Counted from the first letter of the stretch, positions 1-64,000 are shown. The stretch: 64,000 nucleotides of DNA from Azolla caroliniana (GCA_043228905.1 JBHGNT010000005.1:17360001-17424000), one strand, 5' to 3'. The notes: generated by a model not told the origin, from the letters alone. Made by a program: numbers and translations.

Positions 1-1276
1 GGACGGGCGGTGCTTGCCGATTCAACAGATTATACTCGCACCTATCCGTCGTATGGCTCTTGGATTGACAGATTACACATTGCGTCCTCATAGTGCATTC
101 TAGAGCCGAGTGTCCGGAATTCAAGCAGGTTGTGCACTGTATTGCTTGCCGAAACCGGAGGTCTTCATCGGACGGTAACGCCCGTTGAAGTGCTCCCAGT
201 GTGAGCCAGGAGCTTGTCTTTTCCATCTCTCTCACCCGGTCAATGACTTGGTCGATGGTACTTGTGCGGAAGTCGATTACCGTGCAAACCGTGCGTAGGG
301 GTTCTCGGAGCGCGTTTAGGAATATCGTCTGTAATTCCTCCTCCGGGGGTGTGCGGGCAAGCTAACTATGCATCCGTTGAAACCGGATGACAAATTGGGG
401 AATGCTCTCCCCTGCCTCTTGCCGGATGGTATAAAATAAGCCTACCATTACGGTCTGGTCCACCTCCTTTTGAAAAAAATGCAAGAATTTAGCTTTTAAA
501 TCTGCAAAGGTGTTGATGGTAGACGGGTCCTGCGTCCGGGGCCATCTTGCTGCCGGTCCCTCCAATGTGACGCCAAACTCTACTATCTTAGAGCATTCTT
601 CTTCCTCCGGTGTCAATCGCTGGGACACATGGTTGGCTTCTCATGTCTGTTCAAAGGCGTGCACATGAGCTTCTGCGTCCGGATCATCTCTATACTTGGA
701 GTACTGGAACGGCATGTCGTCGTCCGGTATTGGTGCGCGGGCTGGTAGTGTTGGTGCTCGTTCCGGAATTTTCTCCGGTGTCGGTGGTTTTTCTTCCTTT
801 GGTGACGGAGGCCTCTCCTCTTCGGCTTTCGGTGTCGGAGGTTGTTCTTCCTCTGCTGGTTCCGGGGGTTCCAGCGTTAGCACTTCCGGTTCCGGTTCCG
901 GTGTCGTTAAGGTATCTGATCCTTCGTCCTCCGGTCCGCCCGGGGTTTCGTTGCTGCTACAGTAGTTCATGTGCACGTTGTATTCCCCTTCGGAGTCCGA
1001 TTCATATGCTGAAAAGGCCTCTGCTTCGCCTTCTCCGTTTGCCAACGCGTGGAGAAGGGATTCGGTTTCCCGGAGGCTGCTTAGGCTGCTGCCGTCGTCC
1101 GGGTGCGATGTTTGCTGTAACCAGAGGGAGTCCTCTGCTACTCTCCGGATTACGTTGGAAAACGAGCGATCCGCTCTAATTTCTTGCGCCGCTTGCTAGA
1201 AAGCCTCGCGTCTCCTTTGCCTTTCGGCAAGGCGTAGAGTTCGATCTGTAACCAGGTCGTGCGTTGATCTAGACAT
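1..1276 (-). pseudogene. gypsy gag, disrupted by in-frame stops
   Basis: ORF fragments 969-1199, 641-1045 and 362-628 region match the intact gag (PFQYSKYRDDPDAEAHV, KIVEFGVTLEGPA). Stops at about 1197, 641 and 362. Confidence 0.85.
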
Positions 1277-1329
1277 CCATCCGTGCCGTCGTTCGCTGCA
1301 AAAACAGGAATCGTGGTCGCCAAAAACTG

Positions 1330-1763
1330 TGTTAACTCTTCGGGCCGGACAATGGCCTAACACAGGGTGTCTACGGGAGACACTTCACCAAAGGGTGTTA
1401 CGGCAACCGGATTAGACTTCAACGCTTAATCCGACTTAATTAAGTTACTTATTAGGATCATCTTTCATAACACGCGTAAGATATAACAATTAAGACAGAA
1501 CGACAATTAACACAGAGAGATAACAACGCTTAAGCTTTCATTAATTAACCGCTAACTATTACATTGTATTCGGGCCTTTAAATAGGTTTCCGGTTTGTAT
1601 TACAAAACGGTGCCATCCGCACCTGTTCGGGATCGGTCCGGATCCAGAACGGCATACCGTTTCCGGTTCGTCCGTCCACACTCATAGCTTAATTACAACC
1701 ACATTCCTACTACTTAATTAGCTCTCCGTTCCCCACTCTAGACTCCTTTGCCGGCCGGTAACA
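1330..1763 (-). repeat. 5' LTR (434 bp)
   Basis: TG...CA ends, TATTTAA on the minus strand, adjacent PBS. Confidence 0.85.
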
Positions 1764-2041
1764 CGGATACTATTTGGACACTGATCCGGCTCTGGCTTAT
1801 TCAGCCGATCCGGATCCGGTTGAGCTTGTTCGCTCAACACACACATACTCTCTCTCTCTCTCTCTCAGCAAATGCTACCATGACAATTAACAAACATATA
1901 GAAAGAGCTTTTTGAGAGCAAAATCAAATTTGAGTCTATACCAAAAGCTCATTAAGGGAGTTACATCAAGAACATAAAAATACGTCAGAAAAATCCATAT
2001 CCTAAAGTTTAGAAGTAGATTAAGGCATAATCTATAGCGTT

Positions 2042-2194
2042 TCAAGGCTCTACAATAGTAACCTCTACTTCCACTCCAGGTTCAATTGTCATGGAGGTAA
2101 TCTGTTTAACAACCTCGGAAGAACTATGGAGGTTAATTACCATTTTATGCACTCGGAGCTCAAACCTATCTAAAATGTTTGTTCCTTCACCACA

Positions 2195-2197
<3 letters not shown>
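2042..2197 (-). pseudogene. RPS20: 40S ribosomal protein S20 (uS10) C-terminal retrocopy fragment
   Basis: [48 protein letters not shown] matches the plant RPS20 C-terminus. Intronless and truncated at a (GA)n run. Confidence 0.85.
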
Positions 2198-2245
<48 letters not shown>

Positions 2246-2431
2246 GGCCTTAGAAGACGTTAATATATCTTTCTTTCTCTCTTGTAGGGAACATGAATCA
2301 TCGGAGAGAGCTTTCTCAACCCTAGAATTTCTCTTCAAGAATACTTGCTTCTAGGTGTCAAAATACAAAATCTATCCATGGAAATTCAATTTTTGTAATG
2401 TTACTACAACGCAAGCACAAAAACGACTTGA

Positions 2432-3079
2432 TCAAAGATAGGGTCTATATCGGATGGGCCTCCAAAACCTTGGCATCCTCCCATAACCATATGCATAGGA
2501 TGGCATAAAGGGCCTTCGCGCCCGATAGCCATAAGGATTTAAAGCACGCCCTCGAATTGTTTCATACCAAGGGATATTTTTCCTCTTAGTTGATACCTTT
2601 AGGGGACGGCCATGAAGTTCCAACTCGTTCAGCAGAACAACATTTTGAACAACTTCTTACTCTAGAAATTCTACATATGCATACCCTTTAGGTTGTCTGA
2701 ATTTATCTATCAAGATTGTCACACGATTTACAATACCACAAGATTGGAAGTGTTGTTGTACCTCCTCAGGCGTGCACAAGTAATCAACATTACCAACATA
2801 AACTGAGCGCGCATCAGCTTCTTCCTTGTTTTGCTGCAGAGCTGTGGCAGAGGCCGGGTCTTGTACCACACGCATATCTTTCTCTACTTTTGCTTGCGTG
2901 TCTCTCAAGGTAGCTACCTCCTCTTCCATTTCTTTCAGACGCCTCTTCATATCCTCTAGTTCCTTAGAAGCCACATCATCACCAATGCTATCTTCTTCCT
3001 TGGACATTCCTTCCATATGGATTTCCTTCAAGGTTGGTCTCCAAATCTCCTTCAACATCTTCAAGCATATCTCCACCAT
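2432..3079 (-). pseudogene. PABN: nuclear poly(A)-binding protein (PABN/PABPN1-like) processed pseudogene
   Basis: Coiled coil [18 protein letters not shown] (SVYVGNVDY...PKGYAYVEF*...LHGRPLKV) and R/P/Y-rich tail. Intronless, with an in-frame stop at 2657-2659. Confidence 0.88.
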
Positions 3080-3594
3080 AGACTTAAAGGTTAGGTTCGA
3101 AGGACCGGGTTAGGTTTACAGAGTTACAAGGCCCAGGTTAGGTCAAAAGGTTTGGGTTAGATGCTCATCTTCCATGATGCTAGAAAGGAATCTCGATGCA
3201 GTTCTTGACTTCTACAATTTGAGATCGCACAGAGATAGGAGCAGAGGCAAAGGAGGAGAGAGAAGGGGTTTTCTCTCTAGGGCCACCTTTCTTTCATTTC
3301 TTCACACATTCTCTCTCTCTCTCTCTCTTTCAAAGCTATTTGTAAGTTCACTCTGGCCATCGTTTTCTACGTTCTATAGCTCGTTGGAAAGCTATTTGAG
3401 AGAGCTCTCTAAAGAATGTTCATTTATTGAATTCCGTTATCGTGGCGAGAAGTTATGAGCATTTTCATCCGCAACCATCTTTGCCCCATGGTTCCTCAAA
3501 CGGAAGGTAGATTTTGAAGCCCTAAATCGAGTGAAAGGTACATTCTCTCTCCTTCCCTCTCTGTCTCTCTTTTCCCGTAGGGTTTGTCCCTACA

Positions 3595-4464
3595 ATGGCA
3601 AATACTCGTAAAACCGCCGCAAAGTTTGGGGGTATGATTGATAATGAGCCGAGATCACCAACAAATCTCGATTCTAATGCAATGGACCAAATGCTTATGA
3701 GTCACTTGATTTCTCTTCAAGAAACCATAAACAAGCAAGGTGAAGAGATTAGGACGTTAATGAAAGAGAATACTAAGCTCCAAAGTGTTGTCATTGAGAA
3801 TGAAAGTCTTAAACAAGTGGTTGCAAAACTTCAAGAAGAGATTCAAGAATGTAAAAGAGCTTCTTTTGAAACAAATGAGCGCCTTAACAAGATTGAGTTA
3901 AAGGAAGCATTAAAAGAAGAAAATTTGGACACGATGAGGCGGGATGTAAGTGAGATGAATAATGTATGTACAACAAAGTCATGGGATGATGTATGTGGTG
4001 GGGATGTGCTATCAAACTCATCTAATATGCATGTGATGCATCAAGAGAAGAATATAGAAAGCATAGATGTCCGAGAATTGAAAGAACTTGAACGACGATC
4101 AAAGAACATTGTCGTCCGTAGGATTAAAGAAGAGAGTATTGAAACACCCGCATCCCTTGGAAAGGCCATTAGTGAATTTTTTAGCATGCATTATGGGATG
4201 TCAGATGTGAATGTATATGGGGCACACCGAGTTGGGAAACATGGTGTTACTCGCTCCGGAGAAAGGCCTATTGTATGCACAATGACAGATGATACAAAGC
4301 GGCGGATCATACTCGAAAATAGTTTGGTATACCTCAAAGGTACACAATGCTTTGTGAGTGAAGATCGTACTATCTCACAACAAAATGCTCATCGTAAAGC
4401 ATATGAAGAAAGATTGAAAAACAAGGTTAAGGATGTGCCTAAAGATGGAAATGTAGGCAAATAG
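3595..4464 (+). CDS. LINE ORF1 (coiled coil plus RRM-like domain)
   Basis: 289-aa ORF with a heptad-rich N-terminal half, then RRSKNIVVRRIKE...HRVGK...RPIV...FVSEDRT. Lies directly upstream of the APE domain. Confidence 0.75.
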   Translation: MANTRKTAAKFGGMIDNEPRSPTNLDSNAMDQMLMSHLISLQETINKQGEEIRTLMKENTKLQSVVIENESLKQVVAKLQEEIQECKRASFETNERLNKIELKEALKEENLDTMRRDVSEMNNVCTTKSWDDVCGGDVLSNSSNMHVMHQEKNIESIDVRELKELERRSKNIVVRRIKEESIETPASLGKAISEFFSMHYGMSDVNVYGAHRVGKHGVTRSGERPIVCTMTDDTKRRIILENSLVYLKGTQCFVSEDRTISQQNAHRKAYEERLKNKVKDVPKDGNVGK

Positions 4465-4489
4465 GGACACGTGATCTATGAGACTAACC

Positions 4490-5570
4490 CACGCCTTTTA
4501 CGACTATGCTTTTGGAATTGCAATGGATACCCATAGAATGTGGGATTTGGCATAGAGGAGTTCACTGATGACTCGGATATCACACTTCTTGTTGAAACAT
4601 GGGAGCATGATACTCAAAGGATTCAAGATTTAGGAAACTATAATGTACACTCTTTGATATAGAAGAAAAATCCAAGACAAAGAAGAGGACAAGGAGGGGT
4701 GACATGTTTGATTAAGAAGAAAATAGAGAAATATGTGTCAATCATAAAAAATGATGAAAATAAATGCTACATATGGCTCAAAATAGAAACACCTAATGAT
4801 TTGCCCACTTTTGTAGTTGGATGTTACATTCCTCATCAAGATTCTAACTTTTATGCTTGTTTGGATAAAGATCAACCGTTTGCCAATCTAGAAGATGCTA
4901 TTGCTTATTTCAAATCCAAAGGGGAAGTTATTGTCTTTGGTGACATGAATGCTCGTACAAGAAGTTTCCAACTTGATTTACAAGAATCTTTCATGCCACA
5001 TATCTCAAGGATGCAAGAGGATATGCAAATGTATAACCGCTCTTCTAGCGATGAAAAAGATCCGGACCAATTTGGGAAGTTACTCCTACAATTGTGCAAT
5101 AGTACCGGATTGCTTATTGCAAATGGTATTTCCTTATGGCCCAACACTAATGGTTTTACATGTAGAAAACACAACGGAAATAGTGTGATTGACTATGTGC
5201 TACTTTTTGAAGGTATTTTGGATCGTATACATAAATTCTCACTTGGTGAATGGACACCGGAATCCGATCATAGGCCTTTATGTATTGATCTCAAATGTGT
5301 GCATAGGTTTGATTGTGAGAAGGCTATTGAAGATAATAAACAACTGCACTTGAGCATGAACCTTAAGCGAGCACCCATGTATTCCAAGATGGTTGAGGAT
5401 ATGTTACAAATGACAAAGATACAACATGGTGCCACACTAGAATGCAAATGGGAAGCTTTCAAGAAAGTCATTCTCTCATGTACAAACAAATGTTTTTCGA
5501 CCAACCGCACATCTTGGAAATGCACCAAGAAACTTAGGAAAAAATGGTTTGATAAAGAATGTCGTGAAGC
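4490..5570 (+). pseudogene. LINE ORF2 5' part: APE endonuclease
   Basis: FWNCNG, VETW, GGVTCLIK, GDMNART, IDYVL and SDHRPL motifs, with in-frame stops upstream of 4699. Confidence 0.85.
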
Positions 5571-7509
5571 AACAACAGGAGGACCCAAAACACAATCCAC
5601 TCAACGTCACACACCCAACGCCGACGCACCCACAGATCCACCCGCAACCACCATCGCCGACATACCCACGGATCCACCCACAACCACCATCGACTTTGTG
5701 CCGGATTCTCCACCAATGACGACCAATCTCAAGCACATCGTCGCCAACACTCAAACGACCGCTGTAAACAAGGAAGCTCCCTCTCCCCACACTCTTTCTT
5801 GTCAATTTATAAATAATGAAGTCCCACATGACATCGAACATCTATATAATGTGTGTCTTAAAAACCCCAAATCCCCACCTAAAAAAATCCCCCTACCATC
5901 TTGGATGCTACAACTAGATTTAGCCCCAACTAGCCCTAGTAGCACGCAAAGCATTCCCTCCCCCTCCCCCAAATCTCCCTTTAGTTCACTCATAGAAAAC
6001 TTAGAAGACCTTAAAATGGAAGGTTACAAAGAATTCATCACCAAACTCTCGCATGCAAAGAAGGTCATCTTCTTTCACAAGTTGTTTGATACCTTTAGCT
6101 CACCTCCCCTAGAATGGGGTGGTGGAGATCCCCTTTGCATGCCTACAATAACACAATCTCTTTTTGAACACACCCATGTGTCCTCTAGCGACCACCATAC
6201 CCACACAAACCCGCGTCCACAAGACAAAGGTAAAAGGAAAATAACAACCCCAAACACACAAGAAAAGGGAAAAACTAGCATAGAAAACTCAAACCTGCCC
6301 CTCGAGGCACAAAACTCTTTATAAAACTTACCTATTCTTATCCACTTTGACACCATTTGCCAAGGCTCCGTATTAGAATATAAAGAACTCTTGTCTAAAC
6401 GCCATAGAGCCCAAGATGTACTCCATAAATATGAAACCGATCTCAAGGAGAACTTCATCCCTAACTCCTTGCGCATTAACCCTCCTAGGGTAACGATAAA
6501 TAATGAAAACGCACAAAATATCCTCAATAAAAAACTAAACGATCTCACTGCAGAATATAGAAAAAATTGCACCTTAGCGTTAATAGAGGCCCAAAAAACC
6601 CTAGCTATTAGTTTTACTAAAACTATCAACAAGTTCCCCACCACGGTTGAGCAAAGACTCCAAGACATTGTATCAATGCTCTTGGATATCCCATTGCACA
6701 ACCTTGTCACATCACACCAATGGGATGAAAAACTCCAACATTGGAAAAATGAAACTTTTGCTAAATTTAATAGCCACATAGAGAAAGCCACCTTAGAATT
6801 TAGCATACAGATTTCCTTAGAAGCTAAAACTAAAGTGGCTAATAAATCAGCCCAGGACGTCATCATCTCGAAATCCATGACGATGGGCAAAGAGAAAACA
6901 ATAAATACTCTAATAGATGATGGGCTAAGAAAGATCAAGAATCAAGTAGACAATTACCTTAAACCGTTCCTAGAGAAAATTAATAAGGAAAACCCCAACA
7001 CACATCCAAAAAACACGGCTATGCCCCCGACAAAAAACGGGGGCATAAGGACACACAAAGCATCAAATTCATCCCCCACTGCCCCCACCTCCTTCTTAAG
7101 GACCTAGTCCTTTATCCCAAGTTATGGACAAAGCTATGCTTATCCTGTACCACCCACACATCCCATACCCCCCACGTACCCTATATTTGTCCCGATGAAT
7201 GTACCACCACCTACCTCCCTATCCCCACCTATGAAACAATCAATGTGTCACTTCGAGACCATCAAATCCGCCACATGGTCCTATCCTCAACCCTCGGTTC
7301 CTCGACCTCCAGTCCCTCGACCCCCAATTCCACGACCCACGCCTTACCCCCGGCCCCCAGTCAAACGACCTACTTCTCATCCCCGGCCCCCAGTCCCGCA
7401 ACACGCACCCAACACAAGCACCCCGGGACCGAAACTAAATCCTCTACCAAGAAAATATGTAGGGGTAGACTTAGAAAATTACATTGGCTCCTGCTTCTTC
7501 AACCGTTAA
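5571..7509 (+). pseudogene. PLE upstream ORF (P/T-rich, helical, P-rich), two in-frame stops
   Basis: The 3' half of ORF 4699-6324 and ORFs 6391-7107 and 7195-7509 share one frame, separated by single stop codons. Confidence 0.55.
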
Positions 7510-7577
7510 CCTACCTCCACATTTTATTGGGAAGGCAAACACCCTCCTAGCTCGAGAATAGGATCACTAATCACTCA

Positions 7578-9317
7578 TTGCACAACCTTTCCTCTTTCCA
7601 CCTTCCTCCACCCCAACTCAAACTTCTAAGATTAGGTCTAGACTTTATTCCCCCACCCCAACCTATTAGAAAACAACAATTGATAGATGTCGTTGTATCC
7701 TTGGATAGAACTTACTGCCTCAAATATTTCTTTAGAAACTCTACTAACATTATCTTTCCATTTAGAATACCGAACCCTAGTTGGAATCCCCCAGTTGTGC
7801 CAGAAATCACACAAACCATCACATCTATCACCTCTGCCCTCCCCTCCCCTCCCCACCCACCATCCAACCTCGCCCTCATAGGAACTTTAGAACTGCACTA
7901 CATAATCTCAAAAACAATCAAGACATAGTTATTAAACCCACAGATAAAAATCTAGGCACGTGCATTCTCTCTAAGGATTGGTACCTTAACGAATGCCTTA
8001 GACAGCTCAACAACAAAAACACTTACACCCCCGTCAAAGACGTCCCCCTAGAAACTCTCCACAGTCGACTTGAACACCTTTGTCTGAAAGCTTCCCCCCA
8101 CCTCTCCAAGGAGGAAATTAGATTCCTCCTTCAAAAACCCAAACATGGTTTCAGGATATGTTGTTTCTACATCATCCCCAAAATCCACAAGCCCATTGTT
8201 GTAGGACGCCCTATTTGCGCCTGCAACAATTATGTTTTCGAAAGAGCCTCTAAATGGCTACACCATCTACTACATCCTGTCTTATTGTCTAAAAAACAAC
8301 ACCTCAAAGACTCCTTAATACTTGTTAAGGACCTAGCACACCACACCTTGCCCAAAACTTGCACGTTGTTTTCTTTTGACATAGTGTCACTATATCCCAG
8401 TATACCTACCACGGAAGGTCTATTGGTTTTTAAAAAATCTATTTCACATCATTTCCCACCACACAAAACCAAAATCATTATGAGTGTCGTCGAACTTATA
8501 CTTAGAAACAATTTTCTCTCCTTTAATAATGCTTTTTGGTTACAAATTAAAGGCACCGCAATGGGTAGTAATTTTGTCGTTGTTTACGCTTGCTTGTTTC
8601 TTTCGCAACTAGAGGACGACAACCTAGCTTTCCAAACACCGCAACTACTCTACTACAAACGCTACATCGATGATGCCATAGGAGTTTGGGAAGGTTCCCC
8701 CGATACACTTCACACCTTCTTACACCAATACGGTGTGCCTCTACAACAACACATCTGTATTGAATCAACAACCTCCCCTAAAGAGATCACCATCCTGAAC
8801 GTCGTCTTCTTCAAAGGCCCATACTTTAAAGAATTCGGCATCCTCGACACCGCATGCCACCAAAAACCTCTCAATGCCTACATGTACCTCCCGTGGAAAT
8901 CCTCGCACCCCATAGCACACAAAAAGGGCTTCATCACGGGAGAACTAAAACGGTATGCTATTCGGGAGAGCTCAGAAAATGGCTACATGGAACTAGCGCA
9001 AAAAGTTCTACGACCGCCTAAGAGCTAGGGGCTACCCATCGAAGTTCCTACTCAAGTGTTTTTCGACTGTCCCTTACTCCATACGAAACCAACTACTCTC
9101 TAACCAACCCAACAACAAAAAACCTCCACCCATTGTTTTTAAGTTTCGTTACTCCCCATGTATCAAAAAACTCCAAATCGGAGCACTCATGAGAAACAAA
9201 CTTAAACCCCTTCTAGGACAACCACAATACAGTTCCCGTACACCCCCTCTCACGTGTTGGCTAAATGGTAAAAAACTAAGAAACCACCTAGTACACTCAT
9301 CCTTTCCCCCCACCTAA
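7578..9317 (+). pseudogene. Penelope-like reverse transcriptase, frameshifted
   Basis: HNLSS...LLRLGLDFIP, IKPTDKNLG, FYIIPKIHK...GRPI, DIVSLYPSIP, QIKGTAMGS, YKRYIDD, KP...YL...SSHP and RGYP motifs. Ends ...LRNHLVHSSFPPT* with no GIY-YIG. Confidence 0.85.
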
Positions 9318-9479
9318 TGTTTTATGTACTCTCACCCCTCTTAACCCCCACCTAAAGTCTTCTGTACACTCTTTTACCTTCCCTTTGTACACACTTTTGT
9401 ATGTCCCACATACAAAGGACTCTCCTCCCTCTCCCTATAAAAAGAGCAACCTAGTAGGCTTAGTTTTCATCATTTGTAC

Positions 9480-9525
9480 ATCGGGCACTGTAGAGCCTCC
9501 ATCGAGGCGAAATGCATTTGCTGAT
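9480..9525 (+). ncRNA. minimal type I hammerhead ribozyme motif (degenerate core)
   Basis: ATCGGGCA-CTGTAGA-GCCT-CCATCG-AGGC-GAAA-TGCA-TT-TGCTGAT gives stems I and II and a palindromic stem III. The core is CUGUAGA rather than CUGANGA. It lies 3' of a PLE RT. Confidence 0.7.
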
Positions 9526-9559
9526 CGTTGCCTTATGATAGTAAAACTTTCTTTCCTTC

Positions 9560-10130
9560 TATGTGTTACTCTTATCTAATTTTTTGTCTTAAGTTCTTAA
9601 GTACTTATGTAATAAATTTTTATTAAGTACTTGTTTAATCACTTTTTTATCAATTGTTTTTTTTTTGTCTTAAGTTTTTAAGTATTTATTTAATCATTTT
9701 CTATTAAGTACTTGTTTAATATTCATTTTTATTACGTACTTGTTTAACCCCTTTTTTTAAAGTACTTGTTCAATCATTTTTTGGTTTAACTTTTTGTTTA
9801 AACATTTGTTTAAGTATTCTCCTCTCTTAATCATAATCATTCTCTTCTTAGCCATGACCCCTTTTCTTTAACCATAATCCCTCCCTTCTCTTTTAATCAT
9901 AACCTTGCTTTAAGTGTTTGCCCAAGTGTTTTCTTATCTAAATATTTGTTTAAACATTCGTTTAAGTACTTTGTTTTAGCAACCCCTTCCCCCTTAATCA
10001 TAATCCCTTAACCATAATCATTTTTTAATCTCAATCTCTCTTTTCTATTTTTATTTTTATTTTTTTATAATAATCTTTCTTTTACGTGTTTGTTTAAGCG
10101 TGTGTTTAAACAACTCCCTTTCATCTAAGC
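9560..10130. repeat. AT-rich degenerate repeats (TTAAGTACTTGTTTAA, TTAATCATAATC) in the PLE 3' region
   Basis: Recurrent short motifs visible in the sequence. Confidence 0.5.
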
Positions 10131-10714
10131 GTGTGGTCCCGTTTTAATAATACTCTATATTGGTGTTTTAATAATACTTTATTGGTGTCTAATAACTTAA
10201 GTTATCCCAATGATCTTTAATATGTTCTAAAAACTTTGATTAGGTTTAAATACTTTTGATATCTTCAACAAGCTACACTCCCCTAACCCCCACCCACGCC
10301 CTCACTTTTCTATTCTTCTAAAACTATATCACTACTTATGTTTAGACATACAAATAAGATGGGTGAAAGCATGCGAGTGGAAACAATTAGCTATGTCCTT
10401 GACATAGCTAATTAGCTATGCAAAAAGCTACCATTGATAAATAGTCATTTTAGTAAAAAGCCATCATTAATAAATTAAGTATGCAAAAAACTACCATTGA
10501 AAATACTAGAGTGTTTTAATTACATATGTAAATGAGTGCCATAAATGTGTAACATAAATTGATGTGTGCACCATAAATGTGTACCATAAATTATATATCG
10601 AATTCCTAGGTCCATTATGCATGATCCTTTGCCACATCACGTAGGCCATCTCTAGTTGAGTACTGTGGGTTAGTTGCTACCACTGTTGCTAAACCCTATC
10701 GAGTCCACCTACCG

Positions 10715-11480
10715 CCACTCTACACTGAGGGGCCGCTACTGTGCGTTCCAAGCATCATCAAAGAGCTGCTCAATCTGACGGGGTTCTCTTCTCTGTGACA
10801 CTCTACACTCAGGGGCCACTACTGTGCATTCCAAGCATCATCAAAGAGCTGTTCAATCTGAGGGGGTTCTCTTCTCTGTGCCACTCTACACTCAGGGGCC
10901 ATTACTGTGCGTTCCAAGCATCATCAAAGAGTTGTTCAATCTGAGGGGGTTCTCTTCTCTGTGCCACTCTACACTCAGGGGCCGTTGCTGTGCGTTCCAA
11001 GCATCATCAAAGAGCTGTTCAATCTGACGGGGTTCTCTTCTCTTTGCCACTCTACACTCAGGGGTTGCTACTGTGCGTTCCAAGCATAATCAAAGAGCTA
11101 TTCAATCTGACGGGGTTCTCTTCTCTTTTCCACTCTCACTCAGGGGCCGCTACTGTGCGTTTCAAGCATCATTGGTAACTGTTCAATCTGACGGGGTTCT
11201 CTTCTCTTTTCCACTCTCACTCAGGGGCCGCTACTGTGCGTTTCAAGCATCATTGGTAACTGTTCAATCTGACGGGGTTCTCTTCTCTATGCCACTCTAT
11301 TCTCAAGTGCCTTCTATGTGCGTTTCAAGCATCATCGGTAACTGTTCAATCTGACGGGGTTCTCTCCTCCATTGCCATCATTCTATACTCAGTTGCCACT
11401 ACTGTCCAGTCCCGGATTGCTTCCACATTTCGATTTGACGGAATTCACTCATCCAACGGCAACATTCTACACTCAGTTGT
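10715..11480 (+). repeat. tandem repeat, 81-83-bp unit, about 8-9 copies decaying 3'
   Basis: The unit CCACTCTACACTCAGGGGCC...TTCAATCTGACGGGGTTCTCTTCTCT recurs at 83-bp spacing upstream of the transposase. Confidence 0.9.
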
Positions 11481-11700
11481 TGCCATTGGTCGGTCTTGGA
11501 TCGCCTCCTCAACTGTTGGATCCAACAGAGTGAAATCCTCTACTGTTCGGTCTTGGATTGCAATAACTTTTCTGTCTATTGATTATCTTGTGTATTGTTG
11601 TGTCTAATCTTGTGTATTGTGTGGAATATTTTTGTGTATTGTTGTTGCCCATAGCCATCTTTAATACTTGTTTTTTTTTATGGAAATTTAGGGTTTTAAC

Positions 11701-14700
11701 ATGTCTAGCCAAATGGAAGGGGAAGAAGGGTGTTTAGAATTACCCCTCAATGATCATAAGGATAGGGATGATGTTATCAGGACACAACAAGCCATACGAA
11801 ACTATTGGGCAGAAAAAAAAAGGAAACATCGTCAATTGTTGAAGGATACGAAAGCCACACTCAGTAAAGGTAAGGATAGTTTAGCTGAGAATGTAAGTAA
11901 TGCGACTACCATCATAGAGAGAAAGGTTGTAGACTATTTCAATGTTCAAACCAAGCACATCAGCAATGAAGAAAAGAAGGTAGTACTTTATGGAATATGT
12001 AATGATCCATCGATAAAGGACTTAGTTGATTGTGATGGTCTTAATGCAAACATATCATCTATTTTAGTAAATAATCTTCGTAATAGTTTCGTATCCATGA
12101 GCAGGTCAGAAGATGATCTTGTCTTAAAAAGGTCTAGTCTAATGATGTTACTTAATAGTGATGTTGACGATATAAACATCAGTGAGCTATCTAAGGTAAT
12201 TGGTGTTAGTAGAAAAACAGTGTACAATACAATGAACCGTATAATTTCCTCGGGTGAAGGAACTAGTCTACTAAAGCTAACTACAAGATGTAAGCCAATG
12301 ACACCCATAACATTTGAAATCAAGGATGTAATCACAATGTTTTGGACTAATGAGAGTAGGGTTTCACCCAATAAAAAGGATTTATGCAGGAAACGTGTTG
12401 GAAGAAATCAATACGAGGAGCATCCCATTCATCTTCTTGATGTACCTCAGGTATTTACATTTATCTCAACATTTGTTTTGACTCTACTCGGAAAGTTAAT
12501 TAGCTCAGTTAGCAGAAAAGCTAATTAGCTTATCAGTTACATTTACCTCAGTTAACTACTAGGATCGCTACTACATAGGTAACTAGCTACTCTCAATAGT
12601 TACTACCATGATAGCTAATTAGCTATTCTCAATAGCTAATTTAGGTACTACCAGATAATTAGCTGTACTACTAGCTAGTTAGCTATCATGGTAGCTAGTT
12701 AGCTATTTCGTTATTACCAGCTAATTAGCTACTAGGAAAGCTAATTAGCTACCATGATAGCTAATTAGCTACTATGATAGCTACTACATAGGTAACTGGC
12801 TACTCTCAATAGCTACTACCATGATAGCTAATTAGTTAGGATAGCTAATTAGCCACCATTATAGCTAATTAGCTACTAGACCAGCTAATTAGCTACCATG
12901 ATAGCTAATTAGTTACTAGGACAGTTAATTAGCCACCGTGATAGCTAATTAGCTACCATGATAGCTAATTAGCTACTAGAGCAGCTAATTAGCTACCATG
13001 ATAGCTAATTAGCTACTAGGACAACTAATTAGCTACTAGGACAGCTAATTAGCTACCATGATAGCTAATTAGCTACTACGACAGCTAATTAGCTACCATG
13101 ATAGCTAATTAGCTACTAGAATAGCTAATTAGCTACTAGAATAGCTAATTAGCTACCATGATAGCTAATTAGCTACTACGATAGCTAATTAGCTACCATG
13201 ATAGCTAATTAGTTACTAGGAAAGCTAATTAGCCACCATGATAGCTAATTAGCTACTAGACAAGCTAATTAGCTACCATGATAGCTAATTAGTTACTAGG
13301 AAAGCTAATTAGCCACCATGATAGCTAATTAGCTACCATGATAGCTAATTAGTTACTAGGAAAGCTAATTAGCCACCATGATAGCTAATTAGCTACTAGA
13401 GCAGCTAATTAGCTACTACGACAGCTAATTAGCTACTAGGATAGCTAATTAGCTACTAGAATAGCTAATTAGCTACTAGAATAGCTAATTAGCTACCATG
13501 ATAGCTAATTAGCTACTACGACAACTAATTAGCTACCATGATAGCTAATTAGCTACTAGGACAACCAATTAGCTACTAGGACAGCTAATTAGCTACTAGG
13601 ATAGTTACCTAGTTACGAGAATAACTAATTCCCCTTTATTACGCAGGTCGATTTATTTATTAGGTTCAAACGAATGCATCCAACTATCAAAGTTCAACTA
13701 CGAACATTCGAGTCTCTTAAGCCACACTTTGTGAGACGCTTAAAGGATCGATACACATGTTGTTGCATTTACCACGTACAGATGGGTTTTCTGAAGGACT
13801 CTGTTAATCTACTACGTCACCATAGCGCATCCCTAACTAATACAGTTTGCACATGTGGGTGCCCAATCTGTCGATCAAGCCCGCAAGAGGAGTGTAAATC
13901 ATCTGAGCACGTTATCTCTTCCATGAGTTATTTATTAGATTCAATATTGTGTCCGAGAGAATCTGACGCTATCTTCCATATTCATAAATGTGTCATGGGT
14001 TTATGTCAAGATTGTGGCCCTACTAGATTTAGGTGGTGTCCAAATGAATTGAGTAGTGAAATATTGATCTCTGTGAAGTTATTTGAGTCAGTGAACACCA
14101 ATTTCGAAGGAAAGGTGTGTAAAAGAAAGGATCTAGTTTGGAAGATGCTTAAACCAAGGGATTTGGTGTCTCTGTTTGTAGTATCTCTAGGAAAGTTCAT
14201 TAAACACAACTTCATTTATTCATGGCAGGCCCATCAGTTTAAGACTTGCATATCTGATTTCCCAAATGATGTAGTAGTCTCAGTAGTAGATTTCGCAGAG
14301 AATTATACTTTCAAGCAGCAGAATGAAATTCAATCTATGCATTGGTGTTCAGTTCAGGTAACCATTTTTGTGCACATAACATATTTTCGAGTTTCAGGTG
14401 ATGTTAAAAAAGTAATTCATTTCTTTATTTCCGATGATAAGAAGCATGATACCTTGTTCGTCCAACACTGTTTTAAGTTACATTGGCAGTGGTTATTAGC
14501 TCAACGTTTGGAGCTTACTCAACATTGGGTCTGGTCTGACGGAGCTGCGTCACAATTCAAGGCTCGACGTCCATTTTATTTTGTGGGGAGGTATCCTGCT
14601 ATAACAGGTTTGGAGATGAGATGGAATTTTTTTGGGTCTGGCCATGGTAAAGGTGAACATGATGGTGCAGGGGCTGTTATAAAGCGGGCACTTACCCATG

Positions 14701-15488
14701 AACAACTAAAGACAAATGGTGTGCACATGAATTGTGCATCACATGTAGTTGAATTTTTAAGAACAAATATGTCGACGAGTGCCACAGGTGTTTATTCCTC
14801 GCAAGTTCGAGATATCAAACGTGAATTTTGGGAAGTGAAGATAGATGAAGTAAATAGGGAGAAGACCTGGGAGTGCCAAGGAATTCCCGAATTGCGATCT
14901 CTGCATGCTGTTCGCGGTTATTCCAGGTTGGATGGTCATTGTATTGCGGTTAGAGAATTGACTTGTTTTTGCTTCCATTGTGTGCAGGGAAATTGGAGAT
15001 ATTGTCTAAACAAAGCATACATTCAGAATTGGGAGTATCACACTCTGAATGATAAGGAAGCAGTTGATGGAGAAACAGGGCAGAATGCTGACTTCACATA
15101 TGAGGGACTTGGAGATACTTTGAGTGATGTCCTGAACATTGGGGATAACTTCGCTGTAAATGCTGAAGAAGGCAATTCAGAGGGTGCTGATTTCTATATA
15201 TTAAAGTGCACGGTTAGTAAACAGTGTGCAAGGGAGAATATTGTAGATGCATGGGGAAATTTTGTATCTGCCGGGACATTCTACATCGAAGGCATTTTTT
15301 ATGCAAAACTAGATGACTACGAATATGTGTACAGGCTGTTAGAAGACAAACCAGCGGCGTATATGTACTCTCATTTGGTCAGATGCATCAACGTCCCAAT
15401 GTCAGAATACAATAGCTGCTCCGGTTTATACACTGTTGGTGCTAATGTGTATGAATGTATTTACAATAGTATGCCATGGAATTTGTAG
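11701..15488 (+). CDS. Sola2-like transposase, 2 exons (11701-12450, 13647-15488), about 863 aa
   Basis: CAG|GTATTT donor and TTATTACGCAG|GTC acceptor join in phase 0 (DVPQ-VDLFIRFKRMHP). Cys-rich region, then putative DDD triad DFAENY / SDGAASQFK / HGKGEHDG. No stops. Confidence 0.82.
12520..13630. repeat. array of palindromic AGCTAATTAGCT (about 21-bp period) filling the transposase intron
   Basis: Dozens of TAGCTAATTAGCTA copies with ACCATGAT or ACTAGGAC linkers. Confidence 0.95.
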
Positions 15489-15960
15489 CTACAAGTAGCA
15501 CTTACCATGTTCTCTTGTAAAACAAACATGTATTTCGCGAAAACAGATCAATAAATTCGTTTGGAATCAATTTCTTGTATACAGTCTGCTTTCTGTGCTT
15601 CTTTCTCAATAAAATCATGTCTTTTTTGTTAAGTTTTAAGTTATAAGTTATAGCGAAATAGTCATCAGTAGCTAATTAGCTGTACAAATGCAGCTAATTA
15701 GCTGTACAAATGTATTTACAATAGTATGCCATGGGATTTGTAGCTACAAGTAGCACTTACCATGTTCTCTTGTAAAACAAACATGTATTTCGCGAAAACA
15801 GATCAATAAATTCGTTTGGAATCAATTTCTTGTATACAGTCTGCTTTCTGTGCTTCTTTCTCAATAAAATCATGTCTTTTTTGTTAAGTTTTAAGTTATA
15901 AGTTATAGCGAAATAGTCATCAGTAGCTAATTAGCTGTACAAATGCAGCTAATTAGCTGT
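15454..15960 (+). repeat. 255-bp tandem duplication of the transposase last codons and 3' UTR
   Basis: AATGTATTTACAATAGTATGCCATGG... begins at 15454 and again at 15709. Confidence 0.9.
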
Positions 15961-16090
15961 CAATAGCTAAATAGTCATCAATAGAATGAAATCAACAATC
16001 TGCAACATATTCCTCAAATTACACAGTAGATAAGTACAGTGGGAACAAGTAATTAAATTCTTCATTGAATAATGTCATCTCTTTACATAT

Positions 16091-17145
16091 TTATAAATTA
16101 CCATTGGAAATGTCTACAAATCTCCTATAAACAGCTAAGCTCTTGCTAGTCAGTGGAACGAGTCTACATATATTATCCGCATATTGAGCTCGGTATGGAG
16201 TCCACAACCATGCACCTAGTTGGCAGCTCACTGTTTGCACCAGGTACTGTTCAGGCATTTCCTCGGGTAGAATGAGACAGCATCTCCGAATATTGAAGTA
16301 GTGTCGGAAATGTTCTGTATCCAAAATCAATGTATTGTCAGCATTATATTCAGGCCAAGTAGCCCAAAAATCAGAAAGCCTCTTGAATCTTGCAGCTTCC
16401 ATCTGCTCACAATTTTCTCGTGCCCATTGACCTTTAAAACGACTTCGCCATTTTGGGAAGAATCTTGCCAAACACTTCCACACATCTGATTTTGGTTTTT
16501 CACTCCAAATAAACAAATCGAAGTACTCCACAGCCCACTCTAGAAACTGATTTGCGTCCCTCCTTGGCTGCATATATCTCACACTCATCAAGACTTTATG
16601 AAGCTCCAAGATCAAGGCTCTTCGCTCGACTTCTAGTGGTTTAGGTTTCCATTCCTGAAACTGAGCCGCTGTTACACCATTTTCTGGTAGGATACGATCA
16701 ATCTCAATCAGCTCAGGTTCGGCTGACACAACTGGTGTCCTTTTCCTCTTTAAACCCCTAGTCGACTGTGTTGGGCCTAGCTTCACATTCTGGTGCTCTT
16801 GTTTTGTCGACTTAGTTATCAATCCTTGGATTACCTCAGTGCATGTAGCTACTGTTCTGCTCGATATCAGTCCACTGGTATCACATGCTGCATCTACCTG
16901 CAACACCAAGTCATCCGTGCTACATGTTGCATCTACCTGCAACACCAAGTCATCCGTGCTACATGCTGCATCTACCTGCAACACCAAGTCATCCGCGCTA
17001 CATGCTTGATCAACTTGTGTGACCAGATCACTTGTGTCAGTTGCTACATCTACTTTCAAGATGGGGCCCTTTAAACATGCCGCAACATCAACAGTATCCA
17101 CACTGCCATTGGCCTTACGAGCAATAGAATCAAACCCTTTAGACT
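16091..17145 (-). CDS. FCP1/NIF-like HAD phosphatase-fold protein, catalytic motif degenerate; 5' exon unresolved
   Basis: ALILELHKVL...PR...FLEWAVEYFDLFIWS...W.RENC...KRLSDFW...YNADNTLILDT follows the FCP1-homology layout. 13-aa repeats lie upstream. Strong acceptor TTGCAG| at 17146. Confidence 0.6.
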
Positions 17146-17394
17146 CTGCAACATCAGAAAACACCAACATATTCACACTCACAAAGTAACTACTAGTCTC
17201 ACAAAACAATATCCTGAACATCAAAGAGTTTCAGTCATAGAACAACACTCTTCAAATTATCTTGGAAAAACATCATAGAGTTCCATTACATAATGTGGAT
17301 CAAGCAACAACCAATCTGAGGTTTTACTTGTCCAACAGGATAGTAAAACTTCATAAAACCCTAGCAAAATCCCTAAGCTAACAATCATATCCAA

Positions 17395-20300
17395 CTAAAC
17401 AGTATTTCGCTCCACTACGTCTGGGCCCCTTGACCGAGTAACTGGTCTTGTTCCCGATCGTGGCCCCTTCTTCAGCCTTTTTCTGGTTGGTTCCCCATTT
17501 AGCCTTGCTTCTAGGACCCAATGCGCAAGTGTGTCCTCCTCCGACAACCTTCCCATCGCCTCAGCAGCTAATTGCACATCAGCCGTTTCTTGAACTAGCT
17601 TTTCAAGTACAGAGGGATTTGTTTGGACATTTTCAGTAGTTGGGCTCGGTGGGGTGGAATCAAGGTCTTGAGACTCGAAGAAATGTTGCATCAAGTGTTC
17701 ATAAACACTGTTGTTGTGAACCTCAGTTTTACATGTTGTTTCCACTATTTCATGGCATTTCACATCGTTGCCTAATTCAGTACACTGTTCCAAAAGAATA
17801 GGGTGCAGCTGATCTGAAGGAGATGTGATAGCAGGACTCTTACTTTCAGCCACATTGGCAGTAGTATCCTCATCTGTTGCAGCATCATCAGCACCAGACA
17901 CATCATGTGCCGTCCTTAATCCACAAGATTCTACAATAACATGACAGTTATTTAGGATAGCTAATTAGCTACTTTACTAAACTATGGTAGAAGCTAGGAT
18001 AGCTAATTAGCTAGTACGATAGCTAATTAGCTAGTATGATAGCTAATTAGGTACTTTACTCAACTATGGTAGTAGTTAGGATAGCTAATTAGGTACTTTA
18101 CTCAACTATGGTAGTAGTTAGGATAGCTAATTAGGTACTTTACTCAACTATGGTAGTAGTTAGGATAGCTTATTAGCTACTAGGACAGCTAATTAGCTGC
18201 CAGTAGCTAATTAGCTACTAGGATAGCTAATTAGCTGCCAGTAGCTAATTAGCTACTAGGATAGCTAATTAGCTGCCAGTAGCTAATTAGCTACTAGGAT
18301 AGCTTATTAGCTACTTTACACAACTATGGCAGTAGCTACTAGGATAGCTAATTCGCTAGTAGGATAGCTAATTAGTTGCCAGCAGCTAATTAGCTAGTAG
18401 GATAGCTAATTAGCTACTAGGATAGCTAATTAGTTGCCAGTAGCTAATTAGCTAGTAGGATAGCTAATTAGGTACTTTACTCAACTATGGTAGTAGCTAA
18501 TTAGCTAGTAGGATAGCTAATTAGGTACTTTACTCAACTATGGTAGTAGCTAATTAGCTAGTAGGATAGCTAATTAGCTACTAGGATAGCTAATTAGCTG
18601 CTAGTAGCTAATTAGCTACTAGGATAGCTTATTAGCTACTTTACACAACTATGGCAGTAGCTAATTAGTTACTAGGATAGCTAATTAGTTGCCAGTGGCT
18701 AATTAGCTAGTAGGATACCTAATTAGCTTTTTTACACAACTATAGTACTAGCTAATTAGCTAGTACCATAGCTAATTACCTACTAGGATAGCTAATTAGC
18801 TAGTAGGATAGCTTATTAGCTACTTTACACAACTATAGTAGTAGCTAGGATAGCTAATTAGCTACTATGGTAGCTAATTAGCTACTTTACTCAACTATGG
18901 TAGTAGCTAGGATAGCTAATTAGCTACTTTACTAACTATGGTAGTAGCTAGGATAGCTAATTAGCTACTTTACTAACTATGGTGGTAGCTAGGATAGCTA
19001 ATTAGCTACAATGAAAGCTAATTAGCTACTTTCTCAACTATGTAGTAGCTAGGATAGCTTATTAGCTACTAGGACAGCTAATTAGCTGCCAGTAGCTAAT
19101 TAGCTACTAGGATAGCTTATTAGCTACTTTACACAACTATGTCAGTAGCTAATTAGCTACTATGATAGCTAATTAGCTAGTAGGATAGCTAATTAGTTGC
19201 CAGTAGCTAATTAGCTAGTAGGATAGCTAATTAGCTTTTTTACACAACTATGGTACTAGCTAATTAGCTAGTACCATAGCTAACTAGCTACTAGGATAGC
19301 TTATTAGCTACTTTACACAACTATGTCAGTAGCTAATTAGCTACTATGATAGCTAATTAGCTAGTAGGATAGCTAATTAGCTAGTAGGATAGCTAATTAG
19401 TTGCCAGTAGCTAATTAGCTAGTAGGATAGCTAATTAGCTTTTTTACACAACTATGGTACTAGCTAATTAGCTAGTACCATAGCTAACTAGCTACTAGGA
19501 TAGCTTATTAGCTACTTTACACAACTATGGCAGTAGCTAATTAGTTACTAGGATAGCTAATTAGTTGCCAGTGGCTAATTAGCTAGTAGGATAGCTATTT
19601 AGCTTTTTTACACAACTATGGTACTAGCTAATTAGCTAGTACCATAGCTAATTAGCTACTAGGATAGCTAATTAGCTAGTAGCTCATTAGCTGCCAGTAG
19701 CTAATTAGCTAGTAGGATAGCTAATTAGAAAAGACTAAGCTTATTAGCTACAGTATGGTATACCTGTTTGTTTTCTCCACTCATTTGGTAGAGTTGTACT
19801 GCAATCTCCCAAACAGAATGTAGCAATTCGACAGGCATGTTGAAAACAAAGTAGATGGTATGTGTGGTTGCATGGTTGTAGGTGAACCAACAAAGACGCA
19901 GTTTTGTCCTCCACACCTAACCCGCAAGCGATGCAACGTGCTTGAACTGTCAATAAATCATTTTCTGGTTCTACTTCATTTGGTAAGGGAGCAAGAATGT
20001 TCAGGTCCAAATCCTGTCTGGTCCTTACCATTCCCTCCACAAAATGTAGCTTCTTCTTAAGGCAGCTAACTACCTGTTCTTGATGAATGTATTGTTCCTT
20101 CAACGCAACAGAGAAATTTACCGATTAATTATTCTTGTTGTTGAAAGATACACCAACTTTGCTCAGGAATCGTTAACTTACTTGAAGCTTATCCAAATTG
20201 TAATCTGCAACAGTATTTACACCTAGAAGGTCCAGGTTCATTGAAAGAACCTGGATCTCTATTTGCAGTTCTATTTTACGTTGGGGATCCAGTGGCCCCT

Positions 20301-21643
20301 CTAATTCAAGCTCCTGTTGCGCAACCTATTCCAGATAATGCTTGATTAGCACATTTTACCCGTTATTTATAACACAATCACATACCAGCAAAACAATAGT
20401 TACCTGAATCTTATTTCTAATTGTTGTAACAGCAGAAGTAACTTTGCTCTCCATTGCAGAAGCCATTGTGGCTTTCTCTAAATCAGTCTTAAAAATGCCA
20501 ATGTCTCACAGGCTTCATGGACATTTTTTAGCATATAGCTAACCAATGTCTCACCTGTATCATCGACATTGGCTTTCCTTGGGTGTCGGTGTGGTGTATG
20601 CCCCCGGTCTTGCTGGGAGTCGGCAGTTGCATCAACAGCTGCCATGCTCCAAAATCTGTCTATTTTTTGTGCCAAGGTCCCCATCTTTCGGCATCTTTTT
20701 ACCGATGCCTCACCATAGACTGCCCAAGCTACCCTATACATTTCAGGGTCTCTAGATTCCTTCGCTGTTTTGCAGTACTCATATGCAAATGCTCTAGCAA
20801 ATGAAACTGACAACTCATTGTTGACTGGGATCTCCTGATGAACTTTCTGGTGCAGTCTCATGCAGTCATCGTACAAGTCGGCTCGTACATGCTTCAGCTT
20901 GACCTTGCCTTTGACTCTAGGCACTGTATATACTGTCATCCAGTCTATATCACTAATCAATTTATCACTTAGGACAGCAGGGTCAACACCCTCGAGTGAC
21001 AGACCATAGGTGTTGTGGAAGTCCTCCTTTGTCTCGCAAAATTTTGCGAAGTTTAGCACTCTCGTATACGGAGGAACGAGCCATCTGAAATATCATTTCA
21101 GAAATCAGAAATAGTGCAAAATCAGAATATGTGAGAATCAAAAACCCCAATCAACAACAACAAAAATGGTGCAAAATCTTTAACTTAGCAAATCAGAAAC
21201 CCTAATCATAATTTGTATTCAGAAATTTGAAATCAGAAACCCTAATCAAAATCTGTAATCAGAAGTTTGAAATCAGAAACCCTAATCAAAATCTGTAATC
21301 AGAAGTTTGTAACCAGAAACCTTATTCAGAAATTCTAATCAGAAATTTATAATCAAAAACCCTAATCAGAAATTTCAATCAGAAACCCTAATAAAAAATT
21401 TCAATCACAAACCCTAATCAGAAATCCTAAGCAGAAATTTATAAACAAAAACCCTATTCAGAAATTCTAATTTGTAATCAAAATTTGTAACCAGAAACCC
21501 TATTCAGAAATTCTAATCAGAAATTTATAATCAAAAACCCTAATCAGAAATTTCAATCACAAACCCTAATCACTAAAGACATGATTAAACACAAAAAAAG
21601 TAATATAAACACACCTGTTGCTACTCCCCGATTTGCGAGACAT
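17395..21643 (-). CDS. six-exon gene, about 548 aa: unknown N-domain, coiled coil, RING-like finger, acidic tail and basic NLS-like end
   Basis: Exons 21643-21615, 21084-20555, 20477-20404, 20325-20182, 20097-19764 and 17930-17395. All introns are GT-AG and phase-compatible (1647 nt total). RING-like CIAC...PCNH..H..C...C...C. Confidence 0.68.
17955..19750. repeat. second AGCTAATTAGCT palindrome array filling intron 19763-17931
   Basis: About 1.8 kb of TAGCTAATTAGCT with GGA / CTTTACACAACTATGG linkers. Confidence 0.95.
21190..21575. repeat. AAACCCTAATCAG (telo-box-like) degenerate repeats in predicted intron 1 of the RING-like gene
   Basis: About a dozen AAACCCTA(A/T)TC motifs. Confidence 0.8.
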
Positions 21644-22198
21644 CCTTGTATGGGACTCCAAGGACTTCGCCCTATTCGATTTTGGGGAAATATGAATCGG
21701 CACCAAAGTTCAGACAGTAGTCAAAAAGAAAAAACAAATGTTTGGGGTTTCTGTAACTGAAACATACCTAGACGATGATCGAGCGGGTTCTGTGTTGTAG
21801 CTCTCAATCTGCAATGTCGATTTTTTGCTGTTGCGGGAGCTACACGTCTGCGTTCGTGCTCTGAGTACTCCATCTGCGTTCAAAATCAGACTTAGGCTAA
21901 ACAGGAAATTGATGACATTGAAGTCGACCTTAGATGATGGTGATATTCCCCAAGTTCCACTACGTCTGAAACAAAAGTTCAAATATTTGAGTTTTTTCAT
22001 AAATTAGTTTTTCAAATATTTGATTTTCCCACAAGAAAGACTAGCTAAACAAATAGCTAATTAGCTATGGCCATTTTAGTAGCTAATTAGCTATAATAGT
22101 GTTTCCACTCGCATGCTTTTACCCAGATCTAAACTTGAGTCCACCCCAAACAACCCCCGATGAAGTGCCGCACACTTTAAGCAATCTTTAAAAAAAAA

Positions 22199-24796
22199 GG
22201 TTTGATAAAGAATGTCGTGAAGCTCGAAAGTGCCTTATGGTTTTGGATGTAGTTAAGGATAAAGAGAATTACCAAAAGCATTTGCATGAGTATAAAAGGC
22301 TTATTCAAAGAAAGAGAAGAATATGGGAAGTTACTCAACAATTTATCCAAACGCAAGAGAAAGCACGCATGTGCTAAATTTTGGGGAAATCTAAAGGGAA
22401 AACGTGTTGAGAGTTATGGTGACTTAACTCTTCACGACTTGTCTATGCATTGTAAGAATTTATATGAGTTATCTCTTGCCAGAAAGATGATGTGTTATGG
22501 TTCTCTTTCACATATGCCTCCCTTCTTTACAATTAAAGATATATGCATAGGACTTAAGAAATTGGCCTCTCGAAAGGCAAGCGATCTTCAATGTATAAAG
22601 GCTGAAATGCTCAAATGGACGGGAAAGGAAGCACATATATGGATAAGCGATATGTTTAACGATGCATTGCACCATGGTATGCCGTACGATTGGACTACAA
22701 ATTGGATCAAACCATTGGACTACAAATTGGATCAAACCTTTACATAAAGGTGGAGATATAAATAATGTAAACAACTATCGAACCATCATGGTTGGCTCAT
22801 TAATGGCAAAACTATTTGGACGTATAATGGAATCAAAGATAAGTGTATGGGCTGAAAAAAGTGGTAAGAGAGCTTATGGACAAGCTGGCTTTTGGAAACA
22901 CCATAGCACCATTGATCACCTTATCACCCTTCGAGTATTAATGGAGGAAAGTCACCTTAGAGGTAAAGATTTATTTTATTGCTTTGTAGACTTCAAGAAA
23001 GCTTTTGATATGGTACCTCGTGAGCATCTTTGGAGGCGAATGGAAGAACTTGAGGTGCCAAGTGAATATATGCTTGCAATTTCCCGAATTTATGAGAAGG
23101 TTATATTTTGTGTGCACATGAGAGATAAACTTTCAGATTTTTTCAAAAACACTATTGGTGTTAAGCAAGGATGCCCACTCTCACCAACACTATTTGGTCT
23201 ATGCATTGATGAATTGGAAGAAATGGTTACCAAGTTTGCAAAGGAAGAATGTGTTGAAGAAGTTGTCATTGGGAATGTTGTGATTATGCTTTTGCTATAT
23301 GTAGATGATGTAGTGCTTTTTGCAAATACTTTAGGAGATGCACAAAAGCTTATGAAGGCATTGGAAAAAAATTGCATGCATACTAAATTAAGTGTCAATA
23401 GCTCTAAAACAAAGATTATGCTTGTGAAGAGCCAAAAAAGAGATAAACCATGCATTATGTACAACAATGAGCCACTTGAATGTGTGGAAAGCTTCAAATA
23501 TCTTGGCCTTGAAGTTCCTTCAAATCATAGATGGAATGAATGTGCTACACGCCGCTTAGAGGCGGGCAAGCGAGCATACTATGCATTTGAGAACACATGC
23601 AATCTTGGAGATATTAAGTGTTGGGTCCTCAAGAAATATCTTTTCGACACATTAGTGACACCGGTTCTTCTCTATGGGGTGGAAGTATGGGGCGGTAGCA
23701 TCTCTAAATCTATGTGAAAAGAGTTTGAAAATGTCCAAAAGCATTTTCTTACCAAGTTCTACAAGTTAAGAAACAAACGCCCTACACCCTCCTCCTCCTT
23801 GAGACGGGATCGCTTCCCATTGAGATCATGGCCATGGAAAGGGTTGTTGAATACATGCTTAAGGTTCAAAAAATTCTCTCACATTGACTTCCTAAAATTG
23901 TGTGGGAAGTAAGCAAAAAGATCCAAAAGACGCATAAAAGAAAAAATTTGTGTTTTGGTTGGATGCAAGATATAGAAAAATGGTTTGGTAGATGGGATGC
24001 GAGACACTTGCTTCATGATGCATCATTAGATTCCTTTGTAAATGAGGCATTTTTGCAACGCCAATGTATCATGACATGGGACAAATGTGGAGGCTCATGC
24101 TTCACACATTATACTACACATGTTGCACCTAACTACAAAACCATATTCTTTGCGGAACGAGGAAACTGTACACATTGATACATGTTAGAGCCCATACCAT
24201 TATCTACCATTCAAACCATTGCTTCCATGAGACTTAGCTCACATGCATTGCGATGTGAAACAGGGCGTTGGGCACAAGTGATGAGAGTGATCGGCTATGC
24301 ACACTTTGCTCTCAACAAGTTCACAAGTCTGAGTATTGTCATGATATGGCAAGACTCGAACCCATGACCTTATGATATATGGGTCGAGCTCTTAATCATC
24401 ACACCATCTATTGTACACATATTCTTTGCGGAAAGGGGAAATCGTACACATCCATACATGTTAGAGCCCATACTGTTATCTTCCATTCGAACCATTGCGT
24501 CCATGCGACTTAGCTCACATGCATTGCGATGTGAAACAAGGCGTTGGGGTACAAGTGATGAGAGTGGTTGGCTATGCACACTTTGCCCTAAACAAGTTCG
24601 CGAGTCTGAGTATCACACTTTGATACAATGCTCTGCCTTTGATCATATTCGACCATGCTTTCCACATCTCTTCGATCGAGCCCAATCTTTGCATGAATTC
24701 CTCTCACAACCACAATGTGCACTCTCGATTGCAACATTCATTGGTAAAGTTCTTGAACATCGAGAGTCACTACTCACTTTCACACGTATCACGTGA
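22199..24796 (+). pseudogene. LINE ORF2 3' part: RT and C-terminal Cys/His motif
   Basis: NNYRTI, QAGF, FVDFKKAFD, GVKQGCPLSP, LYVDD and FKYLG motifs. Frameshifts, stops and an internal duplication. Confidence 0.9.
24337..24417 (-). other. tRNA-like (SINE-head-like) 81-bp insert between two 195-bp direct repeats
   Basis: Minus strand has an A-box-like TGGTGTGATGATTAAG and B box GGTTCGAGTC. Flanks 24142-24336 and 24418-24613 are diverged duplicates. Confidence 0.5.
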
Positions 24797-24852
24797 AATG
24801 TAATATTTTTGGTCTCATAGGTCATATTTGACCTCCGAAGACGATAATATAA

Positions 24853-24920
<68 letters not shown>

Positions 24921-25518
24921 GTTCCTACATTAACATATTTTGCGAACGATGAGATGGACAATACTTTTGGTAGGTGGAGAGTAGTAGTAACATATCGAGA
25001 GAGAGGTATGAGACAACATACATTGGTGCACAAAGAGTGAGAGAGAGAGAGATATATACCTTAAAGTAGCGAGCTGGAGATGTCGTGCAATTGATGAGCA
25101 GGGAGTAGGGATCGGCAAGCTTCGAGCAACGAACAAACGGAAATAAGATGAAAGGAGCAGTGACTATCAACAAACAACGAGCTCAAGAAGGGAGCAAGGA
25201 GCAATTGCAAGTGACCAGCCAGGAGCCAGGAACCAGGAGGAGTGAGAAGCAAGCAGAAGAAAATCAAATGACAAATCCTATCACACGCAAAGAGGGGGAA
25301 AGAGGGGAAAAAGAGAGGGAAACATTAAAACTTTTTATTTTATTTTATTTTTTTACAAAACTATATAAATAGCTGGTTCAAACAATATGAACCGGCTAGA
25401 TTCCGGTTCATACGAAAACATGGTTAGAATCAATTCCGGTTGTCCCCAATCTTGGTCGGCAAAAGTCCCAACCTAACCGGAACACTAACATTGTTCCTAG
25501 GACTTTGTCCAACATTGA

Positions 25519-25593
<75 letters not shown>

Positions 25594-25600
<7 letters not shown>

Positions 25601-26020
25601 ATATGAGTAGCAATGTTTGTAGAGCCCTTCGCACTCGATCTCACAAGTTAGGTATTGAAGTTGCATCATGGTATCAAAATGTAACGAATTTGAAGACATA
25701 TAAAGTATGCAATGAAGGCATGGTAGAGGATGAATGTCACTTGCTCTTCACATGCTCGACATATAGTGCAATTCGTTCAAGATATGTTGACATACTAAGT
25801 GGGAGTGATAACTTAAGATCCATATTGAAGACACCACCTAGAAGGTTGAGCTCATATGTGTATGCTTTATTAACACATAGAGACTTTGTGCTTCAACATA
25901 TGAATACCCCTTCTTAGGAAGGAGACATATATCAAGAACACATGTATACTCTGGTCCCATAGGTCAAAATTGGCCTCTTTATGGACGATAAAAATTCTAA
26001 TTCTCTCTCTCTCTCTCTCT
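25594..26020 (+). mobile_element. 5'-truncated LINE 3' end between (TC)n runs
   Basis: LRTRSHKLGIE...VEDECHLLFTC motif. 3' terminus AGGTCAAAATTGGCCT...GACGATAA...(TC)n resembles 24810-24917. Confidence 0.75.
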
Positions 26021-26387
26021 TACATAGTGGTTTTGGTTATTATTTATCCCCACTAATTTTATAGTCGACTAGTGTAGATCCCATCTAAGCTCTAATGTGT
26101 GGAGAGGACATGAAAGCATAGGTGCGCAAGGAAACTTGACAAGGCACATAGCTCATTAGCCTAAGGATCTGGTAGTAACATCCCGTCCTTATGCTATTAT
26201 AGCATCCTTGTAGGTGTACAACATCTGAAATATAAATAGAAAGAAAGAATGATATATTAACATCTTCTAAGAACAAAATTGACCCATGAGACAATTGATT
26301 ACAATAATGGGATGTGTACCATTCATCCAAAATAACAATAAAATAAACATAAATAAAAGAGTTGTAGTGATATATATGGTAACTCTT

Positions 26388-26455
26388 TGTAAAGAGATGG
26401 AGTTGGTGGTGTAATGTAGCGGAAGATAATTGAGTGAGTGTGTGTGTGTGTACAA

Positions 26456-26500
<45 letters not shown>

Positions 26501-29500
26501 CTTAGCAAGAAAACTGTTATATTACTTCCAACAGTAACAAAGTTACAAAGGGTTGGTTTAAATACCAATTCAACTAGGGTAAGGGCCCTTTCTACTATTT
26601 ACAAAACTAGCATGGTATGTCCATGAGCTAGTGTGAAACTTATTTCTATGGGAAGTTGAGTTTGATTCTCAACACGCCCCCTCTAACAAAACTTCCGGAT
26701 ATCAAAGAATTGTTTCAGATCGGTCTTCAGAACGCTTTGAACTTTGATTGTTCGGCTTTTCGGTTGTGTACAACTGGCATGTGCTTCAATCAATCGATCG
26801 GTTCACTGTTCTGTTCTATACTCCCCCTCACTGCCGCAACTTGTCGATACCCAGGGCTTTTGTGAAAATGTCAAGTACCTGTAGATTCGTGCTGATGTGG
26901 TGTAAGTCTATATATTCGGCCTGCACGCATTCACAGATGAAGTGGTAGTGCACTTCGACATGCTTAGTCCACGCGTAGAATATGAGGTTCCGCGCTAGGT
27001 AGATATTGCTCATGTTGTCGCAGTATAGTCGAATCGGATCCTTGATGGGTACGCCCAGATCCTTGTGTATATGTTTGAGCCATATAGCTTCGCATGCGGC
27101 GACCGCCGCGCCCCTGTATTCGGCCTCTGTGCTCAACAATGCGACTGTCGGTTGTTTCTTGCTACTCCATGAGATTGCTCCGCTGCCGAGGGAGAAAACG
27201 AATTCTGATGTTGACCGTGTATCCTCTTTATAACCTGCCCAGTCCGCGTATGTGTACCCTTCGAGTGTAATTATCGTATTTGACCTGTATTTGACGTCAT
27301 AATCCATTGTACCATCGACGTACCGAAGTACCCTCTTAGCGTAGTCAAGATGAAGGTTTCACGGATTCTGCATGAATTGGCTGAGTAGGCCGATCAAATA
27401 GCTAAGGTCAGGTCGCGTAATGGTTAGGTAGATCAGGTTGCGATCAATTGGCGATACTGAGTTGGTCAAGCAAGGTGGACACAGGTTTGCACTCCGTCAT
27501 CCCGAACTTGTAGAGTAAGTTGAGGACGTAGTGTCGTTGTGAGATTGTTATCCTGACTAGTTTCTGAATTACTTCGATGCCTAAGAAGTAATGTATCTCC
27601 AATGACCAGATCATCCATGTATAGGATGATGACAATTAGGCTTCTAGAGTCATGTCATACGTAGAGGGAGTTGTCAAATTTTGACATTCGAAAGCCGATT
27701 TGATGAAGATCTTGCGTAATCTTCGAAAGCCAAGCACGTGGTGCTTGCTTGAGGCCGTAGAGTGGCTTCTTGAGTCGGCACACGGCTTTCAGATGAGTAT
27801 GTGATTCGAAGCCGGGTGGTTGTACCATGTACACCTCTTCTAATTCACCTTGAAGAAAGGCGTTCTTGACGTCCATTTGGTGGAGGTGCCACCTTTTTGC
27901 CGTTGCCAGGGCAATTACGGTCCGTACAGTTGTCATCTTTGCCACCGGGGCAAAGGTCTCTTCATAGTCAACGACGTGCATTTGCGCATATCCTTTTGCA
28001 ACGAGCCATGCTTTAAAGTGATTTACAGAGCCATCGACATTGTGCTTCACTTTGTAAATCCACCTGCAGCCAATTGCTTTCTTGCTCAAAGGGCGAGGAA
28101 CGAGATCCCAGGTCTCGTTTTTGCATAACGCTTCCATTTCCTCATTCATCGCATCGACCCATCGCGGATCCTTTACGGCTTCGGAAAGCATCTCCGGCTT
28201 CTATGTCTATTTCGGCGTCATCCGCATTGAGCGGAGTTGGAATCGAAGTATTCTCTAGTGCGTACCAGGATGCGTATTCGTCGAAGACTACATCTCGACT
28301 TGTTCGAACTTTTCGAGTAGATGGGTTGTAGCATTTGTACCCCTTCTGTTTGAGTGAGTATCCTATGAGGATACATTTCTTTGACTTTGGGTTGAGTTCT
28401 TGTCACGTATCGTCGGGAATATGCACGTAAGCGATTGCACCAAAAATGCAGACATGTGATAAGTCCGGCTTCTTTCCACCAAAGAACTTCTCATGAGGAG
28501 TTACGTCGTGTACTCCCGAGGTTGTGCACCTATTCATAAGGTATACATCCGTGTTCGCCGCTTCTGCCCAGTATGATTTCGGCAGGTTCTTCTCATTCAT
28601 CATAGCCCGTGTGCCTTCTACTATGTGTTGGTTCTTCTGCTCAGTTACGTCGTTTTGCTGGGGTGTGTAATGGCATGAAAATTCTCCTCGGATTCCTTCC
28701 TTTTGGAGATACGTCGTAAACTCATCCGAAAAATATTATTTGCCTCCATCTGATCGAAGGCAGCGTACGTGCCGACCCGTAGTTTTTTCGGCTTCAGCCT
28801 TGAACCTCTGGAAGTGTCCGAAAACTTCGTTCTTCTGTCTCATCGTATAGATCCAGGTGTGCCTGGAGAAGTCGTCGATGAACGTGACGTAATAGCGGCA
28901 TCTGCCGAGTGAGCTTGTCTGGGCCGGTCCCCATACATCTGAATGTACGACATCCAAGATCCCTTTGCTCACATTCCGTTCTTTCGGGAATGGATGTCGG
29001 CGTTGATTTCTGAACTGGCACGCTTCGCATACGCCCATAATCTCCTGCGCAGTAAAGTTCGGGAGTCCAATTACGACTCCTTTCGATTGCATCTTCTGAA
29101 GTTTTTGGAGATTGATGTGGCCGATTCTTTTGTGCCACAAATTTAAGTCTGTTTCGACTTTGAGGCCCTTTTTGAACATAGTTGTCTTTACCTCGTTCGA
29201 TTTGAGGATAAACATACGACCTTCTCGTCGATCGTGAGCTATGACTTGACTGCCCCTTTCGATGAAGCACCCGTCATTGTTGAATCGTACTTGCATTCCT
29301 TGTTCAACAATCTAGCTGACTGAGACCAGGTTTTTCGTGATGGTGGGGACATGTAGTACATTCTTGAGGTAGGTTTGTTTTCCGTCGTTTCCGAATGGGA
29401 CATTCCCGATATGTTGTATTGGATGAGTCGTGTCATTGCCTATCTCGACATATCCAGGACATTCGGGTTTTCGTAATTCCCAAAACCAATCTTCATGAGA

Positions 29501-30519
29501 CGTTATGTGGTTGAATTCTCCCGAGTCAACAAAACATACATTCTTTGAGGGTGTAGTGCTTGTTTCACCTTGGGTCACCATTGAGTGCACTTTGTGCCTC
29601 ATCCTGAACAATCCGCTACAAACATCGTAGTCGGAATTCAATGCGTAATTCGTGAGCATTCCGCTCCAATTGTCGTAGTCAGAATTCGATGTGTAGTGCG
29701 TGAATTGTCGGCTATTTCCACGGCCGAAATTTCTTCTGTCATCCAACTAGGAGTAGAGCATCTGACCCTTTGGTGCGTTGTTCCTCTGTTGGGCGTGATT
29801 TTCCTCAACTAGCAATATTGACTAGAGATCGTGGGAGGATTCTCTCTTGCAAGGATTGTGGATCTTATTGTGCTGAACCGAGGTGCCAAGACTCCAAGGC
29901 ATATCTGCACCATTTCTTCGTTGTCAATGCCAACATTGATCGACCCGAGGGCATTGCACAACTCCTTGATCCTCAAGGCGTAGCTGCCGATTGACATGTC
30001 CCTTTGTTGAATGTAATTCAACTCCTGACGAAGCTGGAGCTTGCAGGCAGCCGTATTGGCCACGAAGATCTTCTTGAGATTGCCCCATTCTTCTTTCGGC
30101 GTTTTTGCCTCTCGAATATAGCCAAGCATGTGATCATGTACGCATGATGCAAGGCAATACAACACATGGCTTGTAGCCTACTCCCACGCTGGGTAGTCAG
30201 CATGTGTCAGGTTGGGTTGTGTTTCGTGAGCTCCTTCAATATAGCTCAAGTATCCTTGTCCGATAAGGTATTGATGCATCTTGTACTCCCAAGATGCTAA
30301 ATTTGTCCTATCGAGCTTCTCCGTAGGAAGAGCGCTTCCCATCTGAGTATTCATGCTGATTTCTTCTCTGTTAATAAGCCGGTTTTGTTGATCATCGGCG
30401 TGTACCACAACACAGTCGAATAGATTCGATTAAGCAACCACACGCTCTGATACCATATAAAGAGATGGAGCTGGTGGTGTAATGTAGCGGAAGATAATTG
30501 AGAGTGTGTGTGTGTGTAC

Positions 30520-30585
<66 letters not shown>

Positions 30586-30760
30586 CCTCTTAACAAGAAA
30601 ACTGTATATTACTTCCAACAGTAACAAAGTTACAAAGGGTTGGTTTAAATACCAACTAAACTAGGGAAGGGCCCTTTCTACTATTTACAAAACTAACATG
30701 GTATGTCCATGAGCTAGTGTGAAACCTATTTCTATGGGAAGTTGAGTTCAATGCTCAACA
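26388..30760 (-). mobile_element. Ty1/copia LTR retrotransposon, full-length but degenerate
   Basis: LTRs 26388-26674 and 30456-30760, TSD CTCTT, Met-i PBS TGGTATCAGAGC (30455-30444), PPT AGAGGGGGCG (26684-26675). Confidence 0.92.
26828..30351 (-). pseudogene. copia gag-pol (gag, PR, GAG-pre-integrase, IN, RT, RH), multiply disrupted
   Basis: WHKRIGH, VHSDVWGP, LRSDGG, QMDVKNAFL, YADWAG and STEAEY motifs in copia order. Confidence 0.9.
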
Positions 30761-30949
30761 CTCTTAAATAAATAAATGTGTGTGTGTGTGTGGTGGTCAA
30801 AATACACACTCGCCAATCTAGTAGGTCAAGGAAATCATTGTATTCTTTCGTACCATATGAAAGTGTCCAAACCTTGATGCACTTGATGGGTAGCAATGTT
30901 GAACCTTAAGGAATTTTGGATCAAAATCTTGGAATCCAATTGGATTATG

Positions 30950-31399
30950 TGTTGAGAATCAAGCTCAACATAGTGCAACGTGTGGACACACCTTTTGAGA
31001 ATCTATGATTACTCAAAGGTCAAGAGTCACACCACTACTCTCTACACATTAACTATGTGTCATAGAATCATATTCTATGACACATAACTAATGAGTTACA
31101 TATTCCCCATGACTATGAGTCTTCACATTCCCCAAGAGAGAGTAGTTGTTGTAGCTAGTTAATGAAGAGAGAGGATGACTATATATAAAGCACCCTCTCA
31201 TACTTCATACTAAGTTGGTTGGGACTCCTTGTAATTGTACACTTTGTATTTGCTATTCTACTTGTGAATATACACATTCTTCTTGAGTATTCCTTTTTCT
31301 CTTTATCTTGTGTTCTCTCTTCTCTCCTCTAATTCCTCTCACACATACACATAAAACACATCTCTTCCACTACACAAGAATCATAACCGATTCTTTACA
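30950..31399 (+). mobile_element. solo LTR (450 bp), copia-type termini
   Basis: TGTTGAGAATCAAGCTCAAC...TCTTTACA, TSD TTATG, TATATATAA box. Confidence 0.8.
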
Positions 31400-31763
31400 T
31401 TATGTATATTTGTAATTTTTTATTTTAAGGTTATATTAGAAAGCATTCCATGAAAATGGACTCAAATTACTTTGCATAATTAATGGTTCTACCGAAATGA
31501 ACTAAGGCTATGCATATGAAAATACTTTAAAAAATCCATAGTTGAATATTGGATAAAAAAAAGGTTTGCCCAAACTAGCCCAAGAATATTTTGTAGTGTG
31601 CACTATCAGTGAGGCAAAGATCGCTTTGGGTCTAGGAACACTATAAGTGTGAGCTCAAGATCTACTACTCTGATCACAAGTTTAAGGATACACAATTTAA
31701 CCATGTGCATAGAATTATTTTGTTTGAGACATAAGATCATTTGAGATGAAACTCATGGTAGTG

Positions 31764-31800
<37 letters not shown>

Positions 31801-34800
31801 GTATACATACATACAGATACATACAGATACATACGTACATACTTACTTACGCTCGTGTTTATCCGCTACAAAATCATAAGTAGGGTTGGTGAGGGAATCA
31901 CGGTCATAGATGGTGTAGGTCGCTCAATTAATGGCGCTTACGATCTGCACTGTCTGTTATTCCTTGGGCAGGACTAGCCCTAACACAGGGTGTCCCTCTA
32001 GGACACTTCACCAAAGGGTGGTGCAAGTGGGGTAGGCGTAGATCGTGATACAAACGTATTCCTAACTGGCTATTAGCCGGCGTGGTTAATGATCTCAATA
32101 CACGCGTAAGATAGATTCTATTAAGCACAAAACAGTAATTAACTAAAGCTTCAAAGATTAAACAAGATATAGAACAATAGTACTCTCGTTAATAAACCAC
32201 TAATTGATTACAATCTAATTGGGTCCTTTTATAGGTCACCGGCTCTGGGTACGAACTGGTGCCAACCGGCAACCGGCAACCGGCTACGAACCGGTCCGGA
32301 TCCGGATCGGCATACCAAATCCGTGTTCGGCCGTTCGCTTCTCAAAATATAATAATTATAGATAGTTCTAAAATAAATATCCCTTTCCCATTCTAGACTT
32401 TATCCGGCTTGTAAGTCTTTGCCGGTCAACACATGGCACGCCCGTGGGACAATACCTTGTATGTCGAATCCCACGGTTCTCTCTTCAATCTTCCTCCAAA
32501 ATGTCCAGAATGCTCTGGTCCAAGGGTTCTAAAGGCTCATCAGGGAGTTGCTCTGTCGTCGGCTGCCGCTCCTACTCCTGCTCCTGCTACTCCGGCTCCT
32601 CTGGTCTCTCTAGTTCTACTGCTCTCGAGGCTTCCACTGGTCTCGAGGCTTCAGGTTCTAGTTCTGTTGGTTTGGGCTCCTCCTGCTGATGGTTACCGAT
32701 GTGCAGGTTTTCCTCCTTCGGTTGCTCCTTTGGAATTTCGTTTGGCTGGTTTCCCCTGGTTCCGGCCTCATTCGGCCCCTGCTCCGAAGACTGCTCTTCG
32801 TCACTGATATTGATCGCCGCAGTTCTTCTAGCTACCTCTTGCCATCGTCGTTCTCGTTCATACCATTCAAACTAGAGTTGTGTATCCAGTTGGTCGTCAT
32901 CCAACTGTTCCACCAATTGCCTCCCCGTTGCCAATTGGTCCCCGGCTAACGATAGGAAGTCATCCGACAATTCCTCCCTTATGGCTACAATGTTCTCTTC
33001 ATCTAGTTTATAGAAATCGTCGTCGTCCTTCCTCCGGTTTTCCGCATCCACTCTTAGCAATTGTAACTCCACTACTTGGTTAGCCCATTTAGACCACCAT
33101 TGAGCCGAACTTTCTTCCACAAGTCTCTTCATCCGGTCTCCATGACAGCACCAGATCACGGATTCGCCCCAGTCCCATCTTCGACTTATTCTCCGCGGCC
33201 TGTTTTTCGTCTTTCAATTGTTTGATAAGGCTCGTGATTGCCACTTCTTGGCTTTTGTAATGCATGAGATGTGTCTGATAAGTAGTCTGCACTTTGTTCA
33301 GAGCCATTGTAGCGCGTTCCATTGCCTCAGAGTGTTGTCGGGTCAACTCCATCTGTTCTTTCGCCGCTTCCGCTAGTCTTTTCGTTGCTTCAGTCCCCTT
33401 CGACTGTTCCTTCAGTCGGTCATATGTTTGATGACCTTTTCACAGGCTTTCTTTGGCTCACCGGAGGCTTTCGGCTAATTTCTTTTGTTCTTCCTCCGCC
33501 ACCTTCTTCCCTTCACGTTCTCTAGCCCTTAAGGCCTCTTGGGCTTCCAATTCTTCTTTCAGCATGGCGAGTTCTTGTTCCTGTGCCTTATTCGTATCCG
33601 GGATTGTTTCAGTCAGCGGGGTCTTGTTATTCTGAACACTCACCGGTGCCACCGGTTCTAATTGTTTTGGTCCTTCGATGACCAGCTTCGCCACCTCTTC
33701 TCTTGTTCCATGCTCCGGATTCTCGACCGGGCCTTCTCTAGTTCTTCGGTTGTGGCGAGCAACCGGTCCATGTGTGCTATTTCTTCTGCTTCTATGTGGC
33801 ACACCACCCCGACCACTTGTTCTCCTATCCACCATAGCCATTGGCTATCGGTGCTTTGTTGTCGTGCTAGTTTTGGTCGTGGTGTGGCTTCCTCACTCGC
33901 CGGGAACCTATTCTGGGTGGTTAGCGGCAGTTCCTGTTCTTGTTGTTGTTGCTGCGTCGGCGACACCGGCAATTCAATCACCGGTTGTTGAATATCCGGT
34001 TCCGCTATTTCTTACCGCACAGGTGCTTCTAAGACCAGAGTTGGTTGAACCGGTTCTGGCTCCTTCCTGGGTTGCGGCTCCTCGGGGCGGGGATTTGGTA
34101 TATTGTCCCTTATCGGACTTGATTCCTCCCTTTTGTGGCCCTCGTCGCGTGTGTGTTTGCGACGTAATAGGGGCTCAACAGGTTCTTCTTCTTGCTCTTC
34201 TGCTAGGGTTCTGCTATTAATTAATGTTGCCAAGGGGTCTTGCTCCTGTTGTTGTGTCGATTGTTGTTCGGGCAGGCGCAACTTAATTTTTAAGGGTCTC
34301 ACCAGTGTTTCCACCGGTGTCTCCTTCTCTGTCGTACGCTTCCGACTAGGTTGCTCCTTCACCTTCTGTGAGGAGATGGCCGCTTTCCATCTGATCGCTT
34401 GTTTAGCCAGGAGTTGCTACCTTTTTGAAGATTGGTTGGGGGTTGATTCAGTCGGTCTCCCCCACTTCTTCAGCTGTATCGGCTCTACTAGCGGCGCTAA
34501 AAGAGTGAGCCATTGCGCCACCGCCGTCCACATCTTCTTGCCATCCTTTACTGAGTCTATGGCCGCGCTCAGATTGTCAGCGATGATCACTGACCAATCC
34601 ACTTGTACTCCCTCATAAGTCACTATAATAAGAGCGAATCTATTCTTTGGCATAGCCGGGGGTCGAAGGTGTACATACCCATACTCATGAAACACACGAG
34701 CGATTTCTCAGAATAGAGCGTCCTCGCCGCCTTGCGTGCAGTACGCCTTGCTGGCTAGGGAGTACTCACCGAAGAACTTCGTGAGCATCTCCGGTGAAGG

Positions 34801-37583
34801 GTTGTCGATCGAGAATTTTCCGCCCTCTGGTAAGCCGATCATGGCGCGGATGACCTCTTCTGTGATGACCTCCGTATCGATCTCCTGCACGACTTTCTCT
34901 GCCTCGCCGTGCGGAGGTGCCTCAACGATTCTTAGGAACCCTTCCAACACGTTGTCGTGAAGATTTTTGTCCATAGGGGGAAAACCGAGCGGAGCGAGCA
35001 AAACCGGGGTGTGCAACGTTGCGCATGCACATGATGTATTTGTAGAATATTAATAAGAACAAATGCAAATTGGAAGAAATGCACCACAAGATTCCTAAAG
35101 TATAAATGTGATGTGCACTTATGTGCACATCCACATGAGAGAGAGAGAGGTGCATAGGAGTACGAGGTGAGTAAGGGGCATAGTAGTATGTGTGAGGAGT
35201 GGGAGTTAAGGCCCCAAGAATCTAAGCAAATATCCCCCTTTGAATGAAGGGGCTTTCTCTCCTTATGCTATAAAAGGAGAGGAAGGGGCACCATTGAAGG
35301 GGTTGCCTATTTTGAGTGAGAAGAGGTATACCACTTAGGCCGAGGGTTTCTATTCGGTTTAGGGTTTCTTCATTTCTTTCTTTACTTATCCGATTAGGGT
35401 TTACATTCTACTTAGGTTTTGAGTCCAGCCCACGCGGCCGCGGTTGTAAACGCATTGAGGCTTTCATGCCCATAATATACATAACTTCTTAAATTTTGTC
35501 TCTTTCTACTTTCTCTACCGTGTTAATCTCTTCCACTTAGCTCATACCCGTCTTCCCATCTACTCCCTAGTCCAAGACCCCCGTGGTCCCGCCTTATTCT
35601 ACACGCACGTGCGTAGTAACACGACATCTTTGGTGAACCCGACGTGAATAGGCGGCAAGGGAGAAACAGGATGAAGAGGAAGACATCATGGAAGCAATGG
35701 CGCAGATGGTGAGGGGTTTTGCAAGGCAAAAGAGAAAGATTGGACGAGGCATATGAGTATGATCGACGTGAGTTCGGTCTATGGGTAGCATCGGCAAAGG
35801 CTCCTCGGAGCGCAATGAAAGCATTCCAAGAGTTCGAGCATCGTTTTTCTTAACTCTCGGACCGGGATCGAAGATCGGTGGGGGCGGACAAGGTCCTACT
35901 ATTTTTAAAGTCGGTCGATGAAAAGGGGAGAATGGCCATTTTATCCGAACTCGAAGACGATGAAGGGGCGTACGGCCTCACCGAGGATTGGAACGAGGTA
36001 GAGAGGGTATGCGGACGACACAAGGGGATGCGGTCGTCCGCAACACGGCCCGCAAGCGGCGGCGAAAGGAGGATGGGGAGTGACTACACGTCACCACCGA
36101 CAGAGGGAAGCTCACCGCGGAATGGTTCAGTGGAGCTCGACATCGAAGCCTTGGTACGGGAAGCGTACGAGATCGTGAAGGCACAAATCGAAGCCGAAGA
36201 AGGGTCTACTATGGAGACGGGCCCGAGAGGATCGGAGGACGCGGAAGAAGACACCTCCCTACACACGAAAGACGAGGCCTATGCGGAGGCCGAAAGAGCA
36301 TACAACAGTGACATGGGAGAGGGTGCGGAGCGAGCCACCCTCTCGTTTTGCGAGAAAAGGACGGCCACGGATAAGGCCGGGAACTACGGAGCAATGGACA
36401 CCACTTCGAGAGTGGGCATAAGTTTCAGGACGCGATTGCCTAAAACATTCTATGAGGATTTAGCAAGCATAATCGAGGCTTGCGGAATTGAGGAAGAGAT
36501 AGCCACGGACCACGGCGTCCAAACGAAGGTGTCTACGAACATGACATCGGCGAGTGATGGTACCGGGACTTTTCCCACACCTATTCTAGAGACTTCGGCG
36601 GTCAGCCCCGAGAGCCCATGTGAGACCGGAGAGACGGAAGGTGGCAGTGGCAAAGCGGGTGACCGAAACGATGACAAGGAACATCATAACGGATAGAGGA
36701 GAGACCCCTCGACACCAAGACCGGAGACTACGACGGTTGCGCCCAAGTGTAGACATAAGGCCGGAGAGATGAGCGGTGGCCGTGAGGAGGCGTGGCCCGG
36801 AGTGGGCACATACGAAGAGGATGCGAGGCCCGGAATGGGCATATCCAAAGGTACCGAAGAAGAGGCTGGGAGCGGCAACGAGGAGAGAGTTGGGAACCGA
36901 CCCAACTGGAAGACGAACTGGTCAGTAATCCGACACAACCGAAAGACGACGCGGAAAAAGATTGGAGCGGGGGCCGGTCAACCGGGCCAAAACAGAAGAA
37001 GAGCCGGCAAGGCCGAAATTCTTTTGCCGAACCCTTACCGGCCGGTTACAATTACGGAAGGGAGCTGCAAGGAGACACGGCTCAAGACGAGCATACACGG
37101 AGGGAAGGATGTGGCCGACGAGAAGACTAAAGATGGAGCCGCGGTCGAGTTCGATGAAGAGTGTTATTCTCTTAGCCGGACAAGGCCTAACACAAGGTGT
37201 CACGGAGACACTTCACCAAAGGGTGATTACGGCATAGGATTAAGATTCAACGATTACACCGACTTACGTAGGTTACACGATTAGATTGCTTTGGTTAATT
37301 ACACGCGTAAGATATAACAGTGATTACAGAACGGAAATCAAGACAGAAGTATAAACAACATAATCTCTATTAATTATCCGCTGTCATTACAATGGGGTCC
37401 GGGCCTTTAAATAGGTTTCCGGCCCGTAATACAAAACGGTGCCTCTCGCACCTATTCGGGATCCGTCCGGATCTGGAACGGCATACCGTTTCCAGTCCGT
37501 CCGTCCACACTATGCTCATTTACAACCATATCTAATTAATTCCTTTACTCCGTATTTTGGACTCCTTGCCGGCCGGTAACACA

Positions 37584-37600
37584 TGGCACGCCCGTGGGAC
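37584..37600 (+). promoter_or_regulatory. inverted PBS-like site TGGCACGCCCGTGGGAC at the PPT position
   Basis: Lies 2 nt from the 3' LTR. An identical 17-mer occurs at 32434-32450. Confidence 0.7.
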
Positions 37601-37633
37601 AGTACCTTGTACGTCGAACCCTTCTCGGCCCCT

Positions 37634-40564
37634 TCATTGTTCACCCAAATTGTCCAAATTACTTTGTTCAAGAATTTCCTCTTGTTCTTCCGGTTGTGTT
37701 TGTTGCGGCTGTGCTTGCTGCTGCTGAGGTTGCTCCGGCTGCTCTGCTTGCTGCTGCTGCTCCGTTTGTTTCGCTGACTCCGGCTGCTCCGTTTGACTGC
37801 TTCCGGTCCGGTCTCCTTCCAGTAACGGTTCCTCATCACTGAGGTTGACCGTAACTGGTTCTCGTTCTTTCTCTCCCCGGATCCGGGACCTCTCGTAGCT
37901 TTCAAACTGGATCTGCGCCTCCAGCCTGTCGTCGTCCAGCTGAGCTACAAGTTGCCGGACTTGCTCTAATTGGTCTTCTGCCAAGGCTTGAAAGTCTTCG
38001 GCAAGCTCATCTCTTATGCCGGTGAAGTCTTCGGAAGTCAGCATATAGCAATCATCTCCCTCCTTCCGCCGGTTCTCTACGTCAGCCCGGAGCAATTGGA
38101 GTTCCGCCGCGTTCGTGGCCCACTTGGTCCACCATTTGACGGAACCGTTGTCAATCAAGCTCTTGGTCTGGTTCAACCAGGCCCGCATTATATCTTGGAT
38201 GCGACTTGCTCCCATTTGAGCTCTGCTTTCCACCACTTGTCGCTCCTCCTTCAACTGCTTGATGAGGTTTGCCGTATCCTCCGCCTGCTCTCTGTAGCGC
38301 GTCAGCTGCCCTTGATATGTCGTTTGTAGCCTCTGCAGTACCTCCGCCGCTCTTTCTTTTTCCGCCTGCTGCTGCCTGAGGAGCTCTGTCCGAACCTTCT
38401 CCGCCTCTTCCAACCGTCTTCTGTTTTCCGCTTGTTCCTTGGCGAATGCGGTTGCGGTCCGATCAACTGCTTGCCGGAGCTCATCCGTCCGTTCCTTGTG
38501 CTCCGTTTGCAACCGTTTATACTCCCGGTGCAATTGCTCAAATTCCTCCGTTTTTTGTTTGAGCTTGCCGTTGATCTGGCGCTGGTTCCGGTCCTCCCGG
38601 TCCTTTACCTGCCGGAGTTCCTCTTTCAGGCGCTCTACTTCTGTTTCGGCGTTCCTCCGGAGCTTGTCCTTCTCTTGCAGCATTTTCTCCTTTTCCTCCT
38701 TGAGCCGGTCGTACGCTTGGTGGCCTTTCCGTAAGCTCTCCTCGGCCCGGCGTAGATTCTCCGCAGTCTTTTTGAGTTCCGCCTCCGCTGCCGTCTTCAA
38801 TTCTCTTTCGCGGCTCCTCAGCGCTTCTTGGGCAGCAAGCTCATCCTTTAAATCCGCAAGCTCTTGGGCTTGTGCCGCATTTCTCTCCGGAACGGTTTCC
38901 GTTGCCGGGGTCTGATTGCTATGTACAGGTTGATCTGCCGCTTTATTCTGTACATTGCCCGGAGTCACCGGTGCTTGGACTTGTGTTTCCCTTGTGACCC
39001 TGTCCAAGTCTTGTTCAAGGCTCCGGATTCTGGACCGGGCCGTCTCTAGATCTACGGTTGTGACGAGCAACCGTTCCTGGTGCGTTCTCTCTTCCGCCTC
39101 TATATACTCGACCACTCCGGCGATTTGTTCGCCTACCCACCGTAGCCACATGCTACTGGTGCCCTGCTGCTGTACTGGTCGGGTCGGCTCATTCACCGTG
39201 GAATTGTCTGGCCTGATTGCCTGCATATGCCGTTCTGGTTCTACTCGTTGGCCGCCGTGTGCTCTGGCTGGGCTCGCCGGCTGTTGAGTTCCGGTTCTCG
39301 CCGTCTCCGGAGCCGTTGGACTGACTTCTTCTATAGAAGTCGACAAGACCGGTTCCCTACGCACCGGTTCCGGTTCTTCCCTTGTGGTTTGCTCAGGTTG
39401 AGTTGGGGGCGTTTCTGCCTCTCGCGGGTACGACCGCTCCCCTCCTGTCTCGGCGGTCCTACTTCTTGACCGTCGTTGGAGGTGCTCTTCTGGCTCCTCC
39501 GTTTCCTCTTCCTGTGTCACGGCATGTGTCTGTGCCGTCAAGGGTTCCGGTTCCTTCTGTCCTGGTCTCCGTAAGGTTATCTTGACGGGTCGGACCGGTG
39601 ACACCTCCTCCGGTTCTGGGGCCCGTTTCTTCCCTTTCGTCGCCTTCGACGCCAGCAGCTGCTGTCGTTTGGACGCCGGCTTAGAGGTGCTTCCTTCCGA
39701 TACTCTCGGCCGCTTCTTTGGCTGGACGGTCTCGACCGGCGGCACGAGCAATGTTATCCATTGAGCTACGGCGTGCCACAGCTTCCGGCCCTCCTTGCCG
39801 TCCTTCCCTCGTACCATGTCGATTGCCATGCACAACCCGTCTGCAATCAACACCGGCCAGTCCACCTTGACCCCTTCATAGGTGGCTATGATCAACCCTG
39901 CCCGATTTTTTGGCATGACAGGGGGTCGGGGGTACACGTGACCGTACTCATGGAGCACTCGAGCTATCTCCCTGAATAGCGGATCTTCGCCGCCCTGCGT
40001 CCGATAGCCTTTGCCGGCAACAGAGTACTCACCGAAATATCGGGTGAGTTGCTCCGAGGTTGGGTTATCGATCTGAAAGATTCCTCCCTCCGGGAGGCCT
40101 GTTAGCGCGCGGATCGCTTCCTCGGTGATGACCTCTGTGGCGAGCTCCTTGATGACCCGGTCGGCTTCTCTGTGCGGCGGTGCCTCCATGATGGCCAAGA
40201 ACCCCTCTAGTCCGTTTTGCCTGAACCATTTCCTGGCCGCTTCCGACAGTGTTTGTGGTTCCATGTCTGCTTCAAGGTCGAGGGAAGATGGCGAGGTAGA
40301 GTGGTGATGAGAGTGAGAGCGAGAGAGAGAGCGTTCTGAGCGCGGGGGTTCTCTGCGTGCAGGTTCGCGTTTGCTCAGCTTCCACTGTCTTGGTGCTTCT
40401 GTGCTTCTTGGCTCGCGAAATGAAAAGGTCTCCATGCGTTCTGCTTCTTCTTTGTGCGTTTTGGCGCCTTTTTCGAGCATGCACACGTCGTGTACCAAAT
40501 TAGTATTAAGTAGCGTGGCGTCTCTTAAATGCCCACTACGTACCTTTTCGCGCCTTGCCTTCAC
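37634..40564 (-). CDS. extra ORF2 downstream of pol: helical N-domain, low-complexity linker, long coiled coil (true start uncertain)
   Basis: 976-codon open frame, conserved in the degenerate sister copy. No obvious transmembrane segment. Confidence 0.8.
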   Translation of the reverse strand: MKARREKVRSGHLRDATLLNTNLVHDVCMLEKGAKTHKEEAERMETFSFREPRSTEAPRQWKLSKREPARREPPRSERSLSRSHSHHHSTSPSSLDLEADMEPQTLSEAARKWFRQNGLEGFLAIMEAPPHREADRVIKELATEVITEEAIRALTGLPEGGIFQIDNPTSEQLTRYFGEYSVAGKGYRTQGGEDPLFREIARVLHEYGHVYPRPPVMPKNRAGLIIATYEGVKVDWPVLIADGLCMAIDMVRGKDGKEGRKLWHAVAQWITLLVPPVETVQPKKRPRVSEGSTSKPASKRQQLLASKATKGKKRAPEPEEVSPVRPVKITLRRPGQKEPEPLTAQTHAVTQEEETEEPEEHLQRRSRSRTAETGGERSYPREAETPPTQPEQTTREEPEPVRREPVLSTSIEEVSPTAPETARTGTQQPASPARAHGGQRVEPERHMQAIRPDNSTVNEPTRPVQQQGTSSMWLRWVGEQIAGVVEYIEAEERTHQERLLVTTVDLETARSRIRSLEQDLDRVTRETQVQAPVTPGNVQNKAADQPVHSNQTPATETVPERNAAQAQELADLKDELAAQEALRSRERELKTAAEAELKKTAENLRRAEESLRKGHQAYDRLKEEKEKMLQEKDKLRRNAETEVERLKEELRQVKDREDRNQRQINGKLKQKTEEFEQLHREYKRLQTEHKERTDELRQAVDRTATAFAKEQAENRRRLEEAEKVRTELLRQQQAEKERAAEVLQRLQTTYQGQLTRYREQAEDTANLIKQLKEERQVVESRAQMGASRIQDIMRAWLNQTKSLIDNGSVKWWTKWATNAAELQLLRADVENRRKEGDDCYMLTSEDFTGIRDELAEDFQALAEDQLEQVRQLVAQLDDDRLEAQIQFESYERSRIRGEKEREPVTVNLSDEEPLLEGDRTGSSQTEQPESAKQTEQQQQAEQPEQPQQQQAQPQQTQPEEQEEILEQSNLDNLGEQ

Positions 40565-40605
40565 ACCCGTTCATACCTCGATTTTTAATGATTTTCTTTT
40601 CTTTT

Positions 40606-40658
<53 letters not shown>

Positions 40659-40672
40659 GACGGTGTGTGACC

Positions 40673-43600
40673 TTACACCTCCGTAGGTCCCTTCGGACCC
40701 TGACCGTTTTCCTTACGGGTTGCCGTGTCTTCCTTCGTCTTTACTACGGGTTCCCCGTCGTCTTTTCCTTCCGGATCGATCCGTACCGATCCCGGACAGG
40801 TTCCTGGTGTAGTGCCGGTAAGCTGCATAAACGGGTTCTTTGGCATCGGTCCTTGATAGGGCTTTAGTCGAAATCCATTCACCCACTTGCCTAGTACTTC
40901 CCCGGCAAGTGTCCCTATCTGATAGGACCCGTTGTATTCCCGTGTCAGCCAATACGGGCCTGTCCATCTGAACCGGAGTTTACCCGGCATCTTGCCCATC
41001 CTCGTTTGGAATACTAGCACCGGCTTTCCGATTTCGAACATCTTCTCATTACCTTTCCGGTGACGGTCAACGAACGCTTTCCGTCGTCGTTGCTCTAGTT
41101 CCATGTGTAGGATGCTGGCCAGCCGTTGCTCCTCCAGTTCGCATAGTGCTGCTAGCCGTATTTCCTCCGACTTCTTTTCATTCAGCCGTTCCCGTAGTTG
41201 GATCCGTAAGCTTGGTACCTGAAACTCGACCGGCATGACCGCTTCTAAGCCGAATGCTAACCGGAACGGCGTTGTCCGGATACTTGTTTTGTATGCCGTT
41301 CGGTACGCCCATAGCGCACTATGGAGCTTTGTGTCCCAGTCCGTCCGGTTTTCGTTGACGATTTTGCGTAGAATGTTCTGCAGCGTTTTGTTGGTGGACT
41401 CCGCTAACCCGTTCGCCTGTGGGTAGTACGGTGTGCTCCGTTTATGAACCACGGCATAGAACGTTGTTAAGCTTTCCACTACCTGGCCGAGGAAATGCCC
41501 TCCTTGGTCGCTGATCAGTTCAATCGGACATCCATATCGGCACCAAATGTTCTCGTACAGGAATTTTGCTGTGGATGACGCGGTGTTGTCTCTCAGGGCC
41601 TTAGCTTCCACCCATTTCGTGCAATAATCCGTTGCCACGATGACATAACGATTACCCGTTCTCATTGCCGGTGGTTTGAACGGTCCGACAAAATCCAATC
41701 CCCACTTCTGGAATGGCTCTAGTGGAAGTACCGGTTGGTGTGGCATCCGTGCTTGCTCCGTAGGCTGGCCCATTCGTTGGCATAGGTCACATTCCTTAGC
41801 ATACTTGACGGCATCTTTTAGCGTCGTGGGCCACCATAAGCCGCTCTGCCATACCTTTCTTGCCGTCGCTTCCCCGGCATAGTGTCCTCCGGCAACCCCA
41901 CAGTGTGCTTCCCGTAAGATTACTTCTTTCTCGTCACTACGGACTGCCCGTCTCCATATTCCATCTGCTCCTTTGTGGTAGAGAGTGTCCTGTAACAGAC
42001 AGAAATTGCGGCTCTGCACCGCCAGTCGTTTCCTCTCGTCCTGGTTCATTTCCTCCGGTGGCAGGCCCGTGCTTAGGAACTGGTGCATGTTTGTCAGCCA
42101 TTTATCTTCTGATGCCACCGTGTCGTCCGCTGCCGTTTCCGGGGTGATGCGGAATAACTCCGCGTCCGGGAATTCATCCGCTACTCCGTCGCCTGGTTCT
42201 CCGAACTCTAACCGGCTCAGGTAGTCTGCTACGGCATGCTGGATACCGGGCCGGTGGAAAATCTCGAATTCGAACTCCTGCAACAGCAAGGTCCAACGGG
42301 CCAACTTACCGGTCAGGGACGCCTTGGAAACTAAGTAGAGGAGCGCCGAGTGATCCACATGGAAGGAGAACTTCCTTCCCAATAGGTAGTGACGAAACTT
42401 TGTTACACTGTAGACCATGCCCAGGGCCTCCCGTTCCGTCGTTGAATAGTTCTTCTCCGCTTGGGATAGTTTCCTGCTGGCGTAATACACCGGCCGGTAC
42501 CATTTAGGCTCCGTAAGTTGCATTAAGGCGCTGCCAATAGCGATGTCGGATGCGTCCACGAACACGTGAAATTCCTTGCTCCAATCCGGAGGCTGCACGA
42601 CGGGTGCTTGCGATAAAAGTACCTTCAGGGCATTGTATGCCTTATCCTCCGTATCCGTCCATTGAAACGGTGTCCGATGTACCGCGGTGTGTAATGGTGT
42701 CGCCAAGTCCGCCAAGTGACGGAGCATCCGGCTGTGCCACCGGATTTGTCCTAAGAATCGGCTTAGTGCTTTGGCCGTTTTCGGCGCCGGTGCCCCTAGT
42801 ATGGCGTTTACTTTGTCCGGGTCGACCGCAATGCCCTCCTTACTTACGATGTGTCCCAGCAATATTCCACTTGAAACCCCAAAGATGCATTTTGCTGGGT
42901 TTAAGCTTAGCCGGTATAACCTGCACTTTTCAAGGCATAACCGTAGGTGCTGCAAATGGTCTTTTCCCCGACTATAGACTGCAAAATCATCCAGGAAAAC
43001 TTGCATGAAGGCAGGGATGTATTCGCCGAAGATTTCCATGATGATTCGCTGGAAAGTTGCTGGTGCCGTTTTTAGGCCGAACATCATGACTTCGGCCACA
43101 AACACCCCCCATTCGGTGACGAACGCTGTCTTCTCCTGGTCGTCGGGGTGCATCCGGATTTGATTGTATCCGCTGAACCCGTCTAGAAAGCTATAAACTT
43201 CATGACCGGCGACGGCATCCAGTACTCCATCCGTGAACGGAAGAGGGAATGCATCCGTAATTGTGGCGGCATTTAGTTTCCTGTAATCAACACACACACG
43301 GATTTTACCGTTCTTCTTGGGGACGACGACGATGGGGCTCAGCCACGTCGCTTTCTTTACCGGCCGGATGAAGCCCACTCTTAGAAGTTTGTCGATTTCC
43401 TCCTTCACTTTGGCGGCGTAGTTGGGGTTCATTCGGTATCGTCTTTGCGCCACTGGTTTCGCGTCCTTGCCTAAGTGGATTTGATGCTGATATAATTGAG
43501 GGTCCAGCCCTCGCATGTCTTCGTATGACCAGGCGAATACGTCGCGAAACTCCGTGAGAAGTTTGATCATCGCCGCTTTATCTTCCGGCTTCATTTCTTT

Positions 43601-46489
43601 GGCGATGTGTACCGGCTTTGATTCGTCCTTGCTTCCTAGGTTCACTTCGTCGAGCTGGGATGCTTTTACCCGTTGGGAAACGGCCATTTCCCGTTCCAAT
43701 GCTTCCTGTGCTTGCCGTAATTCCCGAATCGCATCTTTGTCTGGTTCGGCTTCGGTGTCGTCCCGCTGCGGCAAGTATGCGGCTACGGCTTCAGCTACGT
43801 CAATCTCGAAGAGTGGTACGATCTTCGGATGTTCCTCCAAGTACTGGGCTTCTTCGTCGTCTGCCAATCCTTCAAGCATGTTCACACATTCCGCATACAG
43901 CGGTGTGCATTCCTTACCGTTGCTCGTCCGTGGTTGTGTCGGTACCCGGACCTTGGCTTTTCCGCGCCGGAAGGTAATCATATTTTTTCGCCAATTTTGC
44001 TTGATGTGTGCAGTTTTCAACCATGGTCTGCCCAGCAGCAGTGAGTACGCGCCTTGCGCCTGTAGCTGCAGCACCACAGCCGAGATGTGAAATGTGTGGC
44101 CTCCTATGGTGACTTCCAATTTCCGTATTAAGCCCGTCGGCCGTACAGAGCTCGTATCCGCCATCCGTAGCCAGAACGGACATGGCTCCCATTCATGTAT
44201 ACCCAAGGCATCACACGTGCGAAGGCTTATTACGTTCACTCCGGAACCTCCATCGATTACTGTGCCGGGAAGTTCGTGCCCTTTGACAATAGCTGTGATC
44301 ACCGGACTACTAGTGTCCACCACCGTCGGTCCCTCCTCCGGATTCGAGAAGAGGACTGGTGCCGGTGGGGCTATGCCGTCTGTCATGCCCGTTTTTAGCC
44401 CTTCCGTAAATCGCGGCACGAGCTGCAAGAGTCTTCCTAACGGCAACGTGATCTGACATTCTTGCAGTGCTTGCCATGTCTCGTTTTCCGGGTGGCTACC
44501 GCCGGCACTCCCTATGGTCTTCGCCGTTTGTCGTTCCGCGTCCGCGACGTTTCTTTCATTGGCTTCCTTCACCCATTCCGTCGCCTGTTTTCGTATGGCC
44601 TCTTGTGTTTCCCATTCTTTGGCCATGCCTTTCGACCGTGTGGTTACTTGCTGTAAATCCGCCACTTCCGGAACCACCATATTAACTGCTGGTCGTTTCT
44701 CGTAGCTCTTTACCGGGCACTGGTTACTGTAGTGGCCTTCTTGCCTGCAGTAGTAGCAGTACTCTTTACGGGTATTGCTGGATTCAGCATTGCTGGTAGC
44801 CGGAGCCGGTCCCGTAGCGAGTGGTGCGTTCTGTGCTGGTTGGCTCCTTGGGGTTCCATGTTCCGGGTCCCTAGGGTGACCACCTTTCTTGAAATTACGT
44901 TTCTTATTATTCTTATGTTTATTGCGGTAGTCCGGTCGTGGTGGATCGTAAAATCGGCCGTAGTCCTCCTGGTGCCTTCGGTAACCAGGGGAATGGTCTC
45001 TGTCGTATTGCTCCTGTCGCCTGTTGGGCTCTCGATAACGGTCCGATCGCTCATACCGGTCGTAGTTATCACGCCGATTCCCGTACCGGCCATCATACTC
45101 TTGCCTGTCTCCGTACCGGACATCCTGTGCCGGTCGGTACCGGTTCTTTTGTTGCCAACGATCTTCATCTTCGTCTTGGCTGCTTCTGGGCTCGATCCGT
45201 CGGACGGGTGGTGCTTGTCGGTTTAACAGGTTATACTCGCACCGGTCCGTTGTATGACTCTTGGATTGACAAATCACACACTGAGTGCGCATGGTGCACT
45301 CTACTGCCGAGTGTCCGGCATTCAAGCAGATTGTGCATTGAATTGCCTGCCGGAACCGGAGATCTTCCTCGGTGGGTAACGCCCGTTGCAGTGTTCCCAG
45401 CGTAAGCCATGAGCTTGTCTTTTCCATTTCCCTGACCCGGTCAATGACCTGATCGATGGTGCATCCTCGAAAGTCGATCACCGTACACACCGTGCGTAAC
45501 GGTTCCCGGAGTGCGTTTAAAAATATCGTCCGTAATTCCTCCTCCGGGGGTGCACGGGCAAGCTGGCTATGCATCCGTTGGAAACGGATGACGAATTGGG
45601 GAATGCTTTCCCCTGCCTCCTGCCGGATCGTATAAAACAGGCCTACCATTGTCGTCTGGTCGACCTCCTTGTGGAAAAAATGCAAGAATTTTGCTTTTAA
45701 TTCCGCAAATGTTGTGATGGTCGCCGGGTCCTGTGACCGCCGCCATCGTGTCGCTGGTCCCTCCAACGTGACTCCGAATTCCGCTATCTTCGAGCGTTCT
45801 TCTTCCTCCGGTGTCATTCGCTGGGACGTGTGATTGGCTTCCCATGTCTGCTCGAAGTCATCCACATGCGCTTCCGCATCCGGATCATCGCGGTACTTTG
45901 AGTATTGGAACGGCATGTCGTCGTCCAGTATTAAGCCGCGGTTTAGTGGCGTTTGTTGATATTTTTCCGGTTCTTTCTCCGGTTCCACTTCCGGGACCTT
46001 TGCCGGCCCGTTCGTCGGTGTTGGTGGCTTTGCTTCTTCCACTTCCGGTGTTGGTGGGTTGACGGCTTCCGTTTGTGGTTCCGGATAGCCCTGGTTCAGC
46101 GGTTCCGGTTCTGGAGTCGGCACGGTATCCGACCCGTCGTCTTCCGGGCCGCCGGGGGTATCGTTGCTGCTCCGGTAGTTCGTGTGCACGCTGTATCCCC
46201 CTTCGGAATCCGATTCGTAGGCTGAAAATGCTTCTGCCTCGTTTTCTCCGCTTGCCAGCGCCGCCAGGAGTCGTTCGGTTTCCCGGAGACTACTTAGACT
46301 GCTACCGTCGTCCTGGTCGCGAGTTTGCCGTAACCGGAGAGATTCCTCCGCGACTCTCCGGATCTCGTTGGAGAACGAACGATCCGAGCGAATTTCCTGC
46401 GCTGCTTGCTGGAAAGTCTCACGCCGTCTTTGCCGTTCGGCGATGCGTCGAGCTCGGTCTGTAACCAAGTCGTGCGTTGGTCTAGTCAT
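40673..46489 (-). CDS. gag-pol polyprotein (gag with three CCHC knuckles, PR, RT, RNase H, integrase; no chromodomain seen)
   Basis: 1938 aa with VIDGGSGVN, LDGFSGYNQI, FLDD, DAS...STTEREAL, an H-H-C-C zinc finger, GLDFVGP, ISDQG and AESTNK. Confidence 0.97.
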   Translation of the reverse strand: MTRPTHDLVTDRARRIAERQRRRETFQQAAQEIRSDRSFSNEIRRVAEESLRLRQTRDQDDGSSLSSLRETERLLAALASGENEAEAFSAYESDSEGGYSVHTNYRSSNDTPGGPEDDGSDTVPTPEPEPLNQGYPEPQTEAVNPPTPEVEEAKPPTPTNGPAKVPEVEPEKEPEKYQQTPLNRGLILDDDMPFQYSKYRDDPDAEAHVDDFEQTWEANHTSQRMTPEEEERSKIAEFGVTLEGPATRWRRSQDPATITTFAELKAKFLHFFHKEVDQTTMVGLFYTIRQEAGESIPQFVIRFQRMHSQLARAPPEEELRTIFLNALREPLRTVCTVIDFRGCTIDQVIDRVREMEKTSSWLTLGTLQRALPTEEDLRFRQAIQCTICLNAGHSAVECTMRTQCVICQSKSHTTDRCEYNLLNRQAPPVRRIEPRSSQDEDEDRWQQKNRYRPAQDVRYGDRQEYDGRYGNRRDNYDRYERSDRYREPNRRQEQYDRDHSPGYRRHQEDYGRFYDPPRPDYRNKHKNNKKRNFKKGGHPRDPEHGTPRSQPAQNAPLATGPAPATSNAESSNTRKEYCYYCRQEGHYSNQCPVKSYEKRPAVNMVVPEVADLQQVTTRSKGMAKEWETQEAIRKQATEWVKEANERNVADAERQTAKTIGSAGGSHPENETWQALQECQITLPLGRLLQLVPRFTEGLKTGMTDGIAPPAPVLFSNPEEGPTVVDTSSPVITAIVKGHELPGTVIDGGSGVNVISLRTCDALGIHEWEPCPFWLRMADTSSVRPTGLIRKLEVTIGGHTFHISAVVLQLQAQGAYSLLLGRPWLKTAHIKQNWRKNMITFRRGKAKVRVPTQPRTSNGKECTPLYAECVNMLEGLADDEEAQYLEEHPKIVPLFEIDVAEAVAAYLPQRDDTEAEPDKDAIRELRQAQEALEREMAVSQRVKASQLDEVNLGSKDESKPVHIAKEMKPEDKAAMIKLLTEFRDVFAWSYEDMRGLDPQLYQHQIHLGKDAKPVAQRRYRMNPNYAAKVKEEIDKLLRVGFIRPVKKATWLSPIVVVPKKNGKIRVCVDYRKLNAATITDAFPLPFTDGVLDAVAGHEVYSFLDGFSGYNQIRMHPDDQEKTAFVTEWGVFVAEVMMFGLKTAPATFQRIIMEIFGEYIPAFMQVFLDDFAVYSRGKDHLQHLRLCLEKCRLYRLSLNPAKCIFGVSSGILLGHIVSKEGIAVDPDKVNAILGAPAPKTAKALSRFLGQIRWHSRMLRHLADLATPLHTAVHRTPFQWTDTEDKAYNALKVLLSQAPVVQPPDWSKEFHVFVDASDIAIGSALMQLTEPKWYRPVYYASRKLSQAEKNYSTTEREALGMVYSVTKFRHYLLGRKFSFHVDHSALLYLVSKASLTGKLARWTLLLQEFEFEIFHRPGIQHAVADYLSRLEFGEPGDGVADEFPDAELFRITPETAADDTVASEDKWLTNMHQFLSTGLPPEEMNQDERKRLAVQSRNFCLLQDTLYHKGADGIWRRAVRSDEKEVILREAHCGVAGGHYAGEATARKVWQSGLWWPTTLKDAVKYAKECDLCQRMGQPTEQARMPHQPVLPLEPFQKWGLDFVGPFKPPAMRTGNRYVIVATDYCTKWVEAKALRDNTASSTAKFLYENIWCRYGCPIELISDQGGHFLGQVVESLTTFYAVVHKRSTPYYPQANGLAESTNKTLQNILRKIVNENRTDWDTKLHSALWAYRTAYKTSIRTTPFRLAFGLEAVMPVEFQVPSLRIQLRERLNEKKSEEIRLAALCELEEQRLASILHMELEQRRRKAFVDRHRKGNEKMFEIGKPVLVFQTRMGKMPGKLRFRWTGPYWLTREYNGSYQIGTLAGEVLGKWVNGFRLKPYQGPMPKNPFMQLTGTTPGTCPGSVRIDPEGKDDGEPVVKTKEDTATRKENGQGPKGPTEV

Positions 46490-46524
46490 CCATTACCGTC
46501 GTTCGCTGCGAAAAAGCAGGAATC

Positions 46525-46534
46525 GTGGTCGCCA
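46525..46534 (-). promoter_or_regulatory. PBS TGGCGACCAC (tRNA-Arg-like, 10-nt match)
   Basis: Lies 6 nt inside the 5' LTR. The same motif occurs at 1313-1322 and 62184-62193. Confidence 0.75.
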
Positions 46535-49500
46535 AAACTGTGTTATTCTCTTAGCCGGACAAGGCCTAACACAAGGTGTCACGGAGACACTTCACCAAAG
46601 GGTGATTACGGCATAGGATTAAGATTCAACGATTACACCGACTTACGTAGGTTACACGATTAGATTGCTTTGGTTAATTACACGCGTAAGATATAACAGT
46701 GATTACAGAACGGAAATCAAGACAGAAGTATAAACAACATAATCTCTATTAATTATCCGCTGTCATTACAATGGGGTCCGGGCCTTTAAATAGGTTTCCG
46801 GCCCGTAATACAAAACGGTGCCTCTCGCACCTATTCGGGATCCGTCCGGATCTGGAACGGCATACCGTTTCCAGTCCGTCCGTCCACACTATGCTCATTT
46901 ACAACCATATCTAATTAATTCCTTTACTCCGTATTTTGGACTCCTTGCCGGCCGGTAACAAAGAGAGGGAATGCACTGAGGAAACGAGAACCGAGAACCG
47001 GTCAAACCGGAATATGACCCAGTCGGTGATCCGACCCGAAAGGTAGTGGACTCAACCGGAATTGTTCGGCTGAGCCTGACACGGCCGAATGCGAATGCGG
47101 AAGAAGGCCGACCGAGCCAAAAACCGAACGACCAAGACCGATCCCAAAAAGGGCTAAGCCGGCCCAATTGGAGATCGTGGCGAGCGTATCGCAACACCGG
47201 GTCGGAGGCGGTGAACACAAAGAGGCCAAGCATGCACGAGGAGTAAGACTCGGTGGGAGACCGAGAGCAAAAGGGACCCTCCACACCTATCCTTGAGACT
47301 TCTCATCGACGTAAGACCAAAGAGACGGTGGGTGGCGGCGAGGAGTCGGAAGCCGACGCGGAGATCGGGTCTACGACGAGTGAAGGACGAAATACGACGC
47401 ACGCAATACTACCGCTCGAGGGCCAAGGGACAAGCGTGCATTCGGAGGAGCCGCAACGAATGACCGATGATGAAGGTCGAATGAAGCATTCGAGAAGCAA
47501 GCGTGGGACGAAGGACGGCGCAACGAGACGCCAAGATCGATGGAATGAGACAAGCACGATCGGCATGAACGAAGGATTGTGTCTAAGGAAACAAAGGAGG
47601 TGTGTGGAGAACGGAGGGTCACGCACCGTGAAGAGCAAACGGGGTATCCCAAAGGATGTGTGCAACCGAGCAGGCCAGGCAGACCAATAGGGTCTACCTC
47701 AGGTGAAGCGGCAACATCGAAGGTTGTGGAGGACACCGAAGACGAGAGCACCGACACGGATGTCGGGGAAGCAACGTATCTTTTCGAGAGGGTACGCGGA
47801 GCGGACCGGAGTGCGAGACGTGCGATGTGGCCGCGTAAGGGCTGAGCGACAAGCACAAGGATGATCAACGACGAAGTTCAGCACGCGACAGTGCCGAGTC
47901 GAGAAAGCGGCCAAGGCAAGATCAGCGTGGACGAAGAGCACATGGTGCGATATCCAGCAAACAGTTAAGAAGAACGAGGATTCAGTCCAAGGTCACACGC
48001 GAAAAACGAAGGAAGCCAAAGAGAGGTGTACGAAGACCGCGTTTGGCGGATCGAGCAAAGACAGTGGTTCGTAGAACTCCGTCGAGTATGGTGGATCGGA
48101 TGGTGCCGACAGTTCGAGAGCATACGACGGGTATGGTGGACCGGGAGGCTACGGTGGTCCATGTGGAAGGGATGAGCATGCTCGAAGTGGAAGACGAAGT
48201 CAGGCAAAGTTGACAAGGATGCTAAGGACTCGGTTGATCACTGAAAATCTCACCTCTTTCCCCTTCTTGGCACATACCGGTGGATGTGCGGTTTGGTGGG
48301 GGCGGATGTCGTGAAGATTTTCATCCATAGGGGGAAAACCGAGCAGAGCGAGCAAAACCAGGGTGTGCAACATTGTGCACGCACATGATGTATTTGTAGA
48401 ATATTAATAAGAACAAATGCAAATTGTAAGAAATGCACCACAAGATTCCTAAAGTATAAATGTGGTGCACATCCACATGAGAGAGAGAGAGAGGTGCATA
48501 GGAGTACGAGGTGAGTAAGGGGCATAGTATTATGTGTGAGGAGTGGGAGTTAAGGCCCCAAGAATCTAAGCAAATATCCCCCTTTGAATGAAGGGGATAT
48601 TTAGTCTCTCCCTTTTGTAACGACTTTCTCTCCTTATGCTATAAAAGTAGAGGAAGGGGCACCATTGAAGGGGTTGCCTATTTTGAGTGAGAAGAGGTAT
48701 ACCACTTAGGTCGAGGGTTTCTATTCGGTTTAGGGTTTCTTCATTTCTTTCTTTACTTATCCGATTAGGGTTTACATTCTACTTAGGTTTTGAGTCCGTC
48801 CCACGCGGCCGCTGTTGTAATCGCATTGAGGCTTTCATGCCCATAATATACATAACTTCTTAAATCTTGTCTCTTTCTACTTTCTCTACCGTGTTAATCT
48901 CTTCCACTTAGCTCATACCTATCTTCCCATCTACTCCCTAGTCCAAGACCCCCGTGGTCCCGCCTTATTCTACACACACGCGCATAGTAACGCGACACCG
49001 TGTTGCCTGAATCATTTCTTGGCCGCTTCCGAGAGTGCCATGTGTTCCATGTCGTCGTTTGAGTCTGTGGGACTTGGTCGAACTGGCATTCTTTTGGCAT
49101 TCTTCTGATCACTCTTAATCGGTTGTGTGCGCTTAGTGCTCTATTCTCACGAAATGAGACAGACTCTGCGAGGCGGAGGTTTTGTCTCTCCATGTGTGCG
49201 CTTAGTGCTCTGTTCTTGATTCCCGCGCATGCACGTCGTGTACTATAATAGCATTCGGTTGACACGTGGTGTGCTTTTAAATAGGCTTTAATTAGCCACC
49301 AACCACACACCTTTTCAAAGTGCCTGTTCATTCATCGCCTATGCATGATGACTTCTTCTTTTTTCCCAATAATTAAGCATTAGTCCCGGTTGTCTGGTAA
49401 CACCGGCTCCTCTTGGTTGCCGACCAATTGCTTGCCGCTTCCAGTTACCGCATTGGTCTCAACTGGATGGAACGGGTTTGGTGGTATGGCCCGTAATATG

Positions 49501-51160
49501 GTTTAAGCCGGAACCCATTTACCCATTTGTCTAGTACTTCGCCGACAAGCGTGCCTAACTGGTAAGAACCGTTGAATTCTCGCGTGATCCAATATGGTCT
49601 GGTCCACCGGAACCGTAGCTTGCCCGGCATCTTACCCATCCGGGTTTGAAACACGAGCACCGGCTTGCCGATTCTGAACTTCTCATTGCCGTTCCGGTGC
49701 CGGTCCACGAATGCCTTTCTTCGTCGCTACTCTAGTTCCAACTGCATGACACTCGTTATCCGATGCTCTTCCAGCTCACATAGTGCCGCCAATTGGATTT
49801 TCTCTTATTCCTTTTCACTCAATCATTCCTGGAGTTGTATCCGTAAGCTCGGTACTTGAAATTCAATTGGCATCACCGCTTCTAGTTCGAATACTTACCA
49901 AAATGGTGTCGTCTTGATGCTCGTTTTATACGTCGTCCAATAAGCCCATAATGCACTGTGCAACTTCGTGTCCCAATCAGTCCATTTCTCGTTGAAGATC
50001 TTCCGGAGGATGTTCTGTAGTGTCTTGTTGGTGGAAACGGCTAGTCCATTGGCCTACGGGTAGTACAGACTATTGCGCTTGTGTACTACCGCGTAGAACG
50101 TTGTTAGACTCTCCACTACTTGACCGAGGAAGTGTCCACCCTGGTCTCTAATTAATTTGATTGGACATCTGTAATGGCACTAGATGTACTCGTAGAGAAA
50201 CTTCGTCGTTGATGCCGCAGTATTGTCTCGCAAAGCCTTGGCCTCGACCCACTTAGTGCAATAGTCTGTAGCGACAATGATGTATCTATTGCCGGTTCGC
50301 ATGGCTAGCAGCTTGAATGGTCCGACGAAGTCCAGCCCCCATTTTTTAAATGGTTCCAAGGGTAGTACCGGCTAGTGAGGCATCTGTGCTTGTTCTGTTG
50401 GTTGGCCCATTCGTTAACACAAATCACATTCCTTCGTGTATCGGACCGAATCTTTCAGCGTCGTTGGCCACCATATCCCACAACGCCATATCTTTCTTGT
50501 TGTAACTTCACCGACATAGTGTCCTCCGGCGACTCCGCAATGTGCTTCCCGTAATATGATGTCCTTTTCATCGCTCCGCACCGCTATCCGCCATATTCCA
50601 TCGGCTCCCTTGTGGTATAGGGTGTCCTGTAATAAGCAAAAATGCCGGCTTGGGACCGCCAATTGTTTCTGCTCATCTTTGTTCATCTCTTCCGGCGGTA
50701 GTCCCGTGTTTAAGAACTGATGCATGTTCGTTAGCCATTTGTCCTCGTCCTGAACTGTCATATCTGTCGTGGTTTCTGCTGTGATTTTAAACAGTTCGGC
50801 ATCCGGAAACTCATCTAGTACGTCGTCACCAGTCTCGCCGGTTTCTAACTGGCTCAAATAGTTGGCAACCGCGTGTTGTATACCCAGTCGGTGATAACTT
50901 TTGAACTCGAATTCCTATAGTAGCAATGTCCACCGGGCCAACTTACCTGTGAGGGATGCCTTAGAGACCAAGTATAAAAGTGCGGAATGGTCTACGTGAA
51001 ATGAAAATTTACGGCCCAACAAATAGTGTTGAAACTTTGTGACACTATAAATCATCCCCAAGGCCTCTCTTTCCGTTGTGGAGTAATTTCGTTCCGCTTG
51101 TGACAGTTTCTGGCTCGCATAGTATACCGGTCTGTACCACTTGGGTTCGGTCAGCTCCAT

Positions 51161-51598
51161 TGTTGCCGATTAGGAACACAGTTCGCGGTCAATCCTTCGA
51201 CCTAGACCTCCAAGTGGGTGTGGAACAACGAATAGGCGTCTAAGCGTAATGCGTGGGGGAATGTTCCATGTAACCTATCAGCATATAAGGGAGACGGCTA
51301 CAACCGAATCCTTATCAAGGGTTACACTTACGTTCTTACATGCTCAGGTCTTCAAGACACACACAATGGATTAGCCGTAACTATACACAAGAATCAGAGA
51401 AGATAGAATTCTATTATGAGACGTTTCTTACATTCCCAAAATTACACGCTCCCTCTATCAGAGGTTTTCTGCCCTTTATATACGCAGGGTCTATTTAGTC
51501 GTTCACGCTTCCTGCGTGAACCGTTACATGCGTTATGATCTTATATTATTTCTTATTCCTACGCTCTTGTCCGTCGGTTACTATTCCGGCGGACAACA
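51161..51598. mobile_element. solo LTR (438 bp) inserted in the RNase H region
   Basis: TGTTG...CAACA ends, TSD TCCAT/TGCAT. Splits the peptide ALM|(Q)LTEPKW. Confidence 0.8.
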
Positions 51599-52540
51599 TG
51601 CATCAGTGCGCTGCCAATTGCTATGTCGGACGCGTCGACAAACACATGAAACTCTTTGGACCAGTCCGGGGGTTGTACTACCGGTGCTTGCGATAGTAGT
51701 ACTTTTAGCCCGCGGTAAGCGTCATCCTCTATAGCCGTCCATTGAAACGGTGTCCGGTGAACCGTAGCATGCAGCGATGTTGCAAGATAGGCCAAATACC
51801 AGAGCATTCGCCTATGCCACCGGATTTGTCCTAAGAATCTACTTAATGCTTTGGTCGTCGTTGGTGTCTGTGCCTCCAGAATTGCCCTGACTTTGTCCGG
51901 GTCTACTGATATCCTGTCCTTGTTGACAATATGGCCAAGTAGTGTACCACTAGCCACCCCAAAAACACATTTTGTCGGGTTCAAGCTTAGCCAGTACCCC
52001 CTGCATTTTTCTCAGCATAACCGGAGATGGTCCAGGTGCTCGCCTTACCGGCTATACACCGCGAAGTCGTCTAGGAACACCTGCATAAACGTTGGGATGA
52101 ACTCTCCAAATATTTCCATGATTATCCACTAAAAGGTAGTTGACGCCGTCTTGAGTCCAAACATCATCACTATGGCAACAAAAACTCCCCACTCGGTAAC
52201 GAACGTCGTCTTTTCTTGGTCATTGGGGTGCATCCGTATTTGATTGTAACCGTTGAATCCGTCTAGGAAGCTATATACCTCATGACCGGCTACTGCGTCT
52301 AGAACTCCATCTGTGAATGGAAGTGGAAAGCCATCAGTCACCGTCGCGGCATTCAGTTTCCGGTAATCGACGCACACCCAGATCTTCCCGTTCTTCTTCG
52401 GCACGACGACTATCAGACTCAACCATGTGGCTTTCTTTACCGGCCGGATAAAACCGACTCGGAGTAACTTGTCGATCTCTTCTTTTACCCTTACCGCATA
52501 ATTAGGGTTCATTTGGTAGCGCCTTTGTGCTACCTGTTTG

Positions 52541-54810
52541 GTGTCTTTGTTGAGATGTATCTGATGTTGATACAGTTGCGGATCCAACCCTCGCATATCC
52601 TCATAAGACCATGCAAATACGTCCCGGAATTCTTTCAATAATGTAATCATTGCCGTTTTGTTTTCCGGTGACATCTCTTGGGCAATATGTACTGGTTGTG
52701 CTTCCTCTCCAATTCCCAAGTCTACTTCTTCTAGCTAGGATGGCTTCACCCTTTGAGATACCGCCATTTCCCGTTCCAGGGCCTCCTGTGCTTGAGGTAG
52801 TTCTCTGACGACATCTCTATTCGGTTGCTCTCCGGCATCTTTCGGTTGTGCAATATACAGAGAGACTGCTTCAGCCACATCTATTTCGAACAAGGGTATG
52901 CTTCAAGATATTGATCGACATCCTCGTCGGAGAGCCCTTCCAGCATATTAACGCTTTCAGTGTATAATGGTGTTAGCTCTTTGCTGATTCCGGTTTGTGG
53001 ATGTGTCGGTACCCATACTTTGGTTTTGCCTCGTCGGAACGTAATCACGTACGTTCTTTCACCAGTTTTGCTTAATGTGCGCCGTCCGCAACCATGGTCG
53101 TCCAAGCAATAGTGGGTAAGCCCCTTGGGTATTTAACTAGAGAACCACCGTAGAAATGCGGAATACATGTCCTCCAATTGTTACCTCCAGATCTCGTATT
53201 AAACCGGTGGGTCTTACCGAACTCGTGTCTGCCATCCGGAGCCAAAACGGACAAGGCTCCCACTCCTGGATTCCCAAGGTATCACAAGTACGGAGGCTGA
53301 TTACATTGACGCCTGATCCTCCGTCAATGATTGTCCCTGGTAGCTCGCGCCCTTTGACTATGGCAGTGATTGCCGGACTGCTTGTGTCCACCACTACCGA
53401 CTCGTCCTCTGGGTTGGAAAAGAAAGTCGGAGCCGGCGATGAGTCTCATGGTATTATTGCTAATTTCAGTCCATCCGTGAACCGGGGTACTAATTGTAGT
53501 AGTCGGCCTAATGGCAACATAATTGGACATTCCTATAACGCCTTCCATGTTGGGTTTTTGGATTGTATTGTGTCGGTAACCTCCGTCAGTGCCTCCTTTT
53601 GTTGTTTGACCTCGGCCGCATTTCGTTCATTTGCCTTCTCTACCCATTTGGTGGCCTGTTTCCGGATAGCCTCTTGTGTCTTTGCTTAGATGTATCTGAT
53701 GTTGATACATCTGCGGATCCAGCCCTCACATATCCTCATAAGACCATGCAAATACATCCTGGAATTCTTTCAATAATGTAATCATTGCCGTTTTGTTTTC
53801 TGGTGACATCTCTTTGGCAATATGTATTGGCCGTGCTTCCTCTCCAATTCCCAAGTCTACTTCTTCTAGCTAGGATGGCTTCACCCTTTGAGATACCGCC
53901 ATTTCCCGTTCCAGGGCCTCCTGTGCTTGACGTAGTTCTCTGACGGCATCTCTATTTAGTTGCTCTCCGGCATCTTCCGGTTGTGCAATATACAGAGAGA
54001 CTGCTTTGGCCACATCTATTTCGAACAAGGGTATGCTTCAAGATACTGATCGACTTCCTCGTCGGCAAGCCCTTCCAGCATATTAACGCTTTCAATGTAT
54101 AACGGTGTTAGCTCTTTGCCCGTTCTAGTTTGTGGATGTGTTGGTACCCATACTTTGGTTTTGCCTCGTCGGAACGTAATCACGTACGTTCTTTCACCAG
54201 TTTTGCTTAATGTGCGCCGTCCGCAACCAATGTCGTCCAAGCAATAGTGGGTAAGCCCCTTGGGTATTTAACTGGAGAACCACCGCAGAAATGCGGAATA
54301 CATGTCCTTCAATTGTTACCTCCAGATCTCATATTAAACCGGTGGGTCTTACCGAACTCGTGTCTGCCATCCGGAGCCAAAACGGACAAGGCTCCCACTC
54401 CTGGATTCCCAGGGTATCACAAGTACGGAGGCTGATTACATTGACGCCCGATCCTCCGTCAATGATCGTCCCTGGTAGCTCGCGTCCTTGGACAATGGCA
54501 GTGATTGCCGGACTGCTTGTGTCCACCACTATCGACCCGTCCTCTGGGTTGGAAAAGAAAGTCGGAGCCGGCGACAAGTCTTGTGGTGTTATTGCTAAAT
54601 TCAGTCCATCCGTGAACCGGGGTACTAATTGTAGTAGTCGGCCTAATGGCAACGTAATTGGACATTCCTATAACGCCTTCCATGTTGGGTTTTTGGATTG
54701 TATTGTGTCGGTAACCTCCGTTAGTACCTCCTTTTGTTGTTTGACCTCGGCCACATTTCGTTCATTTGCCTTCTCTACCCATTTGGTGGCCTGTTTCCGG
54801 ATAGCCTCTT
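52541..54810. repeat. 1135-bp tandem duplication of the protease region
   Basis: GTGTCTTTG..AGATGTATCTGATG at 52541 and 53676, with duplicated PR peptides. Confidence 0.88.
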
Positions 54811-55021
54811 GTGCTTCCCACTCCGTCGTCTTTCCTTTTGCCCTGGTGGTGACTTGCTGTATATCCGCGACCTCTGCTACCACCATATTGACTACCGGTC
54901 ATTTTTCATTACTTTTCATCAGTCATTGGTTGTTGTAATGGCCTTCCTGCCGACAATAATAACAATACGCTTTCCGGGTATTGTTTGATTCTACTTTTGG
55001 CCCGATACTTAGTTGAAATCT

Positions 55022-58000
55022 TGTTGCCAGCCGATTAGGCTCTTCCGTTCATCTTTGTTTTGGCTGAGTGCCACTCAAGCCTCCCTCTGGCTCTCGTGGG
55101 TATTCCTTCGCCAGTTCCCGATGCTCCTCCTTTCGGTTGTTTCATTTCTTATTAAAACATCGATGGATCTTGTATCCTTGTTGGCGGCGATCTCCGTAAT
55201 CCCCGCGTTGATCCTCTCCCCTTTGTTGAATACGAGTGTATAATGGCCGTATTCACATTGTCCCTTTGGACAGCCCAAGTTTGGGCCATTTCTGTAAATA
55301 GCATAAAGGGCAGTTGCCCTAGGATAGTCACTATATATAGTGACTTTGTAACCTTTAGTGAAGGTTGGTTGTCATTTGTAATTGTTGCTATTAGAATATA
55401 CCGTTTCCTTTGTGCCTCTCTCTCTCTCTCTCTCTCTCCCTCTGTGTCTATCTTGCTCATGTATACACAGGTTCTTCATCACGAATGTTGCTTGCACTTC
55501 CGCATTGACGACGTTGTCCACAACATTTGGTATCAGAGCGTTGGAGGTTCTTCAACCCGTTGCCAGCAGTCATCGTACAACACAACATTTTGTTTTCGTT
55601 TTCTTTGAAGAACAGAGAAGGGAGAAGAAAAAACAAAAAGCTCTCATCTCACTGTGTTAAATCACAAATTGGAGTAAGCTAGTCAGTTGTACTCTATTCC
55701 TGTGATTGTAACCGCTTGAGGGGAGCTCCTTGAGCAACAATCGACCCAATCGTGCTTCATTCGGTTAAACAACATCCGAATAGGTCACCGGACGCTATTC
55801 ATCCGCTTGTTGTAACCACCCATTGCAGATTGGTCTCCTGGCAACAACCATTCCGTGCTTCAATCGGCTGATCGACATTTGGGAGGATCAGTTGGATCCG
55901 TCCCTCACATCGTTGCAGTCATCCGAAGCAGAATCGGCCCAAACAATCGGTTTCGTGTAATCGGTATTCAGGATACAATCGGAAGCTAACCAGGCTCACT
56001 CCGACTCGGCAACATTCGGGAAGACCAGCCAGTTCTATCCCTCAAGTTATGTTGAGAGACAAGCTCAACATTTGTGCGTAATACGATGCGTAACTAGTGT
56101 GTAGACTGGGTGCGTAAACTCGGTACGCATAACATGGTCGTAGCGGTGCGTAAACCGTGAGGCCGTTAGAAAGATATTCCTCGTAAGGAATAGTTTTGGG
56201 AGTATGTGTCGAGGCTCATTTATGAGCAGTCGAGTACTGTTAGTACTTGTGTCAGCCCAATTGTCATGGCTTGTATAAAAGTGCTCACTGAGCACATCCT
56301 ATGTACAGATTGAGTATTATTTTTTAATTAAGTTCTGTGTTTACTCTCTCTCTGTCTCTCCCGTGCGTATTGTGCAAACCTAAGCTTTCCATTAAACCTG
56401 CGTTTTTTGTTCAGTTTTCTATATTGCTTCTGCACGCAATTCTTTTCAAGTTACCAGAGTCACTCCGAGCAAGTTCAGCAACAAGTATCCGAAACCAAAC
56501 CGACTCGGGTTCAAAACCGACTAGAACGATATCGGATGAGCCGACCGACTGCACCCCACTAAGGTTCGTAGTCAACTCCGAAACGAGTCTTACCAACCGA
56601 AACCGAAGCAGATGGCATCAACATCCGGCTCATCGGAGATAAGTCTAAGGAGGTTCGACGGTTCGAACTTCAACTTCTAGAAGGAACAAATGCATGACTA
56701 TCTCATAGTCAAGGGTCAGATAGACCTGATTGAGAATGAAAATCCTCCAGAAGCATACAAGGCAAATGAGTGGCTAAAGCTGGACAGAATCGTCCGCGCC
56801 ACGATTCGGATGCACTTGTCGGAGTCAGTGTACTTCACAGTGCAATCATGCACGACAACGTTTGAAATTTGGAAAACACTGTCGGAAACTTATGTAAAGA
56901 AGGTTGCCGCAACGAAGATGTATCTGATCCGGCGCCTCTACAACTTGCGGTTCAAGCACACCTCAACAAGTATGAAAGCATAAGCTCCCAAATCTCGTCT
57001 CAGGGGACGGTAATCGAGGATGAACTCAAAGCAATGATACTCATGAGTAGTCTCCCCTCTTCATGGGAAACTTTCATTACAACCGTGTGCAATGCTTCAA
57101 CAACTGTCGTTAAGTACTCCGAAGTCACGAGCGCAATCCTGACTGAAGCAGCTCGGAGAAAGTCTTTCGCCAAAGACTTTCCAGATGAAGCTTACGTAGT
57201 ACAAGGTTCGACCAACCGATCGAACAACCGGGGAAGAAGTTCTTCCCGACCACCGAACAATCAGCAAAGCCAGAGCAAGTCCCAGGACAACCGAATTTGC
57301 AACTATTGCAAGAAATCGGGACACATCAAAGTCGACTGTCTGGCACTCAAAGCAAAAAACAACAAAGCTCAGAGAGCGGATCAGAAGAGTAGCCGGCATG
57401 AGGAGGTCAACTACGAAGAGTCAAAATTTTGACGACCGACCCGAACATACTGTCCATAGAGAAACTAGTCGAATCAGAAGTTCTGCTTACGACTGAGGAA
57501 TCGAGCACATGGCTCCTGGACTCGGGCGCATCGTATCATGTGACACCTCACCGATCTCAGTTTTGGCAATACACGGACTGGTACTCCGACTCAGTTCGAG
57601 TTAGAAACGCACAACATTGTGCTATAATCGAAATCGGCACCGTAGAGCTCAAACTTCCGGGTTGCTCTACACTCATACTACACAACATCCGACACGTTCC
57701 TGAGCTATCAAGACCCTTGATCTCATTCGGACAACTTGACGAAGCCGGCATCTATGTCGGGTTCTCATCAGGAGGGTGGACACTCCATAAAGGGAACCTC
57801 CTGCTTGCTCGAGGACCCAAGTTACACTCTTTGTATCCTTTATATGTCACGCTCAAAGAGGGTGACTTATTTCTGGTTGATATCCCTGTGTCATCGTTAT
57901 GGCATGGACGACTTGGACACCTCAGCAAGGCTGGCATAACGCACCTATCCAGAGCCGGTTACATCCCCAAGCTCTCCTTCTCGGATCACCAATTCTGCGA

Positions 58001-60729
58001 GCATTGCTAGTATAGCAAACAGGTAGCCACATCACACCCGACATCAGCACCAAGAGAATCGAGCCCCCTCGATTTAGTCCACTCGGACGTCTGTGGCCCG
58101 ATGCCACATCAATCTCTCGGTGGTGCTTCGTACTTCGTCAGTTTCATTGACAACTCGACTCGGAAGGTGTGGGCTTATCCCATCCGAACCAAAGATCGAG
58201 TGTTATCAATCTTCTCTGAATGGCTTGCAATGGTCGAAAATCAGACCGGTCGGAAACTGAAATGTCTCCGAACCGACAATGGAGGAGAATTCAAGTCTAA
58301 AGAATTCGTCAAATTCTGCCAGGAACACGGCATTCGACGTGAATATATGGCACCCTATAGTCCAGAGCAGAACAGAATTGTTGAACACATGAATCGAACG
58401 ATTCAAGAACGCGTAGTATCCATGCTCCAACACTCCGGACTGTCGGATGGCTTCTGGGCGGAGGCTCTACTTACGGCAGTACACATAATAATTATGTCGC
58501 CAAGTAGACCTCTAGGACTCCAAATACCTCAGGAAATATGGACCGGCAGTAAGCTGAATTATGACAAACTGAGGATCTTCGGTTGCGAGGTGTATGCTCT
58601 CATACCGAAAGACGACCGCCGGAAACTCGCACCAAGGTCAAGGAAATGTGTTTTTCTTGGATATGGACCCGACGGCGAGATCGGATACCGACTCTGGGAC
58701 CCCGAGCACAGACAAATCGTCCGAAGTTCGGACGTCGTGTTCAACGAGTCGGCTATGCATAAAACGGCCGAAAGGCCTATTGAAGTTTGAAGGGTAATAT
58801 TTTCCGAAGTGCCAACCCTTCATGACAGCCCAGCCCACAACACGAGATCGGTTTCACGGGTAACCGAGAACTCTCACACCGAATCCCCCAATTCGGCACA
58901 GCCGAATGGCTCGGCTCCCGACCATCCGACATTGACACCCGGTGCGACTAGTCCAGTCATACCTCACAGATCCAAGAGACTATCGCAACCTCCCGAGAGG
59001 TACTCTCCCGGAATTTTCTTTACCGACGTCTTACGAAGAAGCATCGGCATCTACCGATTCAGCCACATGGCATCTAGCGATGGAGTCGGAAATGCACTCC
59101 ATTCGGGCAAAAAAGACTTGGGACTTGGTCGAATTACCAAAGAATCGACATGCTTTTCCATGTAAGTGGGTCTATCGACTAAAAGAGACGTCTGACTCGA
59201 CCACCCCAAAGTACAAGGCCAGATTAGTTGCGAAGGGATTTAGACAAGAACATGGCGTCGACTTCGACGAAATCTTTTCACTAGTGGTGAAAATGACGAC
59301 CCTCCATTTCATGCTCAACTTCATGGCCGCCGACAACTTGGAGTTGATTCAGCTAGATGTAAAAGCGGCATTCCTCCATGGTGACCTATAGGAGGAAATC
59401 TATATGGAGCAGCTAAAAGGTTTTGTGGTATCCGGCCAGGAACATCTAGTCTGCTGACTCATGAAGAGTTTATACGGCCTGAAATAGGCACCCCAACAGT
59501 GGTACAAGAAGTTCGACGACTTCATCCAATTGGTCGGCTTCTCCAAGAGCGATGAGAACCACTGTCTCTTCACCAAAACAGCTCAAGATGGGTCTCTCGT
59601 CTTCTTCATCATCTACGTGGACGACATGCTACTCTCCGGTCGGCATGCCGAAGAGCTCACCGAACTCGTTCGGCAACTATGGCTGAAGTTTGCCATGAAG
59701 AACCGCGGTCCGGCAAGACACATACTTGGTATGAAGATTAGTCGGTATCGCGATACACGACAACTTTTCTTGTCTCAAACCGACTACATCAGACGTGTCT
59801 TAGAACGCTTCAACATGCAATAGGCCAAGTCTGCTTCGACCCCGCTCCCCATTAACCTTCGGCTGTCTCAGCAAGATTGTCCGACACCCGGTCCGGAGGG
59901 GGAAGATATGAAGTCAGTACCGTATGCACCGGCAGTCAGCTCCCTCATGTACGCGATGGTCGCGACACGGCCTGATATTTCTCACGCCGTATGAGTCGTC
60001 AGCAGATTCATGCACAACCCCGGCCGATCACACTAGAACGCAGTCAAGCATGTGTTCAGATATCTAGCTGGCACAAAAGACCACGACATTCTTTTCGGCC
60101 TGAACTCAACCTTAGGCGTAGTCGGTTACACTGACTCGGACTTCGCCGGCTATGTGGACAGTCGGAAATCAACAACCGGATATTGTTTCAAATTCAGCAA
60201 TGGAACAATCTCGTGGAAGTCAAAACTTCAAGAGTGCACGACCACCTCAACGACCGAAGCAGAATATGTAGTTGTGTCCGACGCGGCAAAAGAAGCTTTA
60301 TGGCTCAGTCGGCTAGCGCACACGTTTCGATAGGTCGACTCCGACTCGGCTCCAGTTGTCTACAGCGACAGTTGGGGTGTTGTTGCTTTGTCAAAAAATC
60401 CAATTCACCACAACGCCTCTAAGCATATCGACGTTCAATATCACTTCGTTCAGGACTGCGTCATTTCAGGGAAAATCGGTCTCGAGAAGATATCCTAAAC
60501 TGATAATGTCGCAAATGGAATGACCAAGTGCCTTTCGGTGGATCGTTTCCGGTCCCTTCGGCACCAGATGGGCGTAATGAAAAATCGGTTTGATTAAAGT
60601 CGGACACACAGCACAGGATGGTTTCGGACCACCGACATCGATTCTCTTAGGATCGGCTTCAGCCCTTCCGACCCGATCGATTCGGTCCTCTGTCTTCGGA
60701 TCTTGTCGACTCTGACAAAACTGATCTTG
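55022..60729 (+). mobile_element. Ty1/copia element lacking its 3' LTR, degenerate
   Basis: 5' LTR 55022-55525 and PBS TGGTATCAGAGC at 55528-55539. Gag CCHC, LDSGAS, HSDVCGP, LRTDNGGE, YVDDML and YTDSDFAG motifs. Confidence 0.9.
56050..56448 (+). mobile_element. solo LTR (399 bp) in the copia leader
   Basis: TGTTGAGAGACAAGCTCAAC...TTTTCA, TSD AGTTA. Confidence 0.75.
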
Positions 60730-62789
60730 TCAGATCTTGTCGCTATACCGGACATCCTGTACAGGTCGGTAACACTCGTCTCGATGCCAACGTTCTTCTT
60801 CCTCTTCCCAGTCGTTGCGGGTATCGATTTGTCTTACATGTGCCGCTTGCCAGTTCAGTAGGCTATATTCGCATCGGTCCATTGTGTGCGACTTGGAATG
60901 ACATAACATGCATTGTGATCGCATGGTACATTCTATTGCAGAGTGCCCAGCATTGAGACAAGTCGTACATTGTATAGCTTGTCGAAAATGTAGGTCTTCT
61001 TCTGTTGGTAATGTACGTTGGAGTGCCCCCACTATTAGCCCCGAGTTCATTTTCTCCATCTCCCTGACCCGGTCTATGACATGGTCGATCGTGCTAGTGT
61101 GAAAATCAATGAATGCGCACAACGTACGCAGGGGTTCCTGGAGTGCTGCTAGGAATATTGCTTTAGCCTCTGCTTCTTGTGGTGCCCGACTTAGCTGGTT
61201 GTGCATCCGCTGGAACCAGATTACGAATTGTTGAATGGTTTCTATAGGTTCTTCCTGTATGGTGTAGAATAGGCCGACCATCTCTCATTGATCCATCTCC
61301 TTGTTGAAGAATTGTAAAAATCTGGTTTTCAAGTCCTCAAACGTAGTGATGGTGCCGGGAAGGTGCGTCAAACGCCATCGCGCGGTTGGTCCTTCCAAAG
61401 TCATGCCAAACTCTGCGATCTTCGATCGTTCTGCTTCGGCGGCGTTCAAGCGTTGCAACACATGGTTTGCTTCCCATGTTTGTAGAAATGCATACACATG
61501 GGCTTCTACGTCTAGATCATCCCGGTACTTGGGATATTGGAAAGGCATATTGTCATCCGGTGTCGGAACTCAAGGTGGTGGTGACGGAGGTCTCTCCCCC
61601 TCTTCTGTTGGAGGCGGTGTCAGAGGTTTTTCCTCCTCTTTTGTCGGAGGCGGTGTATGAGGTCTTTCCTCCTCTTTTTTCGGCGTTGAAGGTCTTCCCT
61701 CTTCCTCCTTCGGAGGCCCACGTGGTACTGTCGGAGGTCGATCCGCCTCGTGCCTTCTTGAAGCTTCTAGTTCTGTTATCGCTGGTTATGGTGTCAGTAT
61801 ATTATCCAATACCTCGTCCTCCGGTCCGTCCGGGGTGTCGTGATTGTTGTGGTAATTCGAATGTACGTTGTAAAACGCCGAAAATGGTTCTGAATCGCCT
61901 TCTCCCGGTGCTAATGCTTGTAGGATGGATTCCACTTCTCTTAGACTACTTAAACTGCTTCCTTCGTCTGGATGGGGATTTTGCTGCACACGGAGTGACT
62001 CCGCGGCCACTCGCTGGATCACCTTTGAAAAGGATCGATCCGCGCGGATTTCTTCCACCGCCTAGTGGTACGCTTCGTGCTTCCGCAGTCTTTCGGCAAG
62101 TCGTCTCGCTCGCTCTGTTGCTGGGTCGTTTGTTGGTCTAGTCATCCATGCCCCCCGTTGTTCACTGCGCTTGAGTAGGAATCGTGGTCGCCAAAAATTG
62201 TGTTACTCCTTGGGCAGGACTAGCCCTAACACAGAGTGTCCCTCTAGGACACTTCACCAAAGGGTGGTGCAAGTGGGGTAGGCGTAGACCGTGATACAAA
62301 CGTATTCCTAACCGGCTATTAGCTAGCATGGTAAATGATCTCAATACACGTGTAAGATAGATTCTATTAAGCACAGAACGGTAATTAACTAAAGCTTCAA
62401 AGATTAAACAAGATATAGAACAACAATACTCTCATTAATAAACCGCTAATTGATTACAATCTAACCGGGTCCTTTTATAGGTCACCGGCTTTGGGTACGA
62501 ACCGGTCCGGATCTGAATCGGCATACTGAATCCGTGTCCATCCGTTCGATTCTCAAAATATAATAATTATAGATAGTTCTAAAATAAATATCCCTTTCCC
62601 ATTCTGGACTTTATTCGGCTTGTAAGTCTTTGTCGGTCAACACCGTCCGATTTGGATAAAAAAGAACACACAAAAAAAATTGTTGTTGGAGGTCGCCCAA
62701 CTTTGACACCTCGGTCACCCAACCACATCTGCTTGCCCAACTCTGGTCGTTGTAGGTTGGGCGACCTGATTATAGGTTGGGTGACCTGA

Positions 62790-63430
62790 TTAAAAAACTT
62801 GAGATCCAACAAAAACTGGAGTACTACTTGACATCAAAAACTTGAGATAAACAACAAAAACTTGAGTATTACTTGACATCAAGAACTTGAGATACATAAC
62901 AAAAACTTTAGTACTACTTGACATTAAAAACTTGAGATCCAACACAAACTTAAGTACTTCTTGACATAAAAAACTTGAGATAAACAATAAAAACTTGAGT
63001 ACTACTTGACATCAAAAACTTGAGATAAACAACAAAATACATCAAAAACTTGAGTACTACTTGACATCAAAAACTTGAGATCCAACAAAAACTTGAGTAC
63101 TACTTGACATCAAAAACTTGAGATCCAACAAAAACTTGAGACAACACTTGACATAAAAAACTTGAGTACTGCTTGACATCAAAAACTTGAGTACTACATG
63201 ACATCAAGAACTTGAGATAAATAACAAAAACTTGAGTACTACTTGACATCAAAATCTTGAGATCCAACAAGAACTTGAGACAACACTTGACATAAAAAAC
63301 TTGAGATAAACAACAAAAACTTGAGACAACACTTGACATCAAAAACTTGAGATAAACAACAAAAACTTGAGACAACACTTGACATCAAAAACTTGAGATA
63401 AACAACAAAAACTTGAGATCCAACACTTGA
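62790..63430. repeat. degenerate satellite of AAAAACTTGAG / TACTACTTGACATC modules
   Basis: About 30 AAAACTTGAG cores, with a higher-order period of roughly 43 bp. Confidence 0.9.
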
Positions 63431-63774
63431 ATTGAAAATGGATAGATATTCCATTAATAAGGTTATTCAATATACAATATGTGGCATTTTTTCCGTATAC
63501 AAAATACAAAAAAATTTACAAAATCCGTCGTATACACAATTTACAAAATCTGGAGTATACAAAATTTACAAAATCCCCCCACCCTACGCAACTGGAAATC
63601 CTAGTACCCTTCATGCCCACCCTGCAACCTGAATCTGAAGGGAATCCACGTCATATTTGGTGAACCACATACTCTATGCCTTGTCACCAAATACGTATAA
63701 GAAGAAAATTTACAAAATCCGCATGAGACATCCATTTGCAATCACACTTACAATCTGGAGATATCCATCATCAT

Positions 63775-64000
63775 AAAAACTCATCGACCAACATCTGTAT
63801 AGTCTTCATCATGTAAAAGCCATAATCCCAACCATTTGGTTGAGTTGGGATGTGCATTGTCAACCCTCCAACACAATGGTGTGATCTTCTGTAGCACTAG
63901 AAATTGTCCGATCGCAATATCTACAAGACTCCGTAAGGTGTAAGTCGCCTTGTTGTTCAGTGGATCAGAGAAGACTATTGTGCTTGTTAGCTTAGAAACT
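63775..64000 (-). pseudogene. possible Ulp1/C48 protease remnant
   Basis: Minus strand reads IVFSDPL and, in a shifted frame, IPTQPNGWDYGFYMMK (compare the PxQxNxxDCG motif, Cys to Tyr). Confidence 0.4.

Follow-up and report, generated by a model that had tools for sequence, protein, structure and literature searches.

A two-gene, probably Sola2-type transposon of Azolla caroliniana with palindrome arrays in an intron of each gene and copies beside both ends, a candidate lineage-specific recognition site

The window analysed in this work, a stretch of 64,000 nt of Azolla caroliniana DNA (GCA_043228905.1 JBHGNT010000005.1:17360001-17424000), contains an 11.8-kb element (10361-22124) that is a complete two-gene, cut-and-paste DNA transposon, probably of the Sola2 type. 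A transposase gene and a second gene, referred to here as gene B, converge within it. Its features are as follows, in coordinates of the window and with the strand where one is assigned.

10357-10360: left TSD AGAT, the same 4 bases as at the right flank (22125-22128)
10361-10385, + strand: left TIR GGGTGAAAGCATGCGAGTGGAAACA, 25 bp
10385-10394: half-site AATTAGCTAT, adjoining the left TIR, read from the sequence
10404-10419: left subterminal 16-bp palindrome ATAGCTAATTAGCTAT
11701-12450, + strand: transposase exon 1, 250 codons, open frame, with a weak helix-turn-helix (HTH) at residues 147-186
12451-13646, + strand: intron A, CAG GTATTT...CGCAG GTC, GT..AG, phase 0, 1196 bp
13647-15488, + strand: transposase exon 2, 613 codons and stop, with putative catalytic motifs VDFAENY, WSDGAASQFK and GHGKGEHDG
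15454-15960: transposase 3' end duplicated in tandem (255 bp, 99% identical), with two palindrome pairs (15670, 15692; 15925, 15947)
16091-17224, - strand: 3' part of gene B, a NIF/FCP1-like domain without the catalytic DxDxT motif; limits are those of the ORF, not of an exon
17395-17930, - strand: gene B exon that follows intron B; its 3' end is given as the ORF limit
17931-19763, - strand: intron B, ACAG GTATAC...TTGTAG AAT, GT..AG, phase 1, 1833 bp
19764-20103, - strand: RING-H2-like exon of gene B, a weak zf-RING_2 match; 5' limit approximate
20478-21084, - strand: N-terminal conserved exon of gene B, from tblastn with residues 137-295 of the L003 ORF and a GT-AG model
21085-21614, - strand: first intron of gene B (model), occupied by another repeat, of 40 bp, with AAACCCTAA present 8 times
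21615-21643, - strand: first coding exon of gene B with its ATG (model), read from the sequence
22053-22068: right subterminal 16-bp palindrome ATAGCTAATTAGCTAT
22079-22094: second right subterminal site GTAGCTAATTAGCTAT
22100-22124, - strand: right TIR, matching the left TIR at 24 of 25 bases
22125-22128: right TSD AGAT
10406 (left); 15670, 15692, 15925, 15947 (intergenic); 22055, 22081 (right): exact sites of the 12-mer AGCTAATTAGCT outside the introns

Sola2 elements are characterised by a 4-bp TSD (PMC3627910) and short TIRs, and the present element is bounded by the AGAT pair and TIRs of 25 bp, the sequence of which has only two matches in the 64-kb window, inverted to each other, where none is expected. 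In a comparison by eye with the published Sola2_DFa-2, the three exon 2 motifs correspond to MDFKEN, WSDGAKHFK and HGKSDVD, respectively. The Sola2 descriptions (Bao et al. 2009 via PMC4455052; DFa-2 and PPa-1 in PMC3627910) likewise report a 4-bp TSD and short TIRs, along with large sizes (10-15 kb), a second gene and a transposase with the motifs DF-EN, WSDGA--FK and HGK---D in the same order (PMC4455052, PMC3627910); unlike gene B, the passengers described are Fanzor proteins. In the literature searched, neither a RING/NIF gene nor arrays of a palindrome were found described for Sola2 elements. No Pfam model exists for the Sola2 transposase (PMC5751038), and with each exon searched separately, exon 1 returned matches to HTH_11, HTH_29 and HTH_23, all below their cut-offs. 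A structure model of the whole of exon 1 was unusable (pLDDT 54.6), and one of residues 118-250 gave a three-helix HTH at moderate confidence (pLDDT 67.8). The fold matches of this second model are dominated by HTH proteins (resolvases, Mu, TnsB, the SETMAR DNA-binding domain and engrailed) but all fall within noise (Foldseek best E 0.76; VIA-align best Z 6.5, to TrpR), and we therefore claim no specific HTH class.

In gene B, the ORF at 16091-17224 matches PF03031 (NIF) with a score of 30.2 bits (cut-off 21.8) and aligns to the C-terminus of Adiantum P0152, and the RING-H2-like exon is homologous to a 547-aa ORF of the relative L003 and to Adiantum P0144. Across eight gene B pieces from four loci, Pfam returned only weak RING and NIF matches and no DNA-binding domain, and the predicted transposase HTH is the sole DNA-binding-like domain found in the element. 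Tandem repeats unrelated to the palindrome described below are also present in another gene B intron and in the 5' region of the element.

An initial annotation had placed kilobase-scale introns at 12451-13646 and 19763-17931, and both sets of coordinates proved exact. Each intron has canonical GT..AG sites, removal of either keeps the reading frame (on the minus strand the frame is open from 17930 on once intron B is removed), and the boundaries of both are identical in L001 and L007, independent copies from other samples whose exons are 94-96% identical and in which both arrays lie at the same splice boundaries. The intron A junction is also exactly collinear with two uninterrupted homologues: in P0040 exon 1 ends at residue 93 and exon 2 begins at 94, and in P0057 Q284 matches the end of exon 1, with exon 2 starting at 285-286. 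The position of intron A is kept in 13 relatives, across which exon 1 conservation ends exactly at ...HLLDxPQ. For intron B, neither P0152 nor P0144 aligns with the exon beyond the array, the linker being too divergent for a comparison of collinearity. Among sequencing runs recorded as RNA, none was found to contain the stretch. Contigs from three runs presumed to be RNA, compared with 12300-18290, a span that takes in intron A and the acceptor side of intron B, contain no spliced joint; their coverage falls on exon stretches and is almost nil over the arrays, and one of them runs 11 nt into intron A. By canonical sites, frame and conserved boundaries, with exon-junction homology for intron A only, both arrays behave as spliceosomal introns. 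The possibility that the arrays represent a separate inserted element was rejected, there being no TIRs or TSDs around them and their boundaries being kept in other copies.

The sequence that fills these introns is a palindrome of 12-16 bp, composed of two TAGCTA hexamers about an AT centre with the core TAATTA. Its exact 12-mer occurs 80 times in the 64-kb window, where no copy is expected, and every copy lies between 10406 and 22092, inside the element; the same confinement holds for all 126 sites found in the window with at most one mismatch. The exact copies are distributed among the left end (1, together with the half-site), the right end (2), the space between the genes (4), intron A (31) and intron B (42), and with up to two mismatches the introns hold 49 and 74 sites, respectively. 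The 16-bp palindromes stand 31-72 bp from both element ends, which upholds the earlier report of palindrome beside each TIR. Palindromes had also been reported between the convergent 3' ends; they are present there, but as four sites rather than two because the 255-bp tandem duplication doubled one pair. The description of the introns as almost entirely palindrome stands for the 20-bp repeat unit that fills them (palindrome plus 8-bp spacer) and not for the 12-mer, which on its own accounts for no more than about 48% of the sequence in either intron.

TRF delimits the arrays at 12719-13630 in intron A, where further motif copies lie upstream, from 12519, 12613 and 12645, and at 17952-19728 in intron B. 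Spacing is 20 bp in 41 of 48 cases in intron A, and spacings of 20, 18, 33 and 42 bp are found among the 74 palindrome sites of intron B. Over 38 phase-defined units without indels, the core departs from the consensus at 3.1% of positions against 21.4% for the spacer (p = 8e-16), and the six central bases of the palindrome are invariant; part of this contrast is explained by higher-order repetition involving two classes of spacer. In both arrays, ACTAGGAx-type spacers have plus orientation.

Comparison with the two near-identical copies revealed that the arrays turn over: intron A measures 1196, 1000 and 1130 bp in this element, L001 and L007, respectively, and intron B 1833 bp here against 864 bp in L007, so that the length variation for which the initial annotation had proposed a check does occur. 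In more distant relatives (31-52% identity in the transposase) the layout recurs with motifs different from this one (GGTAGCTACC, GTACCACCTG, AACTAGCATAC). L003, with a TSD of TCCA/TTCA (3 of 4 bases agreeing), carries GGTAGCTACC once at 38 bp inside the left TIR, as near-copies at the right end, 11 times in intron A and 13 times in intron B; L004 shares this motif, with 11 copies in intron A. For L005 the motif is GTACCACC, present in 8 copies in intron A and equal to the inner part of both L005 TIRs. The arrays of L008 (Adiantum nelumboides) are built of a non-palindromic motif, CTAGCATA, in a single orientation (8 copies in intron A, 6 intergenic and about 22 in intron B), and those of the moss relative L006 of non-palindromic 22-mers; a search for the TIRs or ends of L006 and L008 did not find them. 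The resulting motif-by-locus matrix is almost diagonal. Four further lineages have their own motif in the same intron or introns, both of those with found ends carry it at or in these ends, and both introns share one common unit in every lineage with data. The end motif and the intron motif change in step across lineages, while the TIRs are still related (GGGTnnAnGCATG...GG).

This recurrence of one layout with different motifs suggests a self-recognition site for an element-encoded protein. We consider the chances about even that the palindrome is a lineage-specific recognition site of a DNA-binding protein encoded by the element, likeliest the N-terminal HTH of the transposase, and that it has expanded in transcribed non-coding DNA; binding by a protein, the identity of the binder and any benefit of the arrays we infer from sequence. 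The palindrome had been put forward in the initial annotation as a candidate transposase-binding site, and in the form of a site for an element-encoded protein this proposal gains comparative support from the four further lineages with their own motif, two of which have it at their own ends. The binder would most likely be the transposase HTH acting as a dimer. Copies just inside both TIRs would mark the ends of the element as its own, and the TIR, conserved between lineages, would probably serve the catalytic step. Slippage or unequal exchange could have spread the motif, as arrays with a 20-bp phase, into one intron of each gene, these being the only long non-coding stretches of the element that are transcribed. 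Such arrays might enrich the element's protein at its own copies and thereby offer a landing pad for transposition, shield the copies from silencing, or do both. Lineages that use different motifs also differ in the predicted recognition helix, whereas L003 and L004, which share a motif, have nearly the same one, a pattern that is confounded by phylogeny. Points against a recognition site are the sub-threshold HTH matches with a structure model of moderate confidence, the ACCATGAT spacer class, in which the spacer is as conserved as the core, the absence of the intergenic palindrome sites from L007 (a 94% identical copy), and the non-palindromic 22-mers of the moss relative.

A somewhat unlikely alternative is that the arrays are neutral minisatellites and do nothing. 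A slippage-prone palindrome in ancestral introns would have expanded since introns tolerate length, concerted evolution within each lineage would change the unit, and the likeness of the subterminal copies would reflect common descent or occasional gene conversion. Such a history would accommodate the great differences in array length between near-identical copies, the higher-order repeat structure, which is typical of unequal exchange, and the lack of conservation of the intergenic sites, and the unrelated tandem repeats in another gene B intron and the 5' region indicate that the element gathers repeats generally. However, single subterminal sites would not be expected to follow the turnover of the arrays, yet they carry the motif of their own lineage in the three lineages with found ends. 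The common unit in both introns of every lineage with data also speaks against neutrality, as do the strict 20-bp spacing over 38 units and the palindrome core, which overall departs from the consensus about 7 times less often than the spacer and never varies at its central 6 bases.

An explanation at the level of RNA appears improbable. Here the intron RNAs, excised or retained, would form long imperfect hairpins or pair together (on the DNA the units of both arrays point the same way and the genes point towards each other, so that the two intron RNAs are complementary), and the dsRNA would be processed by Dicer into siRNAs that silence the family or act as a decoy. The self-complementarity noted initially is pronounced, with intron A RNA folding at -428.5 kcal/mol where shuffled sequences give -233.6 (z = -36.7), but any palindromic array is automatically self-complementary and the folding energy is not evidence of function. 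The shared plus orientation of the ACTAGGAx-type spacers would suit this explanation, as would the finding that non-coding repeat regions of VANDAL elements are preferred RdDM targets (PMC10398659), whereas the subterminal copies and the non-palindromic, single-orientation arrays of L008 are left unexplained. It is highly improbable that the palindrome is a site for a host transcription factor, the arrays being intronic enhancers for tissue-specific expression of both genes, e.g. in germline or meristem: TAATTA is a homeodomain-type core, the arrays lie within transcribed 5'-proximal or internal introns and the telobox-like AAACCCTAA repeats in another intron suggest recruited cis-regulatory motifs, but one host factor would not follow the unrelated motifs of related lineages (GTACCACCTG, AACTAGCATAC), and an enhancer role needs no copies beside both TIRs.

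For a recognition site of the element's own protein, the closest precedent is the motif arrays of the VANDAL/VANC system, in which the motifs targeted by VANC occur as tandem repeats that change quickly and lie in introns, between genes and in terminal non-coding parts of VANDAL transposons (PMC5735166). As in VANDAL21 and VANDAL6 with VANC in Arabidopsis (PMC5735166, PMC10398659), non-coding sequence of the element itself is packed with tandem repeats of a short, family-specific motif, units are gained and lost fast, and related families have different motifs. Unlike the Mutator-like VANDALs, the element described here is probably of the Sola2 type and has a 4-bp TSD, its motif is a palindrome with 20-bp phasing in kilobase arrays, and its second gene is RING-like and inactive CTD-phosphatase-like rather than a VANC homologue; binding and hypomethylation have been shown for VANC, whereas for the present element binding is predicted. 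Given its 4-bp TSD, its Sola2-like transposase and a second gene with only RING-like and NIF matches, it may work like the VANC system and is not a member of it.

By analogy, we regard it as conceivable but unlikely that Sola2-type transposons of ferns and bryophytes operate a lineage-specific self-recognition that is VANC-like but independent. An element-encoded protein would be recruited to phased kilobase arrays of the element's motif in introns of both genes; it could be the transposase with its HTH, or else a partner of the gene with the RING and pseudo-CTD-phosphatase parts. Its recruitment would maintain transcription of the element's own copies, spare them silencing or mark them for transposition. 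Motif and protein would evolve together, and each lineage would therefore serve only itself. If the palindrome is a self-recognition site, it would represent a second, independent case after VANDAL/VANC of private-motif arrays in a transposon's own introns, from a different superfamily and within huge, transposon-rich fern genomes, and would suggest that a private code, in which a DNA-binding protein is paired with a fast-evolving target array, is a general means by which transposons confine their action to copies of themselves. The system lends itself readily to testing, given a defined motif, a short candidate domain and natural lineages in which the motif is swapped.

Subterminal repeats bound by transposase are a feature of En/Spm (the 12-bp motif of TnpA), Ac/Ds (AAACGG) and P elements. 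In these systems and in piggyBat, as in the present element, short motifs lie just inside both TIRs, apart from the cleavage site, and in the known systems they serve end recognition; none of them is known to have kilobase motif arrays in the introns of its own genes. In Galileo, the THAP sites lie in tandem repeats, a subterminal site bound by the transposase DNA-binding domain being likewise tandemly repeated, and a multi-site specificity has been proposed (PMC3688188); binding was shown there by footprinting, and the repeats lie inside long TIRs rather than, as here, in gene introns. The subterminal sites of piggyBat include inhibitory ones, and extra sites restrain activity (PMC11707139), which provides a precedent for the idea that arrays may act as a sink.

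The palindrome AGCTAATTAGCT is found in 80 exact copies in the window (0 expected) and at 126 sites at one mismatch, all inside the single complete element present, a probable Sola2-type transposon at 10361-22124 flanked on both sides by a perfect 4-bp target-site duplication (AGAT). Its 25-bp terminal inverted repeats (TIRs), GGGTRAAAGCATGCGAGTGGAAACA, are identical at 24 of 25 bases, and their sequence has two matches in the 64 kb, both of them the element ends. Sola2 is matched by the 4-bp duplication and by DF-EN, WSDGA--FK and HGK---D in that order (PMC3627910), with the transposase compared by eye alone. Word depth of DNA run X7 is very high over the entire stretch, which indicates that the element family is multi-copy. 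Two convergent genes are encoded, a transposase (gene A) and a RING-like and NIF-like gene (gene B), and the principal features are as follows.

Adjoining the left TIR: palindrome half-site
10404-10419, left end: subterminal 16-bp palindrome ATAGCTAATTAGCTAT
11701-12450, + strand: transposase exon 1, open frame
12451-13646, + strand: intron A, CAG/GT...CGCAG/, phase 0, open frame on either side
13647-15488, + strand: transposase exon 2, open frame
19763-17931, - strand: intron B, ACAG/GT...TTGTAG/, phase 1, open frame on either side
22053-22068, right end: subterminal 16-bp palindrome ATAGCTAATTAGCTAT
22079-22094, right end: second subterminal site, 15/16 match to the 16-bp palindrome

Inside the left end and ahead of the transposase start, an 83-bp tandem repeat in eight copies (91% matches, 10714-11369) occupies what is probably the promoter or 5' UTR; it is unrelated to the palindrome.

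The intron coordinates of the initial annotation proved exact, and the palindromes it placed beside both TIRs are present. Its description of the introns as almost wholly repeats holds for complete repeat units, but not for the 12-mer itself, which makes up about 48% of each. Between the convergent genes, where it had named a single region (15670-15705), the palindrome occurs as two pairs: one pair was doubled by a tandem duplication of 255 bp (15454-15960, 99% identical), which also takes in the final 35 nt of the transposase CDS and the 3' UTR. The full duplication is absent from L007, a copy from another sample, and is probably specific to the window copy.

Intron A holds 49 palindrome sites (up to two mismatches), with a spacing of exactly 20 bp in 41 of 48 intervals and 38 units in perfect phase, free of indels, at 12843-13602; intron B holds 74, spaced by 20 bp (39 times), 18 bp (12), 33 bp (10) and 42 bp (6). 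As judged from the ACTAGGAx spacers common to both arrays, their units are co-oriented on the + strand, although the genes converge. CG density is low in the arrays (8.4 and 1.1 per kb) compared with exons (16-24 per kb). Across the 38 phase-defined units of intron A the central six bases of the palindrome show no variation, and 3.1% of core positions deviate from the consensus against 21.4% of spacer positions (p = 8e-16), a contrast that owes part to two spacer classes: in the ACCATGAT class spacer conservation equals that of the core, and in the ACTAG class deviation is 2.7% for core and 15.3% for spacer (p = 1.6e-6).

Array length varies among copies in both introns. In L001 and L007, both from other samples, array boundaries are as in the window and unit numbers differ.

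Array lengths and exact 12-mers in near-identical copies
Window copy: intron A 1196 bp; intron B 1833 bp; 31 + 42 exact 12-mers, 2 at the right end
L001: intron A 1000 bp; intron B not on the contig; 15 exact 12-mers
L007: intron A 1130 bp; intron B 864 bp; 20 + 24 exact 12-mers, 2 at the right end

Such length turnover could be accounted for if the arrays were neutral minisatellites, a possible though rather unlikely reading that leaves the matching subterminal sites unexplained.

In distant relatives gene order is kept and arrays occupy the same introns, with different motifs, and counts of motif by locus form an almost diagonal matrix. L003 (51% identity; TIR GGGTATATGCATGAATAGGTGG) carries the motif GGTAGCTACC once 38 bp inside its left TIR, as near-copies adjoining the right TIR, and 11 and 13 times in introns A and B; L004 has the same motif 11 times in intron A. 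In L005 the motif GTACCACC(TG) is present 8 times in intron A and matches exactly the inner part of each of the element's TIRs (AGGTGGTAC). L008 (Adiantum nelumboides) has a one-orientation motif, CTAGCATA, with 8 copies in intron A, 6 between the genes and about 22 in intron B; in L006, from the moss Ceratodon, an intron and the 3' intergenic region have 22-mers in common. The palindrome is most likely, as a prediction, a site bound by a protein that the element encodes, since the motif is element-restricted, lies beside both ends, is phased, has a core that is well conserved, and differs between lineages at ends and introns together. That the arrays act instead as RNA hairpins is improbable: intron A RNA does fold strongly (z = -36.7), but this is a direct consequence of the palindromes, and the one-orientation arrays of L008 are left uncovered. 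Host-factor enhancers, at odds with motif turnover between lineages, are more improbable still. The observation of the initial annotation is real, and its interpretation is supported in part, the mechanism being one that we infer.

Between the window element, L003 and L005, the TIRs are recognisably related, with like tips (GGGT..A.GCATG....GG; L003 5116-5137 and 17521-17542, L005 1736-1764), while the subterminal and intronic motif is wholly different, which suggests two recognition layers, the tip being conserved and the subterminal code private. For the predicted binding, the N-terminal helix-turn-helix of the transposase would be the sole candidate domain; it has Pfam matches to HTH_11, HTH_29 and HTH_23, all under cut-off, PF13551 is on record in two relatives, and the predicted structure has three helices (residues 137-183, local pLDDT 75-84). 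The putative recognition helix is SRKTVYNTMNRI in the window, HRRNFYAA(R/K) in L003 and L004, which have one motif in common, HRRNLVAANCRL in L005 and TKHSLYRARSSV in L008, differences compatible with co-variation with the motif and confounded by descent.

The functionally closest system appears to be VANDAL/VANC, in which a transposon protein binds a 9-bp motif whose tandem repeats change fast and lie in introns and in intergenic and terminal non-coding DNA, related VANDAL families having different motifs (PMC5735166) and their non-coding repeat regions being RdDM targets (PMC10398659). The window element is no VANDAL and is without a VANC homologue, and so could at most work like this system. 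Multiple or inhibitory subterminal transposase sites have precedents in Galileo (PMC3688188) and piggyBat (PMC11707139). Our literature search found no description of Sola2 elements with palindrome arrays or with a RING/NIF gene.

Removal of each intron restores the reading frame, as originally proposed, and evidence from sequence and homology that intron A is a true intron is strong. In P0040, an annotated Ceratodon protein, residues 8-90 align with exon 1 residues 167-247 and residue 94 with exon 2 residue 1; in the transposase relative P0057, the end of exon 1 corresponds to Q284, and residue 286 pairs with residue 2 of exon 2. Among 15 aligned N-terminal ORFs, conservation in 13 relatives ends precisely at ...HLLDxPQ, the next residue being a V read from the GT. 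P0057 itself (942 aa, about 30% identity) is one unbroken ORF over the intron A position (Logan contigs L009, 1109-3937, and L010, 791-3619), representing a lineage without this intron or, alternatively, an assembled transcript. Intron B has canonical splice sites, identical in L007 with an intron of 864 rather than 1833 bp, and in L003 the array likewise directly follows the RING-like ORF. The linker downstream is too divergent for collinearity comparison; an annotated Adiantum protein, P0152, unites the N-terminal and NIF parts in one model. No run recorded as RNA contained the stretch. In runs from a related organism that were taken by guess as RNA, the contigs placed on 12300-18290 fall on exons and hardly ever on the arrays; no spliced joint was reported among them, and one extends 11 nt into intron A.

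Exon 2 of the transposase, searched separately from exon 1, has more than 120 homologues, in ferns (Adiantum), conifers, mosses (Ceratodon), liverworts (Calypogeia) and some animals, none of which carries a name, and a Pfam search returned no family matching it. Gene B, with no recognisable DNA-binding domain, is modelled as starting at 21643 (- strand), with a conserved N-terminal exon, followed by a RING-H2-like exon ending at 19764 and, downstream, a NIF/FCP1-like domain (PF03031, 30.2 bits, cut-off 21.8; 16091-17224, - strand). This domain is probably inactive and pseudo-phosphatase-like, because its DxDxT catalytic motif is replaced by ELHKV (DMNGV in L003, 11904-13133, - strand). A coding repeat of 39 bp (3.2 copies, 16883-17006) lies just upstream of it. 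The modelled first intron of gene B (21085-21614) is filled by a separate 40-bp repeat, with eight copies of the plant telomere/telobox-like AAACCCTAA at 21190-21572. Another copy (11688-11696) precedes the transposase ATG by 5 nt; in sense orientation the motif reads TTAGGGTTT in both genes, and the window holds 13 copies against 0.6 expected.
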